From positions 134,440 to 198,439 of the forward strand of contig CAVZME010000009.1 of assembly GCA_963776385.1 (NCBI GenBank): a stretch of DNA of 64,000 nucleotides, given 5' to 3'. Under the pieces are notes generated by a model, which worked only from the letters and a program-made list of their open reading frames with translations, had not been told where the DNA came from and searched no databases. Position 1 is the first letter of the stretch. Every line of letters begins with the position of its first letter. This DNA is from an uncultured Chloroflexia bacterium (GTDB lineage Bacteria; Chloroflexota; Limnocylindria; Limnocylindrales; CSP1-4). Below, piece by piece: positions 1 through 64,000 of the stretch. The position numbers and the translations under genes are program-made.

Positions 1-1
1 G

Positions 2-183
2 GTCGCGATGGAGCGATACGGCCCACGTCACGGCGGCCGAGCAGCACCAGGCCGCCGACCTCCTCGACGTGCCCTGGCAGTTCAGCCGGTGACAGTCATC
101 CCGACAGTCACGGACCCCTCGAACGGCGTCTTAGGCCGTCGTCGGGAGCAGCCCGAAGTCCGCGGCCCATGCAAGGTCGTTGG
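2..183 (+). pseudogene. 3-prime fragment of a tyrosine recombinase (integrase) gene; the window starts inside it; frame-disrupted; paralogous to 8781..8960
   Basis: With one frame slip it reads VAMERYG.HVTAAEQHQAADLLD, the conserved C-terminal end of tyrosine recombinases. The DNA aligns block-wise with 8781..8960 (atggagcgatac, caggccgccgacctcctcgac, gacagtcacggac, cccgaagt) up to the shared gttgg end. Confidence 0.45.
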
Positions 184-639
184 ATACGACGATTTGATCT
201 CGACCGCGACCACGACGGCGTGGGATGCGAGTGACCGCAACGTACCGTAGTCGCGAAACGACGACCACCGCCGAGTTCCAGTTCAAGTAGGACGCCTCCA
301 CAAATGTTCACAGCGACGGGCAGGTACCTCCCCCTGCCCGTTGCAAGTGAAGGACCCTGGCCCGCCTTCAGAGCCCGGGGTCCCTTCATGCCCGGTGCCG
401 GAGGACCCAGCCGGACGTCGAGGCGACCGCCGACGCGTGGCTCGCGGCGTGGAAGGAGCAGACGGTCCGGGACAGCGTCGAGGGGCGGCGCGGCCTCGAG
501 GACGAAGTCGACGAGCGCAGCGGGGGCCGAATGGATCTCCAGCGAGCCACTGCGCATCTGGAATCTGGCCGACCATCAGCATGACAATGGATGCTGGCGC
601 GCTGATCGAAACCGCCAGACCCGCACGGAGGTACGGCGA

Positions 640-840
640 ATGACTACCAAGGCTGGCGACCACATCGTTGTCGCATCGGACAAGGTCGGGATCCCCGAGC
701 GTCGCGGCGAGATCCTCGAGGTTATCGCCCATCAGACCGGCGTCGAGTACCGGGTCCGCTGGGACGACGGACACGAGAGCAGCATCCGCCCCCACGGCAG
801 CAGCGCGAGGATCGAGCGAACCGGGAAGACGAACGCGTAG
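640..840 (+). CDS. DUF1918 domain-containing small protein
   Basis: GGAGG lies a few nt upstream of the ATG at 640. The 66-aa product MTTKAGDHIVVASDKVGIPERRGEILEVI..YRVRWDDGHESSIRP fits the GDxIxV..RxGxIxEV..YxVRWxDGHE pattern of actinobacterial DUF1918 proteins. The upstream part of ORF 304..840 is R/P-rich and not credible. Confidence 0.7.
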   Translation: MTTKAGDHIVVASDKVGIPERRGEILEVIAHQTGVEYRVRWDDGHESSIRPHGSSARIERTGKTNA

Positions 841-1622
841 GCGATCGAAGCTGCCTGCTGTGTCCTACGCGACGAATTGCCCCCCTCGTGAGTGGGCGAG
901 GTGCTTTGGCCGAGACGTCCCCCGGATAACGCCGCAACACCCGCTCGAGCTCCTCGGCCGCCATTGGTCGGCCGGTCCGATTGCGCCACTCCTCGTTGGC
1001 GCCGGCGATGACTCGGCGCGGAGGCGCCGGTCGAGACTCTGCTTTCGCGCACGATCGAGGTGCTTCCAGGTAGTGTCAACCCGATCGAGGTCGAGCGGGA
1101 TCGATATGGTGCCGCGTTGGAGCCTTACCGCGACCCGCTCTCGCCCTCGCGATCCGAATCGGTGAACGGGCGCCGGCAGAGTAGACAGACCTCGCGCACC
1201 GCGAGCTGATGTCGAGCGTGTTCGGCGAGGCCCCGCTCCCCGCGCTGGGCAGCCGCCCGGATGATCTCGGCGCGGATGAAGTCATCCCGCTCGCGCTTGA
1301 ACGCTGCCACTTTCTTCGCGCTCGGACCGGCCGCAAGTTGACGACGGACGGCTGCCTCCCGGCGATGCTTGTCGCCACTCGACTCTTGGCGGCATTTCGG
1401 GCGTGTGGCGCGGAGGAACGCCTTGTACGAGATCTGGGCCCGTCGGGCACGTTCGGGCGGGTCGAGCCGGCCCTCGGGATCAACGCGTGCCTCGAACCGG
1501 CGCCATGGCTCCGCCGGCGCGAAGCCTCCATCGCCAGCAGGCCGCCCGGAGATCGCGTCCAGGAGACGTCGGCGGCCCGATCACGATATTCCCCATTATC
1601 GTGAGGAGGCGCCGCCCCTACC

Positions 1623-2207
1623 CTATCTATTCAGGTCCCGCGTGAGCGATGCCAGCCAGGCGCTCGCTCCACCATCCGCCAGTCTCGCCGCGAACCGCTC
1701 CTCGACGATCGAGTCGACGATCCAGCCGTCTCGCGAACGTCTCACGGATCTCGCGCTCGGTCACGCGGCGGGGACCCGTGTCGCCCGGCTGGTATTCGTT
1801 GAAGCAGAGCAGGAAGTAGCGCCCAGCGGGCCGGAGGGTCGAGTGGAGGCTCCGCTCGAACCGGACACGGTCGGCGTCCGAGAACGTGTGGAATAGGCTC
1901 AGTTGATCGCGCGTGGAACGTCCGTCGAGGCCGTCGAGGACCTGGGCACGGCGACGAGGAATCCACCTTGATGTCTCGCTAGTCGCCTATGGCGCGAGCC
2001 CGCTCGATCGCCGTGGGCGCGGCATCGACGCCGACGACGTTAAGGCCCCGTGACGCGAGGTAGAGCGCGTTCTCGCCCGTCCCGCAGCCCACGTCGAGGA
2101 CGGCACCCTCGATCGCTCCATCCTCGGCGAGGCGAACGATCGCGGGCTGCGGCCGCCCGATGTCCCACGGTGGCTCGCCGCTTCGGTATGCCCACTGAAG
2201 CCCTGCT
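1623..2207 (-). pseudogene. Class I SAM-dependent methyltransferase, degraded (internal stop, at least two frame changes, no start codon)
   Basis: The minus strand reads WAYRSGEPPWDIGRPQPAIVRLAEDGAIEGAVLDVGCGTGENALYLASRGLNVVGVDAAPTAIERARA (motif I VLDVGCGTG), then TAG at 1987..1989. The continuations LFHTFSDADRVRFERSLHSTLRPAGRYFLLCFNEYQPGDTGPRRVTEREIRETF and GWIVDSIVEERFAARLADGGA.AWLASLTRDL sit in two other frames, ending at TAG 1623..1625. Confidence 0.7.
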
Positions 2208-2348
2208 CAGAAGGACACTCGGACCGGCAGGATCGGACGAGGCAGCCAATCCTGTGCTCGCTAGAACGACCTCGGGGCAACCTCGAGAATCGAGCCGCGG
2301 ACTCGTCAGAACCGGCGCTGCGGCCCGGGCCTCGTGCAAGGGACGAGG

Positions 2349-2891
2349 CTAGCGTGCCCGCCCACGGATCTTGACGACGACGGGTACTGGCCGTGGGCGG
2401 GCGGCAGACCCATGAGGCGCGCCGGACCCAGGAACCTCTGCCTGACGGATGCTTGCCCGCCTGGCGGCGAGATAGACGTGCATGATGTTGCGCACCTCGG
2501 CGGCGGTCAGTACCTCGTCCGATCGAAGCGCGTACTCCACCCCGGCCGTCCGATCGGCACGCTTTTCGGGGCCCACGTCCCGAGGCTCGGCAACACCAAG
2601 GCCGCGCGCGAGCGACTGGGCCGTCTCGAGAGTTGGCCGCCGCCTGGTCCGAAGCAGTCGTGAGATCGTGGAGTGGTGGACTCCGGTCTTGGTCGCCAGC
2701 TGCCGCTGTGTCAGCCGACTCGCCTTGAAACTCACGGCCAGCCACTCGTTGAAAGCCGCGGGGCCTTGCCTCGACGATCCCGGAGCAGGGTCGTCCGTTG
2801 GTTCACGCGTCGGTCGTTCGGCGTCGGTGGATGTCGCTGAAGTTGGTTCGCCGCCCGTCGTCGGTCCGATGACGGCGGAGTCGGTGGTCAC
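2349..2891 (-). CDS. XRE-family helix-turn-helix transcriptional regulator
   Basis: 180-aa ORF. The central LTQRQLATKTGVHHSTISRLLRTRRRPTLETAQSLARGLG is a classic HTH_3 motif. The N-terminus is low-complexity P/T-rich. Confidence 0.7.
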   Translation of the reverse strand: MTTDSAVIGPTTGGEPTSATSTDAERPTREPTDDPAPGSSRQGPAAFNEWLAVSFKASRLTQRQLATKTGVHHSTISRLLRTRRRPTLETAQSLARGLGVAEPRDVGPEKRADRTAGVEYALRSDEVLTAAEVRNIMHVYLAARRASIRQAEVPGSGAPHGSAARPRPVPVVVKIRGRAR

Positions 2892-3358
2892 GGCTGTTTA
2901 CTCCTTGGTGGATCTCGACGCGGAAACACAAGTCGATGAGTCCACCCGATCATCGGGTCCCCGGACGCGGCCGGCATTGGCGTGACCAAGCACAACGGGA
3001 CGCCATCGGTTGCCACATCCGCGCAACATCGCTTGCACGTGACGCCAAGACCGAGCGCGACCGCTGGGACGCCGTTCACGACGCCCCTGCCGGCCGGCTG
3101 GACTGTCCGGCCCGCTGACCTTCGATCCTGGCGTCCCCGGCTGGTCCGTGACGGCCCGTTCCACCAGCTGCAGCCACGTCAGGCGCAACCGCAGATGTTC
3201 ACCGGGACTGGCGTGGACGATACAGCCGCGCTGCTTTAGCTCGGACGATCGTCTCCGCGGCGTGCGGCAGCGACCTGTTCGGCACGGCGATCCTGAGATG
3301 TCAAATGACTTACGTTCGGTCGTCAGCAACCTTGCGAATCGTGCGACCTAGCGAGATT

Positions 3359-3395
3359 TGCCTCCGGCGGTAGGACTCGGACCTACGGCCAAGCG
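3359..3395 (-). repeat. Duplicated 3-prime half of tRNA-Asn (putative distal att site of an integrated element)
   Basis: tgcctccggcggtaggactcggacctacggccaagcg matches 8958..8994 (tggctccggcggtaggactcgaacctacgaccaagcg) at 34 of 37 positions in the same orientation. No matching 5-prime tRNA half follows. Confidence 0.6.
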
Positions 3396-3498
3396 ACCAC
3401 GTCCAGTGCGACACGCTCTCGTGAGTGGGGCGTCGACCGAATGTGCCGCCGTCAGTTGCACTCTCGAGAACGTCAAACCCCGCGCGGACATTCGGACC

Positions 3499-3627
3499 GT
3501 GAACAAGGTCCTGCTCACCGGGCTCCTCACGCGCGACCCGGACATGCGCAGCCTCGCCATCGGAAAGAACGTCACGACGCTGAGTGATGCCGTTCTCACA
3601 ACGCCATCGGCCCTGCGTGACGTCTAG
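3499..3627 (+). pseudogene. Single-stranded DNA-binding protein (SSB) N-terminal stub
   Basis: From the GTG at 3499, VNKVLLTGLLTRDPDMRSLAIGKNVTTLSDAVLTT resembles the start of the SSB OB fold (MNKVxLxGRLTRDPExR...G..V..F.LAV). The frame stops after 42 codons. Confidence 0.45.
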
Positions 3628-3768
3628 ACCACGCCCAAACATCGCCACGAAGGCACCACCGACGCCGGGGCCCGCCCGGTTCGGTCGAACGGGTCGCGCC
3701 TGAAGGCGTCGACTGGCGTTGAGTCGAGGAGTCGTGGGCGTACCATGATGGGCCGAAAGGGTGAGCCA

Positions 3769-4203
3769 ATGAATGTCGACGGGATCTTGCGTGCAAAGGG
3801 CGCGACGGTGGTCACGATCAGGCCCGACCACACCATCGGTGACCTCGTCCGCGGCCTGCGCGAGGAGCGGATCGGCGCGATGGTCGTGAGCGAGGACGGC
3901 CGATCCGTGCTGGGGATCATCTCGGAGCGCGACGTGGTCCGCGGACTCGCGGAACGCGGGCCGCGAATCCTCGACGTGCAGGTGTCAGAGCTGATGACGC
4001 GGGATGTCGTTTCATGCGCGCCTCGGGACACCGTCAAGCAGGTCATGGCCGAGATGACCAGGCGCAGGATCCGCCACCTGCCCGTGATCGCCGAAGGCGC
4101 GCTTTGCGGCATCGTCAGCATCGGCGACGTCGTCAAGAACCGCCTCGAGGAGATGGAGACCGAGACGAACGTCCTGCGCGAGGTGTACATCGCTCGAACG
4201 TGA
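3769..4203 (+). CDS. CBS domain pair protein
   Basis: MNVDGILRAKGATVVTIRPDHTIGDLVRGLREERIGAMVVSEDG..LGIISERDVV and DVVSCAPRDTVKQVMAEMTRRRIRHLPVIAEGALCGIVSIGDVV are two canonical CBS motifs. The ORF track starts at 3745; the ATG at 3769 fits homologue N-termini better. Confidence 0.85.
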   Translation: MNVDGILRAKGATVVTIRPDHTIGDLVRGLREERIGAMVVSEDGRSVLGIISERDVVRGLAERGPRILDVQVSELMTRDVVSCAPRDTVKQVMAEMTRRRIRHLPVIAEGALCGIVSIGDVVKNRLEEMETETNVLREVYIART

Positions 4204-4246
4204 AGGGTGCCCGCGGACGCGCTTGAAATCGAGGCGTGACGAGGGC

Positions 4247-4432
4247 TTAGTTCACCCTCGATCGCCTGGCCCGAGTCTCCTGGATCTCGCAGCGGCGCAC
4301 CTCGATGGCCGCGGCGTGCTCGATGCGGAGCACCTCGATGCGAGCCTCAAGGTCGAGGTCGAGGGTCACCCCCTCGCGCCGGTCGGTGGCGGCTCGCCAG
4401 TCGGCGAGGATGGTCTCGACTGTTCGGTCCAT
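4247..4432 (-). CDS. Hypothetical small helical protein
   Basis: 61-aa ORF with a balanced, non-R/P-rich composition (MDRTVETILADWRAATDRREGVTLDLDLEARIEVLRIEHAAAIEV). No recognisable family. Confidence 0.3.
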   Translation of the reverse strand: MDRTVETILADWRAATDRREGVTLDLDLEARIEVLRIEHAAAIEVRRCEIQETRARRSRVN

Positions 4433-4854
4433 GAGACTGGACCTCTCTCGCTAGGGGACGCGGAGTGTGCGCGCGATCGTCGCGCCGCACAATCCGAACA
4501 GGGGCGAGAGCCTGACGACGTTCAGTGGCGCAGTTGCGCTGAGGCTCTCCGCGGGCGGACGCGCGATCCCGTGGTTCCTTGCGCGCGACCGAGAATGCGA
4601 TCCGATGACGTCGGCGTCGTCGAACGTCTCGCCATTCGAGAGGCGACCCATCCGCGGGCGGCGTTCGCGACTCTGCGGCGCCGCCTTTTCTGCGAGGGGG
4701 GCAAGGTCCCCTAGGCCCCACACGGCTGGTGGGCGGGCTCCTTGTCACATTGGAAAGGATCTCAGTACGAGCCTCACCAATCGCCCCGGTCGGCCCGGAC
4801 AGGCTAGCCGCATGACGCGGGATCGCGCGTCCGGGACCGGAGCCGGGGCTGTTG

Positions 4855-5235
4855 CTAGAGTGCGCAGGCCGCGAAAGACGCTCCAATCAACGGGCCGAAG
4901 GCGTCTTCGAGGTGGTCGAGTCCCTTGCCATTCCCGAGGTTCGGGTTGTTGCTGCCCTCGCCGATGGTCTTGTCGGTACGGAGCGTCAAGGAATCGGGGC
5001 CGCCGTGGGACGACCAGTAGGCGATGAAGCAGTCTGGGTCGACCCCGGGCGGGAAGTCCGGGCTGTGGGCGAAATCAGCCACGTTCAATGTCGCCCATCG
5101 GCTCGAATTCGTGGCTTTGAGGTTCCCCTCGGCCGAGCGATTGGCGATGAAGCACTCGTGTGCGAATACCGTGCTCGCCATCAAGAGCAGTGCGGCCGTC
5201 GCGAGCGCGACGGACGCCAAGAACCGCCTGGGCAT
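4855..5235 (-). CDS. Hypothetical secreted protein
   Basis: AGGAGGG RBS before the ATG at 5235. The signal peptide is MPRRFLASVALATAALLLMASTVFA/HE. The Cys-containing mature part has normal composition. The upstream extension to 5355 in the ORF track is unlikely to be real. Confidence 0.6.
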   Translation of the reverse strand: MPRRFLASVALATAALLLMASTVFAHECFIANRSAEGNLKATNSSRWATLNVADFAHSPDFPPGVDPDCFIAYWSSHGGPDSLTLRTDKTIGEGSNNPNLGNGKGLDHLEDAFGPLIGASFAACAL

Positions 5236-5445
5236 CGTGATCCCTCCTATGTAGACGGTCCCCGCGGTGTCCGCATGGTCTACTCCCACCGTCCACGTCC
5301 CGTCTAGCCTTGTGGTGCGCGGTGTCACCACAAGCGGACGTGGCCGAGGCCGCATGGCCGCGCTCGCAACCGATGCTTCGTCCTTGGGAACAAGACGACG
5401 TGGGGCTTCCGCCCTGATCCAGTGACGCCGAAGACGATCGAGCCG

Positions 5446-5604
5446 TTATCGCGAGGTGAGGAGCCGGATCGAAGCCGCTACCACGATGACCGACCCCATG
5501 ATCACGATGGACCCGACGCCCGACGTGATCCCGATCACCATGAACCCGATCCCGATGACCTCGCCCACTGCCGGCGGAATGCGGAAGCCCGTCGTTCTGA
5601 GCAT
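5446..5604 (-). CDS. Possible small hydrophobic membrane peptide (52 aa)
   Basis: This ORF is below the track cutoff. It reads MLRTTGFRIPPAVGEVIGIGFMVIGITSGVGSIVIMGSVIVVAASIRLLTSR, with two predicted TM stretches. It lies directly downstream of the lipoprotein gene. The RBS is weak. Confidence 0.3.
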   Translation of the reverse strand: MLRTTGFRIPPAVGEVIGIGFMVIGITSGVGSIVIMGSVIVVAASIRLLTSR

Positions 5605-5825
5605 GCTGTCAGTTCCCCTGGGCACACACCAGCGGGGCTACGGCGGGACGCTGCGGTCCGGGGTCGGCGTGATCCCTGGAGTCTGCGCGTGTCGAGCGGG
5701 AATTGATACAGCGGTGTTTGCCAGCGTGGATAGCAGGACGACGCGGTGAACGCCGCGTGTCAGGCGTGACACCTCCCATCGCACCATGTCTCGCCGAGCC
5801 GTGAGGGGCGCGTCAGCGCCGTTCA

Positions 5826-7369
5826 TTAGTTGGTGATCGTGATCACGAAGTCCTTGTTCGCGCTGGTGAGGGTGCCTGTCGCGCCAAGAAACTCGCCCGT
5901 GCCGCCGATGATCGTCCCGTTGTCCGGCCGGAGCTCGCCACCGAGGTCGACGGTCTCGTTGATCACGATCTGCCCTCGGTCGGTCAGGGTGATCGTGGAG
6001 CCAGGACAATGGAGCAGGAGACTGCCAGTGTCGATGAAGAAGCATTCGAACGTGATCGTTCCGACCTCATTTCCGGTTGCCGCGTCGAACATGCGGGAAC
6101 CGCCGAGGAGATAGTCACCCTGGCAGGACGTTGCATTCGTGCAGTGCGTGAGTGACCCAACCGAGACGCTGTTGACATCGGTCGGGTGTTCGGTGAGGTG
6201 GACCGTCTGCGGCGCGTTCGCCGGGTTGGGCGAGGCCATGACCGGCTGGGTCGCACCCGGCAACGGGTTGGTAGCGTCCACATGGGTTGTGAACGTGATC
6301 ACGAAATCGCCGCCGGTGGGGAGCGACGTGCTGACGACAGAGCCCGTCGCGCCAAGGAACTCGCCTGTGCCGCCGGTGATCGGCGCGGTCGCCGGTCGCC
6401 CTGAGCCATCGTCGTAGAGCGTCTCGGTGAAGGCGATCTCCCCTCGTCCGGCCAGCCTGATGACATTGCCGGGAGAGTGGAACAGGCTGTGGCCGGTGTC
6501 GACCACGAACTCCACGTACACGAGTGTTCCGACATCCTCGTTTGTCGCCGCATCCACCAACGGGACAACCCCGAGGCGGTAGTCGCCCTGGCAGAACATG
6601 GTGTTCGTGCAGTGCGTGAGTGAACCAACGGGGACGTAGAGACTGTTGCCGGCCACATGCAGGGCGACGTGGAGCGTCTGGGGCTGGTCGCTGGCCGGCG
6701 ACGCCGCTGGCGCTGCGAGTCGGCGTGGTGATCGTGATCACGAAGTCGCCGCCCTCGGTGTAGGTGCTGTCGGCGGGGCTGGTGACGAACCCGATCGCGC
6801 CGAGGAACTCGCCGGTGCCGCCGGTGATCGGCCACGGGTCCAGGGCATAGCCAGGAGCGAAGTGAACGTCTTCGACGTAGTCGATCTGCCCACGCCCGGT
6901 CAGCGTGATCGTGTTGACCGGGGCAGTGGAACAGGCTGGTGGCCGTGTCGACGCTGAAGCATTCGAACCGGAGGCTGCCAACTTCCTTCCTGGTCGTCGC
7001 GTCGAGCAGCGGGTCGTCCCCCACGACATAGTCGCCCTGGCAGGCTGTCGCGCTGGTGCATCCCGTCAATGATCCAACTGAGACCTGGGTGACGTTCCTC
7101 GCCGGCTCGAGGACGTGGATCGTCTGCGACTGGCTGGCAAGTGGCGCCTGGCTGACACTCGGCGGCGGGCTTGCACTCGGCGGCGGGCTTGCACTCGGCG
7201 GGGACACCGTCCTGGCCACGCTGGGGGACGGGCTGGCATCGGGGTTGGCGCTGCTGCAGGCGGCGAGCCCGATAGCCATGGTCAAAAGACACGCGCCGAG
7301 CAGGCGGACGCTCGGAGCGCGCGACGGAAAGGTGGACGTCACTCGAACTGTCTCGTCATTCACGCCCAT
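5826..7369 (-). CDS. Lipoprotein with three tandem dirigent/allene-oxide-cyclase-like beta-barrel domains (two frame changes as sequenced)
   Basis: Lipobox LLTMAIGLAAC plus a PS-rich linker. Three units of about 135 aa each carry VSVGSLT.CT....CQGDY, FEC/VEF..DT..SL.HCPG, ITL.GRGQI and ITGGTGEFLGA.G...S....GDFVITIT. The pieces are joined from ORFs 6299..7540, 6115..7029 and 5826..6656. DNA repeats such as gtgcagtgcgtgagtga occur at about 6145 and 6610. Confidence 0.7.
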
Positions 7370-7962
7370 AGCGTGGTCACCGAATCCGAGGCGCCTTGAG
7401 GATGAGCGGGAGCGATTGGTCAGGGTCGCGACTGAAGTAGGCGGCACCGTGAGTGGCGTTTCCCGCCTTTGCTCGGATGCTGCGCCGAATGGACCGTGGC
7501 GAGCCAGGCCATGCAACCCCTCATGGGGGCCATTCGGCACTGGTGCCGAGCAGAATTGCGAGGGGCCGACAGCTCCCCTGATACCGCCGCAGCACGCGCT
7601 CGAGCTCCTCGGCCGTGGACTCCGGCAACGGCGGGATGCTGCACATCTCCAAAGCGGACAGGGTCGATGAGTCTCGAGGAGGCGCAGCTCGATGGCGCAG
7701 GATCGGATCGCTGCGTGGGAGGGTCCGGGACGCGGAGCGGGGGCCGGTCAGATCACCAACGTCGGAGAATTCGAAGCGATCGCGCGACGAACGCCGCTGC
7801 CAGTGCGCCGGATGGCCCCGGGCATGTCGTCGATCAGACCGATCGTCTCCCTCGATCGCGAGCCCGACGTCGGGCCAGGCTCTCCGTGGTCGGGCGGCTT
7901 CGACGGTTGCGCTTTCGGCTCGGCGGGCCCGCTCTTCGATCCGCTCATTGGTGCGGTCCTCG

Positions 7963-8256
7963 CTAGTCCCCTGTCGCGCGTGACGTGAACCAGATGATCG
8001 TCGCCCCGATGATGCCGAGCGGTACGATCCAGATGATCAGGAGTAGCCAGATTGTGCTCGAAGAGCCGGAATGGTCACCCAGGGCCATCGAGCTTGCCAG
8101 CCAGACGACCAAGCCGATAACGAACCAGGCTACCCACACGGTGGCAAGGAGTGCCAGGCCAAGGCGTCGGGGCCACGAGCGGCGTGGGGGGCGTCCGGCG
8201 TTCGTCACGAGACCCGGTTGTCGCTGGTCGGCCGATCCACCGTCGTTCATTCCCAC
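7963..8256 (-). CDS. Hypothetical small membrane protein (two TM helices)
   Basis: 97-aa ORF with LGLALLATVWVAWFVIGLVVWLA and IWLLLIIWIVPLGIIGATIIWF hydrophobic helices. Confidence 0.45.
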   Translation of the reverse strand: MGMNDGGSADQRQPGLVTNAGRPPRRSWPRRLGLALLATVWVAWFVIGLVVWLASSMALGDHSGSSSTIWLLLIIWIVPLGIIGATIIWFTSRATGD

Positions 8257-8319
8257 CCTTCCCGCACTTGAACCTGCCAGTCAGACGCGCTGCTCTCGCG
8301 AGTGTTGCGGACGCCGCCT

Positions 8320-8880
8320 GCCCTGAGGCAACTCGGTCCCTGGCCAGTCAGGCCTCCGAGATCCTCGGCCTCGCTCGCTCCGACCTCGACCTCGACCTCG
8401 AACGCAGGACGGTGACGATCCGCCAGCAGCTCTCCGGGTCGGGCACTAGGGCCAGGCTTCGTCGAGACCAAGACCGCCTCTTCGGTCGCCACGATCCCGC
8501 TTCCGATGTTCGTGGTCGATCGACCGCGGGCCCATCTGGCCCGCATCGACGCAGAGCGGCCCATCGTCCCGCTCGGTGACTCGCTCGTCTTCGTCACCGC
8601 GAGAGGCCTGGCAGTCAACGCCTCCTGGTTCACGAAGCAGTTCCAGGCCTTCTCGCCGGTGCTCGGCTCCCCCGGATGCGCCTCCATGACTAGCGCCATG
8701 ATGCGGTGAGCCTGCCCGTGGACGCTGGTCCTCACCCCCGCATCGCCCAGGAGCTGCTCCGGCATGCGCCCGGCAGCAGGGTCACGATGGAGCGATACGC
8801 CCATGTCAGGGCTCCCCAGTAGCGCCAGGCCGCCGACCTCCTCGACCGGGCGCTCGCCGATCCATCGTTGACAGTCACGC
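8320..8880 (+). pseudogene. Tyrosine recombinase/integrase, N-terminally truncated and frameshifted
   Basis: Fragments lie in different frames: SEILGLARSDLDLDLERRTVTIRQQL, ..VETKTASSVATIPLP, MFVVDRPRAHLARIDAERPIVPLGDSLVFVTARGLAVNASWFTKQF, ..HPRIAQELLRHA..VTMERYAHV. It abuts the tRNA-Asn 3-prime end. Confidence 0.7.
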
Positions 8881-8886
8881 TGACAG

Positions 8887-9480
8887 TCACGGACCGGCGA
8901 GGGGTCGTCTCAGAGTGGCTCGGAGCAACCCGAAGTGGGGCCATTCGTGCAGGAAGTTGGCTCCGGCGGTAGGACTCGAACCTACGACCAAGCGGTTAAC
9001 AGCCGCCCGCTCTACCACTGAGCTACGCCGGAGCGAGGACGCCGGGTCCCGGGCGAACGCCGAGGCCGCAAGCGTCATGGGCGCCGGGGAGGCGCCGCGC
9101 GACAGGATAGCACGGAGACCCGGCGCGACAGGACGCGGCCCTGGGTCAGGCCCGCCGCGCACGGCCCGGAGCTGGAACCCGGCGAAGACCTGCATGAAGC
9201 CGAGGACGACCAGCCAGATCCCGCCGATGAAGGCGAGGGTGACCGCCGAAGAGATCGGGTAGGTCAGGATGACGATCCCGGCAAGGATCCCGAGCAGGCC
9301 CATGAAGATCCGCCAGTTGCGGCCCTGCTTCTGCGAGAACGCAGCGACGAATGTCATGACCCCCTGGACCAGCCAGAAGATCCCGAGCACGAAGATGAAG
9401 ACCTCGACCGACTGGAACGGCGTCCGCAGGAGCGCGAAGCCGACGATGACCGACAGGACGCCGATGATCGCGTGGAGCAC
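8887..9480 (-). CDS. HdeD/DUF308-like membrane protein; 3-prime end doubtful (the ORF reads through the tRNA-Asn gene)
   Basis: GTG start. The first 115 aa or so form four Gly/Ile/Leu-rich helices (IIGVLSVIVGFALL, VFIFVLGIFWLVQGVMTFVAAF, IFMGLLGILAGIVILTYP, FIGGIWLVVLGFMQVFAGF), typical of DUF308. The remainder is R/P/A-rich and overlaps the tRNA. A TGA at 9146..9148 in another frame would give a normal length. Confidence 0.5.
   Translation of the reverse strand: MLHAIIGVLSVIVGFALLRTPFQSVEVFIFVLGIFWLVQGVMTFVAAFSQKQGRNWRIFMGLLGILAGIVILTYPISSAVTLAFIGGIWLVVLGFMQVFAGFQLRAVRGGPDPGPRPVAPGLRAILSRGASPAPMTLAASAFARDPASSLRRSSVVERAAVNRLVVGSSPTAGANFLHEWPHFGLLRATLRRPLAGP
8958..9032 (-). tRNA. tRNA-Asn (anticodon GTT), CCA encoded
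   Basis: The reverse complement folds as TCCGGCG TA GCTC AGTGGTA GAGC G GGCGG CTGTTAA CCGCT TGGTC GTAGG TTCGAGT CCTAC CGCCGGA G CCA. The cloverleaf is complete and the anticodon loop is CU-GUU-AA. Confidence 0.9.
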
Positions 9481-9563
9481 CCGGCTGCCCGTGTCGCCGT
9501 CACGAGTGAACGAGGTGACCTCCTCGACGATGCCGCTGACACCAGTCCGGCATACTCGGAGCG

Positions 9564-10424
9564 ATGCCTCAGCACTCGCCGATCATCTCGCCCCAGGCGC
9601 TTTTCGCGGCACTCGACCACCCCGACCTGCGGATCGTCGACGTTCGCTGGGTCCTGGGCAAGCCCGGCGGCGGCCGAATCGCCTACGACGCGGGGCACCT
9701 GCCGGGCGCCATCTTCCTCGACCTCGACTCGGACCTGGTGGCACCGAGGGGGCCGGGTCGCCATCCCCTGCCCGACCCGCGCGACTTCCGCGAGCGCCTC
9801 GAGGCGGCCGGCATCGACGCCGCGGACGAGGTGGTCGCGTATGACGATGCCGGAGGGTCGATCGCGGCGCGTTTGTGGTGGATGCTCGACGACCTCGGCC
9901 ATGAGCGGGCGGCCGTGCTTGACGGGGGGATCGGGGCGTGGGTCGCAGCCGGCTATCCGGTCACGACCGATGTTCCACCGGCGCGGTCGGCTGGCCACCT
10001 CCGCCTTCGCAAGGCCTGGCACAACGTCATCGACCGCGAGGGCGTCGCCAGCGGTCTCGGGTCCATGGTCCTGCTCGATGCCCGCGCCGCCCCGCGTTAC
10101 CGGGGAGAAGTCGAGCCGATCGACGCGGTCGCCGGACACATCCCGACCGCGACGAATGCGCCGTCGGGCGGCAACCTCGGTCTGGACGGTCGCTTGCTGG
10201 ATCCGGCCGCCCTCGCGGAGCGCTTCCACGACCTCGGCGCCGCCCGGACCGACGTCCCCGTCGTGACCTCCTGCGGTAGTGGTGTCACCGCCTGCTTCAC
10301 CAGTCTTGCGATGCGCGTCGCCGGTCTTCCCGACCCGATCCTCTACCCGGGCTCCTACTCGGACTGGACCCAGACCGGTCTCGACATCGCGACCGGCCCC
10401 GAACCCGGCGATCCGCCCGCGTAG
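9564..10424 (+). CDS. sseA: Thiosulfate/3-mercaptopyruvate sulfurtransferase (tandem rhodanese domains)
   Basis: 286 aa. It has an N-terminal rhodanese region (RIVDVRW..GHLPGAIFLD) and a C-terminal catalytic loop VVTSCGSGVTAC followed by YPGSYSDW. Confidence 0.9.
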   Translation: MPQHSPIISPQALFAALDHPDLRIVDVRWVLGKPGGGRIAYDAGHLPGAIFLDLDSDLVAPRGPGRHPLPDPRDFRERLEAAGIDAADEVVAYDDAGGSIAARLWWMLDDLGHERAAVLDGGIGAWVAAGYPVTTDVPPARSAGHLRLRKAWHNVIDREGVASGLGSMVLLDARAAPRYRGEVEPIDAVAGHIPTATNAPSGGNLGLDGRLLDPAALAERFHDLGAARTDVPVVTSCGSGVTACFTSLAMRVAGLPDPILYPGSYSDWTQTGLDIATGPEPGDPPA

Positions 10425-10540
10425 ACCGGAAACGAACGGCGATAGAGGGCCGTTCGCCTCTACCGGATCCGCTGCCACCGGCGTGTGATGGTGGCGATCC
10501 GGATCATCGGGCGGAACGTGGGGCCCACTCGCGGATCCCG

Positions 10541-11005
10541 ATGCAGATCGGAGCGGTTCAGGTGGACGCGACGCAGGCACCGGCGTACCCCGCGATCGGA
10601 GTAGCCGCCAAGGGGATCATCCGGCGAGATGACGGTGCCGTCCTGATCATCCGGCGATCGCCGAACGCGAAGACCGACCCGGGCGCCTGGGACCTCCCGG
10701 GAGGAAAGATGGAGCGCGGCGAGCGTCTTATCGATGCCCTTGCGCGCGAGGTCCGCGAGGAAACGGGGCTGACGATCCACGGAGCCCGCGCCTTCCACGT
10801 CGCGCATTTCGAGAAGGGACCCGCCTGGGTCACCAGCGTGACCTTCCTGTGCGCTTCGTTCGAGGGCGAGGTGCGGCTCAGCCATGAGCACGTCGAGTAC
10901 GCCTGGGTCCAGCCGCCGGACCTCCCGTGCCGGACGTACTCCCGGGCGATCCGGGAGCAGGTCGAGGCGTTCGTGGCCCTCGCCGATGGAGAGACGGCTG
11001 GCTGA
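10541..11005 (+). CDS. NUDIX hydrolase
   Basis: Canonical Nudix box GGKMERGERLIDALAREVREETGL (Gx5Ex7REUxEExGU). Confidence 0.85.
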   Translation: MQIGAVQVDATQAPAYPAIGVAAKGIIRRDDGAVLIIRRSPNAKTDPGAWDLPGGKMERGERLIDALAREVREETGLTIHGARAFHVAHFEKGPAWVTSVTFLCASFEGEVRLSHEHVEYAWVQPPDLPCRTYSRAIREQVEAFVALADGETAG

Positions 11006-11148
11006 CCCGAACCCAGACTGGAGTCGACAGGCGCGATCGGCGACCGCTCAGGGTCGAATGGCTCGTTCGTGCCGAGACGTCCGCCGTGAATCGGCGAGGT
11101 CCCGGGGCGCGGCCGGGACCTCCGGGTTCGACGCCTCTCGGCGATCGT

Positions 11149-11460
11149 TCAGGCGGGCTGCGGGACCGTCGCCATGGCGAGGTCCCTGAATGTCTCGGTG
11201 GCGTCGCGGAACTGGCGTTCGACGGTGCGCTCGATGAGCAGCCTATCGAAGACAGCCGTCAGCTTGCCGGGCGCCTGATAGTCGTAGGTCAGGTCGGTGC
11301 TGGTGCCCGCCCCCACTGGAGTGAAGGTCGTCCGCCACTTCCAGGTCCCGCCAAGCGAGGTCGTGCCTTCCGTCCGGGCGGCCGGAGCATGGGCCGCGTG
11401 TCGGAGCCTCGCGCGTACTCGGGCAGTGTGTGCCGACACGCCAGCTGTGCCGAGAGGCAT
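11149..11460 (-). CDS. SRPBCC (START/polyketide cyclase-like) family protein, probably N-terminally disrupted
   Basis: The C-terminal [59 protein letters not shown] resembles the SRPBCC beta-sheet plus terminal helix. The N-terminal 40 aa of the ORF look non-coding. Confidence 0.4.
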
Positions 11461-11587
11461 CGGTCACAAAGTGCCACCGAGCGCCCCTCGGTGACCGCGG
11501 TCAACGCGGCCACAGATCTCGAAGAACGGCGCAGGTGGTCCCGACTACGCTCGGGAGGCGGCCGGCGGCGAGTCACGCCGCCGCTCC

Positions 11588-13321
<1,734 letters not shown>

Positions 13322-13324
13322 GGG

Positions 13325-15251
13325 TTACCTCCGGTGGCTGGCGAGCAGCCGGGTCTGGTCTCGGCGCCGGTCGAGTGACAGGCGCGCTTCGTTGATCTGA
13401 CGTCGTTCGAGCATCAGCCGGCTGATCGCATCGCGGTCACCGGCACGTTCGGCCTCCCCCTGGGCGGCCTCGTTGTAGTCGCTGCGGTCGCGCAGCTGGT
13501 CGTCCTCGAGCTCGAGGAGGAGACGAGTGATCTCGTAGTCGAGATGCGCCGGATCCAGCCCGCGTGCATCCGGCCCTGACTTGGCATACAACGCTCGAGC
13601 GAGCGCCGCCGTTTCATCGTCGAGCGCAAGCAGCAGCGCCGCCGCGTCGAATGGTGGGTGGACGCCCTGGTCGTTCGGGGCGCGCTGCAGGACGATCGCT
13701 CGGAAGAGCTCGCGCGCGACGGTGCTCGGTAGTTGATCCGGCCCGAGCTCGTCGACCACCCGCAGCTGCTCGTCCGGAACGAGCAGGAGCAGGCGGAGGA
13801 GCTCCGACTCGACCGGTGTGATCGCCCGCAGGATGTCGTGGATCGGCAGGGCGTCGGGCGACGACAGGACGCTGTCGGCGGTGATCCGCGTCTGCGACCG
13901 GTCGATCGGGTTGCGCGCCGGTCGTTCGAGCACCTGGCGCAGGACACGGTCCTCCACCCCGGAAGCCAGGCGGACCTGACCCAGCGCCTCGTCGCGTCGC
14001 AATGGGTCGGCGACCTCACGGATGGCCGGGATGACGGCCTCGACGAAGCCGATCCGGCCAGAACTCGTCTTGAGGTCGTAGCGGCCGATGTGGTGGTCGA
14101 TGAGGTATTCGAGGAGCGGCTTCGCCTTGGCGATCGCTGCTTCCCAGGCGGCCGGCGACTCGCGCACGACGTCATCGGGGTCCTTGCCCTCGGGCAGTCG
14201 AGCGACCCGGACGTCCTCGAGCTTCACCCCGGACGTATCCCGCTGGAGCTCGCCGATGAGGCCGACGAGGGCATTCATCCCGGCGCCGCCGGCCTTCTCG
14301 CCTGCGGCGTCGACGTCGTAGGCGAGCACGATCCGGGTCGCATACCGGGTGAGCAGTGCCACCTGGCCGGGCGTCAGGGCCGTGCCGAGGCTGGCCACGA
14401 CGGTGTCGAAGCCGGCCTGGTGCGCCATCAGGGCGTCCGTGTAGCCCTCGACGATGACGGCCTGACCGGCCTTGCGGATGGGACCCTTGGCCTTGTCGAT
14501 GAGGTAGAGCGTCCGGCTCTTGTCGAACAGCGGCGTCGCCGGCGAGTTGAGGTACTTCGGGCCCATCGCCCTCGAGCAGGCGCCCGCCGAGGCCGACGGC
14601 GTGACCGTTCTGGTCGCGGATCGGGAACATCACCCGGGCCCGGAACTTGTCGTAGACGCCGCCCCGACCCGACTGACGCGGTGAGGCGAGGCCGACCTCG
14701 ACGAGTTCCTCGGGCCGGATGTCCCGCTTCGTCCCGAGTGTCCGGGTCATCTGGTCCCAGCCGGCCGGTGCCCAGCCGAGTTGATAGGTCTCGATCGACT
14801 CGTCGGTGAAGCCACGGCCGTGGAGATAGTCCATGGCCGGCTTGCCCGTGTTCGAACCGGTCAGCACCGCGTGGTAGAAGGCGATCGCGCTGTCGAGCAC
14901 GCTGCGAAGCCGTGCCTTGTGGGCGTCCTCGCGCTGCGTCCGCTCGTCGATCTCGACGCCGGCGCGCTGGGCGAGGGTGCGCAGCGCCTCCGGGAACGTG
15001 ACGCTGTCGCGCTGCATGACGAAGCTGAAGATGTCGCCTCCAAGTCCGCACCCGAAGCAGTGCCACGTTTCGCGCTGCGGGGTGACGACGAACGACGGTG
15101 TCTTCTCGCCGTGGAAGGGGCAGAGGCCCTTGTAGGTGGTGCCTGCCTTCTTCAGGCTCACGGTCTCGCCGACGACCTCGACGACCGAGAGCTTGTTCTT
15201 CACTTCGGCTGCGACACCGACCGCCAAACGGCGCCTCCTGGTGCTGGACAT
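13325..15251 (-). CDS. dnaG: DNA primase DnaG (one frame change as sequenced, near 14559..14566)
   Basis: The N-terminal zinc finger is CPFHGEKTPSF..WHCFGCGLGGD (ORF 14172..15278). The TOPRIM part is GPKYLNSPATPLFDKSRTLY..VIVEGYTDALMAH (ORF 13325..14566). Removing one base from the GGG/CCC run in gagggcgatgggcccgaag restores LEGDGPKYLNSP. Confidence 0.9.
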
Positions 15252-15262
15252 GACTGTGGGCC

Positions 15263-15277
15263 TGTCAAGTCTTGACA
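15263..15277. promoter_or_regulatory. Palindrome TGTCAAG-T-CTTGACA just upstream of the dnaG start, followed by two direct CTTTGTCAA copies (15314..15334)
   Basis: Read directly from the sequence in the dnaG/hydrolase divergent intergenic region. The TTGACA core may also be a -35 element. Confidence 0.3.
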
Positions 15278-15443
15278 AGCCCTCTGGCCATCAGTATCCG
15301 CCTTTGGTCCCTCCTTTGTCAACCCCTTTGTCAATACTGTCCAGGAGTATCGCGAGCAGCCGCGACGCGCCCTCGTGGGTCCTACACTCGCGCCAGCCAG
15401 TCCCACGCAAACCAGCTTGTGCGATCCGTGCGGGAGGGATCAG

Positions 15444-16259
15444 ATGGAGTGTCGGCTCGCCCGGATCACGGTCCACTACGAGTCGTTCGGCACAGGCCGA
15501 CCGCTCGTCGTCCTGCCCGGTTGGCCGGACGACTGGAGCGTCCCTGCCGACTACCTCGAGCCTGTGTTCGGCGCCGATCGTGGGTGGCGGCGGATCTACC
15601 TCGACCTACCCGGTCGCGGGCGGACGAGAGGCGAACCATGGATCAAGACGAATGACCAGGTCCTCGACATCGTCCTCGACGTCATCGAGACGGTCATCCC
15701 GGGCGAACGCTTCGTCGTCGCTGGTCACTCGGCCGGCGGCTATCTCGCCCGCGCCGTCCTCAACCACCGGATGGACCTGGTCGACGGACTCCTCCAGGTC
15801 GTCCCGGTGATCGATCCGGACGACGAGGACGTGCCCGAACCAACGACCCTGGTCGCGGACCATCAGTTGATCGAGCTGATCGCGGCTGAGGTCGATCGAG
15901 CGACAGCAGCACGGCTCGCACGGGTCATGGTCGTCCAGTCGGCCACCGTGTACGAACGCGTGAAGGCACTTCTGCCCGGGATGCTCGGCCATGACACCGA
16001 ATTCCTTGCGAGGCTGACGGAACGACTGTCGTTCGACGTCGATCAGCTCCCGGCTCCATTCGGGCGACCCGCGCTGTTCGTGCTCGGCAGGCAGGACTCC
16101 GTCGTCGGCTATCGAGCCGCCCTGGGTCTGACGGACGCCTATCCCCGAGCGACCATGGCCGTTCTCGATCGGGCAGGCCATGGACTCCCGTGGGAGCAGG
16201 AGGACCTGTTCCGGGCACTTGTCGACGAGTGGCTGGGGCGGGTCGAAGACGAGGCGTGA
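15444..16259 (+). CDS. Alpha/beta-fold hydrolase
   Basis: GGGAGGGA RBS before the ATG at 15444. The nucleophile elbow is VVAGHSAGGYLA. The overall length and pattern (GRPLVVLPGW...DRAGHGLPWEQ) fit the family. Confidence 0.8.
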   Translation: MECRLARITVHYESFGTGRPLVVLPGWPDDWSVPADYLEPVFGADRGWRRIYLDLPGRGRTRGEPWIKTNDQVLDIVLDVIETVIPGERFVVAGHSAGGYLARAVLNHRMDLVDGLLQVVPVIDPDDEDVPEPTTLVADHQLIELIAAEVDRATAARLARVMVVQSATVYERVKALLPGMLGHDTEFLARLTERLSFDVDQLPAPFGRPALFVLGRQDSVVGYRAALGLTDAYPRATMAVLDRAGHGLPWEQEDLFRALVDEWLGRVEDEA

Positions 16260-16424
16260 TCGTCTGGATCGCCCCTCACCGGCCCGGGTCTATCGGCCCC
16301 CGGCGCGGGTGCGCAGTGGCGGACATAAGGGCCCACTGGCAGGTGGTCGCGAGCGCCCATCTCCCCGACGCTGAGTCCAGCCAAGAACAACTGGCAAATC
16401 GGAATCGGAAGGGACAGGCACACC

Positions 16425-17120
16425 ATGAACGGTCGACTCAAGGTCGTTGGCGTCATCGTCGCAGTCTTCGGACTCGCGTTCCTCGCGGGCGGCGGCTACG
16501 CCTACTACAAGGTCAACCAGGGCACGCAGGCCCTGCAGGCGTTCAGCGCCGCGCAGAACGTCAAGCTCACCTACAACGCGGACGGGCAGCTTGCCGACGC
16601 CAAGGGCGATACCACCGAGGCCGTCGCGATCATGGGCATGCTGACCAATGACTGGGGCTACTCGGTCGACAAGGGTGAACTCAACCCGAACGATCCGCTG
16701 GTCAACACCACCAGCGAGTACATGTACCAGATGGCCACCATCGCCTACCACACCCTGCACGCGGCCACGACCGTCGTTCTCGACAAGGACGTCACGGCAG
16801 GCGACGGCACGATCTACAAGGCCGGCAGCTACGAATTCCAGAACGACGGCCGCTATTGGACCGGTTTCGACCGCACCAACCCGATCGAGGCCGCTGCTCG
16901 CGGACAGATCTGGACCCCGACCGCACACGCCCTGATCGGCGAGCTCGGTGTCGGTAGCGCCACCGCCTCCGCCCTCCAGCTCGGACTCGGCATGGCCGCG
17001 ATCCTCGGCGGCGTCGGGTTCATGTTCCTCATCACCGGCCTCGGCCTGGTGTGGGTCGCACGAGCCACGACGGAAACCGTCAAGGCTCCGGTCCTCCGCC
17101 CGGCGACCACGACCGCGTAA
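16425..17120 (+). CDS. Hypothetical membrane-anchored protein (N- and C-terminal TM helices)
   Basis: 231 aa with normal composition. It has an N-terminal TM helix (VVGVIVAVFGLAFLAGGGYAYY) and a C-terminal TM helix (GMAAILGGVGFMFLITGLGLVWV). A hairpin terminator follows. Confidence 0.7.
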   Translation: MNGRLKVVGVIVAVFGLAFLAGGGYAYYKVNQGTQALQAFSAAQNVKLTYNADGQLADAKGDTTEAVAIMGMLTNDWGYSVDKGELNPNDPLVNTTSEYMYQMATIAYHTLHAATTVVLDKDVTAGDGTIYKAGSYEFQNDGRYWTGFDRTNPIEAAARGQIWTPTAHALIGELGVGSATASALQLGLGMAAILGGVGFMFLITGLGLVWVARATTETVKAPVLRPATTTA

Positions 17121-17159
17121 TCACCCTCCGGGTCCCCCAGCCCGGATCCCAACCAACAC

Positions 17160-17189
17160 GGCGAGGGCTCTCGAAGCCCTCGCCGTTTT
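17160..17189 (+). terminator. Rho-independent terminator
   Basis: GGCGAGGGC-tctcgaa-GCCCTCGCC followed by GTTTT, 40 nt after the stop of 16425..17120. Confidence 0.6.
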
Positions 17190-17368
17190 GGCACGCCCCG
17201 TGCGTGCAGGCCCGATGCTCCCGTAGACCGCGAGGATTCCGACAGAAGGCCCCGATGGCACTTGACGACGAAGCGCGGGCACCCGAAAGTCGGTCCGAGG
17301 TCGCCGACGAGCGGTCGGGGCCGAGCGTCCCGGAGGTCACTGCGAGCAGATACCGCCGGAGGTGACTC

Positions 17369-18772
17369 ATGACCGCGGCGACGCCGACCGGCCTGGCAGG
17401 CGAGGAGCGGGTGCGCTCCACCGGGGTCGAGGAACCGGGAGACACGTCGCGCACGACGGTCCGCCTGCCGTGGCGCGAGGTCTTCATGATCTCGATCTAC
17501 TGGTTCGGGATCCAGGCGATCTGGGGCGGCTACGAGACCTACGGCCAGGAGCAGGTCAAATGGATGGTCGGGGACGCCGGGAAGGGCCTGACCATCGGCG
17601 TGATCGAGAGCCTCGGCGCGATGATCGCGCTCGTGGTCCAGCCGACCGCCGGTGTCATCAGCGACTACACCGCGACGCGGTGGGGCCGCCGCAAGGCCTA
17701 CATCCTCACCGGCGCCACGATGGATCTCATCTTCCTGGCCGGGCTCGCCCTCGTCGCGCTCCCGAACCCCGGCGTCACCTGGGATCGGAACGGGCTGGCG
17801 AGCGCCCAGATCGTGGCCGCGTACATCGCCTTCTACCTGCTGCTCCAGTTCAGCTCCAACCTGGCGCAGGGCCCGTTCCAGGGCTACATGCCGGACCTCG
17901 TGCCCGAACCCCAGGTCGGCGCAGCAAGCGCCATGATCGGGGTCATGAAGCCGATGGGTCTCATCGGCGGCGGGCTCATCATGGCGGTGCTCGGGATCAT
18001 GTTCGGGCAGTGGGGGCTCGCGCTCATCGTCATCGGACTGATCGAGCTGACCCTTGCCGTCCTCACGTTCCGGTTCGTGCGGGATGGACCGCCCGGACGG
18101 CCGCGCCACGGCCGCTCGTGGTCGTCGGTCGCGACCGAGGCATGGGGCCTGGACGTGATCCGCGAGCGTTCCTTCCTGCTGATGTCGACGGTCCGGTTCC
18201 TGTTCCTCATGGGCACCGGCATCTTCTTCAACGTCCAGCTCTACTACCTGGAGTCTTCGCTCGGCATCCTCGCCGAGCACCGCGCGACGTGGGTGATCGC
18301 CGGCAATGTCACCGGGGTCGTCGCCGCGATCTTCGCGGCCGTCATCGCGGCCCGCATCTCCGATCGGACGGGCCGCAAGCCGGTGATCTGGGCGGCGGTG
18401 GCCATCGCCGCCGTCGGCATCGCGGTCATCGCCGTCGCTGGGACCGTCCAGATCGCCCTGTTCGGGATCGTCCTGATGGGGTTCGGGTCGGGCGCCTACC
18501 TGGCCGTCGACTGGGCGCTGATGACCGAGGTCATCCCCCTCGTGTCCACGGGCCGGTACATGGGCCTCGCGAACATCGCCAACTCCCTCGCCACGCCGGT
18601 CGGGCTGGTCTTCGCCGGCCTCACCATCGACTACTTCACGCGCAGCGGCGACGCGGCGATGGGTCCACGGGTCGGGATCGTCCTCGGCGTCGGATTCCTG
18701 GCTGCCGCTGCGATCGCCCTCATCGGCGTCCACCCGCGACGTGACCCACGCGGTGATCCGGTCGCTGCCTGA
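17369..18772 (+). CDS. MFS transporter
   Basis: 467 aa, intact, with about 12 hydrophobic helices. GGAGGTG RBS. The loop motif SDYTATRWGRRKAYIL is MFS-like (D-R-x-G-R-R type). Confidence 0.85.
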   Translation: MTAATPTGLAGEERVRSTGVEEPGDTSRTTVRLPWREVFMISIYWFGIQAIWGGYETYGQEQVKWMVGDAGKGLTIGVIESLGAMIALVVQPTAGVISDYTATRWGRRKAYILTGATMDLIFLAGLALVALPNPGVTWDRNGLASAQIVAAYIAFYLLLQFSSNLAQGPFQGYMPDLVPEPQVGAASAMIGVMKPMGLIGGGLIMAVLGIMFGQWGLALIVIGLIELTLAVLTFRFVRDGPPGRPRHGRSWSSVATEAWGLDVIRERSFLLMSTVRFLFLMGTGIFFNVQLYYLESSLGILAEHRATWVIAGNVTGVVAAIFAAVIAARISDRTGRKPVIWAAVAIAAVGIAVIAVAGTVQIALFGIVLMGFGSGAYLAVDWALMTEVIPLVSTGRYMGLANIANSLATPVGLVFAGLTIDYFTRSGDAAMGPRVGIVLGVGFLAAAAIALIGVHPRRDPRGDPVAA

Positions 18773-18778
18773 CTGCGT

Positions 18779-19579
18779 TCAGGCCGCCAGATCCCGGCGA
18801 CGGAAGAGCCCGACCGCGATGAGCCATCCGCCGAGTGCCGCGACCAGGAACAGGAGCGATGCCCCCACCGGGTAGGTCCCCTCGTCGATGATCGGCTTGA
18901 GGTCGAAGTAGTGGAAGACCGACAACCGCGCGACGTCCTTGACGTCGGCGGAGAGCTGCGCGATGACGTTCATCAGGTACATCGCGATGAGGACCGCCGC
19001 CGCGATGCCGCCCGCCCGACCACGATCGAGGAAGACGACCGCGAGCGCCGTCGTCACGCCGGCGATGGCGAGTGCCATGGCGTACGCGTGGACGCCCGAA
19101 AGGACGAGGCGTGGCGTGTCGAAATCGGGCTCGATGAACAGGTCGACGACCACGACCGACCCGATGGTCAGCACTGTCAGGACCGCAAGGCTGATGAGCT
19201 GTGCGGCGATGACTGCACCGAGATAGCGGACGCGTGGCAGCCGACTCGACAAGGGCAGGTCGAGGAAGCCGGACTCGGCGTCGGCGGCCACGCGCGTCGC
19301 GCACAGGATCGCGACGATGGCGGCGACCAGCGGCCACAGGAATTGGAAGATGTACGAGTTGAGGAATGTGCCCGGGTCGCCGAGGCTCCCGCCCGAGATC
19401 CCGAAGGCCGCCATGAGCTCTTTCGGGTATGCGGACAGCAGACTCTCGAACGCCGCCGCGTTGGCGAGGATGGTCGGGTAGAACGCGGTGATGATGCCCG
19501 CGTAACCCATCGAGACGAGCGCGACCCACACGACGAGCGAACGACTGCGACGGAGCTCGAGGCGCAGGGCGGTGATCAT
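18779..19579 (-). CDS. ABC-2 type transporter permease
   Basis: 266 aa, six TM helices. The start overlaps the stop of the upstream ATPase gene (ATGA at 19576..19579). Confidence 0.8.
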   Translation of the reverse strand: MITALRLELRRSRSLVVWVALVSMGYAGIITAFYPTILANAAAFESLLSAYPKELMAAFGISGGSLGDPGTFLNSYIFQFLWPLVAAIVAILCATRVAADAESGFLDLPLSSRLPRVRYLGAVIAAQLISLAVLTVLTIGSVVVVDLFIEPDFDTPRLVLSGVHAYAMALAIAGVTTALAVVFLDRGRAGGIAAAVLIAMYLMNVIAQLSADVKDVARLSVFHYFDLKPIIDEGTYPVGASLLFLVAALGGWLIAVGLFRRRDLAA

Positions 19580-20532
19580 CGGACTGCCTCCGCACCCGGA
19601 GCCGCGATCGCGGACTCCGGCGCCGGGGGCTCGGCGAGGTCGTCCATGCCTGCGTACAGCCGGAGGAAGACGTCCTCGATCTCGAGCGAACTGATGGTGA
19701 TGTCGCGCACGTCGATCGTCGCGAGGCGCTGGAGGAGCTCGTTCATGTCTCCCTGGATCATCAGGTGGACGTCGCGCGCCGATGCCGAAACGACCTGGAC
19801 GTTCGGGAGGTCGAACAGGCCCGATGGTGCCGCCTCGGCGAGTTCGAGGCTGACCGATCGCCAGTGAGATGACGCCAGACCGGTGACCGTCGTCACTTCC
19901 ACGAGGCGTCCCTCGCGGATGATCCCGACGCGGTCGCAGGCGCGCTCGACCTCGGGCAGGTTGTGCGACGACAGGAAGACCGTCCGGCCCGCCGCGCGGA
20001 CTTCGGCCACCATCGCGAGGAATTCACGCTGCATCAGAGGGTCGAGGCCACTGGTCGGCTCGTCGAGGACCAGCAGCGGCTCCTCGCCCATGAACGCCCC
20101 GATCACGCCCACCTTCTGGCGATTGCCGCGCGACAGCTTGCGGATCTGGACGGTCGGATCGAGCTCGAGCCGCTCGGCGACAGGTCGCCATGCGCGTCGG
20201 GGCCAGCCCCCGAAGGCGGGCCAGGTACGACAGTTGATCCCCCGCCGTCATGCCGCCGAGATAGGCCGGGTCCGAGCTCGCATACGCGACGTCATGGTGC
20301 GCCCGTGGGGCATCGTGCCAGCAGTCGTGCCCGAGGATCGTGGCCCGCCCCCTGTCGGCCGGAGGAAGCCGAGCAGGACGCGGATGGTCGTCGTCTTGCC
20401 GGCGCCGTTGGGCCCGAGGAATCCGAAGACCTCGCCGTCCTCGACGGTGAAGTCGAGCCCGACGACGCCGCGGCGGTTTCCGTACCTCCGCGTGAGATCA
20501 GCGACCTCGATGACGTGGCTCATCGATCCCAT
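19576..20532 (-). CDS. ABC transporter ATP-binding protein (at least two frame changes as sequenced)
   Basis: Walker [11 protein letters not shown] lies in ORF 20248..20532. [16 protein letters not shown] lies in ORF 20024..20251. Walker B and D-loop [12 protein letters not shown] plus the H-loop SSHNL lie in ORF 19576..20112. Confidence 0.85.
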
Positions 20533-20536
20533 CCCT

Positions 20537-21448
20537 CTAGGCTGTGACCTGGACCCCGACCTTCACGCGGAAGCCCGTCGGTGCCGGTCCGATGCTCCCG
20601 TAGACCCGCGAGGCCAGGATCGCGGAGACGACAGAGATCGCAGCGAAGATGACGATCGGCGGAAGCTGCGAGACGCCGGTCGCCGACCATTCGACGATGA
20701 GCATCGACGGCGATCCCGGCCCCCATCGCCATGCCCTTCACGACCACGATCGCCGACAGGACATAGCCCGCGACGTGGCCGCGCTGGACCGCGACCGCGG
20801 TGAACAGCCCGAGCGGCACGAGCAGGCCAAGGTCGAAGGCCTGGACGACGAGCGTGGTCCCGCCGTTCAACTGCGGGACGGAGGTCGCATCGAACGTCGT
20901 GACGATCAGCGGCAGCCACATCCCGCCGAGCAGGACGGCCATGAAGATCCCGAACCCGATCATCGGCCGGCGCGGGAAGCCGACGGTGATCCGCGCGCGG
21001 AGCTCGTCCGCGTCGAGCCCGGCGAGGAGCAGCGCGATGCCGGTCAGGCTCAGCGGCCCCGATCGCGACATAGACCGCGAACAACGGGCCATACGCCAGC
21101 GCCATCGCGTACTCGAAGTACTGGTAGACGAAGTAGGCGAGGATCCCGGTCGCGAAGAGTCGTCCGCGGAGGGACCCGCGGCGAAGGTAGGGCAACGTGA
21201 GCAGGAGCGCGGGCACGACCAGGAACAGCGTGACTGCGTCCCAACCGATGCCCTCGGCGGCGATGGACTTGCCGTTGAACCGATAGACGCCGCCGGCCAG
21301 GACGTCCACGAGATCGCCACGGACCGTGGTGAACGGCTGGGTCGTCAGGTCGCCCCGAAGCACGACACCGGCCGCAGAGGCGATCGCTGCGAGCGTCGCG
21401 GCCAGAGCCGACGACGACGATGACAGAGCGCGAGACGATGCGTTCCAT
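20537..21448 (-). CDS. Hypothetical polytopic membrane protein (at least three frame changes as sequenced)
   Basis: Hydrophobic segments continue across ORFs 20563..21363 and 20520..21320 and a third frame (..[45 protein letters not shown]). It is the first gene of the ABC operon, 5 nt upstream of the ATPase start. Confidence 0.55.
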
Positions 21449-21453
21449 GGCGT

Positions 21454-21909
21454 TCAGTGCGCCGGATGCGCCGGCTGCGCCGGGTGGGCCATCGATGGCC
21501 GGTGGCCGAGCATCGTCCAGAGGTGATAGCCAAGGGCCATCCCGGTCCCGCCGATCACGATGTAGACGATCTGGAGCCAGGACTGGGGGTTGCCGGCGCC
21601 GTACTCGAGGATGGCGAGCCCGACGATCGAGATCTCCACGACCTCGAAGATGACCATGAACGCGCCCGCCACGATCGAGGCCGCGCCGCCGAGGCGCGGT
21701 TCGAGGATGAGCAGGGCCAGCGCCACGATCGCCGATCCGCCGCAGAGCACGCCGAGAGCGAGCGCGGGGATCGTGTAGTCGTCGAGCGGGCCGGCCTTGA
21801 GCCAGTCGAGCGGCAGCGACGGGACGACGACGATCGCCCCGAAGATCGCGGAGACGGCGACGAAGGCCTGGATCACGAGAAGCGTCGCGCGCGTGGAAGT
21901 CGAACCCAT
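21454..21909 (-). CDS. Hypothetical membrane protein (four TM helices)
   Basis: 151 aa, intact. The helices are LLVIQAFVAVSAIFGAIVVV, ALALGVLCGGSAIVALALLIL, ASIVAGAFMVIFEVVEISIVGLAIL and IVYIVIGGTGMALGYHLW. Confidence 0.65.
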   Translation of the reverse strand: MGSTSTRATLLVIQAFVAVSAIFGAIVVVPSLPLDWLKAGPLDDYTIPALALGVLCGGSAIVALALLILEPRLGGAASIVAGAFMVIFEVVEISIVGLAILEYGAGNPQSWLQIVYIVIGGTGMALGYHLWTMLGHRPSMAHPAQPAHPAH

Positions 21910-22095
21910 CAGGACATCTCCTCTTGCAGGTCTCCTGACGGTGCAGCGAATCGGTCATCGACCGCCAGAGTCCGACGGGCCGTGGTGACGGGCGATTCGG
22001 CCCGGCGATCCAGTCACGCGCGGACGACGGCGGGACCTTGGTGTTCGCGGACGCGGACGTTCGTGTGGTGACCCGGCGCCGAGCAGCGACCTACC

Positions 22096-23142
22096 GTGGT
22101 CGAGGCCATGGCACCCAGGGAGCGATCCAGGCCGTCCAGCGCTGCCCTCGTTCGCCGGTTCGTGCTCGCGGGGCTGATCTCGGCTGTCTCGATGACGGCA
22201 GCATTCCCGGGCATCGCGGCCGCAGCCGATCCACCTGCATCGCCCGATCCATCAGTCGAGTCCCTGGCGGACGTGACGCCCGCGCCGCAGCCGACGCCCA
22301 CGCCGGACCCGACGCCATCGCCGCAGCCGACCCCTGCACCGGATCCGGCAACGCCCGCGCCGGATCCGGCAACACCCGCGCCGGCCTCGAGTCCTGACCC
22401 GACACCGACACCTGCCCCAGCGGCACCGCCCGTCGCTCCGCCGACGATGAACCTCTTCGCCGCGACGGGGTTCCATTTCCAGGACCCGAACTACGTGGCA
22501 TGTACCGCGACTTCGGCCCGGTCCATGCTCAACTTCGTCGCGATCCGTGGGACGGGCGGCAATGGCTTCGCCTGGCGCCGGACGAATGCCGGGGCGGTCC
22601 GCGACGCGATCCTTGCCTGGGAACGACGCCACGACACGCTGCCGGGAGGTCGCGGTTCGGATCCGCACGGCTGGCGGAACGCGCTCAACTACTACGGCTG
22701 GGGGCCGGCGGCGATGATGGCCGGTGCTCGCGTCTACGACGACCGCACCTTCAGCTCGTTCGATGGTGCGATGCGGGCTGCGGTCCGCGCCCTCGTGCTG
22801 ACACGCAAACCGGTCGGGGTGGTCGGCTGGCGCGGGGCACACGCCCAGATGATCACGGGCTACTACGGCCTCGTCGGCGACCCGTTCGCGCGTGACGCGG
22901 CGGGCAACTACACGAACGCGTTCTCCGTCGCGGGGTTCTACCTGACCGATCCCCTGCGCAGGTCGAACGCGGTCAACCGGCGCATCTCGTACACGTCGCT
23001 CCGGACCACGACGAACTACCGCCTCCGGTTCCAGCGCTACTACGAGACCGACAGTCGGCTCGACGACATCTACACGCCCGGCTTCCGGGTCTCGACGTCG
23101 GAGTGGTACAAGCGATTCGTGCTGGTGCTGCCCATCCGCTAG
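22096..23142 (+). CDS. Secreted protein with a Pro/Thr-rich linker and a C-terminal papain-like (peptidase C39-like) domain
   Basis: The signal sequence is FVLAGLISAVSMTAAFPGIAAA. A PT linker of about 70 aa follows. The C-terminal domain has candidate Cys (YVACTATSARSMLNF) and His (WRGAHAQMITGYYG) residues arranged as in C39-like or BtrH-like peptidases. Confidence 0.65.
   Translation: MVEAMAPRERSRPSSAALVRRFVLAGLISAVSMTAAFPGIAAAADPPASPDPSVESLADVTPAPQPTPTPDPTPSPQPTPAPDPATPAPDPATPAPASSPDPTPTPAPAAPPVAPPTMNLFAATGFHFQDPNYVACTATSARSMLNFVAIRGTGGNGFAWRRTNAGAVRDAILAWERRHDTLPGGRGSDPHGWRNALNYYGWGPAAMMAGARVYDDRTFSSFDGAMRAAVRALVLTRKPVGVVGWRGAHAQMITGYYGLVGDPFARDAAGNYTNAFSVAGFYLTDPLRRSNAVNRRISYTSLRTTTNYRLRFQRYYETDSRLDDIYTPGFRVSTSEWYKRFVLVLPIR
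22337..22378 (+). repeat. Tandem 21-nt duplication inside the PT linker (encodes APDPATP twice)
   Basis: caccggatccggcaacgcccg / cgccggatccggcaacacccg, two mismatches. Confidence 0.6.
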
Positions 23143-23148
23143 CGTTGG

Positions 23149-24250
23149 GTGATGCTCGGACCGCGTGCCCTGAACCGGGCCTTGCTCGCGCGCCAGTGGC
23201 TCCTCGCACGTCAGTCGCCAGGAGCGATCGAGGCCACCGAGCACCTCGTCGGACTGCAGGCCCAGGCTCCACTGTCACCGTATGTCGGGCTGTGGTCGCG
23301 ACTCGAGGCCTTCGATCCGGACGATCTCGCCGGCGCCATCGAGGACCGGCGCGCCGTGCGGACGTCGCTCATGCGCTCGACGCTCCACCTCGTGACCGCC
23401 CGTGACGCGCTCACGCTCCGATCCTGGACCCAGCCGGCCCTGACCCGCGGCTTCAAGTCGAGCCCGTTCGCTCGGCGGCTCGGCGGGATCGACGTGCAGG
23501 AGGTGGCCGCGTTCGGGCGCGCGATCCTGCAGGACGCCGCACTGAGTCGAGGCGCGCTCGGCCGGCGGCTGGCCGAGCGCTGGCCGGATGGCGACCAGGA
23601 AGCGATGGCCTACGCGGTCAGCTCGCACGTCCCGCTCGTCCAGGTGCCGCCACGCGGCATGTGGGGTCACGCAGGAGCCGTCGCCTGGACGTCGATGGAA
23701 CGCTGGCTCGGACAGGACGTTGACGATGAGCCGGACCCTGCCCGGATCGTGACCCGCTATCTCGGCGCGTTCGGTCCGGCGACGGTGCAGGACATGCGGG
23801 CGTGGTCGGGCCTGACCGGACTTGGGCCCGTGGTCGAGCGCCTTCGACCGGAGCTCGCCACGTTCCGCGACGACCGCGGACGTGAATTGTTCGACCTGCC
23901 GGACGCCCCTCGCCCCGATCCCGACGTCCCGGCCCCGCCCCGCTTCCTGCCCGAATACGACAACGTCCTCCTCGGCCACGGGGATCGGTCGCGGATCATC
24001 CCTGCCGGCCGATCGATCCCGCTGCCGCCGGGCAACGGCGCATCGATGGGCACCTTCCTGCTCGACGGCCTGTACGCCGGGCTGTGGCGGATCACCAGGT
24101 CGGCGGCGGGCGCGACGCTGACGATCGACCCGTTCGTTCCGATGTCAGCTGGCGGATCGGGCGGATCTCGAGGACGAGGGCGCACGACTGCTCGGGTTCG
24201 CCGCGAGTGGACTCGTCGGCGATGTCGTCGTCCGAGCGCCGACCTCGTAG
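23149..24250 (+). CDS. Winged-helix DNA-binding protein of the AlkZ/YcaQ (DUF1006) family (one frame change near 24135)
   Basis: LNRALLARQWLLARQ...ATEHLVGLQAQ...RAVRTSLMRSTLHLV...VTRYLGAFGPATVQDMRAWSGL...FLPEYDNVLLGH is the family pattern. The C-terminal RCQLADRADLEDEGARLLGFAASGLVGDVVVRAPTS* is in the +1 frame. The 938-aa ORF 23149..25965 is read-through. Confidence 0.75.
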
Positions 24251-24260
24251 ACTGCCCGCC

Positions 24261-26655
24261 ATGTCCACCGCGACCCCCAGTCAGCACGCCGGGCGCGAAC
24301 CGGCGACCGTCCGGATCGCGATGTGGAGCGCCCGGCATCGCTGGCCGGTCGTGGCCCTCTGGTTCGTCGCGACGATCGGCCTCCTCGTCGATCAGCCTGT
24401 CGCATGGGCGGCATCAACGCCTCGGACGCGAACGAGAACCCGAACGAGCAGCAGATCGAGGCGAGCAAGGCCTACGACGTCTTCAACGCGGGCGGGACGA
24501 ACGACCCGTTCGAGCAGGTCCTCGTCGTCGTCGGTGGGGCGCCCGGCGCGACGTCGGATCCGGCCTTCAAGGCGACCGTCGGCGGACCTCGTCGGCGAAG
24601 CTGCAGGCGTCGGGCGCGCCGCTCGACGGCGTCCAGACGCCGACCTTCAGCCAGCTGGCCGATCCGCTCGCGGCGCCGCCGGCCGCCGGCCTCGTCTCGC
24701 CGGACGGATCGACCGTCCGGATCGTCGGCCGCATCGAGGGCGACGACACGCGGGTCGACGCCGCTCGATCGCGCCGGTCCTGCCGATCCTCGCCGAGGCC
24801 CGGGCGGCGCACCCGGACCTCAGCGATCCACGCCATCAGCAGCACGTTCATCAACGACGACATCAACGCGCTCATCAGCGACGGCCTCGACTCGTCGCTG
24901 TCGCTGACGATCCCGCTGACGTTCATCATCCTGCTGTTCGCGTTCGGGGCGATCGTGGCGTCGGTCGTGCCGCTGGTGCTGGCGATCACCTCGCTCGTCG
25001 CCGCGTTCGGGATCCTGGGCATCTACAGCCAGGTCGTCGGGCCGGTCAGCCCGAACGCGACGCAGCTGATCGTGCTCATCGGGCTCGCCGTCGCGGTCGA
25101 CTACTCGCTGTTCATGATCACCCGGTTCCGGGTCGAACGGCGGGCCGGCCGCGACCGGGCGAAGGCGATCGAGGTCTCGAGCAGCACGGCCGGTCGAGCC
25201 GTCTTCTTCTCCGGGCTGGCGGTGATGATCTCGCTGGCCGGGCTCATCACCCTCGGCGTCTCGCTGTTCACGTCGATGGCGATCGGGACGATCTCGGTCG
25301 TCTTCGTGTCGGTCATCGGCAGCCTGACGTTCCTGCCGGCGACGCTGTCGATCCTCGGCGACCGGGTCAACCTCGGCCGGCCCGCCGCGTGGCTGCCGCG
25401 GCTGGCCGTCGCGCTGCCGCTCGGTCCGGTCAGCCGCTGGGGCCGGTCGGCACTCGGCTGGCTGGACCGGCGGGCCGCGAAGCAGGAGGGCAGCGGCTTC
25501 TGGGGCCGGCTCGTGACGCGGGTCATGGCCCGGCCCGGTCCTGATGACCGTCCTGTCGGTCGCGGTCCTTCTGCTCCTCGCCTCGCCGGTCCTCTTCCTG
25601 CGCACGGGCATCACCGACATCACCGCCTTCCCCGATTCGATCGACGGCGTGGCCGGCATCAAGCTGCTCAACGAGAAGTGGCCGCAGGGCACCGAGCTCC
25701 AGCTCCAGGTCGTCGTCACCGAGGCGGACCGCGCCGACACCCAGGCCGCCATCGAGCGGCTCAAGACGGATGGCCTCGACGGTCGACGGGCTGCAGCGAG
25801 CCGGTCGAGGTCACGCCGTCACACGACGGCAAGGTCGCGCTCGTCTCGTTCACGATGGGCGGCAACCAGAACGACGACGCCAACCGGGCCCTCGTCCGCC
25901 AGGTCCGGACGCGAGCTGGACCCGGCGGTCTTCGGCGCCCTGCCCGACGTCAGGACGCTACGTGACCGGCGACGCGGCGTTCACGGTCGACGTGACCAAG
26001 GTCTACGCCGACGGGATCGCCGCTCGATCTTCGTGCTTCGTGCTCGGCCTGTCATTCCTGCTGATGCTCGTGGCCTTCCATTCGATCGTCATCCCGATCA
26101 AGGCCATCCTGCTCAACCTGCTGTCGATGGCCGCCGCCTACGGCGTCCTCGTCCTCGTGTTCGAGCGCGGCTGGTTCGCCGGGCCGCTCGGGATCACGCC
26201 CGAGCGGGGTCATCGAGAGCTGGGTGCCGCTGTTCATCTTCACGATCCTGTTCGGCCTGTCGATGGACTACCACCTGTTCATCCTCACCCGGATCAAGGA
26301 GGCGCGCGATCGCGGCCTCGACTCGCGGGCGGCGGTCGCCAAGGGCATCTCGGTCACGGCCGGGGTCATCACCAGCGCGGCGTCGATCATGGTCGTCGTG
26401 TTCGCGGTCTTCGTGACCCTGAAGTTCGTGTTCATCCAGCAGCTCGGGCTCGGGCTGGCGGTCGCGGTGTTCATCGACGCGACGATCATCCGGAGCGTCC
26501 TGCTGCCGGCATCGATGACCCTGCTCGGCGACTGGAACTGGTGGATGCCGCGCTTCCTCGACTGGATCCCGCGGGTGACCATCGAAGGCGACCCGGACGA
26601 GCCGGTGGCGACGGCCGATGACGCCGAGCAGGCCGAGGTCGGCGCGACGGCGTGA
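24261..26655 (+). CDS. MMPL/RND-superfamily membrane transporter (at least eight frame changes as sequenced)
   Basis: The continuous MMPL-like sequence is traceable through frames 24084, 24323, 23149, 25544, 25770 and 26224. Examples are INDDINALISDGLDSSLSLTIPLTFIILLFAFGAIVASVVPLVLAITSLVAAFG, GLAVAVDYSLFMITRFRVER, LGLSFLLMLVAFHSIVIPIKAILLNLLSMAAAYG and FGLSMDYHLFILTRIKEAR. Confidence 0.85.
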
Positions 26656-27843
26656 TCCTGCGTCTGAAGGCGCTCGGTGAGGTCTTCGGAGCGGCACTCC
26701 GACTCGGCCTGACGTCCTTCGGCGGGCCGATCGCCCATATCGGCTACTTCCGTCGCGAGTACGTCAGCCGGCGCGGCTGGCTCGACGAGGTCGCGTTCGC
26801 CGACCTCGTCACGCTCTGCCAGCTGCTTCCCGGTCCGGCCAGCAGCCAGCTGGGCATCGCGATCGGTACGCGCCGGGCCGGGATGGCCGGTGGCGTGGCG
26901 GCATGGCTCGGGTTCACGCTGCCATCGGCCGTCGCCCTGATCGCGCTTGGCCTCGTCGCCGCCTCGGCAGACATCGCCGGCGCGGGCTGGGTCCATGGTC
27001 TGCAATTGGCGGCCGTGGCCGTCGTGGCCCAGGCGGTCTGGATCATGGCCGGGAGCCTGGCCCCCGATTGGCCGCGGCGGGCGGTCGCCCTGGCGGCGGC
27101 CGGGGTCGCGCTGGCCTGGACGACGCCGTTCGCGCAGGTCGCGATCATCGGCGCAGGGGCCGCGATCGGCCGGTGGCTGCTGGCTCCCGGGCCGCTGCCA
27201 GCGAGCCGGGACGAGCCCAGCCCGATCTCGCGGCGGGTCGGCATCGTCGCGCTCTGCCTTTTCGTGGCATTGCTCCTCATCCTGCCCTTGCTTCGCCCCA
27301 TCGGTGGCCAGCCGGTCGCGATGGCCGATGCGTTCTATCGATCGGGTGCGCTCGTGTTCGGTGGCGGCCACGTCGTCCTGCCACTCCTCCACAGCACCGT
27401 GGTCGATCCCGGCTGGGTCTCGAACGACCAGTTCCTCGCCGGCTACGGTGCCGCGCAGGCCGTCCCGGGGCCGCTGTTCACGTTCGCCGCCTTTCTCGGG
27501 ACGGTCTCCGGCCCGAGCCCGAATGGCGATCCCGGGTGCGGCCATCGCGACCATCGCGATCTTCCTGCCATCGTTCCTGCTGGTCTTCGGGGCGCTGCCG
27601 TTCTGGGACTGGTTGCGCCGCTCGGTCGGTGTGCGGCGAGCCCTGACCGGGACGAATGCCGCGGTGGTGGGCATCCTGCTCGCCGCGCTCGTGACGCCGG
27701 TCTGGACGAGCGCGGTCCAGGCACCGGTGGACGTCGTCGTCGCGGCCGGTGCCCTGGTGCTCCTGCTGACCGGGCGGGTGCCGCCGGTCGTCGTCGTCGG
27801 CGTGTGCGCGCTCGCGGGGCAGGCGCTGGCCGCGTTCGGCTAG
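26652..27843 (+). CDS. chrA: Chromate transporter ChrA (one frame change near 27525)
   Basis: The two CHR halves are LGLTSFGGPIAHIGYFRREYV..LCQLLPGPASSQ and ALVFGGGHVVLPLL..GYGAAQAVPGPLFTFAAFLG. The tail PGAAIATIAIFLPSFLLVFGALPFW..ALAGQALAAFG* lies in the frame of ORF 26947..27843. An extra G in cccgggtgc explains the shift. Confidence 0.85.
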
Positions 27844-27850
27844 CGGGCGG

Positions 27851-29088
27851 TCACTCGATCTTGCCCGCCGTGAAGTCGGTCATCAGCTCGCGATAGCCGG
27901 TCAGGCCGCGTTCATAGCCGATGGCCCAGAAGCCGGCACCGGCCAGGCCGCGCTCGTCCGCGAGGGCCAGCTTGGGTCGGAGGGTGTCGGGCGAGTCGAC
28001 GTAGATGGCCTGCCAGCCGGCGGTCGCGCGGGAATCGCCCGGCACCGGGCTGACGGTCGGGGCGACGGCGTAGAAATCGACGATCTCGATCGGGTCGACC
28101 TCCGGTGGCGCGGGCGGATCGGCCAGGAACTTCGGGTTGTCGGCCGGCACCCAGATGGCCCCGTTGCCCAGCCGGGCCGCGCCGATCTCCGGACCCGCCA
28201 CGCGCCAGCGCATGCCGTACAGCGGCAGACCGAGGATCGTCCGTTCGGGCGGCACGCCGAGCGACGCGTACAGGTCGAGCGACCACGGCAGGTCGGCCTG
28301 CTCGCCGTCGCGACGATCCATCGGCGCGGACGCCCCGGGGTCCGATCCGGCGTAGTGGTAGTCGTAGCCCATGAGGAAGATCCGGTCAGCGGCCGCGGCC
28401 GACGCGGCCGCCGCCATCGCCGCGCCGGTGAGCCCGGCGGTCGTCGCGGCCGACACCTGTCCGTCGGGCAGCTTCGCCCGGAGGGCCTCGCGCAAACGTC
28501 CCACGAACGCCCCATAGGCGGGCACGAGGGCGTCGGCGATCTGCTCGACATCCACATTGATGCCGTCCACGCCGATCTTCGCGGCGAGGGCCACAAGGCT
28601 CGCGATGGTCGCGTCCTGGACGGCCTGCGAGCTGAAGAAGCGCTCGTTGCGCGCGGTCCCGAAGCTCGTGTACGTGAGCTGGACCGCGATGCCCCGGTCG
28701 TGCGCCTCGCTGATCATCTGCTTGCCGATGGCGCCGGTGATCCGCTTGTAGCCCGTCTGGGACGTATTGATCTTGCCGGTCTTCGTGTGCGTGACCGAGA
28801 ACAGCGCCAGCGTCGTCAGCGGGGTCTTCGCCAGGTGGGCCGCGATCCCGTCGTTCATCTCCCAATACGGCACGAAACCGAACAGCTCGTGGCCAGGGAC
28901 GGGTCGGGTCGTCGGCTGCGGGGTGGCGGTGCCGTCCGGGCCGACGGCGACGCCCGCTGCTCGCGCTGGGGCCGGGACTCGCCGACGACGCTCAGCTTCC
29001 CGCCCGACCATGGCCCGATCGCGACGACCAGCGCGATCACGACGACGGCGGCGATGGCGGCCGGGCCGATCGCCTGGCGTCTCCTCAT
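27851..29088 (-). CDS. Glycoside hydrolase family 18-like protein, membrane-anchored (one frame change near 28975)
   Basis: The N-terminal anchor MRRRQAIGPAAIAAVVVIALVVAIGPW lies in ORF 28855..29088. The TIM-barrel part with VDGINVDVE (GH18 DxxDxDxE region with N at the second Asp position) and LMGYDYHY lies in ORF 27851..29011. Confidence 0.75.
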
Positions 29089-29399
29089 GCGGATAGCGTG
29101 GGTCCGGGGCGGGATCGGGTCAAGCGAGGTCCGGACAGTCGAACGCCGGGAGGCCGATCGATCTGCGACGACAGGGAGGAGTCATCGGCGCGATCCAGAG
29201 CCCCCCGGCGTTTCGACGCGGAGGAGAGAACATCGACGATGCTGACCGCCGTCCCTGTGATTTCTCTGAGAACGTCGCCGATCGTGCTGCAGCAGACGAG
29301 ATCGTCCGGACGAGGCACGTTCGTCGGGTGACCGATGGCCCGTCCAGACGGGCCGGACCACCCCTCGCCGGGCGGCCGGTCGAGCCCCACCATGCCCCC

Positions 29400-31208
29400 A
29401 TGCAGGTCGAACCGCGTCCCCTCGTCCGTCGTCAGGTCGCGCGCCTCCGCTGGCTGGGTGTCGTCCTCCCGGTCGCGTTCATCCTGTCGCTCGAGGCGTT
29501 CCGCCTCGTGTTCGTCGAGGGCAGCGGTGGCGACGCGCGCGGCCATCTCGCGCTCGCCACCGTCACCATCGTCGGGGTCGTCGGGTTCGCCTTCGTCATG
29601 TTCCGGGCCATCGAGGCGACCCAGCGCCAGCTCGTCCGCCAGAATCGCGAGCTCACCGCGGTCAACGCCGTGTCGACGGCGGTCCAGGGCGAGCTCGGCG
29701 TGGACGTCATCATCGATGCCGCGCTCGAGAGCGTCATCGAATCGACCGGGCGCCACCGAAGCGGTCATCAAGGTCTTCCCGCCCGACCCGACGTCCGATC
29801 CCGACGGCGGCTTCGAACGACACCGGACGCCGGGCCTCATGCCTCGCCGGCTGTCGAGGTCGGATCCGTCGTGCCCCACCTCATCGACATCCCGCTCTCG
29901 ACCGGGACTGCCGTGGTCGGGCGTCTCCAACTCCATCTCGCCGAGGGGACCGCCGAGCCGGACCTGCTGGCGACCGCGACGCTCAACAACATCGGCCATC
30001 AGCTCGCGTCGTCGATCCAGATCGGCCAATTCGTGGTGGATCTCAAGCGCCGCCAGCGCGAGGGTCACGGGCTGTACAGCGTCCTGCTCCAGATCTCCAA
30101 CCAGGAACCGCTGGCCGAGATCCTGTCGCGATCGTCCGTCATGCGCGCGATCTGCTCGGGGCAGATGCGGCCACGATGTGCCTGTCCGAAGCGAGCTCGC
30201 GGGCGATGCAGCTCGACAATGCCGCCGAGACCGCCCCGGAATTGACCGATGGGACGATCTGCGTCTCCGGAACGGACGACCGCTTCGTCGGCCCGCATGA
30301 GCGAGGGCCAAGCTGCCGCATCCGCGCGGCGGCCGGCGGCGGTCCGAGCGTCTCGGTGCCCATCAGAAGCCCGGACGGACCGCTGGGCGACATCTGGCTG
30401 GGTCGAGGCGGGAGCCGCGCGTTCTCGGAGCGCGACAGGCGCTTCCTCGTCACCCTGTCGGACCTCGCCTCGATCGCCATCACCAGCGCTCGGATGCGCG
30501 AGAGCGAGCGCCAGGGCGCGATCGTCACCGAGCGCGAGCGGATCGCCCGAGAGATGCATGACAGCCTGGCGCAGATCCTCGGTGTGACACACCTCCGCAT
30601 CGTCGCCCTGGGGTCGCGCTCGGAGCTCGCCGCCGCGCCGGCCGTCCTCGAGGAGCTGGCCGACCTCGCCCAACTCACCGAGGAGGCCTACCGCGACGTC
30701 CGCGAGGCCATCCTCGGCCTGCGCGAAGGAAGCCGGGTGGATCGTGGGTTCCTCGAGAGCCTGGAAGCCTATCTCGAGAAGTACAGTCACCAGTCGGGCA
30801 TCCCGACGATCCCTCGTCCGGTCCTTCGATGGCGAGCTGACCCTCCCGCCACGCTCCGAACTCCAGCTCATCCGGGTGATCGGCGAAGCGCTCACCAACG
30901 TCCGAAAGCACGGCTCCGCCAGCGCCGTGACCGTCCGGATCAGTGAAAGCCCCGACTGCGCGACGATCGAGATCGTCGATGACGGCCGCGGCTTCGACGT
31001 CGCCGAGACGCTCCTCAGTCGTGACGGGTACGGACTGCATACGATGCGCGAGCGGATGGAGCTCGTCGGCGGCACCCTGACCATCGACTCGAGTCCCGGC
31101 CACGGGACACGGGTCATCGCCCTCCTGCCCCACCATGTCCAGGCCGAGCCATCAGCCGAGGTGAACCGTGCACGAGACGACGCCCATCCGGATCCTGTTG
31201 GTCGATGA
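29400..31208 (+). CDS. Membrane sensor histidine kinase, tandem GAF domains plus HisKA_3/HATPase_c (NarL-partner type); at least four frame changes as sequenced
   Basis: Two N-terminal TM helices. GAF-like blocks are DVIIDAALESVIESTGATEAVIKVF and DLLGADAATMCLSE...VSVPIRSPDGPLGDIWLGR. The H-box is ERERIAREMHDSLAQ. The ATPase part is IGEALTNVRKHGSAS...DDGRGF...GYGLHTMRERMELVGGTLTIDSSPGHGT. The pieces are joined from ORFs 29328, 29335, 30176 and 30744. Confidence 0.8.
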
Positions 31209-41850: not shown

Positions 41851-43350
41851 ATGACCGAGACCGTCCGGACCCCGATCGGCCGCGCCGATCCTGAGCCGAC
41901 CGACGACCTCGACGGCGGCCTCGCCGTCTCGCCCGGCGACATCGGCGAACGCCTGTGGCACTTCTTCATCTCGATGCGGACCGGGCTCGCCCTGATCCTC
42001 GCGCTGGCGGTCCTCGGCCTCATCGGCACGATGCTCGTGCAGGCGCCGGCCGGGCTGGCCAGGCGACCCGAAGGCCTACGCGGCCTGGCTCGAGTCGCTC
42101 CGGCCGAAGTACGGCGGCTGGACGGGCATCTTCGACACGCTCGGCTTCTTCTCCATCTTCAACTCGGTCTGGTTCCGCGGCATCACGGTCCTGCTGATGA
42201 CCAGCGTGCTGGCGTGCTCGGCAACCGGGCGCCGCACCTCTGGAAGCTGACCGTCCACCCCCGGACGGACATGAGCGAGCCGTTCTTCAGCCACGCGCCG
42301 CTGAGCCATGCACGACCGCCGGCCGGCTCGCGCCCGGCGGCAGCCGCCGCGATCGTCGCAGGCGGCCTTCCGGCGACGCCGCTTCCGGACGATCGTCGCA
42401 CGACGACGGACGACACGATCCACGTCTACGCCGACCACAACCGCTGGGGCCCGTTCGGGACCGTCATCGCCCATCTGAGCCTCGTGGTCATCCTCGTCGG
42501 CGCGCTCGTCGGGACGGCGTTCGGGTTCCGCAACGACGGCCTCGCGGTCGCCGTCGGCTCGACCGTCGACATCGGCAACGGCACCGGGCTGACGGTCGAG
42601 GCCACGCAGCTTCTCCGACTCCTACTACGCGAACGGCAGCCCGAGCGACTACGCCAGCGACCTCGTCGTCTACGCGACGGCCAGCAGGTCGGCGCCGCGA
42701 CCGTCCGGGTCAACCAGCCGATGCGCGTCGGCGACATCACCTTCTACCAGTCCTACTTCGGGGCCGGCGGCCGCGATGAAGGTCAGCGACGCGCTCGGGC
42801 AAGGTCCTCGTCGACGCAGGGCGTGCCGCTCGAGTGGACCTCGAACGACGGGACGCGCACGGTCGGCCATGATCACGCTGCCCGACGCCGGGCTGACGAT
42901 GTACGTCCTCGGCGCCGTCTCGGGTGAGGTCGACCCGACCATCAAGCCCGGCCAGATGCAGGTCGAGCTCTACAAGACCGGGGCCGAGAGCGCCCCGCTC
43001 GCCACCGCAGATCGTGACCCAGGGCAAGCCGGTCGACATGGCCGGTCTCCAGGTCACGTTCGTTCGCGAGCGCCAGTTCACCGGGCTCATCGTCGCCGAG
43101 GATCCGGGCGCGATGTTCGTCTGGCTCGGCGCGATCCTCCTGGTCGGGGGCACCGCCCTCGTCTTCTTCTTCCCATGCCGCCGGGCCTGGGCGCTCATCC
43201 GGCGACGGCCCGACGGCACCACCGTCCATGTCGGTCGGTGCGGTCGTCCGGCACGACGTCGGCTTCCAGGCCGAATTCAAGCGCCTCAGCGCGGAGATCG
43301 AGCAGGCCGTCGATCGAACCGGCCGGTCCACTGAAGGAAGGGATGGCTGA
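41851..43350 (+). CDS. resB: Cytochrome c biogenesis protein ResB/Ccs1 (several frame changes as sequenced)
   Basis: GAGGAG RBS. The sequence includes LWHFFISMRTGLALILALAVLGLIGTMLVQ, WLESLRPKYGGWTGIFDTLGFFSIFNSVWFRGITVLLMTSVLACS, GPFGTVIAHLSLVVILVGALVG, VRVNQPMRVGDITFYQSYFG and FTGLIVAEDPGAMFVWLGAILLVGGTALVFFFP. Confidence 0.8.
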
Positions 43351-43353
43351 CCG

Positions 43354-44261
43354 ATGTTCAAGATGTCCGAGTACAGCTTCCTCGCCGGCGGTCCTGTCGG
43401 TCGCCCTGGCCCTCGGCTGCTACGTCCTCGCCTTCGCCTCGTAGCCTCGTCGCCAGACGGCGAACGACGTTCGCGGTGGCCGGCGCCGGCGGCGGCACGG
43501 TCACGATCGACGCGCCCGCCATCGACGAACGGCATCGGTCTCGGCACGTACGGGACGCTCATCACCTGGCTCGCCTTCGCGTTCCTGACGCGCATCGCTC
43601 ATCTTCCGGACCATCGCCGTCGGGCACGGCCCGTTCGCGAACATGTACGAGTTCTCGGTCGCGTTCGCCTGGGGCACCCTCGGCGATGTATCTCTACTTC
43701 GAGCACCGCTACCACCAGCGCGTCCTCGGCCTCATCGCCCTGCCGGTCGCGCTGCTGATGCTGCTCTACGCGGCGACCATCACCGCCGGCTCGACCGACC
43801 CGCTCGTCCCGGCCCTCCAGAACAACCTCCTGCTGTCGGTCCACGTCGCGGTCGCGATCGTCGCCTACGGCACGTTCACCGTCGCATTCGCGAGCCGCCA
43901 TCCTCTACCTCGTCCAGACCGACAAGGGCCGGCGCGGCCTGCCGCAGCCGCGAGCTGCTCGACGAGATCTCCTACAAGGCGGTGATGGTCGGCTTCCCGT
44001 TCCTGACCCTGACGATCGTCCTCGGCGCGGTCTGGGCCGACGTGGCCTGGGGCACCTACTGGAGCTGGGACCCCAAGGAGACCGCGTCGCTCGTGACGTG
44101 GCTGATCTACGGCTCCTACCTCCACGCGCGGGTCGTCCGCGGCTGGCGCGGCGAGCGCGCCGCCTGCTCCTGCTCGTGGGCTTCGCCGCGGTGCTCTTCA
44201 CCTACTTCGGGAACTCTTCTTCGGCGGCCTGCACAGCTACAGCGGGCTCAACCGGAACTAG
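43354..44261 (+). CDS. resC: Cytochrome c biogenesis haem-handling protein, ResC/CcsA type with WWD motif (several frame changes as sequenced)
   Basis: The Trp-rich signature is [32 protein letters not shown]. It also has [36 protein letters not shown] and a C-terminal GGLHSYSG. Confidence 0.8.
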
Positions 44262-44315
44262 TCACGGATCGAACGACACGAGCGCCCCGAGACGCCCGGG
44301 ACGCAGGAGGACGCG

Positions 44316-44931
44316 ATGGAGACGACGGCATCGATCGAAGGCACCGGCCGGGCGACGTCCCGGCGCGAGCCGGGTCAGGACGCTCGCGGTCATGGCGATC
44401 ACCGCGGTGATCATCGCGGCCGTCGTGTTCATCGTGAACCAGCCCACGGCGGCAGCCGGCGGCGTCACCGAACGTCACGCTCACCGGGCGGCGGCCGGGC
44501 CAGGCGCCGACCGTCGGCCAGCCCGCGCCGGACTTCGCGGCGACGACCGTGGACGGCCGCCGGTCAAGCTGAGCGACTTCCGGGCAAGCCGGTCTGGCTG
44601 ACCTTCGGGGCCAGCTGGTGCCAGCCGTGCCGGGCCGAGAACCCCGGACATCAAGCGCCGTGTACGAGACGCCAAAGGCGAGCGGCCTGGAGGTCCTCGC
44701 GGTCTTCATCTCCGAGGACGCGGCCGCCGTCACGTGACTACGCCGACCGCGTCGGGCTCGACCTACGACAAGGTCGCCGACCCGAACACCGACGATCGCG
44801 TCCGCAGTACCGGATCCTCGGCATCCCGTCGCACTTCTTCATCGACAGCGACGGGCGTCCTGCGGGAGATGAGGATCGGCAGCCTCGACCAGGCCGCGAT
44901 GGAAAGGGCGATCGCGGGCATCCGCCAGTGA
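44316..44931 (+). CDS. resA: Membrane-anchored thiol-disulfide oxidoreductase ResA/TlpA family (several frame changes as sequenced)
   Basis: GCAGGAGGA RBS. The TM helix is [18 protein letters not shown]. It has [38 protein letters not shown] (thioredoxin WCxxC) and [20 protein letters not shown]. Confidence 0.8.
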
Positions 44932-44934
44932 CCG

Positions 44935-46591
44935 ATGGCGGGACCGCCGCGGCGCCGAGACGCTCGACGCCTCGGCGGCATCGTCCGACAGCCGTGACGC
45001 GTCTCCGTCGGGCGGATCCGCTCGCCGATCGCCCGTCCGCTCCGGCGCGGATCCCGCATCCGAGCACTGCGCACCAGGCGTGGCCGGTTCGTCGTCCTCG
45101 TCCTCGTCGCCGGCTTCGGGGTGGCGATCGCGGTCGGGGGCGTGGCAGCCATGAGCTGGACCGAGACCGCCGACTTCTGCGGCCGCTGCCACACGATGGA
45201 CCCGGAGCTCAAGGCGTACGAGATGTCGCGCGCATCGCGAGGTCCCCTGCGCGGAGTGCCATGTCGAGCCCGGCGTCGTCGGCTGGGTCAAGGCCAAGCT
45301 CAACGGCACGCGTCAGCTCATCGGCGTCCTGACCGGGCACCTTCCCGACACCGATCCCGGCACCCGATCACGCCGATCTGCCGCCGACGAGCGCGACCTG
45401 CGTCCGCTGTCACGATCCGAAGGCGCTCGTCGCCAACGGCGGCCCGGTCAAGCTCGTCATCCAGGAGCAATTCCACGGAGGACGAGCCGAACACCAAGGA
45501 CACCATCGCCCTGGTCCTCCGGCCGGCGGGCTTCGGCGACCCCGAGCCAGGCCCGCGGGCGTGCACTGGCACATCGACTCCGAGGTGGACTACATCGCCG
45601 CCGACCCGCGCGCCCAGACCATCGACTACGTGACGATCAAGGAGGACGACGGCGCGTCGGAGGAGTTCATCGCCTCGTCCCAGGTGACCGACGTCGGGCG
45701 AACGTCCAGCCCGACATCGACCGGCTGAAGGCCGAACGGGGCCACCCGCCGGATGGACTGCATCGACTGCCACAACCGGGCCGGCCACGGCATCCCGACG
45801 CCGGACCAGGCCATCGACGACTCGCTGTCGACCGGCGCGATCGACGCAGAGACCTGCCCTACATCAAGCGCGAGGGCGTCGATCGCTGTCGAACCGCGAC
45901 TACGCCTCGGTCGGCGGATGCGGACCGGGCGATCGCCGCGCTGCGGCTCGTTCTACGAGACCCGCTACCCGCTCGTGAGCCGAGTCGCAGGCCGCCGAGG
46001 TGGACGAGGCGATCGCGGACCTCCAGCGCATCTACCGGCTGGTCGCCACGCCCGAGATGCGCGTGACCGGGACGACCTACCCGAACAACCTCGGCCACCA
46101 GTCGGCACCCGGCTGCTTCCGCTGCCACGACGGAGCGCACTACAAGGTCGAGGACGGGGTGCTCACCAAGCAGGCCATCCCGTCGTCCTGCGCGACCTGC
46201 CACACGTTCCCGCAGATCGGGTCGACCGAGTCCGGCGTCCTCATCGGCCAGCGACCGGCGAGCCACGACGATCGACTCTGGGTGTTCGACCACAAGTCGA
46301 GCGCATCCGCGCTCGATCCTGCAGGTACGGCCTGCGGCGCCTGCCACACGCGCACGTACTGCGAGAGCTGCCACAAGACCGCAGCGGTCCAGGTGAAGCA
46401 CGACGACATGATCTTCAACCACGCGGAGGTGATGAAGAAGACCGGCGCCCAGGGCGTGCGCCTACTGCCACCAGCCGGCGTACTGCTCCCAGTGCCACGC
46501 GGAGCCCGTCCTGCCGAACCCGTTCAGGACCGATCCGTCCGCCAGCCCCCCGGCTGTGCTGCCGGACCCCGTCCCGTCGCGCACGCCATGA
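44935..46591 (+). CDS. Membrane-anchored decahaem c-type cytochrome with a NapC/NirT(NrfH/CymA)-like N-terminal module (many frame changes as sequenced)
   Basis: The TM helix is FVVLVLVAGFGVAIAVGGVAAM, followed by TETADFCGRCHTMDPELKAYEMS.H..VPCAECHVEPGVVGWVKAKLNGTRQL, the NapC/NirT signature. There are ten CXXCH motifs in total: CGRCH, CAECH, CVRCH, CIDCH, CFRCH, CATCH, CGACH, CESCH, CAYCH, CSQCH. The stop is at 46589..46591. Confidence 0.8.
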
Positions 46592-46604
46592 AGGAGGTCC
46601 GCCG

Positions 46605-47216
46605 GTGACGATCACTGCCCAGCGGGTCCCGAGGGGCTCGGGCTGGATGAGCATCCAGGAAGCGTCGAACCTGATGGGCGTGTCTCCGGCCACCCTCCGG
46701 CGGTGGAGCGATGCCGGGCGGATCCGGACGTTCACGACACCCGGCGGCCATCGACGGTTCAGTCGCGCCGCCGTCGACGCCCTGCTCCCGGACGACGCGA
46801 CGGCCACCCCGCAGGACCACCGACCGGCGATCGACACCGACCTCCCGTGGTTCGTCGCGCTCGATCCGGGGACGCGCCGGCGGACGCGTCAGCAGGTCCA
46901 CCAGATCGCCGAGGCACTGGTCTCGGCGACCGTCGGGCGAACGGCGGTGGAGCGGGACTACGCGTTCAGCCGGGCCGAGATGGCCACGACCCGCTGTGCG
47001 GTGCTGGCGGCCGGATCCGGCGTCGGTCTTCGCGAGACGGTCGAGGGATTGTTGACGTTGCGCGGCCGATGTCTCAAGGCGATCGACGATCCGGGCTCGG
47101 TCGGCGGAGACCAGGAACGGGCGTCGGTCGCGTCCGTCGAAACCCTGACCGGCCTGCTCGACCGGCTGCTGTGTCATGCGATGCGGGCCCACGAGGCCGC
47201 GAGCGGCCGATCCTGA
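46605..47216 (+). CDS. MerR/excisionase-type HTH DNA-binding protein
   Basis: AAGGAGG lies 7 nt before the GTG at 46605. MSIQEASNLMGVSPATLRRWSDAGRIRTFTTPGGHRRF is an HTH_17/MerR-type motif. The frame is intact within ORF 45753..47216. Confidence 0.7.
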   Translation: MTITAQRVPRGSGWMSIQEASNLMGVSPATLRRWSDAGRIRTFTTPGGHRRFSRAAVDALLPDDATATPQDHRPAIDTDLPWFVALDPGTRRRTRQQVHQIAEALVSATVGRTAVERDYAFSRAEMATTRCAVLAAGSGVGLRETVEGLLTLRGRCLKAIDDPGSVGGDQERASVASVETLTGLLDRLLCHAMRAHEAASGRS

Positions 47217-47231
47217 CGAGGTCGGCCTCGA

Positions 47232-48059
47232 TCAGGCCCACGGCCCGAGCGGAGCGAGGAACGCCACGATCTCGGCAGCCAGGCGATCCGGCTGCTCCAT
47301 CCCGATCATGTGCGCGACGTCATCCCAGATCACCGCCCGTGCGTTCGGAGCGTCGGCCTCGAGCATCCGAGCGGTCGCGACGACGCCACTGAAATCGAGC
47401 GCGCCGGCCACCGCCAGGACCGGACAGCGGATCTCGGCGATCCGGCTCGCAGCGCGCGGATCGAGGCGGATCTCGCGGCCGCCGACCCGTCCGGGGTCGT
47501 TGAGCGGCAGGTCCATCTCGTGGAGCAGGGCGCGGACATCGGCTCGCATGCGGCCCGCCGGCTGGCCCGGACCATCGCCCCAGACCGCGGTCTCGAATGC
47601 GGTCAGCGCTTCGGCGTCGAACGGTTCGGCCGAATCGACCGCCTCGTAGGCCTCGTTGATGGCGGTCTCCGCGGGCGTCTCGCCGCCGTCGTAGCCGCCG
47701 ACCCCGGACCCGACACCGACGATCGCGGCGACGCGTTCCGGGGATTCGATGGCCGTATCGAAGGCGAGCATCCCGCCCCGTGAGTTGCCGACCAGCGGGG
47801 CCCGCCGAACGCCCAGGGCATCCATGACCGCGAGCAGGTCGGCCCGCGGCGAGAACTCGACATCCTCGGTGGTCGAGCGGCCGTAGCCGCGGGCGTCGTA
47901 GCGGATCACCCGATGACCGGCATCCACGAGCGGCGCCACCATCCCGTCCCACGCCCGCAGGTCCGCGACGCCCGCGTGGAGCAGGACGAGCGGCGGGCCG
48001 GCGCCGTCTTCGACGACGTACAGGCGCGCACCCGGGACAGCGACCATCTGGCTGGACAT
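47232..48059 (-). CDS. Alpha/beta-fold hydrolase
   Basis: 275 aa, intact. It has PLVLLHAGVAD, the nucleophile elbow LVGNSRGGMLA and a C-terminal DDVAHMIGMEQP. Confidence 0.85.
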   Translation of the reverse strand: MSSQMVAVPGARLYVVEDGAGPPLVLLHAGVADLRAWDGMVAPLVDAGHRVIRYDARGYGRSTTEDVEFSPRADLLAVMDALGVRRAPLVGNSRGGMLAFDTAIESPERVAAIVGVGSGVGGYDGGETPAETAINEAYEAVDSAEPFDAEALTAFETAVWGDGPGQPAGRMRADVRALLHEMDLPLNDPGRVGGREIRLDPRAASRIAEIRCPVLAVAGALDFSGVVATARMLEADAPNARAVIWDDVAHMIGMEQPDRLAAEIVAFLAPLGPWA

Positions 48060-48082
48060 CCCTGGAGGATACCCGCCCGTCG

Positions 48083-49417
48083 TCAGGCTGGCGGCACCGG
48101 CACCATCTGAGCAGGGTCACCCGGGACGCGCATGCGGACGCCGCCGCCGGCTCTCTTGACCTGGTACATCTCGTGATCGGCGAGCGCATGTAAGCGTTCG
48201 ATCGAGGTCACCCGGCTCGTCGGCTCGATGATGATCACGCCGATCGACGCGCCGATCCGGATCATCCCGCGCTCCGTCTCGATCGGCTCGCACAGGTCGG
48301 CCAGGATGCGCTTGGCGAGCGTCTCCGCTGCGACGGAATCCGACACACCGGCGAGCAGGACGCCGAATTCGTCGCCGCCGCGCCGGACTGCCGCATCGGT
48401 CAACCGGATCGAGCGGCGCAGACGGACGCCGACCTCGCGGATGACGTCGTCGCCCGCAGCGTGGCCGTAGGTATCGTTGACGGCCTTGAAGCCATCGAGA
48501 TCGATGGCCAGCAGGGCAGCCCGGCCCGCGCCGCGTCGGACGCCGCCCAGGACCTCGGCAAGACGGGCGTCGAAGCCTGATCGGCTGAGCAGGCCGGTCA
48601 TCGCGTCGTGCCGGGCGATCTCTCGGGCGTCGTGCGCCTGCCAGATGACCAGGACGAGCGTCGCGCAGATGAGCGCGGCCCACCAGCCGATCGTGCCGTA
48701 GGCGAGCACCAGGATCCAGCCCAGGACGACCTCGCTCGCCGATGTCGTCCGGTACGACGTGTCCATGAGCCGGGCGGCCTCGCGAGCGGTCAGCCCGTCG
48801 CGCAGGATCACGGTCCCGGTGGCCAGGCCCGCCGACAGGCCGGACATGACGAATGTCGCGAGCACGATGGCGACGAGCTGGGCGGCCTGTGGCTGATCGC
48901 TGATGGCGCCGAGCGGACCGCTTCGGACGGCCTCGAAGACGACCCCGGCGAGGACAGCCGAGAGTGCCATCGCTGAGTGGTTGGCGAGGGTCCCGTACCA
49001 CGGCACCTCGCGCAGTTCGCGTGCCTCGAGCGTCGAGACCATCGCGACCCAACCGCCCGCGACGGGGCCACCGAGCGCGGTCGCGGCGATGATGAACGGC
49101 AGGTGGAACGTCAGGACGCCGTAGCCGTGGAGTTGCTCGACCCGCGTCCCGCCGAGGAGGCCGAGCAGGATCCAGAACAGCAGGCCGAGAAGGATCCCCT
49201 CGCGACCGCCAGCCTGGGTCAGGGAGATCGTGGGCCAGATGGTGAAGCTGACCGACGCCCAGAGGAGCGCCGTCAAGCCTGCTCCGATCGTCGCTGCCGT
49301 ATAGACATAGAGCGGCAGCATCGACCGCTTCGGACGCTGGGGCGGAAGACCAACGGCGGGAAACATCGGGACCGTGCGTCGGTCCCAGCCATCACTCGAT
49401 GGCGGTCTCGGATCCAT
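48083..49417 (-). CDS. Diguanylate cyclase (GGDEF) with an N-terminal polytopic membrane sensor region
   Basis: About seven to eight TM helices, then HDAMTGLLSRSGF..LLAIDLDGFKAVNDTYGHAAGDDVI..RRGGDEFGVLL. Confidence 0.85.
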   Translation of the reverse strand: MDPRPPSSDGWDRRTVPMFPAVGLPPQRPKRSMLPLYVYTAATIGAGLTALLWASVSFTIWPTISLTQAGGREGILLGLLFWILLGLLGGTRVEQLHGYGVLTFHLPFIIAATALGGPVAGGWVAMVSTLEARELREVPWYGTLANHSAMALSAVLAGVVFEAVRSGPLGAISDQPQAAQLVAIVLATFVMSGLSAGLATGTVILRDGLTAREAARLMDTSYRTTSASEVVLGWILVLAYGTIGWWAALICATLVLVIWQAHDAREIARHDAMTGLLSRSGFDARLAEVLGGVRRGAGRAALLAIDLDGFKAVNDTYGHAAGDDVIREVGVRLRRSIRLTDAAVRRGGDEFGVLLAGVSDSVAAETLAKRILADLCEPIETERGMIRIGASIGVIIIEPTSRVTSIERLHALADHEMYQVKRAGGGVRMRVPGDPAQMVPVPPA

Positions 49418-49712
49418 CAGGGGGCACTCCTGGAGATCGTCGACGCCGAAGGCCTCGGGCAGGCCGACAGGGCGCGGTTCTCGTCGTCACGGGCGGGTGC
49501 CGGTGTGGACGGTGCGCGGACCCGGTCCGCACGATCGTCTCGTGGTGGCAGCCACCGTGATCCCTCCGACGACGAACATCCGGGCCCCGGCCGGCCAGTC
49601 CAGCGGACTGGTCTCGTCTACGCCAAACCTGCGCTCACCGGGCAGGACGAGCCACGGTACGAAGGTACCAGGGGACGGCTAACGAACGGCAGTCAGCCGG
49701 AGGATTCGGGCG

Positions 49713-50030
49713 TCACGCCTCGCGGGCGATCGGCTCCAGGTCGATGGTCCTGACCTGGCGAGTGCGACCGGCTTCGGTCCGCACGAGCGCCGCCGGGATG
49801 ACTCCCGACGTCAGCTTCTCGATCACCGCCGCTTCGCCGGCATAGAGACCGCTCCCGGAGATCCGGACCCGATCGCCGACCGACAGGCCCGCCCTGCCAC
49901 TGCCGGCGTTGAGGTCGATCGTCGCCACGGTCGGGCGGACGTACGGTTCCGGACCCGCGCCGGGGCGCTGGGTCGGCTTCGTGTCGGTTCGGGCCGGGGG
50001 ATAGACGGTCTTCCGCTTGCGTGTCGCCAC
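49713..50030 (-). CDS. Hypothetical small basic protein
   Basis: 105 aa. The N-terminus is Lys/Arg-rich. The C-terminal part (LSVGDRVRISGSGLYAGEAAVIEKL) looks like a small beta-barrel of KOW/SH3 type. No family was recognised. Confidence 0.45.
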   Translation of the reverse strand: MATRKRKTVYPPARTDTKPTQRPGAGPEPYVRPTVATIDLNAGSGRAGLSVGDRVRISGSGLYAGEAAVIEKLTSGVIPAALVRTEAGRTRQVRTIDLEPIAREA

Positions 50031-50137
50031 AGTGGCTGTCGCCCTCCTTGGGCCGCGACGAAGGTGCGCGGCGCGACGCGATGCTACAACGGGCCGTCAA
50101 CGTCGTGGGGTGCCGAGTCCCGTATGGTGTCCGGGTC

Positions 50138-51566
50138 ATGGTCGAGCCGGAGCACTTCGACGATCCCGGACCGCTGGTCCCGCAGCCGCCGAGCCGTGCC
50201 CGGCGTATCGCCACCATCGCCATCCTCATCCTGCTGATCGTCTCGATGGTCTTCCTGGCGTTCGTGTCCGGCCGCGGATTCGTGACGCCGATCGCGCCCG
50301 ATCGCGTCGATCCCACGCTGCCCGTGGCCGACGGATCCGCTCGGCCGGCCGGGTCACCGCCACAGCGGTTGGCATTGGTGGATGCGGCTGGGCGCCTGCT
50401 GACGGCGGATGCTGACGGCCACGTGTCCGCCCCGCTCGGGGCGGCCGGGTTCGACTACTCATTCCCGACGTGGTCGCCCGATGGCGAGCGGATCGCGGTC
50501 ATCGGCTGACCACGACGGCTCGGGCGTCGTCCACGTGTTCACGGTCGGCCGAGACGCCGGCACCGGTGGCGCTGCGCCCGTCGGACCGACCGCCGTCTAC
50601 GACAGCGACGACCGACCGCCGTTCTATGCGTATTGGTCCCCCGACGGCAGCCGGCTGAGCTTCCTGACCCACGAGCCGGACGGCATCGCCCTCCGGATCG
50701 CGCCCGCGGACGCGAGTAGCCCAGCGGTGATCGTCCGCCAGGGGGCGCCGCTGTACTGGGCGTGGTCGAGCGCGGACGAGATCCTCGTCCACAGTGGCGG
50801 CACGGCAGCGGATGCGTTCGTCGGCGAGATCGGCCTGGACGGGGTGGCGCTCGAGCCGAGCGTGACGGCATCGGGCGGGTTCCGCGCCCCGGCCGTCACG
50901 ACCGACGGCGCGTTCCGTGGCTTCGTCGCCGCCGGGACGCAGACGGCGGGCCAGGTCGTCGTCGAGACACGCGACGGCGCGGATCGTCATGCCGTGGATG
51001 TCGGAGGTGACGCGGCCATCGACTTCAGCCCGACCGCGTCCGACCTCGCCTTCATCGCGCGAGAGGAACCCGGCCGCGAGAACACCCTGCCGCTCGGCCC
51101 CCTCCGGCTGCTGTCCGCTTCGACCGGTGACGTCCGCGTGCTCTTGCAGGGTCCCGTCGTGGCATTCTTCTGGGCACCCGACGGCCGGACGATCGCGGCC
51201 CTCCAGGTCCTGCAGTCGACCGACGACAACATCGCGGCGCTCCGAGGCGACGGCACGGCCAGGCTCGCCCGCGCGCAGATCGCTGCGCCGGCCGCGGGCA
51301 TCGGGGTCCAGCTCGTCTTCGTCGAGACGGCGACCGGCACGATCCGGTCGAAGCGCATTGTCCGGCTCGCCGACCTCTTCGTGTCGCAACTCCTTCCCTA
51401 CTTCGACCAGTACGCGCTGAGCCACCGGATCTGGTCGGCCGACAGCCACGCGATCGCACTGCCGGTGGTGGCCGACGACGGCACGTCCGGGATCGTCGCC
51501 ATCCCTGCCGACGGCGGTGCGGCGACACGGATCGCCGACGGCGTGGCGGCCGCCTGGAGCCCCTGA
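50138..51566 (+). CDS. Membrane-anchored TolB-like (PD40/WD40-like) beta-propeller protein (one frame change near 50500)
   Basis: The TM helix is IATIAILILLIVSMVFLAFV. The PD40 signatures are FPTWSPDGERIAVIG, YAYWSPDGSRLSFL, FFWAPDGRTIAAL and IWSADSHAIAL. The pieces are joined from ORFs 50021..50509 and 50409..51566. Confidence 0.7.
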
Positions 51567-51582
51567 CCGTCGCGATCCGGTA

Positions 51583-51614
51583 TTGCACAATACTTGTGCA
51601 TAACTTCTGTGCAT
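51583..51614. promoter_or_regulatory. AT-rich operator-like inverted repeat TTGCACAA-tac-TTGTGCAt plus a third TGTGCAT half-site, upstream of the ArsR-family gene
   Basis: Read directly from the sequence. It is the only conspicuously AT-rich stretch in this neighbourhood, 15 nt upstream of the ATG at 51629. Confidence 0.4.
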
Positions 51615-51628
51615 GGTAGTCTTCGGGC

Positions 51629-52210
51629 ATGGAGACACCACCCCCGACCATCCTGCGGCTCGATCCACGCGGGCTCAAGGTCCTCGCCCACCCGCTCCGC
51701 TCACGCCTCCTGACGGCCCTCCGCGAGCACGGCCCGGCGACGGCGACGGCGCTCGCCGAACGCCTCGCCACGAACACCGGCGCGACGAGCTATCACCTGC
51801 GCAAGCTCGCCTCGGTCGGATTGGTCGAGGAGACCGACGACGGCCGCGGTCGCGAACGATGGTGGCGCGCGGCCACCGAGATGCACGGCTGGACCGAGCG
51901 CGACGTCGCCGGCGACCCCGATGCCGAGGCGGCCGCGGACTGGCTGCGCCGGTACTACCTCGCGATGTTCGTCGAGCGCTATGGGGCGTGGCTGGATGCC
52001 CATGCCGGCTGGTCGCTGGCCTGGCAGGACGTGGCGGGTTCGAGTGACTACGCGCTCCGCATCTCGCCGACCCGGCTCGCCGTCTTCGAGGCGGAGGTCG
52101 AGGCGCTGTTCGAGCGATTCCGTGCCGAGCCGCCGGCGCCCGATGACGCGGAGGCCGAGATCGTCCAGCTCTACGTGTATGCCTTCCCGCTCGACCGAGG
52201 TCCGCGATGA
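51629..52210 (+). CDS. ArsR-family winged-helix transcriptional regulator with a C-terminal extension
   Basis: LKVLAHPLRSRLLTALREHGPATATALAERLATNTGATSYHLRKLASVGLVEE is a canonical ArsR HTH. The stop overlaps the start of the MFS gene (ATGA at 52207). Confidence 0.8.
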   Translation: METPPPTILRLDPRGLKVLAHPLRSRLLTALREHGPATATALAERLATNTGATSYHLRKLASVGLVEETDDGRGRERWWRAATEMHGWTERDVAGDPDAEAAADWLRRYYLAMFVERYGAWLDAHAGWSLAWQDVAGSSDYALRISPTRLAVFEAEVEALFERFRAEPPAPDDAEAEIVQLYVYAFPLDRGPR

Positions 52211-53745
52211 CCGCCCTCGACGCTCGGTCGGCACGGACCCGCTACCTCATCCTGGTCGGCCTGCGCTGGCTCCCGACCGGTCTGCTCATCCCGGTCACGG
52301 TCCTGCTGGCGCTGTCCCGCGGGCTGTCGCTGACGGAGATCGGCCTGATCTTCAGCCTCCAGGGCCTCGTCGTGCTCGTCCTCGAACTGCCGACCGGCGG
52401 GCTGTCCGACGCGCTCGGTCGCCGGCCGGTGCTCATCCTCGCGAGCCTGGTCGGGCTCGTCTCGCTGGGTCTCCTGTACGTCGCGGATACGGTCGTGCTG
52501 TTCGCCGCCTCGACCATGCTCCAGGGGGTCTTCCGGGCGCTCGACAGCGGGCCCCTGGAGGCCTGGTACGTGGATGCCACGCTGGCCGCCGACCCGGCCG
52601 CGAAGATCGAGGATGGCCTGAGTGCCGGCAGCACGGTGCTGAGCCTCGCCATCGCGATCGGAGCGCTCATCTCGGGTGCGCTCGTCGCGCTGGCGCCCGT
52701 CCCGGCGGTCCCGACACTGGCCCTGCCCCTGCTCGTGGCGCTCGGCCTCGGCATCGTCAATCTCGTCGCCATCGTTGCGCTCATGCATGAAGTCCGGCCG
52801 CCGCGCGGAGTCGGTGCGGTGATGACGTCCGTCCGACAGGTCCCGAGCGTCATCGGCGACGGCATCGGACTGCTGCGCGGGTCGCGCGTCCTCGCGGCAC
52901 TCGTCGCGGTCGAGCTGTTCTGGGGCTTCGCGATGGTCACCTTCGAGAGCCTCTTCCCGGTCCGCCTGTCCGAGACCCTCGGCGACACCGACCAGGCGGC
53001 CGCGATCATGGGTCCGGTCACCTCGGTGGCCTGGTTCGCCGCGGCAGCCGGGGCGGCCGGGGTCGTCCTGCTTAGCCGGCGGATCGGTGTCTCGCGGTCG
53101 GCGGCATTCCTGCGCATCGGCCAGGGCGCGACGATCGTGCTCATGGGTCTGGTCGCCGGGCCGGCCGGCGTGGTCATCGCATTCCTGGCCTGCTACGTCG
53201 CCCACGGTGCCTCGAACCCGATGCACACGACGCTCCTCCACCGCGAGGTGGACGGCCCGCACCGGACGACCGTGCTGAGCCTGAACTCGATGGTCGGCCA
53301 GCCCGCCGGGGCCCTCGGCGCCATCCTGCTGGCTGCGCTCGCCGACGGGACCTCGATCTCGACGGCGATGGTCGTCGGGGGCGTGATCTGCGCACTCGGA
53401 GCGCCGTTCTACATCCCCGCCTGGCGGGCCGAGCGCGGCCCGGGCCGCGGCCGCGGCGGCCGTCGGCCGACCCGTCACCGCCTGACGGCGGCTACTCCGT
53501 CGCGTCCACCCAGCCGAGCGTCCGCTCGACGCCCTTGTGCCAGCGGGCGATGCCCGCGGCCCTGGTCGCCTCGTCCATCGCCGGCTCCCAGCGATGGGCC
53601 GCCCGGTCCATCGCCCGCAACTCGTCGAGCCCGGACCAGAAACCGACCGCCAGGCCCGCGGCGTAGGCCGCGCCGAGTGCACTCGTCTCGGCGATCGGTG
53701 GCGCCACGACCGGCCGCCCGAGGATATCGGCCTGGAACTGCATGA
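52207..53745 (+). CDS. MFS transporter; 3-prime end doubtful
   Basis: About 12 TM helices, with the MFS loop [18 protein letters not shown]. After ..[11 protein letters not shown] the ORF becomes R/P-rich and overlaps convergent glpK by about 250 nt. A TGA at 53483..53485 in the +1 frame would be a natural stop. Confidence 0.8.
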
Positions 53746-55015
53746 GCAGCTGGTTGCGGGTCATCCCGCCATCGACGCGGAGTTCCGCGGGCAGGGCTCG
53801 ACCGAGGTCGGCGACCATCGCGTCCCCGAGGTCGGAGACCTGGTACGCCGTGGACTCGAGCGCGGCCCGGGCGATATGGGCGCGCGTCGCGTAGCGGGTG
53901 AGTCCGGCGATGATGCCGCGTGCGTCGCTCCGCCAGTGCGGAGCGAAGAGACCGGAGAACGCGGGCACGAACACGACGTCGCCCGAATCGGGCACCGATC
54001 CGGCGAGCGTCTCGACCTCGGACGCGTCGCCGATGATCCCGAGGTTGTCGCGCAGCCACTGGATGAGCGACCCGGCGACCGCCACCGACCCCTCGAGGGC
54101 GTACGTGGCTGGGCCGTCCCCGAGTCGCGCGGCCACGGTCGTGATGAGGCCGTGGCCGGAATGGACCGGCCGCTCGCCGGTGTGCATGAGCATGAAGCAG
54201 CCCGTGCCATAGGTGCACTTGATCTGGCCGGCCTCGAAGCAGGTCTGTCCGAACAGGGCCGCCTGCTGGTCGCCGAGATCGCCCGAGATGGGGACGCCTG
54301 CCAGGTCCCCCACCCCGAGGCCGTAGACCTCGGACGATGAACGGATGTCGGGAAGCATCGCGGCCGGCACGCCGACGGCGTCGAGCAGCGTCGGCTCCCA
54401 GGCGAGCGACTCCAGGCCCATGAGCATCGTCCGCGATGCGTTCGTGACATCGGTCACGTGGGCGCCGCCCGAGACGCCGCCGGTCAGGTGCCAGATGAGC
54501 CACGAATCGATGGTCCCGAACAGGAGGTCGCCGGCGTCGGCGGCGGCGCGTCGCTCCGGGCCTCCCTCGTCGAGGATCCAGGCGAGCTTCAGCGCCGACG
54601 AGTAGGTCGAGATCGGCAGCCCGGTCAGGGCGCGGAAGCGATCCGCCCCGGCCGGGTCTGCGGCCGCGAGACGGGCGCCCGCGTCCGCCGTCCGGGTGTC
54701 CTGCCAGACGATCGCGTGGTGGACCGGGCGTCCGGTCCGACGGTCCCAGACGACGGTCGTCTCGCGCTGGTCGCTGATGCCGACGGCGGCGAGGGCGGTC
54801 GCATCGGCGCCGATGTCACGCAGGGCGACCCGGACACAGGTCCGCACGCGCTCGAGGATCTCGTCGGCATCGTGCTCGACCCAGCCGGGCCGCGGCGTGA
54901 TCTGGGCGTGCTCCAGCTGGTGGCTGGCGACCGGCTGCCCGGCCCGGTCGAAGAGGATGCAGCGGCTGCTCGTCGTCCCCTGGTCGATGGCGGCGACGAG
55001 CGACCGCGGCTGCAT
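53492..55015 (-). CDS. glpK: Glycerol kinase
   Basis: Intact, 507 aa from the ATG at 55015. It has [58 protein letters not shown] and [18 protein letters not shown]. The ORF-track extension to 55138 is not credible. Confidence 0.95.
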
Positions 55016-55022
55016 GGCTGGC

Positions 55023-55664
55023 CTAGTAGCGGTACGCGCTCCGGTCGATCGAGGTGATCGACGAACCGACGTCTCTGATCTGCCAGAACAACGCCGCGAC
55101 ACCGAGGACGAGGAACGACACGATGCCGATGACGCCATTGGCGAGCAGCGATCCGAAGATCCCGTCGTTGAGCGCTTCGAGCTTGATCTGGCCGAGGAAG
55201 ATCAGGACGCCGTTGACGACCGCGGCAGCGCCGCTGAACGCCGAGAACGCCATCACAAGCAGGATCGGGACGCCGAGCACGAACGTGGCGATGGCGAAGA
55301 TCGCACCGACGATGAGACCGATGACGACCACGATCGGGCCGGTGCCAAGGCCGAGCCAGTCGAAGAAACCGATGCCCAGGGCGTAGCCGACGGCTCCGCC
55401 GAGGATGACGATCGCGGCGTAGTACCAGAAGAACGAGATCGCCGCGAGGACGATGCCGAAGACCAGGCCGATGCCCCACGACAGGACGGTCGTGAAGACC
55501 CCGGCATCGCCGAAGACGTCGACGCTCCACTGGGCGCCGGCGATCAGGCCGAAGAAGAAGGCCCACAGCGGCAGCAGGATCGTGAACAGCTTCAGGCCAT
55601 AGAAGGCCCAGGCGAGGCCGATGCCGATCGCGAGCAGTCCGATGATGATCCCTTCGAGAGACAT
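55023..55664 (-). CDS. Glycine-rich polytopic membrane protein (DUF4203-like, tentative)
   Basis: It starts [23 protein letters not shown]. Seven Gly/Ile/Phe-rich helices follow. It is intact. Confidence 0.65.
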
Positions 55665-55784
55665 GAACCCCTCCAACCTCACGACGTCCGCTGCCGGGCA
55701 CAGGCAGACGTGTTCGGACGTCCCTCGGTGCGGACTATACGCCGCGAATCAAGCCCCTCGGGACCGGAATCAGCCGCAGACGCG

Positions 55785-57078
55785 TCAGGAGCGCTTCACC
55801 GACCGACCCATGACATCGCGACTGCGCAATGCATTCGCGCTGGCAAAGTGGGCTTGCTTGCGCAGCGGCTCGGCCATCGGGGCCGCGTAGACGACCTCTT
55901 CCTCGGCCAGTGTGTCCACCACCGAGCGGATCTCGCGGTCGTCGCCGGCGTAGCCGAGGATCCGCGCGCGGGTCGCATCGAGGATCCGTCGTGCCCCGGC
56001 GTAGTCGCCATCCCGGTTCCGGCCGATCGCCTCCTGGCGGGCGCGTGCCGCGAACAGCCGGGCCACGACGCGATCCACGTCGCGGTCGCGTGTCTGGGCG
56101 TCGTTCGCGACGTCGTCCGCGTAGGTCCAGGTGAGGCGGACCGGATCGTGGCCCCCGGCGAGGCGTGCTGCGAAGACGCCATCGCGGTCGGTCAGGGCGA
56201 CGATCGCCCCGGTGTCGCGGCCGACGTCGCCGTACGGGAACGACAGCCGCAGCACGACCTCGACGACCTGCTCGGAGACGAGGTCCCCGAGCGACACGAC
56301 CGTCCGGTTGCCGCTCGTCGTCAGGCGATACGGGCTGATGGCATCGATCCGGATGTCGTCGCGAGCGGTGATCTCGAGGCTGACCTCGCGGGCGACCGTC
56401 TCGAGCGTCTCACCCACCTCGGATGTGATCGCGTCCCGGATCTGGGGCGCGTCGGCGATGTAGTAGAAATGGCCGCCGCCGGCGTCGGCGAGGTCCTGCA
56501 GCAACCGCTCGTCGAAGTCGTTGCCGACGCCGAAGGTGGAGGTCGAGACGCCGCGGGCTCGAAGCTCCCGGGCATGCGTCGCCAGCTGGTCGGGCGCGGT
56601 GATCCCGACATTGGCGAGGCCGTCGGTCAGGAGCAGGCAGCGGTTGACCCCGCTGCCGGCAAGGTGCGCTGCGACCTGTTCGCAGCCGCGCAGCCAGCCT
56701 TCGCCGAGGTTCGTGCTGCCGCGCGCGTCCACGGCGCGCAAACGCTCGATGGCGCCGCGTCGCGCCTCGGCCGAGGCCTGCGTCGATCCGCACACGATGT
56801 CGACGACATCGTCGTACACGACCACGCTGAACCGATCGTCCGGCTGGAGACGGCCGATGGCCTCCTCGACAGCGGCCTTCGCGACGTGGAGCTTCGGCGC
56901 CGGACATCGAGCCGGACCTGTCCAGAACGATGGCGAGATTGACCGGGGAACGGTCACGCTCGCTCGTGGCGCGTGGCGCCTCGACGCGGACGAGCAGGAA
57001 GCGTTTGCTGTGGGCGTTGGGCCGGATGAGCCGGCGGTCCTGGCGGACCTCGAGCGTGGGGTCGATGCGGGTGGTCAT
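55785..57078 (-). CDS. von Willebrand factor A (vWA) domain protein with a long C-terminal extension (one frame change near 56910)
   Basis: The MIDAS motif is NLAIVLDRSGSMSG in ORF 56410..57078. It continues KLHVAKAAVEEAIGRLQPDDRFSVVVYDD..GSTNLGEGW..LLLTDGLANVG in ORF 55785..56957. The start overlaps the merR-like stop (ATGA at 57075..57078). Confidence 0.8.
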
Positions 57079-57687
57079 GAGCGGTCCTCCTCGAGGAGTT
57101 CACGGGCGATCGTCACGAGGCGATCGATCCCTTTCTGCTGCGCCCGGGTGAGCGGGCGACGGATGTGGAGTTCGACATCGGGTGCGAGCGCGATCCGCTC
57201 CCACTGCGAGCGCTCGATGGTCGTGGTCACCGCGTCCGGCGTCTCACTGCTGTCCCGTCTTGGGGAGGCGAACGAGGGCACGGTCTCGGTGATATCGCAT
57301 GCGTCGCAGCGCGCTGGCCGGCGCGGCCATGGCGGATCGCACGAATCCCGGCGGGGGCATCGCCTTCTCGGTCCCCCTGAGGACGGTGCGCAGGTAGTCC
57401 AGAGCGGTGTCCGCCGGCGGCGGCGCGTCGTCGGCGGCGAGCTCGCGGATGTCCGACTCGGTGAGGTCGTCGAGACGACGCCGGATCTCGGCGAGGGGCA
57501 GGTGTTCGGCCTGGAGCCGCCGGATGAGCCGCAGGCGCATGAGATGGCTCGGGTCGTACTTGCTGCCCGGACCGGACGGGCCGACGGCCGGCAGGAGACC
57601 CTGCGCAAGGTAGTAGCGGACCGTGCGCGGGGTCACCCCGGCAAGGTCCGCGAGCTCGGTGAGGGAATAGCGGTCATCGTCTGGCAC
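57075..57687 (-). CDS. MerR-family transcriptional regulator with a C-terminal extension (one frame change near 57290)
   Basis: GTG at 57687. The HTH is YSLTELADLAGVTPRTVRYYLAQGLLP...YDPSHLMRLRLIRRLQAEHLPLAEIRRRL. The tail ..TTTIERSQWERIALAPDVELHIRRPLTRAQQKGIDRLVTIARELLEEDRS* lies in ORF 57075..57608. Confidence 0.75.
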
Positions 57688-57696
57688 GACGCTATA

Positions 57697-57722
57697 TTGA
57701 CAGTGCAACGTGCCACTGTCAA
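57697..57722. promoter_or_regulatory. Perfect inverted repeat TTGACAGTG-n8-CACTGTCAA in the merR-like divergent promoter
   Basis: 9-bp perfect arms, 10 nt upstream of the merR-like GTG, flanked by TATA. This is the MerR-operator-like geometry of a dyad overlapping a TTGACA -35. Confidence 0.5.
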
Positions 57723-57840
57723 TACCCAGCCCGGGACCGCCATGGCGTCTCCATCGCCGCTCCACAACCGGCGGCCAGGATCGACGTCATCAGGGATCCA
57801 TGGTGGAACCCTCAGCCAGGACAAGGAGTCCTCACACGTC

Positions 57841-58291
57841 ATGCCCAGAGTCATCGCAGCCATCCTGCTCGTCGCCGTCCTCGCGATCGGCGGCGGGCTC
57901 ATCGCCACCACGGCCTACCAGGCCGGCTTGTCCACCGCCGTCACGACCGCGAGCGCCGCGGGTGCCACGGTCGTCGCACCCGTCGTCGTCCCGGCCTACG
58001 GCTACGGCTGGGGCTGGCACCCCGGGTTCGGCATCTTCGGCTTCCTCGCCGCGTTGTTCTTCCTGTTCATCGTCTTCGGCCTGATCCGGGCCATCGTCTG
58101 GCGCGGCGGGCCGGGTCGCCATGGCGGCTGGGGCCGCGGCGGCTGGTCGCGGACCCGGCGGACCCGGCTCCGACCGATCGCCCTGGGAGGCCCGCGCCCA
58201 CGAGACCTTCGACGACTGGCATCGCCGGGCCCACGATCCGTCGCTGCCGACCGACCCGACCGCGTCGGCTGGCCCGCCTTCCGGCGGCTGA
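57841..58291 (+). CDS. Small membrane protein with Gly/Trp-rich and WHRRAH C-terminal motifs (one frame change near 58150)
   Basis: It reads MPRVIAAILLVAVLAIGGGLIATTAY..GYGWGWHPGFGIFGFLAALFFLFIVFGLIRAIVW. After the shift it reads ..WEARAHETFDDWHRRAHDP..GG*. It lies upstream of the OmpR-type two-component pair. Confidence 0.5.
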
Positions 58292-58363
58292 CCGACGCCT
58301 CCCCGCTCCCCGCGCCCTCGGACGAGATGTCCGAGGGCGCCTCCGCCTCTAGGATGGACGCCG

Positions 58364-59056
58364 ATGAAGACCATCCTCGTCGTCGATGACGAACCGAAGA
58401 TCGTCACCCTGGCCCGCGACTACCTCGAGCACGCGGGATTCGCCGTGCTGACGGCCGCCGATGGCAGGTCCGCGGTCGCGTCCGTCCGCCAGCGGCGCCC
58501 GGACCTCGTGGTCCTCGACCTCGGCCTGCCCGGACTGGACGGACTCGACGTGACCCGTGAGCTCCGCCGCGACTCGACCATCCCGATCGTCATGCTGACG
58601 GCCCGCGACGACGAGTTCGACAAGCTGCTCGGTCTCGAACTCGGCGCCGACGATTACCTCACCAAGCCGTTCAGCCCGCGCGAACTGGTCGCCCGGGTCC
58701 GGGCGGTCCTCCGGCGAGCCGATCGGCCACCCGACGCTGCGGAGATCATCCGCGTCGGCGATGTCGTCCTGGACCAGCCCCGGATGCGGGCGACGATCGG
58801 CGGGACGGTCATCGACCTCACCCCGACTGAATTCGGGTTGCTCGCGACGATGGCCGCCCGGCCAGGTCGCATCTTCACCCGGGCGCAGCTCCTCGACGCG
58901 CTGCACGGCATCACGTTCGAGACCTACGAGCGGGCGATCGACTCGCACATCAAGAACCTGCGCCGCAAGATCGAATCCGACCCGCGCCGGCCCCGCTACG
59001 TCCTGACGGTCTACGGCGTCGGCTACCGGTTCTCCGACGCACGAGTCGGCGAATGA
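58364..59056 (+). CDS. OmpR/PhoB-family response regulator
   Basis: Intact, 230 aa. It has KTILVVDDEPKI, DLVVLDLGLPGLDG, MLTARDDEFDKLLGLELGADDYLTKPF and the winged helix LTPTEFGLL...VYGVGYRF. Confidence 0.9.
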   Translation: MKTILVVDDEPKIVTLARDYLEHAGFAVLTAADGRSAVASVRQRRPDLVVLDLGLPGLDGLDVTRELRRDSTIPIVMLTARDDEFDKLLGLELGADDYLTKPFSPRELVARVRAVLRRADRPPDAAEIIRVGDVVLDQPRMRATIGGTVIDLTPTEFGLLATMAARPGRIFTRAQLLDALHGITFETYERAIDSHIKNLRRKIESDPRRPRYVLTVYGVGYRFSDARVGE

Positions 59057-59131
59057 CCCACGGCGACGATCCCGAATCGCTGGAGCGAGCGTGACTGGCG
59101 CACCGCGCGCGAGAGGTGGCGTCGCCGCCGG

Positions 59132-60175
59132 ATGGCCGAAGGCGCCCGGATGCAGCGCGGCGGACCACCGTGGATGGCGGGGCGCGGCTTCGGCTGCGTG
59201 TTCGCTCTCCTCTTCCTGTTCGTCATCGGCTCGCTCGTCGCCGGGATGGCGATCGTCCTCTCGAACCTTGGCCCCGTGCCCGGGATCGTCGCGCTGGCCG
59301 TGGTCGTCGCGGTGGTCGTCGGCATGGGTCGGACGCTGTTCCTGGCGGCCCGCGCGATGGACCGGCTGGTCGAGGCGACACGCCGGGTCGAGGCGGGCGA
59401 CTACTCGGTCCGCGTCGACGCGGGGCGTCGGTCGTCCGGTGGCCTGCAGGTCGTCGGCGAGCTGATCGAAGGCTTCGACACGATGATCGGCCGGCTCGAG
59501 GCGGACGAACACCAGCGCCGGACGCTCCTTGCCGAGATCAGCCACGAGCTGCGGACGCCGCTGACGGTCGTGCAGGGCAACCTCGAGGCGATCGCCGACG
59601 GGATCTACCCGCCCGATCCGGCCCACATCAGCCTGATCCTCGACGAGACGAAGGTCCTCGCCCGGCTCATCGACGACCTGCGGACGCTGGCCCTGTCGGA
59701 AGCCGGCACCCTCACGCTCCATCCCGAACCGACCGATCCCGACCTGCTCGTGGCCGAGGTGGTGCGCTCCTTCGAGCCGGCGGCTGTGGCGGCGAAGGTG
59801 ACCCTGGGCATCTCGATCGATGGCGACCTGCCGATCATCGATCTCGACCCGGTCCGCATCCGCGAGGTCCTCTCGAACCTCGTGTCGAATGCGCTCCTCC
59901 ACACGCCGGCCCGGGGCCGCGTGACGGTCGTGGGCGCGGTCGATCCCGGGGCATGGGTCCGCCTCGAGGTCCGCGACACCGGGGAGGGCATCCCGCCCGA
60001 GCTCCTGCCCTACGTCTTCGATCGGTTCGTCAAGGGCGACACGTCACGCGGGTCTGGCCTCGGCCTCGCCATCGCCCGCCAGCTCGTGGCCGCCCACGAC
60101 GGTGACATCGAAGCGGAGTCACGCCCCGGCGAGGGAACGACGATCCGGTTCAGGCTTCCGTTCAGGGACGCCTGA
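59132..60175 (+). CDS. Sensor histidine kinase (TM-HAMP-HisKA-HATPase_c)
   Basis: Intact, 347 aa. The H-box is LLAEISHELRTPLT, the N-box LSNLVSNALLHT, and the G-boxes are RDTGEGI and GSGLGLAIAR. Confidence 0.9.
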   Translation: MAEGARMQRGGPPWMAGRGFGCVFALLFLFVIGSLVAGMAIVLSNLGPVPGIVALAVVVAVVVGMGRTLFLAARAMDRLVEATRRVEAGDYSVRVDAGRRSSGGLQVVGELIEGFDTMIGRLEADEHQRRTLLAEISHELRTPLTVVQGNLEAIADGIYPPDPAHISLILDETKVLARLIDDLRTLALSEAGTLTLHPEPTDPDLLVAEVVRSFEPAAVAAKVTLGISIDGDLPIIDLDPVRIREVLSNLVSNALLHTPARGRVTVVGAVDPGAWVRLEVRDTGEGIPPELLPYVFDRFVKGDTSRGSGLGLAIARQLVAAHDGDIEAESRPGEGTTIRFRLPFRDA

Positions 60176-61763
60176 TCCGCACGTCGTCGACGGCCGCCTC
60201 GATCGTGCTCCCCCGGCCACGGTCGGCCGCAGCGAAGACGATCCGGACCGTCTCGCCGGCCCACGGCGTCATCGGGATCGAGGCCGATGCCCAGCTCGGG
60301 AGGTCCGTGTTCGCCGCTCCGAGCTCCTGGCGCACGAGCGTCCGCGACCCATCGGCCCGCTCGACATAGACGCGGAAGTAGTCCAGCGACGTGGCGTTCG
60401 AGCTATGGGAGAGGTAGTACCGGAACGTCAGCGGACCGACCGTCGCAGGCAGTGCGATCGGCGCTGAGCGGACCGTCGTCACGCCACCATCGACATCGTA
60501 GGAACTCGCCCGGCTGCCGGCCTTGAGGCCGGTCACGAGAGCAGCCGACCCGGATGTCGTCGTGCCCTTCTGGCGTGGGGTCGCGGCGGGATTCCCCCGC
60601 TGCCACGCGCCGGCCGTGGCCGTGTCGGTCCCGAGCGGGTCCGTCTGCCAGCCGCCGTAGGTCTCGAGGTTGTCGTACAGCGCGCCGCAGTTCGCGCTCG
60701 CCTTGCCCGACAGGGCGTACGGGCAGCCGGCAGCCTCGATCAGCATCAGGATCGCGTTCCGGTTGCGTTCCGTCTGGGGCCCGATGACCTCGTCCGGCGG
60801 GTAGAACCGCCGGGTCGTGCTGACCACGCTGTGGCTCGGATACAGCTCGAAGGTGTACATGAAGATGTGTTCCCTGCCGTATGCCCAGTCGATCTCGTCG
60901 CCGTCGGTGACGTACAGGCTGCTCGACTGCATCGCCGTGTAGCCATTGGTCGTGGCCATCTTCTTGCCCAGCGCCACGAGCGCGGCGTGGTCGTCGGTGG
61001 TCATGTCGTACGGGACATCCGCCTTGGTATAGCCGTACGGCCAGAGGATCTGCTCACCGGCGGTGTGGAACGTGATGGCCGTCTTGATCTGCTGGCGGCC
61101 ACCGATCCGGCGACTCGCCATGAAGTCACGGATGGCACGCGTTTCCGGGGCCGAGAAAGCCTTCGGGCCGTGGTAGGTCGCCGCCGACTTCACGCTCGAC
61201 GAGCCGCCGCAGCAGGCCCAGTGATAGCCGTAGTTCCGGTTGAGGTCGGTCCCGATGGCGGTCGAATTCGGGTTGGGCTGGCGGTTCTTGCGCCAGGAGC
61301 GGTACGGCGAACCGGTCAGGTCGTACTCCGCGCCGTCGGGGTTGACCGCGAAGATGATCCAGATCTCGCGCGTGTCGACGATGCGGGTGATCCGCTCGTC
61401 GGTCCCGTAACCCGTCGTCAGCCAGCGCAGGATCGCGAGCGTCTGCTCGAGCGAGAGGTGCTCCCGGGCGTGATGGAGGCCGTCGAACATGACCTCCGGC
61501 TCAGGCTCGTCCGTGGCGACGTTGTCGGAAACCTTGGCGACCCACAGGTCGCGGCCCTGGTAGCTCTTCCCGATCGAGCGGAGCGCGACGATATCCGGAT
61601 GGGCGGCCTGGGTGGCCTGGATCTCGGCGACCATCTCCGCATACGTGTGGTATCCGGCGTCGTACGACGGGAAGTCGGCGGCCGCGACCGCGGGCGCGAG
61701 GCTCGTCAACAGGAGCAGGGACCCGGCGACGCCGAGCAGCGGACCTCGAATGCGGTGGTGCAT
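60162..61763 (-). CDS. Secreted M14 zinc carboxypeptidase with a C-terminal beta-sandwich domain
   Basis: ATG at 61763. The signal is LLGVAGSLLLLTSLAPAVAAA. The zinc motif is FDGLHHAREH. It also has FAVNPDGAEYD, GTDLNRNYGYHW, ITFHTAGEQILWPYGY and YTFELYP. The ORF-track extension to 62108 is not credible. Confidence 0.85.
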   Translation of the reverse strand: MHHRIRGPLLGVAGSLLLLTSLAPAVAAADFPSYDAGYHTYAEMVAEIQATQAAHPDIVALRSIGKSYQGRDLWVAKVSDNVATDEPEPEVMFDGLHHAREHLSLEQTLAILRWLTTGYGTDERITRIVDTREIWIIFAVNPDGAEYDLTGSPYRSWRKNRQPNPNSTAIGTDLNRNYGYHWACCGGSSSVKSAATYHGPKAFSAPETRAIRDFMASRRIGGRQQIKTAITFHTAGEQILWPYGYTKADVPYDMTTDDHAALVALGKKMATTNGYTAMQSSSLYVTDGDEIDWAYGREHIFMYTFELYPSHSVVSTTRRFYPPDEVIGPQTERNRNAILMLIEAAGCPYALSGKASANCGALYDNLETYGGWQTDPLGTDTATAGAWQRGNPAATPRQKGTTTSGSAALVTGLKAGSRASSYDVDGGVTTVRSAPIALPATVGPLTFRYYLSHSSNATSLDYFRVYVERADGSRTLVRQELGAANTDLPSWASASIPMTPWAGETVRIVFAAADRGRGSTIEAAVDDVRIRRP

Positions 61764-61909
61764 GGACGCATCATCGCGGCCGACGCCAGGATGCGGACAT
61801 CCCGCGATTGGGCTACTCGCGACCCTGACCGATGCGTCCCGCTGCGGAATCGACTGGCCGCCCGCGGAACGCGGGCGGCCAGTCGTCTCTCTCGAACCAG
61901 CGAACCGGG

Positions 61910-64000: not shown

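Follow-up and report, generated by a model that had tools for sequence, protein, structure and literature searches.

Three fused allene oxide cyclase/dirigent-type barrel units in a putative lipoprotein carried on a decayed tRNA-Asn island of a soil Limnocylindria bacterium

The window analysed here is a 64,000-nucleotide stretch of DNA from an uncultured bacterium of the Limnocylindria (Chloroflexota). Its minus strand (7369-5826) carries a gene that encodes a lipoprotein signal, a Pro/Ser linker and three barrel units (Table 1), beginning with an ATG at 7369 and ending with a TAA at 5828-5826; the conceptual product is ~513 aa long, and in the sequence as assembled the gene is spread over three frames. 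The units are 127-134 aa long, share 53-57% pairwise identity and are separated by Pro-rich linkers of 14 and 25 aa, while the length of the N-terminal tether differs between homologues. At the DNA level, the segment that codes for the GGTGEFLGA core occurs three times, with 468 and 448 nt from one copy to the next (repeat family D1). The repeat motifs quoted in the original prediction (VGSLT.CT....CQGDY, FEC…HCPG, TLTGRGQI, ITGGTGEFLGA.G and GDFVITIT) were all found, and its description of a triple-unit lipoprotein with diverged units was confirmed by the layout, the lipobox and the inter-unit identity. The surroundings of the gene showed neither a sigma-70-like promoter nor an intrinsic terminator.

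Table 1. Features of the three-unit lipoprotein gene and its island (positions in the window)
Feature	Position	Strand	Details
Whole three-unit AOC/dirigent-fold lipoprotein gene	5826..7369	-	End-to-end alignment with intact homologues P0001, P0002 and P0003 and with the full ORF in L034
Signal peptide and lipobox L-A-A-C (Cys38)	7256..7369	-	MGVNDETVRVTSTFPSRAPSVRLLGACLLTMAIGLAAC
Pro/Ser/Ala-rich tether, 43 aa, from lipid anchor to first barrel	7127..7255	-	
Unit 1, 134 aa, four Cys, holds first frame break	6724..7126	-	
Frame break 1, …FHCPG followed by one extra base (CCCCGG[T]CAAC)	6916..6917	-	GGTCAAC here versus GGCAAC in intact homologues
Frame break 2, one extra base in the linker that joins units 1 and 2 (CCGACT[C]GCAGC; …TPT/AAPAASP…)	6716..6719 (~6717)	-	Base absent from intact homologues
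Unit 2, 132 aa, C-x5-C pair only	6285..6680	-	
Unit 3, 127 aa, four Cys, the unit modelled	5829..6209	-	
Putative tyrosine-recombinase catalytic domain remnant, frame-broken, without N-terminal part	8330..8820	+	
tRNA-Asn (GTT), integration site of the island, with the second att copy as its 3' half (8957-8994)	8958..9032	-	
Distal att-like repeat of the 3' half of tRNA-Asn, at the far end of the island	3358..3395	.	35/38 nt match to 8957-8994 (family D7)

The signal sequence reads …RAPSVRLLGACLLTMAIGLAAC/SS and matches the lipobox criterion [LVI][ASTG][GAS]C with a positive n-region and a hydrophobic h-region, as judged without a dedicated predictor. The same start and lipobox occur in the homologous loci L033 and L034, and 119 of 144 single-unit relatives carry a lipobox-like motif. 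The genome to which the window belongs also encodes the lipoprotein-modifying enzyme Lgt (TIGR00544, 166 bits against a cut-off of 118.9), so that the lipid anchoring proposed earlier is backed by both the motif and the enzyme.

As had been suggested, the gene is carried on an island; it forms part of the accessory cargo of this element, which lies at tRNA-Asn and has decayed. The region is bounded by a repeat (att) of the 3' half of tRNA-Asn, and a putative integrase remnant adjoins the tRNA; the joined integrase pieces match Phage_integrase (PF00589) with E 1.1e-5 and 25.7 bits, slightly below the cut-off of 27.1. GC content is 0.65, against 0.70 for the genome, and the family is present in 2 of 25 genomes of the genus. 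Comparison with the relatives' loci showed that the gene alone is common to them (87-89% nucleotide identity), whereas the flanks are not. No conserved neighbours of three-unit genes were found, and none hinting at a substrate; a downstream ORF for a secreted protein of 166 aa (4855-5355) had no Pfam match and no relative in the related loci.

Profile and structure searches placed the repeat in the allene oxide cyclase (AOC)/dirigent/PodA fold, each unit being a predicted eight-stranded barrel, in agreement with the original assignment to the dirigent/AOC-barrel proteins. The Pfam AOC_like profile (PF18678) matched the ORF that covers units 2 and 3 (ORF C) with 26.4 bits (E 6e-6), marginally above the gathering threshold of 25.9, and a lone unit with 15.6 bits; PF18678 is also among the precomputed Pfam hits of P0001-P0004. 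The best match to Pfam Dirigent (PF03018), at 21.6 bits (E 2e-4), missed the threshold of 29.1 bits and covered only the C-terminal GGTG motif region. A profile search of PDB sequences gave remote similarity only (E ~0.03), an NCBIfam search gave no match, and a literature search on PF18678 and AOC-like proteins returned nothing relevant. The AlphaFold model of unit 3, built with 89 homologues, is confident (pLDDT 88.7, pTM 0.82) and has eight strands. Its top Foldseek match in the PDB was PodA (5k21; TM 0.76-0.78, E 7e-5), on which the eight-stranded barrel superposes with an rmsd of 3.0 Å and a probability of 1.00; the dirigents 8th2, 7ywe and 4rev, the AOCs 1z8k and 4h6c, and the cyclases PloI4 and LucK ranked next. 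TM scores were 0.66-0.77 for 8th2 and 7ywe and 0.58-0.60 for 4rev, identities in structural alignments to characterised members were 15-23%, and the GGTGEF.GA.G motif aligned with PodA and the JAC1 dirigent domain.

PodA, the pyocyanin demethylase of Mycobacterium fortuitum (5K21), resembles unit 3 in its barrel (21-23% identity, ~122 aa), has the I-T-G-G-T-G-E motif in common with the present units and is, like the present protein, a bacterial, extracytoplasmic small barrel. It differs in having one unit per chain instead of three; the sequence similarity is marginal (E 0.03), and we know of no C-x5-C loop disulfide in PodA. Plant dirigents (DRR206 4REV, PsPTS2 8TH2, OsJAC1 7YWE) and AOCs likewise have the eight-stranded barrel and the GGTG.F..A.G motif, at 15-17% identity to the present unit; they are trimeric and secreted or extracytoplasmic, as the present protein is also extracytoplasmic, but the plant proteins differ in being glycosylated and in consisting of one, larger unit (160-190 aa). 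A survey of bacterial dirigent-like (DIRL) proteins (BMC Bioinformatics 2022) covered 49 sequences, all single-domain, and its text contains neither 'tandem' nor 'multi-domain' (PMC9344732). Like the present family, DIRL proteins are small, secreted and found in soil bacteria, including Chloroflexi, and the two groups share a β3/β4 Cys pair whose members lie ~11-12 residues apart (FEC…HC here). The present family goes beyond the DIRL proteins in its second, C-x5-C pair and its lipid anchor, and this gene also in the fusion of three units.

The four cysteines originally ascribed to every unit are present in units 1 and 3, but unit 2 has only two, the FEC…HC pair being replaced by E and S. Across 161 domains, the Cys patterns were consistent with conserved pairs: 135 domains were CCCC, 17 were CC+ES and eight were xxCC, and loss of a single Cys was seen once. 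Such paired loss points to two disulfides in each four-Cys unit, and the patterns imply a C-x5-C loop disulfide in each barrel, with an additional β3-β4 disulfide probable in units 1 and 3. The β3-β4 pair is also absent from the singles that form the sister clade of unit 2. A β3-β4 Cys pair was reported for 42 of the 49 bacterial dirigent-like proteins; the plant dirigent disulfide, where present, joins β1 to β8 (PMC9344732).

In a maximum-likelihood tree, each unit type was monophyletic (support 100/97, 100/99 and 100/100) and was nested in a separate clade of standalone single-unit lipoproteins with 83-88% identity, unit 1, for instance, lying among singles such as P0096 and P0122. These single-unit relatives carry their own lipoprotein signals. 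Because the units nest in separate clades of singles, the gene is a fusion of three diverged family members rather than a triplication, and in the history that the phylogeny shows, three separate single-unit lineages were joined once in one reading frame. The earlier view that the units are too diverged for a recent duplication stands as regards divergence, but an old internal duplication does not fit either. No tandem standalone paralogues that could be precursors of the fusion were found. Nor did all three single-unit types turn up in any one genome, and most of the 13 family-bearing genomes are single-copy, so that standalone heterotrimers are not indicated.

A homologue search by unit number returned one- and three-unit relatives and two shorter two-unit entries; within the length ranges searched there were no proteins of four or five units. 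Besides the intact homologues, the three-unit proteins include Capillimicrobium-type proteins of Actinomycetota (P0185-P0226), in which, as here, a single chain, of 418-472 aa in their case, contains three tandem AOC-like units; they too are extracytoplasmic, and they carry no annotation. In this distant family, three units were present in 40 of 42 clusters, the remaining two being the shorter proteins with two units, and in L049 two such genes are adjacent. The Capillimicrobium-type proteins have ~30% identity to the present units, no cysteines in the mature form, a Sec/SPI signal and hardly any linkers, with a unit period of ~137 aa, whereas the present protein has a lipobox and long linkers. 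Since the present units nest among Limnocylindria single-unit proteins, the actinobacterial three-unit family arose independently. In Actinomycetota, the AOC_like matches in open frames of 260-540 aa corresponded to a single C-terminal unit, with a doubtful second short match in L079. Four candidate many-unit relatives (P0052, P0056, P0057 and P0061) proved to be unrelated repeat proteins (Ig-like AIR9 repeats, low complexity). The original prediction did not recognise a triple-domain, lipid-anchored version; unannotated triple-unit AOC-like proteins do occur elsewhere.

The two frame changes noticed earlier are present in this sequence, and each is one extra base relative to the intact homologues; the near-identical fragment P0009 reads ITITTPTAAPAASPASDQPQT across the site of frame break 2. 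Both are most likely long-read assembly errors, and the gene is therefore probably intact in the organism, a view based on the error rate of the assembly and on the intact homologues. Across ~126 kb of orthologous coding DNA the assembly shows 44 unique frame breaks, which hit 29 of 111 conserved genes and are of the extra-base type in 35 cases (80%). The break rate is ~0.35 per kb in housekeeping genes genome-wide and 0.58 per kb on this contig, and the chance of at least two breaks in this gene is ~0.10. Four short-read homologues are intact, and another long-read copy (L033) is broken too, at different sites. None of the three frame segments contains stop codons or other lesions, and dN/dS is 0.2-0.3, downstream of the breaks included. 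All this weighs against a genuine pseudogene, in which real single-base insertions would have inactivated an island cargo that is decaying with its integrase. We regard that alternative as unlikely, though it has points in its favour: the island is old, with att copies that differ at 3 of 38 positions and an integrase without its N-terminal part, the extra bases lie outside long homopolymers, and two breaks in 1.5 kb exceed the genome mean. Programmed +1 frameshifting was ruled out, as neither extra base occurs in the intact homologues and breaks of this type make up 80% of those in the genome. Three separate adjacent genes are what the assembled sequence would suggest at face value, with three ORFs in three frames and a deposited call that is a 186-aa piece (P0069). 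However, homologues in short-read assemblies are intact as single ORFs of 491-539 aa, and the linkers between the units contain neither a signal peptide nor a start site or stop of their own, which makes it extremely improbable that there is more than one gene. Frame breaks in this assembly should not be taken as pseudogenes.

In the mechanism that we propose, the lipid-anchored protein would lie outside the cytoplasmic membrane of soil Limnocylindria, where a flexible Pro/Ser tether would carry the three barrels, and the chain would fold back on itself to give a covalent pseudo-trimer with three non-identical pockets. Such a single-chain pseudo-trimer is the favoured reading of the fusion because the solved PodA, dirigent and AOC structures are all trimers and the complete-looking multi-unit relatives are all three-unit proteins. 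PodA is a homotrimer (PMC10521758), and the trimer formed by the dirigent DRR206 has three isolated sites (PMC4340379). The units could instead be beads on a string, i.e., three independent modules for ligand binding that do not pack together on their flexible stalk and that might trimerise with those of other chains, as the single-unit relatives presumably do. This would fit the long Pro-rich linkers and the occurrence of each unit type alone, presumably working alone. It would also fit the AlphaFold model of a whole intact three-unit homologue (mature part of L034; pLDDT 49, pTM 0.28), which gave no confident inter-unit arrangement, from an alignment in which MAFFT stacks all single-unit homologues onto one unit and which is thus not deep per unit. 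On the other hand, three units recur in two independent families, bar the two shorter entries, the period of the actinobacterial family leaves almost no linker, the fold family is trimeric, and in an eight-stranded up-and-down barrel, such as that modelled for unit 3, the N and C termini would be at the same end, so that short linkers could join neighbours in a parallel trimer. The beads-on-a-string arrangement accordingly seems to us a possible but doubtful alternative to the pseudo-trimer.

As to function, analogy with PodA, dirigents and the PloI4/LucK cyclases makes cofactor-free binding or conversion of a small hydrophobic or aromatic compound the likeliest role; candidate compounds, encountered at the cell surface, would be phenazines, quinones, and phenolics of plant or humus origin. 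A non-enzymatic role as a sensing or structural accessory of the envelope, e.g., as a ligand-presenting partner of ECF sigma/anti-sigma signalling, appears improbable to us, even though the loci of the single-unit relatives speak for it. An ECF sigma gene lies within 4 kb in 6 of 13 single-unit loci, against a background of ~1 per 100 kb (binomial ~5e-4), genes resembling beta-propeller anti-sigma factors lie between the ECF sigma and single-unit genes, and the three genes of L054 overlap one another at the stop codons. However, no three-unit gene adjoins a sigma factor in any locus seen, ECF sigma co-regulation would be equally expected for an inducible detoxifying enzyme, and the characterised members of the fold are all enzymes or reaction-guiding proteins. 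For the explanation as a whole (anchored three-barrel fusion, pseudo-trimer, small-molecule role, island cargo and artefactual breaks), we consider the case evenly balanced.

A more far-reaching possibility, which we put forward tentatively, is that a trimeric enzyme fold was converted into a single-chain pseudo-trimer at least twice independently. The route in Limnocylindria would have been to fuse three previously diverged single-unit lipoproteins into a covalent heterotrimer with three non-identical pockets, one of them without the pocket-side disulfide. These pockets could differ in the reactions they perform or act one after another, in either case converting extracellular aromatic or redox-active soil compounds without a cofactor, and the gene would spread on small tRNA-targeted islands. 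That ECF sigma genes recur near the single-unit relatives points to a response at the cell surface that exogenous compounds could induce. Bacterial dirigent/AOC-like barrels have hardly been characterised, PodA alone having a known reaction, and Limnocylindria are abundant soil bacteria that are uncultured. If the proposal is true, the fusion would be a clean case of a symmetric homo-oligomer becoming an asymmetric single-chain assembly, and it would provide a template for an engineered single-chain PodA- or dirigent-like scaffold with three individually tunable pockets.

The observation behind the original prediction was confirmed as a whole, and its interpretation was supported with four corrections. 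The N terminus of the protein, MGVNDETVRVTSTFPSRAPSVRLLGACLLTMAIGLAAC, comprises a positive n-region, hydrophobic core, and lipobox (L-A-A-C); with Lgt encoded in the genome, this bears out the proposed lipid anchor. A 43-residue Pro/Ser/Ala tether follows the lipobox; after it come the three units (134, 132, and 127 residues), with 14- and 25-residue linkers between them. Every repeat motif quoted earlier was found in the gene, in whose DNA the core coding for GGTGEFLGA recurs at spacings of 468 and 448 nt.

Features of the window
Feature	Position	Strand	Remarks
Three-unit lipoprotein gene	7369-5826	minus	Runs through three reading frames as assembled
Unit 1	7126-6724	minus	
Unit 2	6680-6285	minus	
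Unit 3	6209-5829	minus	
Frame break 1	6916/6917	minus	CCCCGG[T]CAAC, one extra base versus intact homologs
Frame break 2	~6717	minus	CCGACT[C]GCAGC, one extra base versus intact homologs
tRNA-Asn	8958-9032		
Copy of tRNA-Asn 3' half	3358-3395		38 nt, 35 of 38 identical
Integrase 3' end plus flank	8780-8895		
Second copy of integrase 3' end plus flank	1-116		Diverged (76-91%); at left window edge
41-nt direct repeat	920-960 and 7575-7615		90% identity; outside and inside the island, respectively
ORF for secreted 166-aa protein	4855-5355	minus	Just downstream of the gene, same strand; four cysteines (HECF…DPDCF…)
Small membrane-protein ORF	7963-8256	minus	Two or three hydrophobic helices
DUF308 ORF	8887-9480	minus	Pfam E 4.5e-18; reads on through the tRNA-Asn gene

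The proposed dirigent/allene oxide cyclase (AOC)-barrel signature was upheld by both profile and structure searches. The Pfam AOC_like profile (PF18678) matched marginally (26.4 bits, cut-off 25.9) and the Dirigent profile below threshold (21.6 bits, cut-off 29.1), which falls outside strict Pfam Dirigent membership; both matches are centered on the GGTG motif, and an NCBIfam profile search of the gene product gave no match. Unit 3, modeled with 88 aligned sequences from 189 single-unit homologs collected, was predicted to form an eight-stranded antiparallel barrel (mean pLDDT 88.7, pTM 0.82). The top Foldseek match of this model in the PDB was the pyocyanin demethylase PodA (5k21; TM 0.76-0.78, identity 21-23%), followed by the dirigents PsPTS2, OsJAC1-DIR, and DRR206, allene oxide cyclases, and the barrel cyclases PloI4 and LucK; there was no lectin or cupredoxin among the PDB matches. 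The family profile recovered the same proteins from PDB sequences only at E ~0.03, aligned on the ITGGTGEF.GA.G segment. The structure and profile matches together therefore make the dirigent/AOC-barrel assignment right at the fold and superfamily level.

Both frame changes reported for the gene are present as assembled. Uninterrupted full-length ORFs occur in several short-read assemblies, namely the three-unit homologs P0001 (539 aa), P0002 (505 aa, four contigs), and P0003 (491 aa), and locus L034, whose database entry (P0004) merely has a miscalled start; a second copy, L033, whose assembly is of long-read style, has breaks at no fewer than three places, other than those in the window gene. 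Three related genomes supplied 111 orthologous ORFs of 250 aa or more, which were placed by tblastn on contigs C1, C3-C6, and C8-C11 of the window's genome. They revealed 44 unique frame breaks in ~126 kb, or 0.35 per kb, and 29 of the 111 genes had at least one; 35 of the breaks were of the one-extra-base type seen in the three-unit gene. The rate on the window's own contig was 0.58 per kb; at the genome mean rate, a 1.54-kb stretch would have at least two breaks with a probability of ~0.10. The rpoB gene of this genome is intact. Few-contig assemblies of the genus reach a completeness of only 59-87%, a low value of the kind that unpolished long-read MAGs would be expected to show. Against two intact orthologs, dN/dS was 0.2-0.3, also for the part downstream of the breaks; there are no stop codons in the three frame segments. 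Given the intact short-read homologs, the background break rate, the low dN/dS, and the lack of stops, we consider both breaks quite likely to be assembly errors. Genes of this assembly that look like pseudogenes should be read with caution.

The island location was also confirmed. The gene is flanked by tRNA-Asn and the copy of its 3' half, G+C between these repeats is 65% versus 70% elsewhere, and beside tRNA-Asn lies a frame-broken, N-terminally truncated tyrosine-recombinase remnant, whose joined pieces score 25.7 bits against PF00589 (cut-off 27.1). Homologous loci have in common only the gene (87-89% nucleotide identity), not its flanks, and of 25 genomes sampled from the genus, just 2 have any family member at all. 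The family is small (62 representatives among 1.84 billion) and centered on soil Limnocylindria/Chloroflexota MAGs, with a few members in Actinomycetota and one in a Sulfomarinibacteraceae MAG.

Other features of these regions were recorded. The L033 three-unit gene ends ~280 nt from a tRNA-Gly(TCC) (L033:5216-5291, on a long-read contig), a hint that tRNA-targeted elements carry the gene in more than one genome. The second integrase 3'-end copy suggests a neighboring or tandem island of the same type, and a 41-nt direct repeat has one copy on either side of the island boundary. The membrane-protein ORF fills the spot expected for the N-terminal part of the integrase. The secreted-protein ORF had no Pfam match and no relative in related loci or the rest of the genome. 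The DUF308 ORF probably reads on owing to a further frame or stop artefact at its 3' end.

The claim of four cysteines per unit holds for units 1 and 3 but not for unit 2, which has a single pair. At four aligned positions across 161 domains, 135 domains have CCCC, 17 have CC plus E/S, and eight have two non-cysteine residues plus CC, so that cysteine loss is pairwise except in one domain, which lacks a single cysteine. Such pairwise loss is what two disulfides would give: C23-C29, in the C-x5-C loop linking strands 1 and 2, and C56-C68, in strands 3 and 4. The latter corresponds to a β3-β4 pair that a survey reported for 42 of 49 bacterial dirigent-like proteins and placed beside the presumed substrate-pocket region of plant dirigents (PMC9344732). 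This pair is absent from unit 2 and its standalone relatives.

The units were said to have diverged without recent duplication; the divergence stands (53-57% pairwise identity), and the origin is corrected to fusion of separate family members. For every unit type there are standalone lipoproteins (160-200 aa) that have a signal peptide and a lipobox of their own: unit 1 is matched by P0096 and P0122 (~85-88%), unit 2 by P0123, which shares its E/S replacement and TLYDDGSGRPATA loop, and unit 3 by P0070 (83%). A maximum-likelihood tree of the 161 domains splits the units of the five three-unit proteins into three clades (support 100/97, 100/99, and 100/100), each nested in a different, well-supported clade of singles (41 rows, 99/97; 17 rows, 100/98; 26 rows, 100/100). 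This nesting rules out triplication in place and shows that the gene was built once, out of three family members that had diverged before they were fused. Of the 13 public genomes with the family, most have one copy, and no standalone family genes arranged in tandem were found. Two proteins, P0006 (295 aa, on a 1.03-Mb contig) and P0007 (339 aa), carry a different ~170-aa N-terminal domain of unknown family plus one AOC-like unit; in the tree they lie on a long branch inside the unit-1-side clade.

The triple-domain form had not been recognized earlier, but triple-unit relatives do exist. In a Capillimicrobium sp. MAG (DATMSA010000111.1, L049:2449-5149), two adjacent genes each encode three distant, cysteine-free AOC-like units. 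A search with one of these proteins gave at least 42 clusters, with identity down to 29%; 40 of the 42 have three units (367-472 aa), two shorter ones have two (263 and 307 aa, the latter from a 1.3-kb contig), and none has four or five, lengths to 757 aa being admitted. The three-unit members, a family unannotated in public sources, carry Sec signals, and their units recur every ~137 residues with almost no linker. Among 301 sampled Actinomycetota genomes, the remaining long open frames that match AOC_like hold one unit, the exception being L079, with a doubtful second short match. Apparent many-unit proteins in the representative search were rejected as unrelated repeat proteins.

Allene oxide cyclases are trimers. 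Solved members of the fold that are likewise trimeric include PodA (PMC10521758) and the dirigent DRR206 (PMC4340379). The present and Capillimicrobium-type families thus represent at least two separate origins of the three-unit chain in a trimeric fold. As the up-and-down eight-stranded barrel would have both termini at the same end, short linkers could join neighbors in a parallel trimer. These considerations lead us to favor a single-chain pseudo-trimer, at a confidence that is evenly balanced. AlphaFold on a whole intact three-unit homolog gave a low-confidence model (pLDDT 49, pTM 0.28) because the alignment was shallow.

The three-unit genes had no conserved neighbors in the loci examined. 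Single-unit relatives have an ECF sigma gene within 4 kb in 6 of 13 loci (background density about one per 100 kb, binomial ~5e-4), with Kelch, PD40, or BNR propeller proteins of the anti-sigma type in between; at L054:8069-10585, the sigma, propeller, and single-unit genes overlap at their stops. A cassette of ECF sigma, anti-sigma-like membrane propeller protein, and single-unit AOC-like lipoprotein recurs in Limnocylindria-type MAGs (L054, L039, L040, L041, L042, L047, L048). This context of the single-unit relatives fits an inducible extracytoplasmic response. The main rival to the function we propose is that the three-unit protein is a sensing accessory. To our knowledge, all characterized proteins of this fold bind a small ligand, hydrophobic or aromatic, inside the barrel and need no cofactor to act. 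By analogy with these proteins, the role to which we commit is that of a surface-anchored protein that would bind or convert a small molecule.

Follow-up and report, generated by a model that had tools for sequence, protein, structure and literature searches.

Organization of the locus

Within the window, i.e. the whole stretch of 64,000 nucleotides of Chloroflexota DNA that was analysed, positions 44928..46591 of the + strand carry an imcH-like gene that most likely begins at the GTG at 44928, ends at the TGA at 46589-46591, codes for one transmembrane (TM) helix and ten haem-binding motifs, and is interrupted by about 16 frame changes. Directly upstream, as the first-pass annotation had proposed, lies a resA-like gene (44316..44931, + strand), which is frame-damaged and codes for a thiol-disulfide oxidoreductase with a WCQPC motif; its orthologue in the relative L084 matched the Pfam families AhpC-TSA (88 bits) and Redoxin. 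On the other side, a MerR/HTH_17-type regulator gene free of frame damage (46605..47216, + strand) starts at the GTG at 46605, with an AAGGAGG sequence 7 nt upstream; most of the closer relatives have a tblastn match to this regulator after their imcH-like gene.

Reading frame and start of the imcH-like gene

The CXXCH motifs of the imcH-like gene are distributed across all three + frames, and stitching of these frames yielded a single protein of about 550 aa, which was 81-83% identical to intact homologues encoded by a single ORF and kept 123 of the 123 family-invariant columns, S94 being lost only at a splice junction of the stitching. Because all ten CXXCH motifs were invariant among 32 homologues (alignment A1), they cannot be regarded as chance occurrences, and the ten motifs and the length of about 550 aa given by the first-pass annotation were thus borne out. 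Its proposal that these motifs belong to one gene also held, since a single ORF carries the ten motifs after one TM helix in more than 100 database homologues (470-690 aa) and 20 genome loci. A pair of genes, one for a tetrahaem NapC and another for a hexahaem protein, was therefore ruled out, each intact homologue being one ORF.

The start codon had to be revised. The ATG at 44935, located 3 nt past the resA stop and previously taken as the start, opens a frame that ends after 20 codons, and it was ruled out in favour of the GTG at 44928, whose frame 0 matches the V/MTDGE... N-termini of the homologues. This GTG overlaps the resA stop codon (GTGA; TGA at 44929-44931), and the gene calls of two relatives, L002 and L003, show an identical 4-nt overlap. 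From the sequence, therefore, GTG 44928 rather than ATG 44935 is the most likely start of the imcH-like gene.

Architecture of the predicted protein

A hydropathy scan of the homologues and alignment A1 located a single N-terminal TM helix, FVVLVLVAGFGVAIAVGGVAAMSW (45088..45159, + strand), which overlaps the TM helix of NrfH in the profile alignment and is followed by a conserved Glu residue in WTETADFC. The NapC/NrfH-like core (45178..45413, + strand), delimited by PF03264 and by alignment with the NrfH chain 2j7a_C, comprises haem 1 in a CGRCH-T-M motif (45178), an S.H motif, haem 2 (CAECH, 45248), the sequence KAKLNGTRQ, which contains conserved Lys and Gln residues, and haem 3 (CVRCH, 45399). 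All of the elements by which a NapC/NirT-type N-terminus had originally been recognized (one hydrophobic helix, FCGRCH, S.H, CAECH and KAKLNG) are thus present.

The full-length alignment with a Geomonas ImcH-type protein defined an ImcH-specific middle region (45414..46113, + strand), which consists of a β-rich insert with the sequence GVHWHID, haem 4 (CIDCHNRAGH, 45759) and a helical domain; in the AF2 model this region showed strands at residues 168-241 and helices at residues 283-372 with pLDDT values above 90. Haems 5 (CFRCH, 46114) and 6 (CATCH, 46189), at 46114..46203 (+ strand), complete the six-haem core that is common to all ImcH homologues. A clade-specific C-terminal extension (46333..46498, + strand) follows, in which haems 7-10 are arranged as the doubled motifs CGACHTRTYCESCH (46333, 46360) and CAYCHQPAYCSQCH (46457, 46484), all of them invariant in alignment A1; the extension matched the Pfam families Cytochrome_C7 (40.6 bits) and Paired_CXXCH_1 (22.2 bits). 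Beyond the CXXCH motifs, ten more His residues and residues M84, K117 and Q123 were invariant in alignment A1, and E73 was conserved in at least 90% of the sequences (P0002 numbering).

Similarity to NapC/NirT/NrfH quinol dehydrogenases

The stitched protein matched the Cytochrom_NNT model PF03264 with 40.7 bits (cut-off 24.1) over profile positions 9-102 of 174, the raw frameshifted DNA reaching only 23.2 bits, and the same domain was carried by 120 of the 120 homologues listed. In a genome-wide search with PF03264 the imcH-like gene was the sole match. In agreement with these results, the NrfH model TIGR03153 was matched with an E value of 5e-15, the family profile retrieved the NrfH chain 2j7a_C with an E value of 2.6e-8, aligning the conserved Lys (K117) and Gln with K82 and D89 of NrfH, respectively, and the top Foldseek match of the AF2 model was NrfH, at the N-terminus. 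That model had a mean pLDDT of only 65, with values under 50 for most of the C-terminal haem domain, which is to be expected of a protein modelled without its haems, and the model was therefore of use only for the recovery of NrfH at the N-terminus. The profile searches supported the similarity to NapC/NirT that had been suggested from the motifs.

NrfH of Desulfovibrio vulgaris (PDB 2J7A, 2VR0) is the only solved structure matched by both the sequence profile and the fold, and it shares with NapC, NirT, CymA and the imcH-like protein a single N-terminal TM anchor directly before haem 1, a CXXCHxM motif at haem 1 and, after haem 2, a Lys residue near the quinol pocket; the second haem motif lies 23 residues after the first in both NrfH and the protein studied here. 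Nevertheless, NrfH and NapC are compact tetrahaem proteins of 140-200 aa, whereas the imcH-like protein has about 550 aa and ten CXXCH motifs, matches the Pfam model only in part, places about 117 residues between haems 3 and 4, and has six more haems after haem 4. An extra C-terminal haem domain on a NapC core has a precedent in the pentahaem anchors of the TorC/DorC type. However, TorC adds a single haem and serves a molybdoenzyme, a partner that the imcH-like gene does not have, and the models of this type matched weakly (E values of 3e-8 and 3e-7), far under their cut-offs of 455 and 478 bits.

Relationship to the ImcH family

BLASTP of P0002 against a 507-aa ImcH-type protein of Geomonas oryzae revealed 36% identity over 402 aa (E value of 3e-78), and the homology runs from the anchoring TM helix to haem 6. 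The Geomonas protein fits the published descriptors of Geobacter ImcH, i.e. three TM helices, a CX3CH motif plus six CXXCH motifs, and the motif positions of Table S3 in PMC6295460. The spacing of haems 1-6 was kept across 83 loci, with gaps of about 24, 49, 106-118, 117 and 20-25 residues; thus, the motifs are at positions 78/101/151/269/385/410 in P0002 and 132/156/205/311/428/448 in ImcH of Geobacter sulfurreducens (GSU3259). The latter also shares a GxHWHI sequence in the β-rich insert between haems 3 and 4, the fourth and fifth motifs CxDCHNRxxH and PGCFRCHDG, and Glu, Lys and Gln residues around haem 1. The family was confirmed by tblastn at 580 genome loci. Across the family, haem counts of 6, 7, 8, 9, 10, 13 and 16 occur. 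In the phylogenetic tree the imcH-like gene falls inside a clade of 24 rows (SH-aLRT 100), which is sister to classical ImcH and lies deep, its branch being 1.47 substitutions per site long.

The ten-haem clade nevertheless departs from Geobacter ImcH in several features. One hydrophobic segment precedes haem 1, as opposed to three (range 2-5) in the Geobacter and Acidobacteria loci; the first haem motif is CGRCH-x-M, i.e. the CXXCHxM form of NrfH, a CX3CH motif being absent from 24 of the 24 clade rows; and there are ten haem motifs instead of seven. Among the proposed quinol-site residues of ImcH (E127, K173, Y188 and a Gln close to haem 1), to which roles have been assigned by modelling (10.1101/2023.05.03.539133), Glu is present as E73 in at least 90% of the sequences and Lys and Gln as the invariant K117 and Q123, while the equivalent of Y188 is a Phe (F132). 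Moreover, the Geobacter imcH gene is monocistronic, whereas the imcH-like gene sits in an operon of System II maturation genes.

One-TM exceptions, namely the homologues of Intrasporangium calvum and A. thermophila, were already accepted in the 2018 survey of Zhong and Shi (PMC6295460). According to Table S3 of that survey, the ImcH homologue of I. calvum (WP_013492697.1) is a 569-aa protein with a single TM helix and motifs at the ten positions 104/127/177/295/411/436/496/505/538/547, an architecture and spacing nearly identical, as judged by the published motif positions only, to those of the protein studied here, whose L084 counterpart has its motifs at 107/130/180/299/415/440/488/497/529/538. 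A literature search for ImcH together with Chloroflexota or Intrasporangium returned nothing beyond the 2018 survey and metagenome counts of the FeGenie type. The imcH-like gene is, as its sequence indicates, a member of the ImcH family. Since this family was already named and a ten-haem, one-TM member already listed, it does not represent a novel form of NapC expansion but adds a new member to a subtype already on record. The earlier view of a NapC/NirT-like anchor expanded to ten haems was right as to the similarity and the haem number, but had not recognized that such an expansion was already known. Positions 44928-46591 hold one gene, whose product is a multihaem cytochrome c of the cytoplasmic membrane and belongs to the ImcH family, itself a branch of the NapC/NirT/NrfH quinol dehydrogenases.

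Frame changes in the TPR-to-imcH gene run

Gene-by-gene MAFFT DNA alignments with L084, an intact syntenic relative that served as the reference for indel counts, and a GC3-phase HMM delimited, irrespective of strand, an indel-rich block at 40057..46452 that comprises the TPR, ccdA, resB, ccsB, resA and imcH-like genes. This block contains 51 insertions and about 8 deletions of lengths not divisible by three, as compared with 0-1 such indels in the flanking genes. The imcH-like gene had been described as the most frame-damaged gene in the window. However, its 13 indels (8.6 per kb), to which about 3 in the poorly conserved N-terminal tail are added, are exceeded in density by those of ResA (11; 17.9 per kb), ResB (16; 10.7 per kb) and CcsB (9; 9.9 per kb). 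All 13 frameshifts in its conserved part are insertions of 1-2 nt, and there are no in-frame stops. MAFFT alignments were used instead of frame-switch counts by tblastn, which strongly undercount because short segments fall below the E-value threshold, and instead of blastn gap counts, which at 76-80% identity overcount through paired artefactual gaps; in the three-way MAFFT alignments two references had to agree.

Most likely, these frame changes arose as consensus errors where the assembly was poorly resolved, and the organism therefore probably has an intact gene. A real inactivation of the TPR-ccdA-resB-ccsB-resA-imcH operon, reflecting either the loss of an accessory module or an unusual local indel mutagenesis, appears improbable, although several observations point in that direction. 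The block coincides almost exactly with the six-gene run, starting 65 nt into the first gene and ending 139 nt short of the last stop, with clean neighbours on both sides, a fit to gene boundaries that is unexpected under random assembly error. In addition, the indels are C-biased and not of the homopolymer type (14 of 46 adjoin an identical base), and the ImcH-like family was missing from five of the five congeneric species genomes sampled; within the class, a search with a single protein recovered it from just 10 of 95 high-quality genomes, so that a lineage losing the module is conceivable. A search for the empty site in the congeners found flanks that were only 69-76% identical and non-syntenic. 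Against a real inactivation, nearly all the indels are insertions and no nonsense codon was found, while the decay of bacterial genes is deletion-biased, and neutral decay long enough to produce about 59 indels should add hundreds of unconstrained substitutions. Instead, all the family-invariant columns are kept, the dN/dS of the imcH-like gene (0.18) resembles those of intact neighbours (0.25 and 0.14), and nucleotide divergence is lower inside the block than in the flanks. Indel-dense patches also occur elsewhere in this assembly, the GC3-phase HMM detecting about a dozen genome-wide; a second one, at about 260-265 kb of C8, holds 44 genome-specific indels of this kind in 5 kb with two reference genomes agreeing, its indels being mixed, unlike those of the insertion-dominated block. 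By marker genes the genome is 78% complete, despite having just 12 contigs. As its frameshifts are patchy, read-based correction is needed before any of its genes is called a pseudogene.

Conservation of the gene cassette

Among relatives with 5 kb or more of flanking sequence upstream, the gene order cyt4h-cyt8h-TPR-ccdA-resB-ccsB-resA-imcH10 was kept throughout, except in L008, L021 (ccdA) and L011 (cyt8h), and the ten-haem imcH gene was the terminal gene of the cassette wherever enough flank was available. An upstream PCYCGC gene and the downstream MerR-type gene are found mainly in the closer relatives. The two cytochromes of the cassette are a multihaem protein of about 450 aa and a surface-type 7+1-haem protein with a PT linker, and homologues of cyt8h and cyt4h adjoin the imcH genes of a 9-haem Chloroflexota subclade too. 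The conserved cassette contains no molybdoenzyme or other reductase, the neighbours being multihaem cytochromes and maturation genes. NrfA (PF02335) was found neither in the genome nor in the cassette, and a role as the NrfH-type partner of a nitrite reductase was thereby ruled out.

Proposed function

To our knowledge, the ImcH family has been studied by experiment only in Geobacter. There, ImcH takes electrons from menaquinol analogues and reduces PpcA, with proton release on the P side (Pimenta et al. preprint, 10.1101/2023.05.03.539133), and the use of extracellular acceptors of high potential depends on it (Levar 2014, PMC4251993). Given the biochemical demonstration that ImcH is a menaquinol oxidoreductase (10.1101/2023.05.03.539133), an analogous role of its ten-haem homologue as an entry point for electrons from quinol is plausible. 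The function of the ten-haem clade may nevertheless differ from that of the characterized ImcH, as the number of TM helices, the first-haem motif, the haem count and the replacement of Y188 by Phe distinguish the two. The genome encodes MenA (224 bits), and menaquinol should therefore be available as a substrate.

The protein has a short tail on the cytoplasmic side, a single TM helix and a predicted NrfH-like quinol site at haem 1, made up of the CXXCHxM motif and the Glu, Lys and Gln residues, from which electrons would pass through the six-haem ImcH core to the clade-specific four-haem C-terminal extension. Menaquinol would be oxidized on the outer side of the membrane, protons being released outside, and the electrons would run along the chain of ten haems, probably mostly bis-His ligated. 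Judging from synteny, the electrons are probably passed on to the two multihaem cytochromes of the cassette, which are extracytoplasmic; in that case the cassette would be an electron-export, i.e. extracellular electron-transfer, pathway. The imcH-like gene would be co-transcribed, and is probably translationally coupled, with the System II genes ccdA-resB-ccsB-resA. We consider this reading as a whole probable: the family membership, architecture and synteny are shown by the sequence data, whereas the substrate, the direction of electron flow, the partner proteins and the artefact status of the frame changes are inferred.

Two other roles were weighed against this one. The protein could be the dedicated anchor of one periplasmic terminal reductase, as in the NrfH-NrfA, NapC-NapAB and TorC-TorA pairs, and not a general gateway for electron export; the NrfH-like N-terminus, the weak matches to the TorC models and the TorC precedent are compatible with such an anchor, which is nonetheless highly improbable given a genome without NrfA, a conserved cassette without any molybdoenzyme or other reductase, and full-length homology to ImcH and not to NrfH, NapC or TorC. 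More credible, albeit still unlikely, is that the same protein works in the reverse direction, as a quinone reductase that takes electrons from Fe(II), Mn(II) or reduced humics via surface cytochromes. The direction of electron flow is not fixed by sequence alone, NapC/NirT-type proteins are thought to be bidirectional (PMC6295460, PMC9600427), the family members CymA and ImoA have been proposed to act so in iron oxidizers, and the carriers are mostly Limnocylindria-type MAGs from soil and groundwater, not known metal reducers. However, up to 2018 ImcH homologues were known only from Fe(III) reducers (PMC6295460), and the haem potentials of ImcH, from -358 to -150 mV, suit the oxidation of quinol towards downstream acceptors (10.1101/2023.05.03.539133), both of which speak against the reverse direction. 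No Cyc2- or MtoA-like oxidase marker was noticed among the cassette genes.

A divergent, single-helix and ten-haem branch of ImcH is widespread in Limnocylindria-type Chloroflexota of soil and groundwater. We tentatively suggest, as a possibility that we hold with reserve, that its cassette constitutes a self-contained and patchily distributed pathway for extracellular electron transfer in these bacteria and in some MAGs labelled as Actinomycetota. If so, it would represent an uncharacterized pathway by which electrons leave the menaquinol pool of Terrabacteria and reach the cell surface, equipped with its own cytochrome maturation machinery, and electron exchange with minerals or humic substances could be open to soil bacteria that are abundant but uncultured. 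Such a capacity may be undercounted by surveys restricted to Geobacter-type ImcH, with three helices and a CX3CH motif. Public records label the proteins of the ten-haem clade as 'tetraheme NapC/NirT' or 'nitrate/TMAO reductase-like', names that are misleading for them.

Reading of the imcH-like Gene across Three Frames

When positions 44300-46700 were translated in three frames and the frame jumps were then followed at the codon level, ten CXXCH motifs were found on the + strand over all three frames, i.e. CVRCH (45399) and CIDCH (45759) in frame 0, CGRCH (45178), CFRCH (46114), CATCH (46189), CGACH (46333) and CESCH (46360) in frame 1, and CAECH (45248), CAYCH (46457) and CSQCH (46484) in frame 2. 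The codon-level view also placed a hydrophobic helix (45088-45159, + strand) directly before FCGRCHTM, a stop codon at TGA 46589-46591, and about 13 frame jumps in the conserved reading. The first-pass annotation had described the same ten motifs, helix and gene end. In the ORF view, no ORF of the window's imcH-like gene contains all ten motifs; joining 13 in-frame pieces yielded a stitched protein of about 507 aa without an internal stop. The ATG at 44935, previously taken as the start codon, had to be abandoned, since its frame is closed by a stop after 20 codons and the homologue N-termini match GTG 44928 instead. This frame-0 GTG reads VTDGG..., which fits the N-termini VTDGE/MTD... of the homologues, and it overlaps the resA stop as GTGA, an identical 4-nt overlap being present in the gene calls of two relatives.

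The Gene Product Belongs to the ImcH Family in the Broad Sense

With the stitched protein, the profile search that the first-pass annotation had proposed supported a NapC/NirT-like N-terminus: Pfam Cytochrom_NNT scored 40.7 bits (cut-off 24.1) over positions 9-102 of its 174, and Cytochrome_C7 (40.6 bits) and Paired_CXXCH_1 (22.2 bits) matched as well. The Pfam match on the raw DNA reached only 23.2 bits because the frameshift shortens it. Among NCBIfam models, NrfH matched with an E of 5e-15 and the matches to TorC and NapC were weak; none of the three came near its equivalog cut-off. A search of 5.8 billion proteins returned more than 1,300 homologues, most of 470-690 aa and the best with 75-81% identity across 95-99% of the query; PF03264 was present in 120 of 120 homologues among the matches listed, and the source names were "NapC/NirT family cytochrome c [Candidatus Limnocylindrales]" or "nitrate/TMAO reductase-like tetraheme cytochrome c subunit." The ten-haem homologues that had been called for do exist, as single ORFs with ten CXXCH motifs.

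In an alignment of 32 homologues, numbered according to the intact database homologue P0002, all ten CXXCH motifs are invariant, as are ten more histidines (H96, 205, 207, 278, 379, 393, 435, 444, 480 and 487), M84 (of CXXCHxM), K117 and Q123, and E73 is nearly so. The stitched protein retains 123 of the 123 invariant columns, an apparent gap at S94 being a codon omitted at a stitch junction. The sole solved structure matched by the family profile was NrfH (2j7a_C, E 2.6e-8), with K117 aligned to NrfH K82 and Q123 to NrfH D89. An AlphaFold2 model had a mean pLDDT of 65, with a poor C-terminal haem domain, and Foldseek matched it to NrfH only (probability 1.0, TM 0.48 normalised on NrfH). In another homologue, P0073, some 45 residues of Gly/Ser/Ala-rich low-complexity sequence are inserted (residues ~170-215) directly ahead of the conserved GVHWHI, which suggests that a surface loop lies at this position.

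One genome per GTDB species was scanned and 580 related loci were confirmed; outside the Chloroflexota-type loci, matches with 33-40% identity came from Geobacter, Geomonas, Acidobacteriota, Myxococcota and others. An ORF of Geomonas oryzae (507 aa, three hydrophobic segments, FCGELCH (CX3CH), and six CXXCH at 157/206/312/429/449/487) fits the published description of Geobacter ImcH, which has three helices, seven motifs (the first CXXXCH) and a NapC/NirT region (Levar 2014, PMC4251993), GSU3259 and Gbem_3199 being listed with 507 aa and motifs at 132/156/205/311/428/448/486 (Table S3, PMC6295460). P0002 matches the Geomonas ORF with 36% identity over 402 aa (BLASTP, E 3e-78), from the anchoring helix to haem 6, including GxHWHI, MDCxDCHNR and PGCFRCHDG.

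Architecture was compared across 83 loci. One TM segment with ten CXXCH motifs was found in 20 loci from Chloroflexota/Limnocylindria and some Actinomycetota-labelled MAGs; four more members of the ten-haem clade count 9, 9, 9 and 7 motifs, and two (L008 and L022) lack a TM segment. Classical ImcH, from Geobacteraceae, Acidobacteriota and Bacteroidota, usually has three TM segments, CX3CH and 5-6 CXXCH. Three Chloroflexota loci (L025, L026 and L027, Caldilineales MAGs) form a separate one-TM subclade with CX3CH and 8 CXXCH, i.e. nine haems. Thirteen-haem proteins with CX3CH and 12 CXXCH (L039, L053, L062, L063, L065, L066 and L073; Myxococcota, Acidobacteriota and Deferrimicrobiota) have three TM segments except in L053, and a single protein from Methylomirabilales (L029) carries 16 motifs; these longer homologues, mostly with three TM segments, indicate that C-terminal haem extensions arose more than once in the family. 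In the maximum-likelihood tree the window's protein adjoins that of L084, an intact syntenic relative, within a 24-member clade (SH-aLRT support 100) separated from all CX3CH-type ImcH proteins by a branch of 1.47 substitutions per site. Architecture and tree together therefore place the gene in the broad-sense ImcH homologue family, whereas it shares none of the three helices, CX3CH and seven haems of the narrow, Geobacter-type ImcH.

The earlier interpretation as a NapC-like anchor with ten haems is thus right in substance, its architecture and homology being upheld, but the type is not new. Table S3 of PMC6295460 includes Intrasporangium calvum WP_013492697.1 (569 aa, one TM helix, ten motifs at 104/127/177/295/411/436/496/505/538/547), whose published spacing is practically that of the full-length L084 orthologue (107/130/180/299/415/440/488/497/529/538), and the abstract of that survey gives ImcH homologues 6 to 10 haem motifs. 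Hence the ten-haem "expansion" has been on record since 2018. The literature found on ImcH with Intrasporangium or Chloroflexota comprised only the 2018 survey and metagenome gene counts; the gene product is a new protein in a known family, of a subtype listed yet never studied.

Frameshifts Are Concentrated in a Six-gene Block

All statements on frameshifts are based on comparative evidence. When the imcH-like gene was aligned at the DNA level to L084 (82% identity), its conserved part showed 13 frame-breaking differences, all of them 1-2-nt insertions in the window, and no deletions. Indels of a length not divisible by three numbered 7 in TPR, 3 in CcdA, 16 in ResB, 9 in CcsB, 11 in ResA and 13 in the imcH-like gene, with one each in MFS and the 3' part of the large cytochrome and none in PCYCGC, MerR, hydrolase, GGDEF, MarR, FGGY or hyp212. 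These counts contradict the claim that the imcH-like gene is the most frame-damaged; the original observation is real except for this detail and the start codon. Fifty-one insertions span 40057-46452 (inserted bases C 28, G 14, A 9, T 5), and 14 of 46 single-base insertions lie next to an identical base.

The close fit of the block to the six-gene run would not be expected from random assembly error, and its indels are almost purely insertions. Inactivation of the operon in the organism itself nevertheless appears very improbable, because the imcH-like gene is free of nonsense codons, its dN/dS of 0.18 lies between those of two intact neighbours (0.25 and 0.14), nucleotide divergence is lower in the block than in its flanks, and every invariant residue survives in the stitched protein. 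A marker completeness of only 78% in a genome of just 12 contigs was counted toward a property of the assembly, and so were further patches of this kind. A GC3-phase HMM flagged about 68 patches, about 9% of the assembly, some dozen of them as strong as that of the imcH region.

In a second patch, on another contig (G000 C8 ~260400-265400, L090:3442-8434), 44 non-3n indels specific to the genome were counted over 5 kb where two reference genomes agree, and these are mixed (25 deletions, 19 insertions). At window 1-9500 (C9:134440-144000), 67-90% of bins were called noncoding by the GC3 codon-phase HMM and GC is lower (0.66-0.68); candidate explanations are extremely dense frame damage, DNA of foreign origin, or sequence that truly does not code. 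In two homologues, P0110 (740 aa) and P0105 (805 aa), the ten-haem cytochrome is fused to the downstream MerR/HTH_17 regulator; the C-terminal haem region of P0110 has clearly lost its frame, which shows that the ten-haem gene carries such frameshift errors in further public assemblies of the lineage.

A Conserved Cassette and a Proposed Electron Path

In the three relatives' contigs with gene calls, Pfam revealed a common order of a ~400-480-aa multihaem cytochrome, a 730-1344-aa cytochrome-like protein, PCYCGC, TPR, CcdA, ResB, CcsB (Cytochrom_C_asm), ResA-like thioredoxin, the ten-haem gene and a MerR/HTH_17 regulator; in L002 the gene at the CcdA position had no Pfam call. The large protein of L084 has a PT-rich linker, 7 CXXCH and one CX3CH. 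By tblastn, cyt4h-cyt8h-TPR-ccdA-resB-ccsB-resA lies 5' of the gene, with few gaps, in all ten-haem-clade loci for which 5 kb or more of 5' flank is available (no ccdA match in L021, no cyt8h match in L011), except in L008, which has a MerR-type gene only and whose ImcH-type ORF is missing both the TM helix and the first motif. PCYCGC matched 5' of the gene only in L002-L004 and L084 and 3' in L012 and L021, and a MerR-type match lay 3' in about half of the loci. In the window and the closest relatives, the PCYCGC-domain protein (PF13798, 76 bits; window 39430-39975, L084:4287-4826) is encoded after the cytochromes and before the maturation genes. In the nine-haem subclade, homologues of both cytochromes occur ~5 kb downstream without ccs genes; the tblastn survey found none of the cassette neighbours at classical ImcH loci. 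Because their link to an ImcH-type gene recurs, we propose the cyt4h and cyt8h homologues as candidate electron partners.

In the NrfH structure, HQNO is bound next to haem 1. From the homology to NrfH and ImcH, menaquinol would be oxidised close to haem 1, on the outer side of the membrane, and electrons would then be conducted via the ten haems. The ten extra invariant histidines would fit mostly bis-His ligation, and haem 1 may have Met or Gln as ligand instead. The four extra C-terminal haems form two doubled CXXCH-x4-CXXCH units, which would extend the wire toward the cassette's extracytoplasmic cytochromes. The source genome has PF03264 matches in the ten-haem gene only and encodes MenA (224 bits, cut-off 102); NrfA and the futalosine-pathway MqnA were not found in it. 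The family is an accessory trait: among 95 high-quality genomes from the class, 10 carry it, representing 7 of 34 genera, and it is absent from all 5 congeners. Of greater interest than the gene by itself is the conserved cassette around it, through which soil Chloroflexota may export electrons.

The same cassette as in Limnocylindria-type loci occurs in MAGs labelled Bifidobacterium, Actinomycetota or Solirubrobacterales (L005, L010, L011, L016 and L022); probably some of these labels are wrong or else the cassette moved between phyla, and the Bifidobacterium label is certainly wrong. At L002:12514-21014, a full set of haem biosynthesis genes (GlutR, porphobilinogen deaminase/HEM4, ALAD, aminotransferase, URO-D, ferrochelatase and radical SAM) comes directly after the cassette and its MerR gene, and haem synthesis, maturation and cytochromes would there make one super-cluster.
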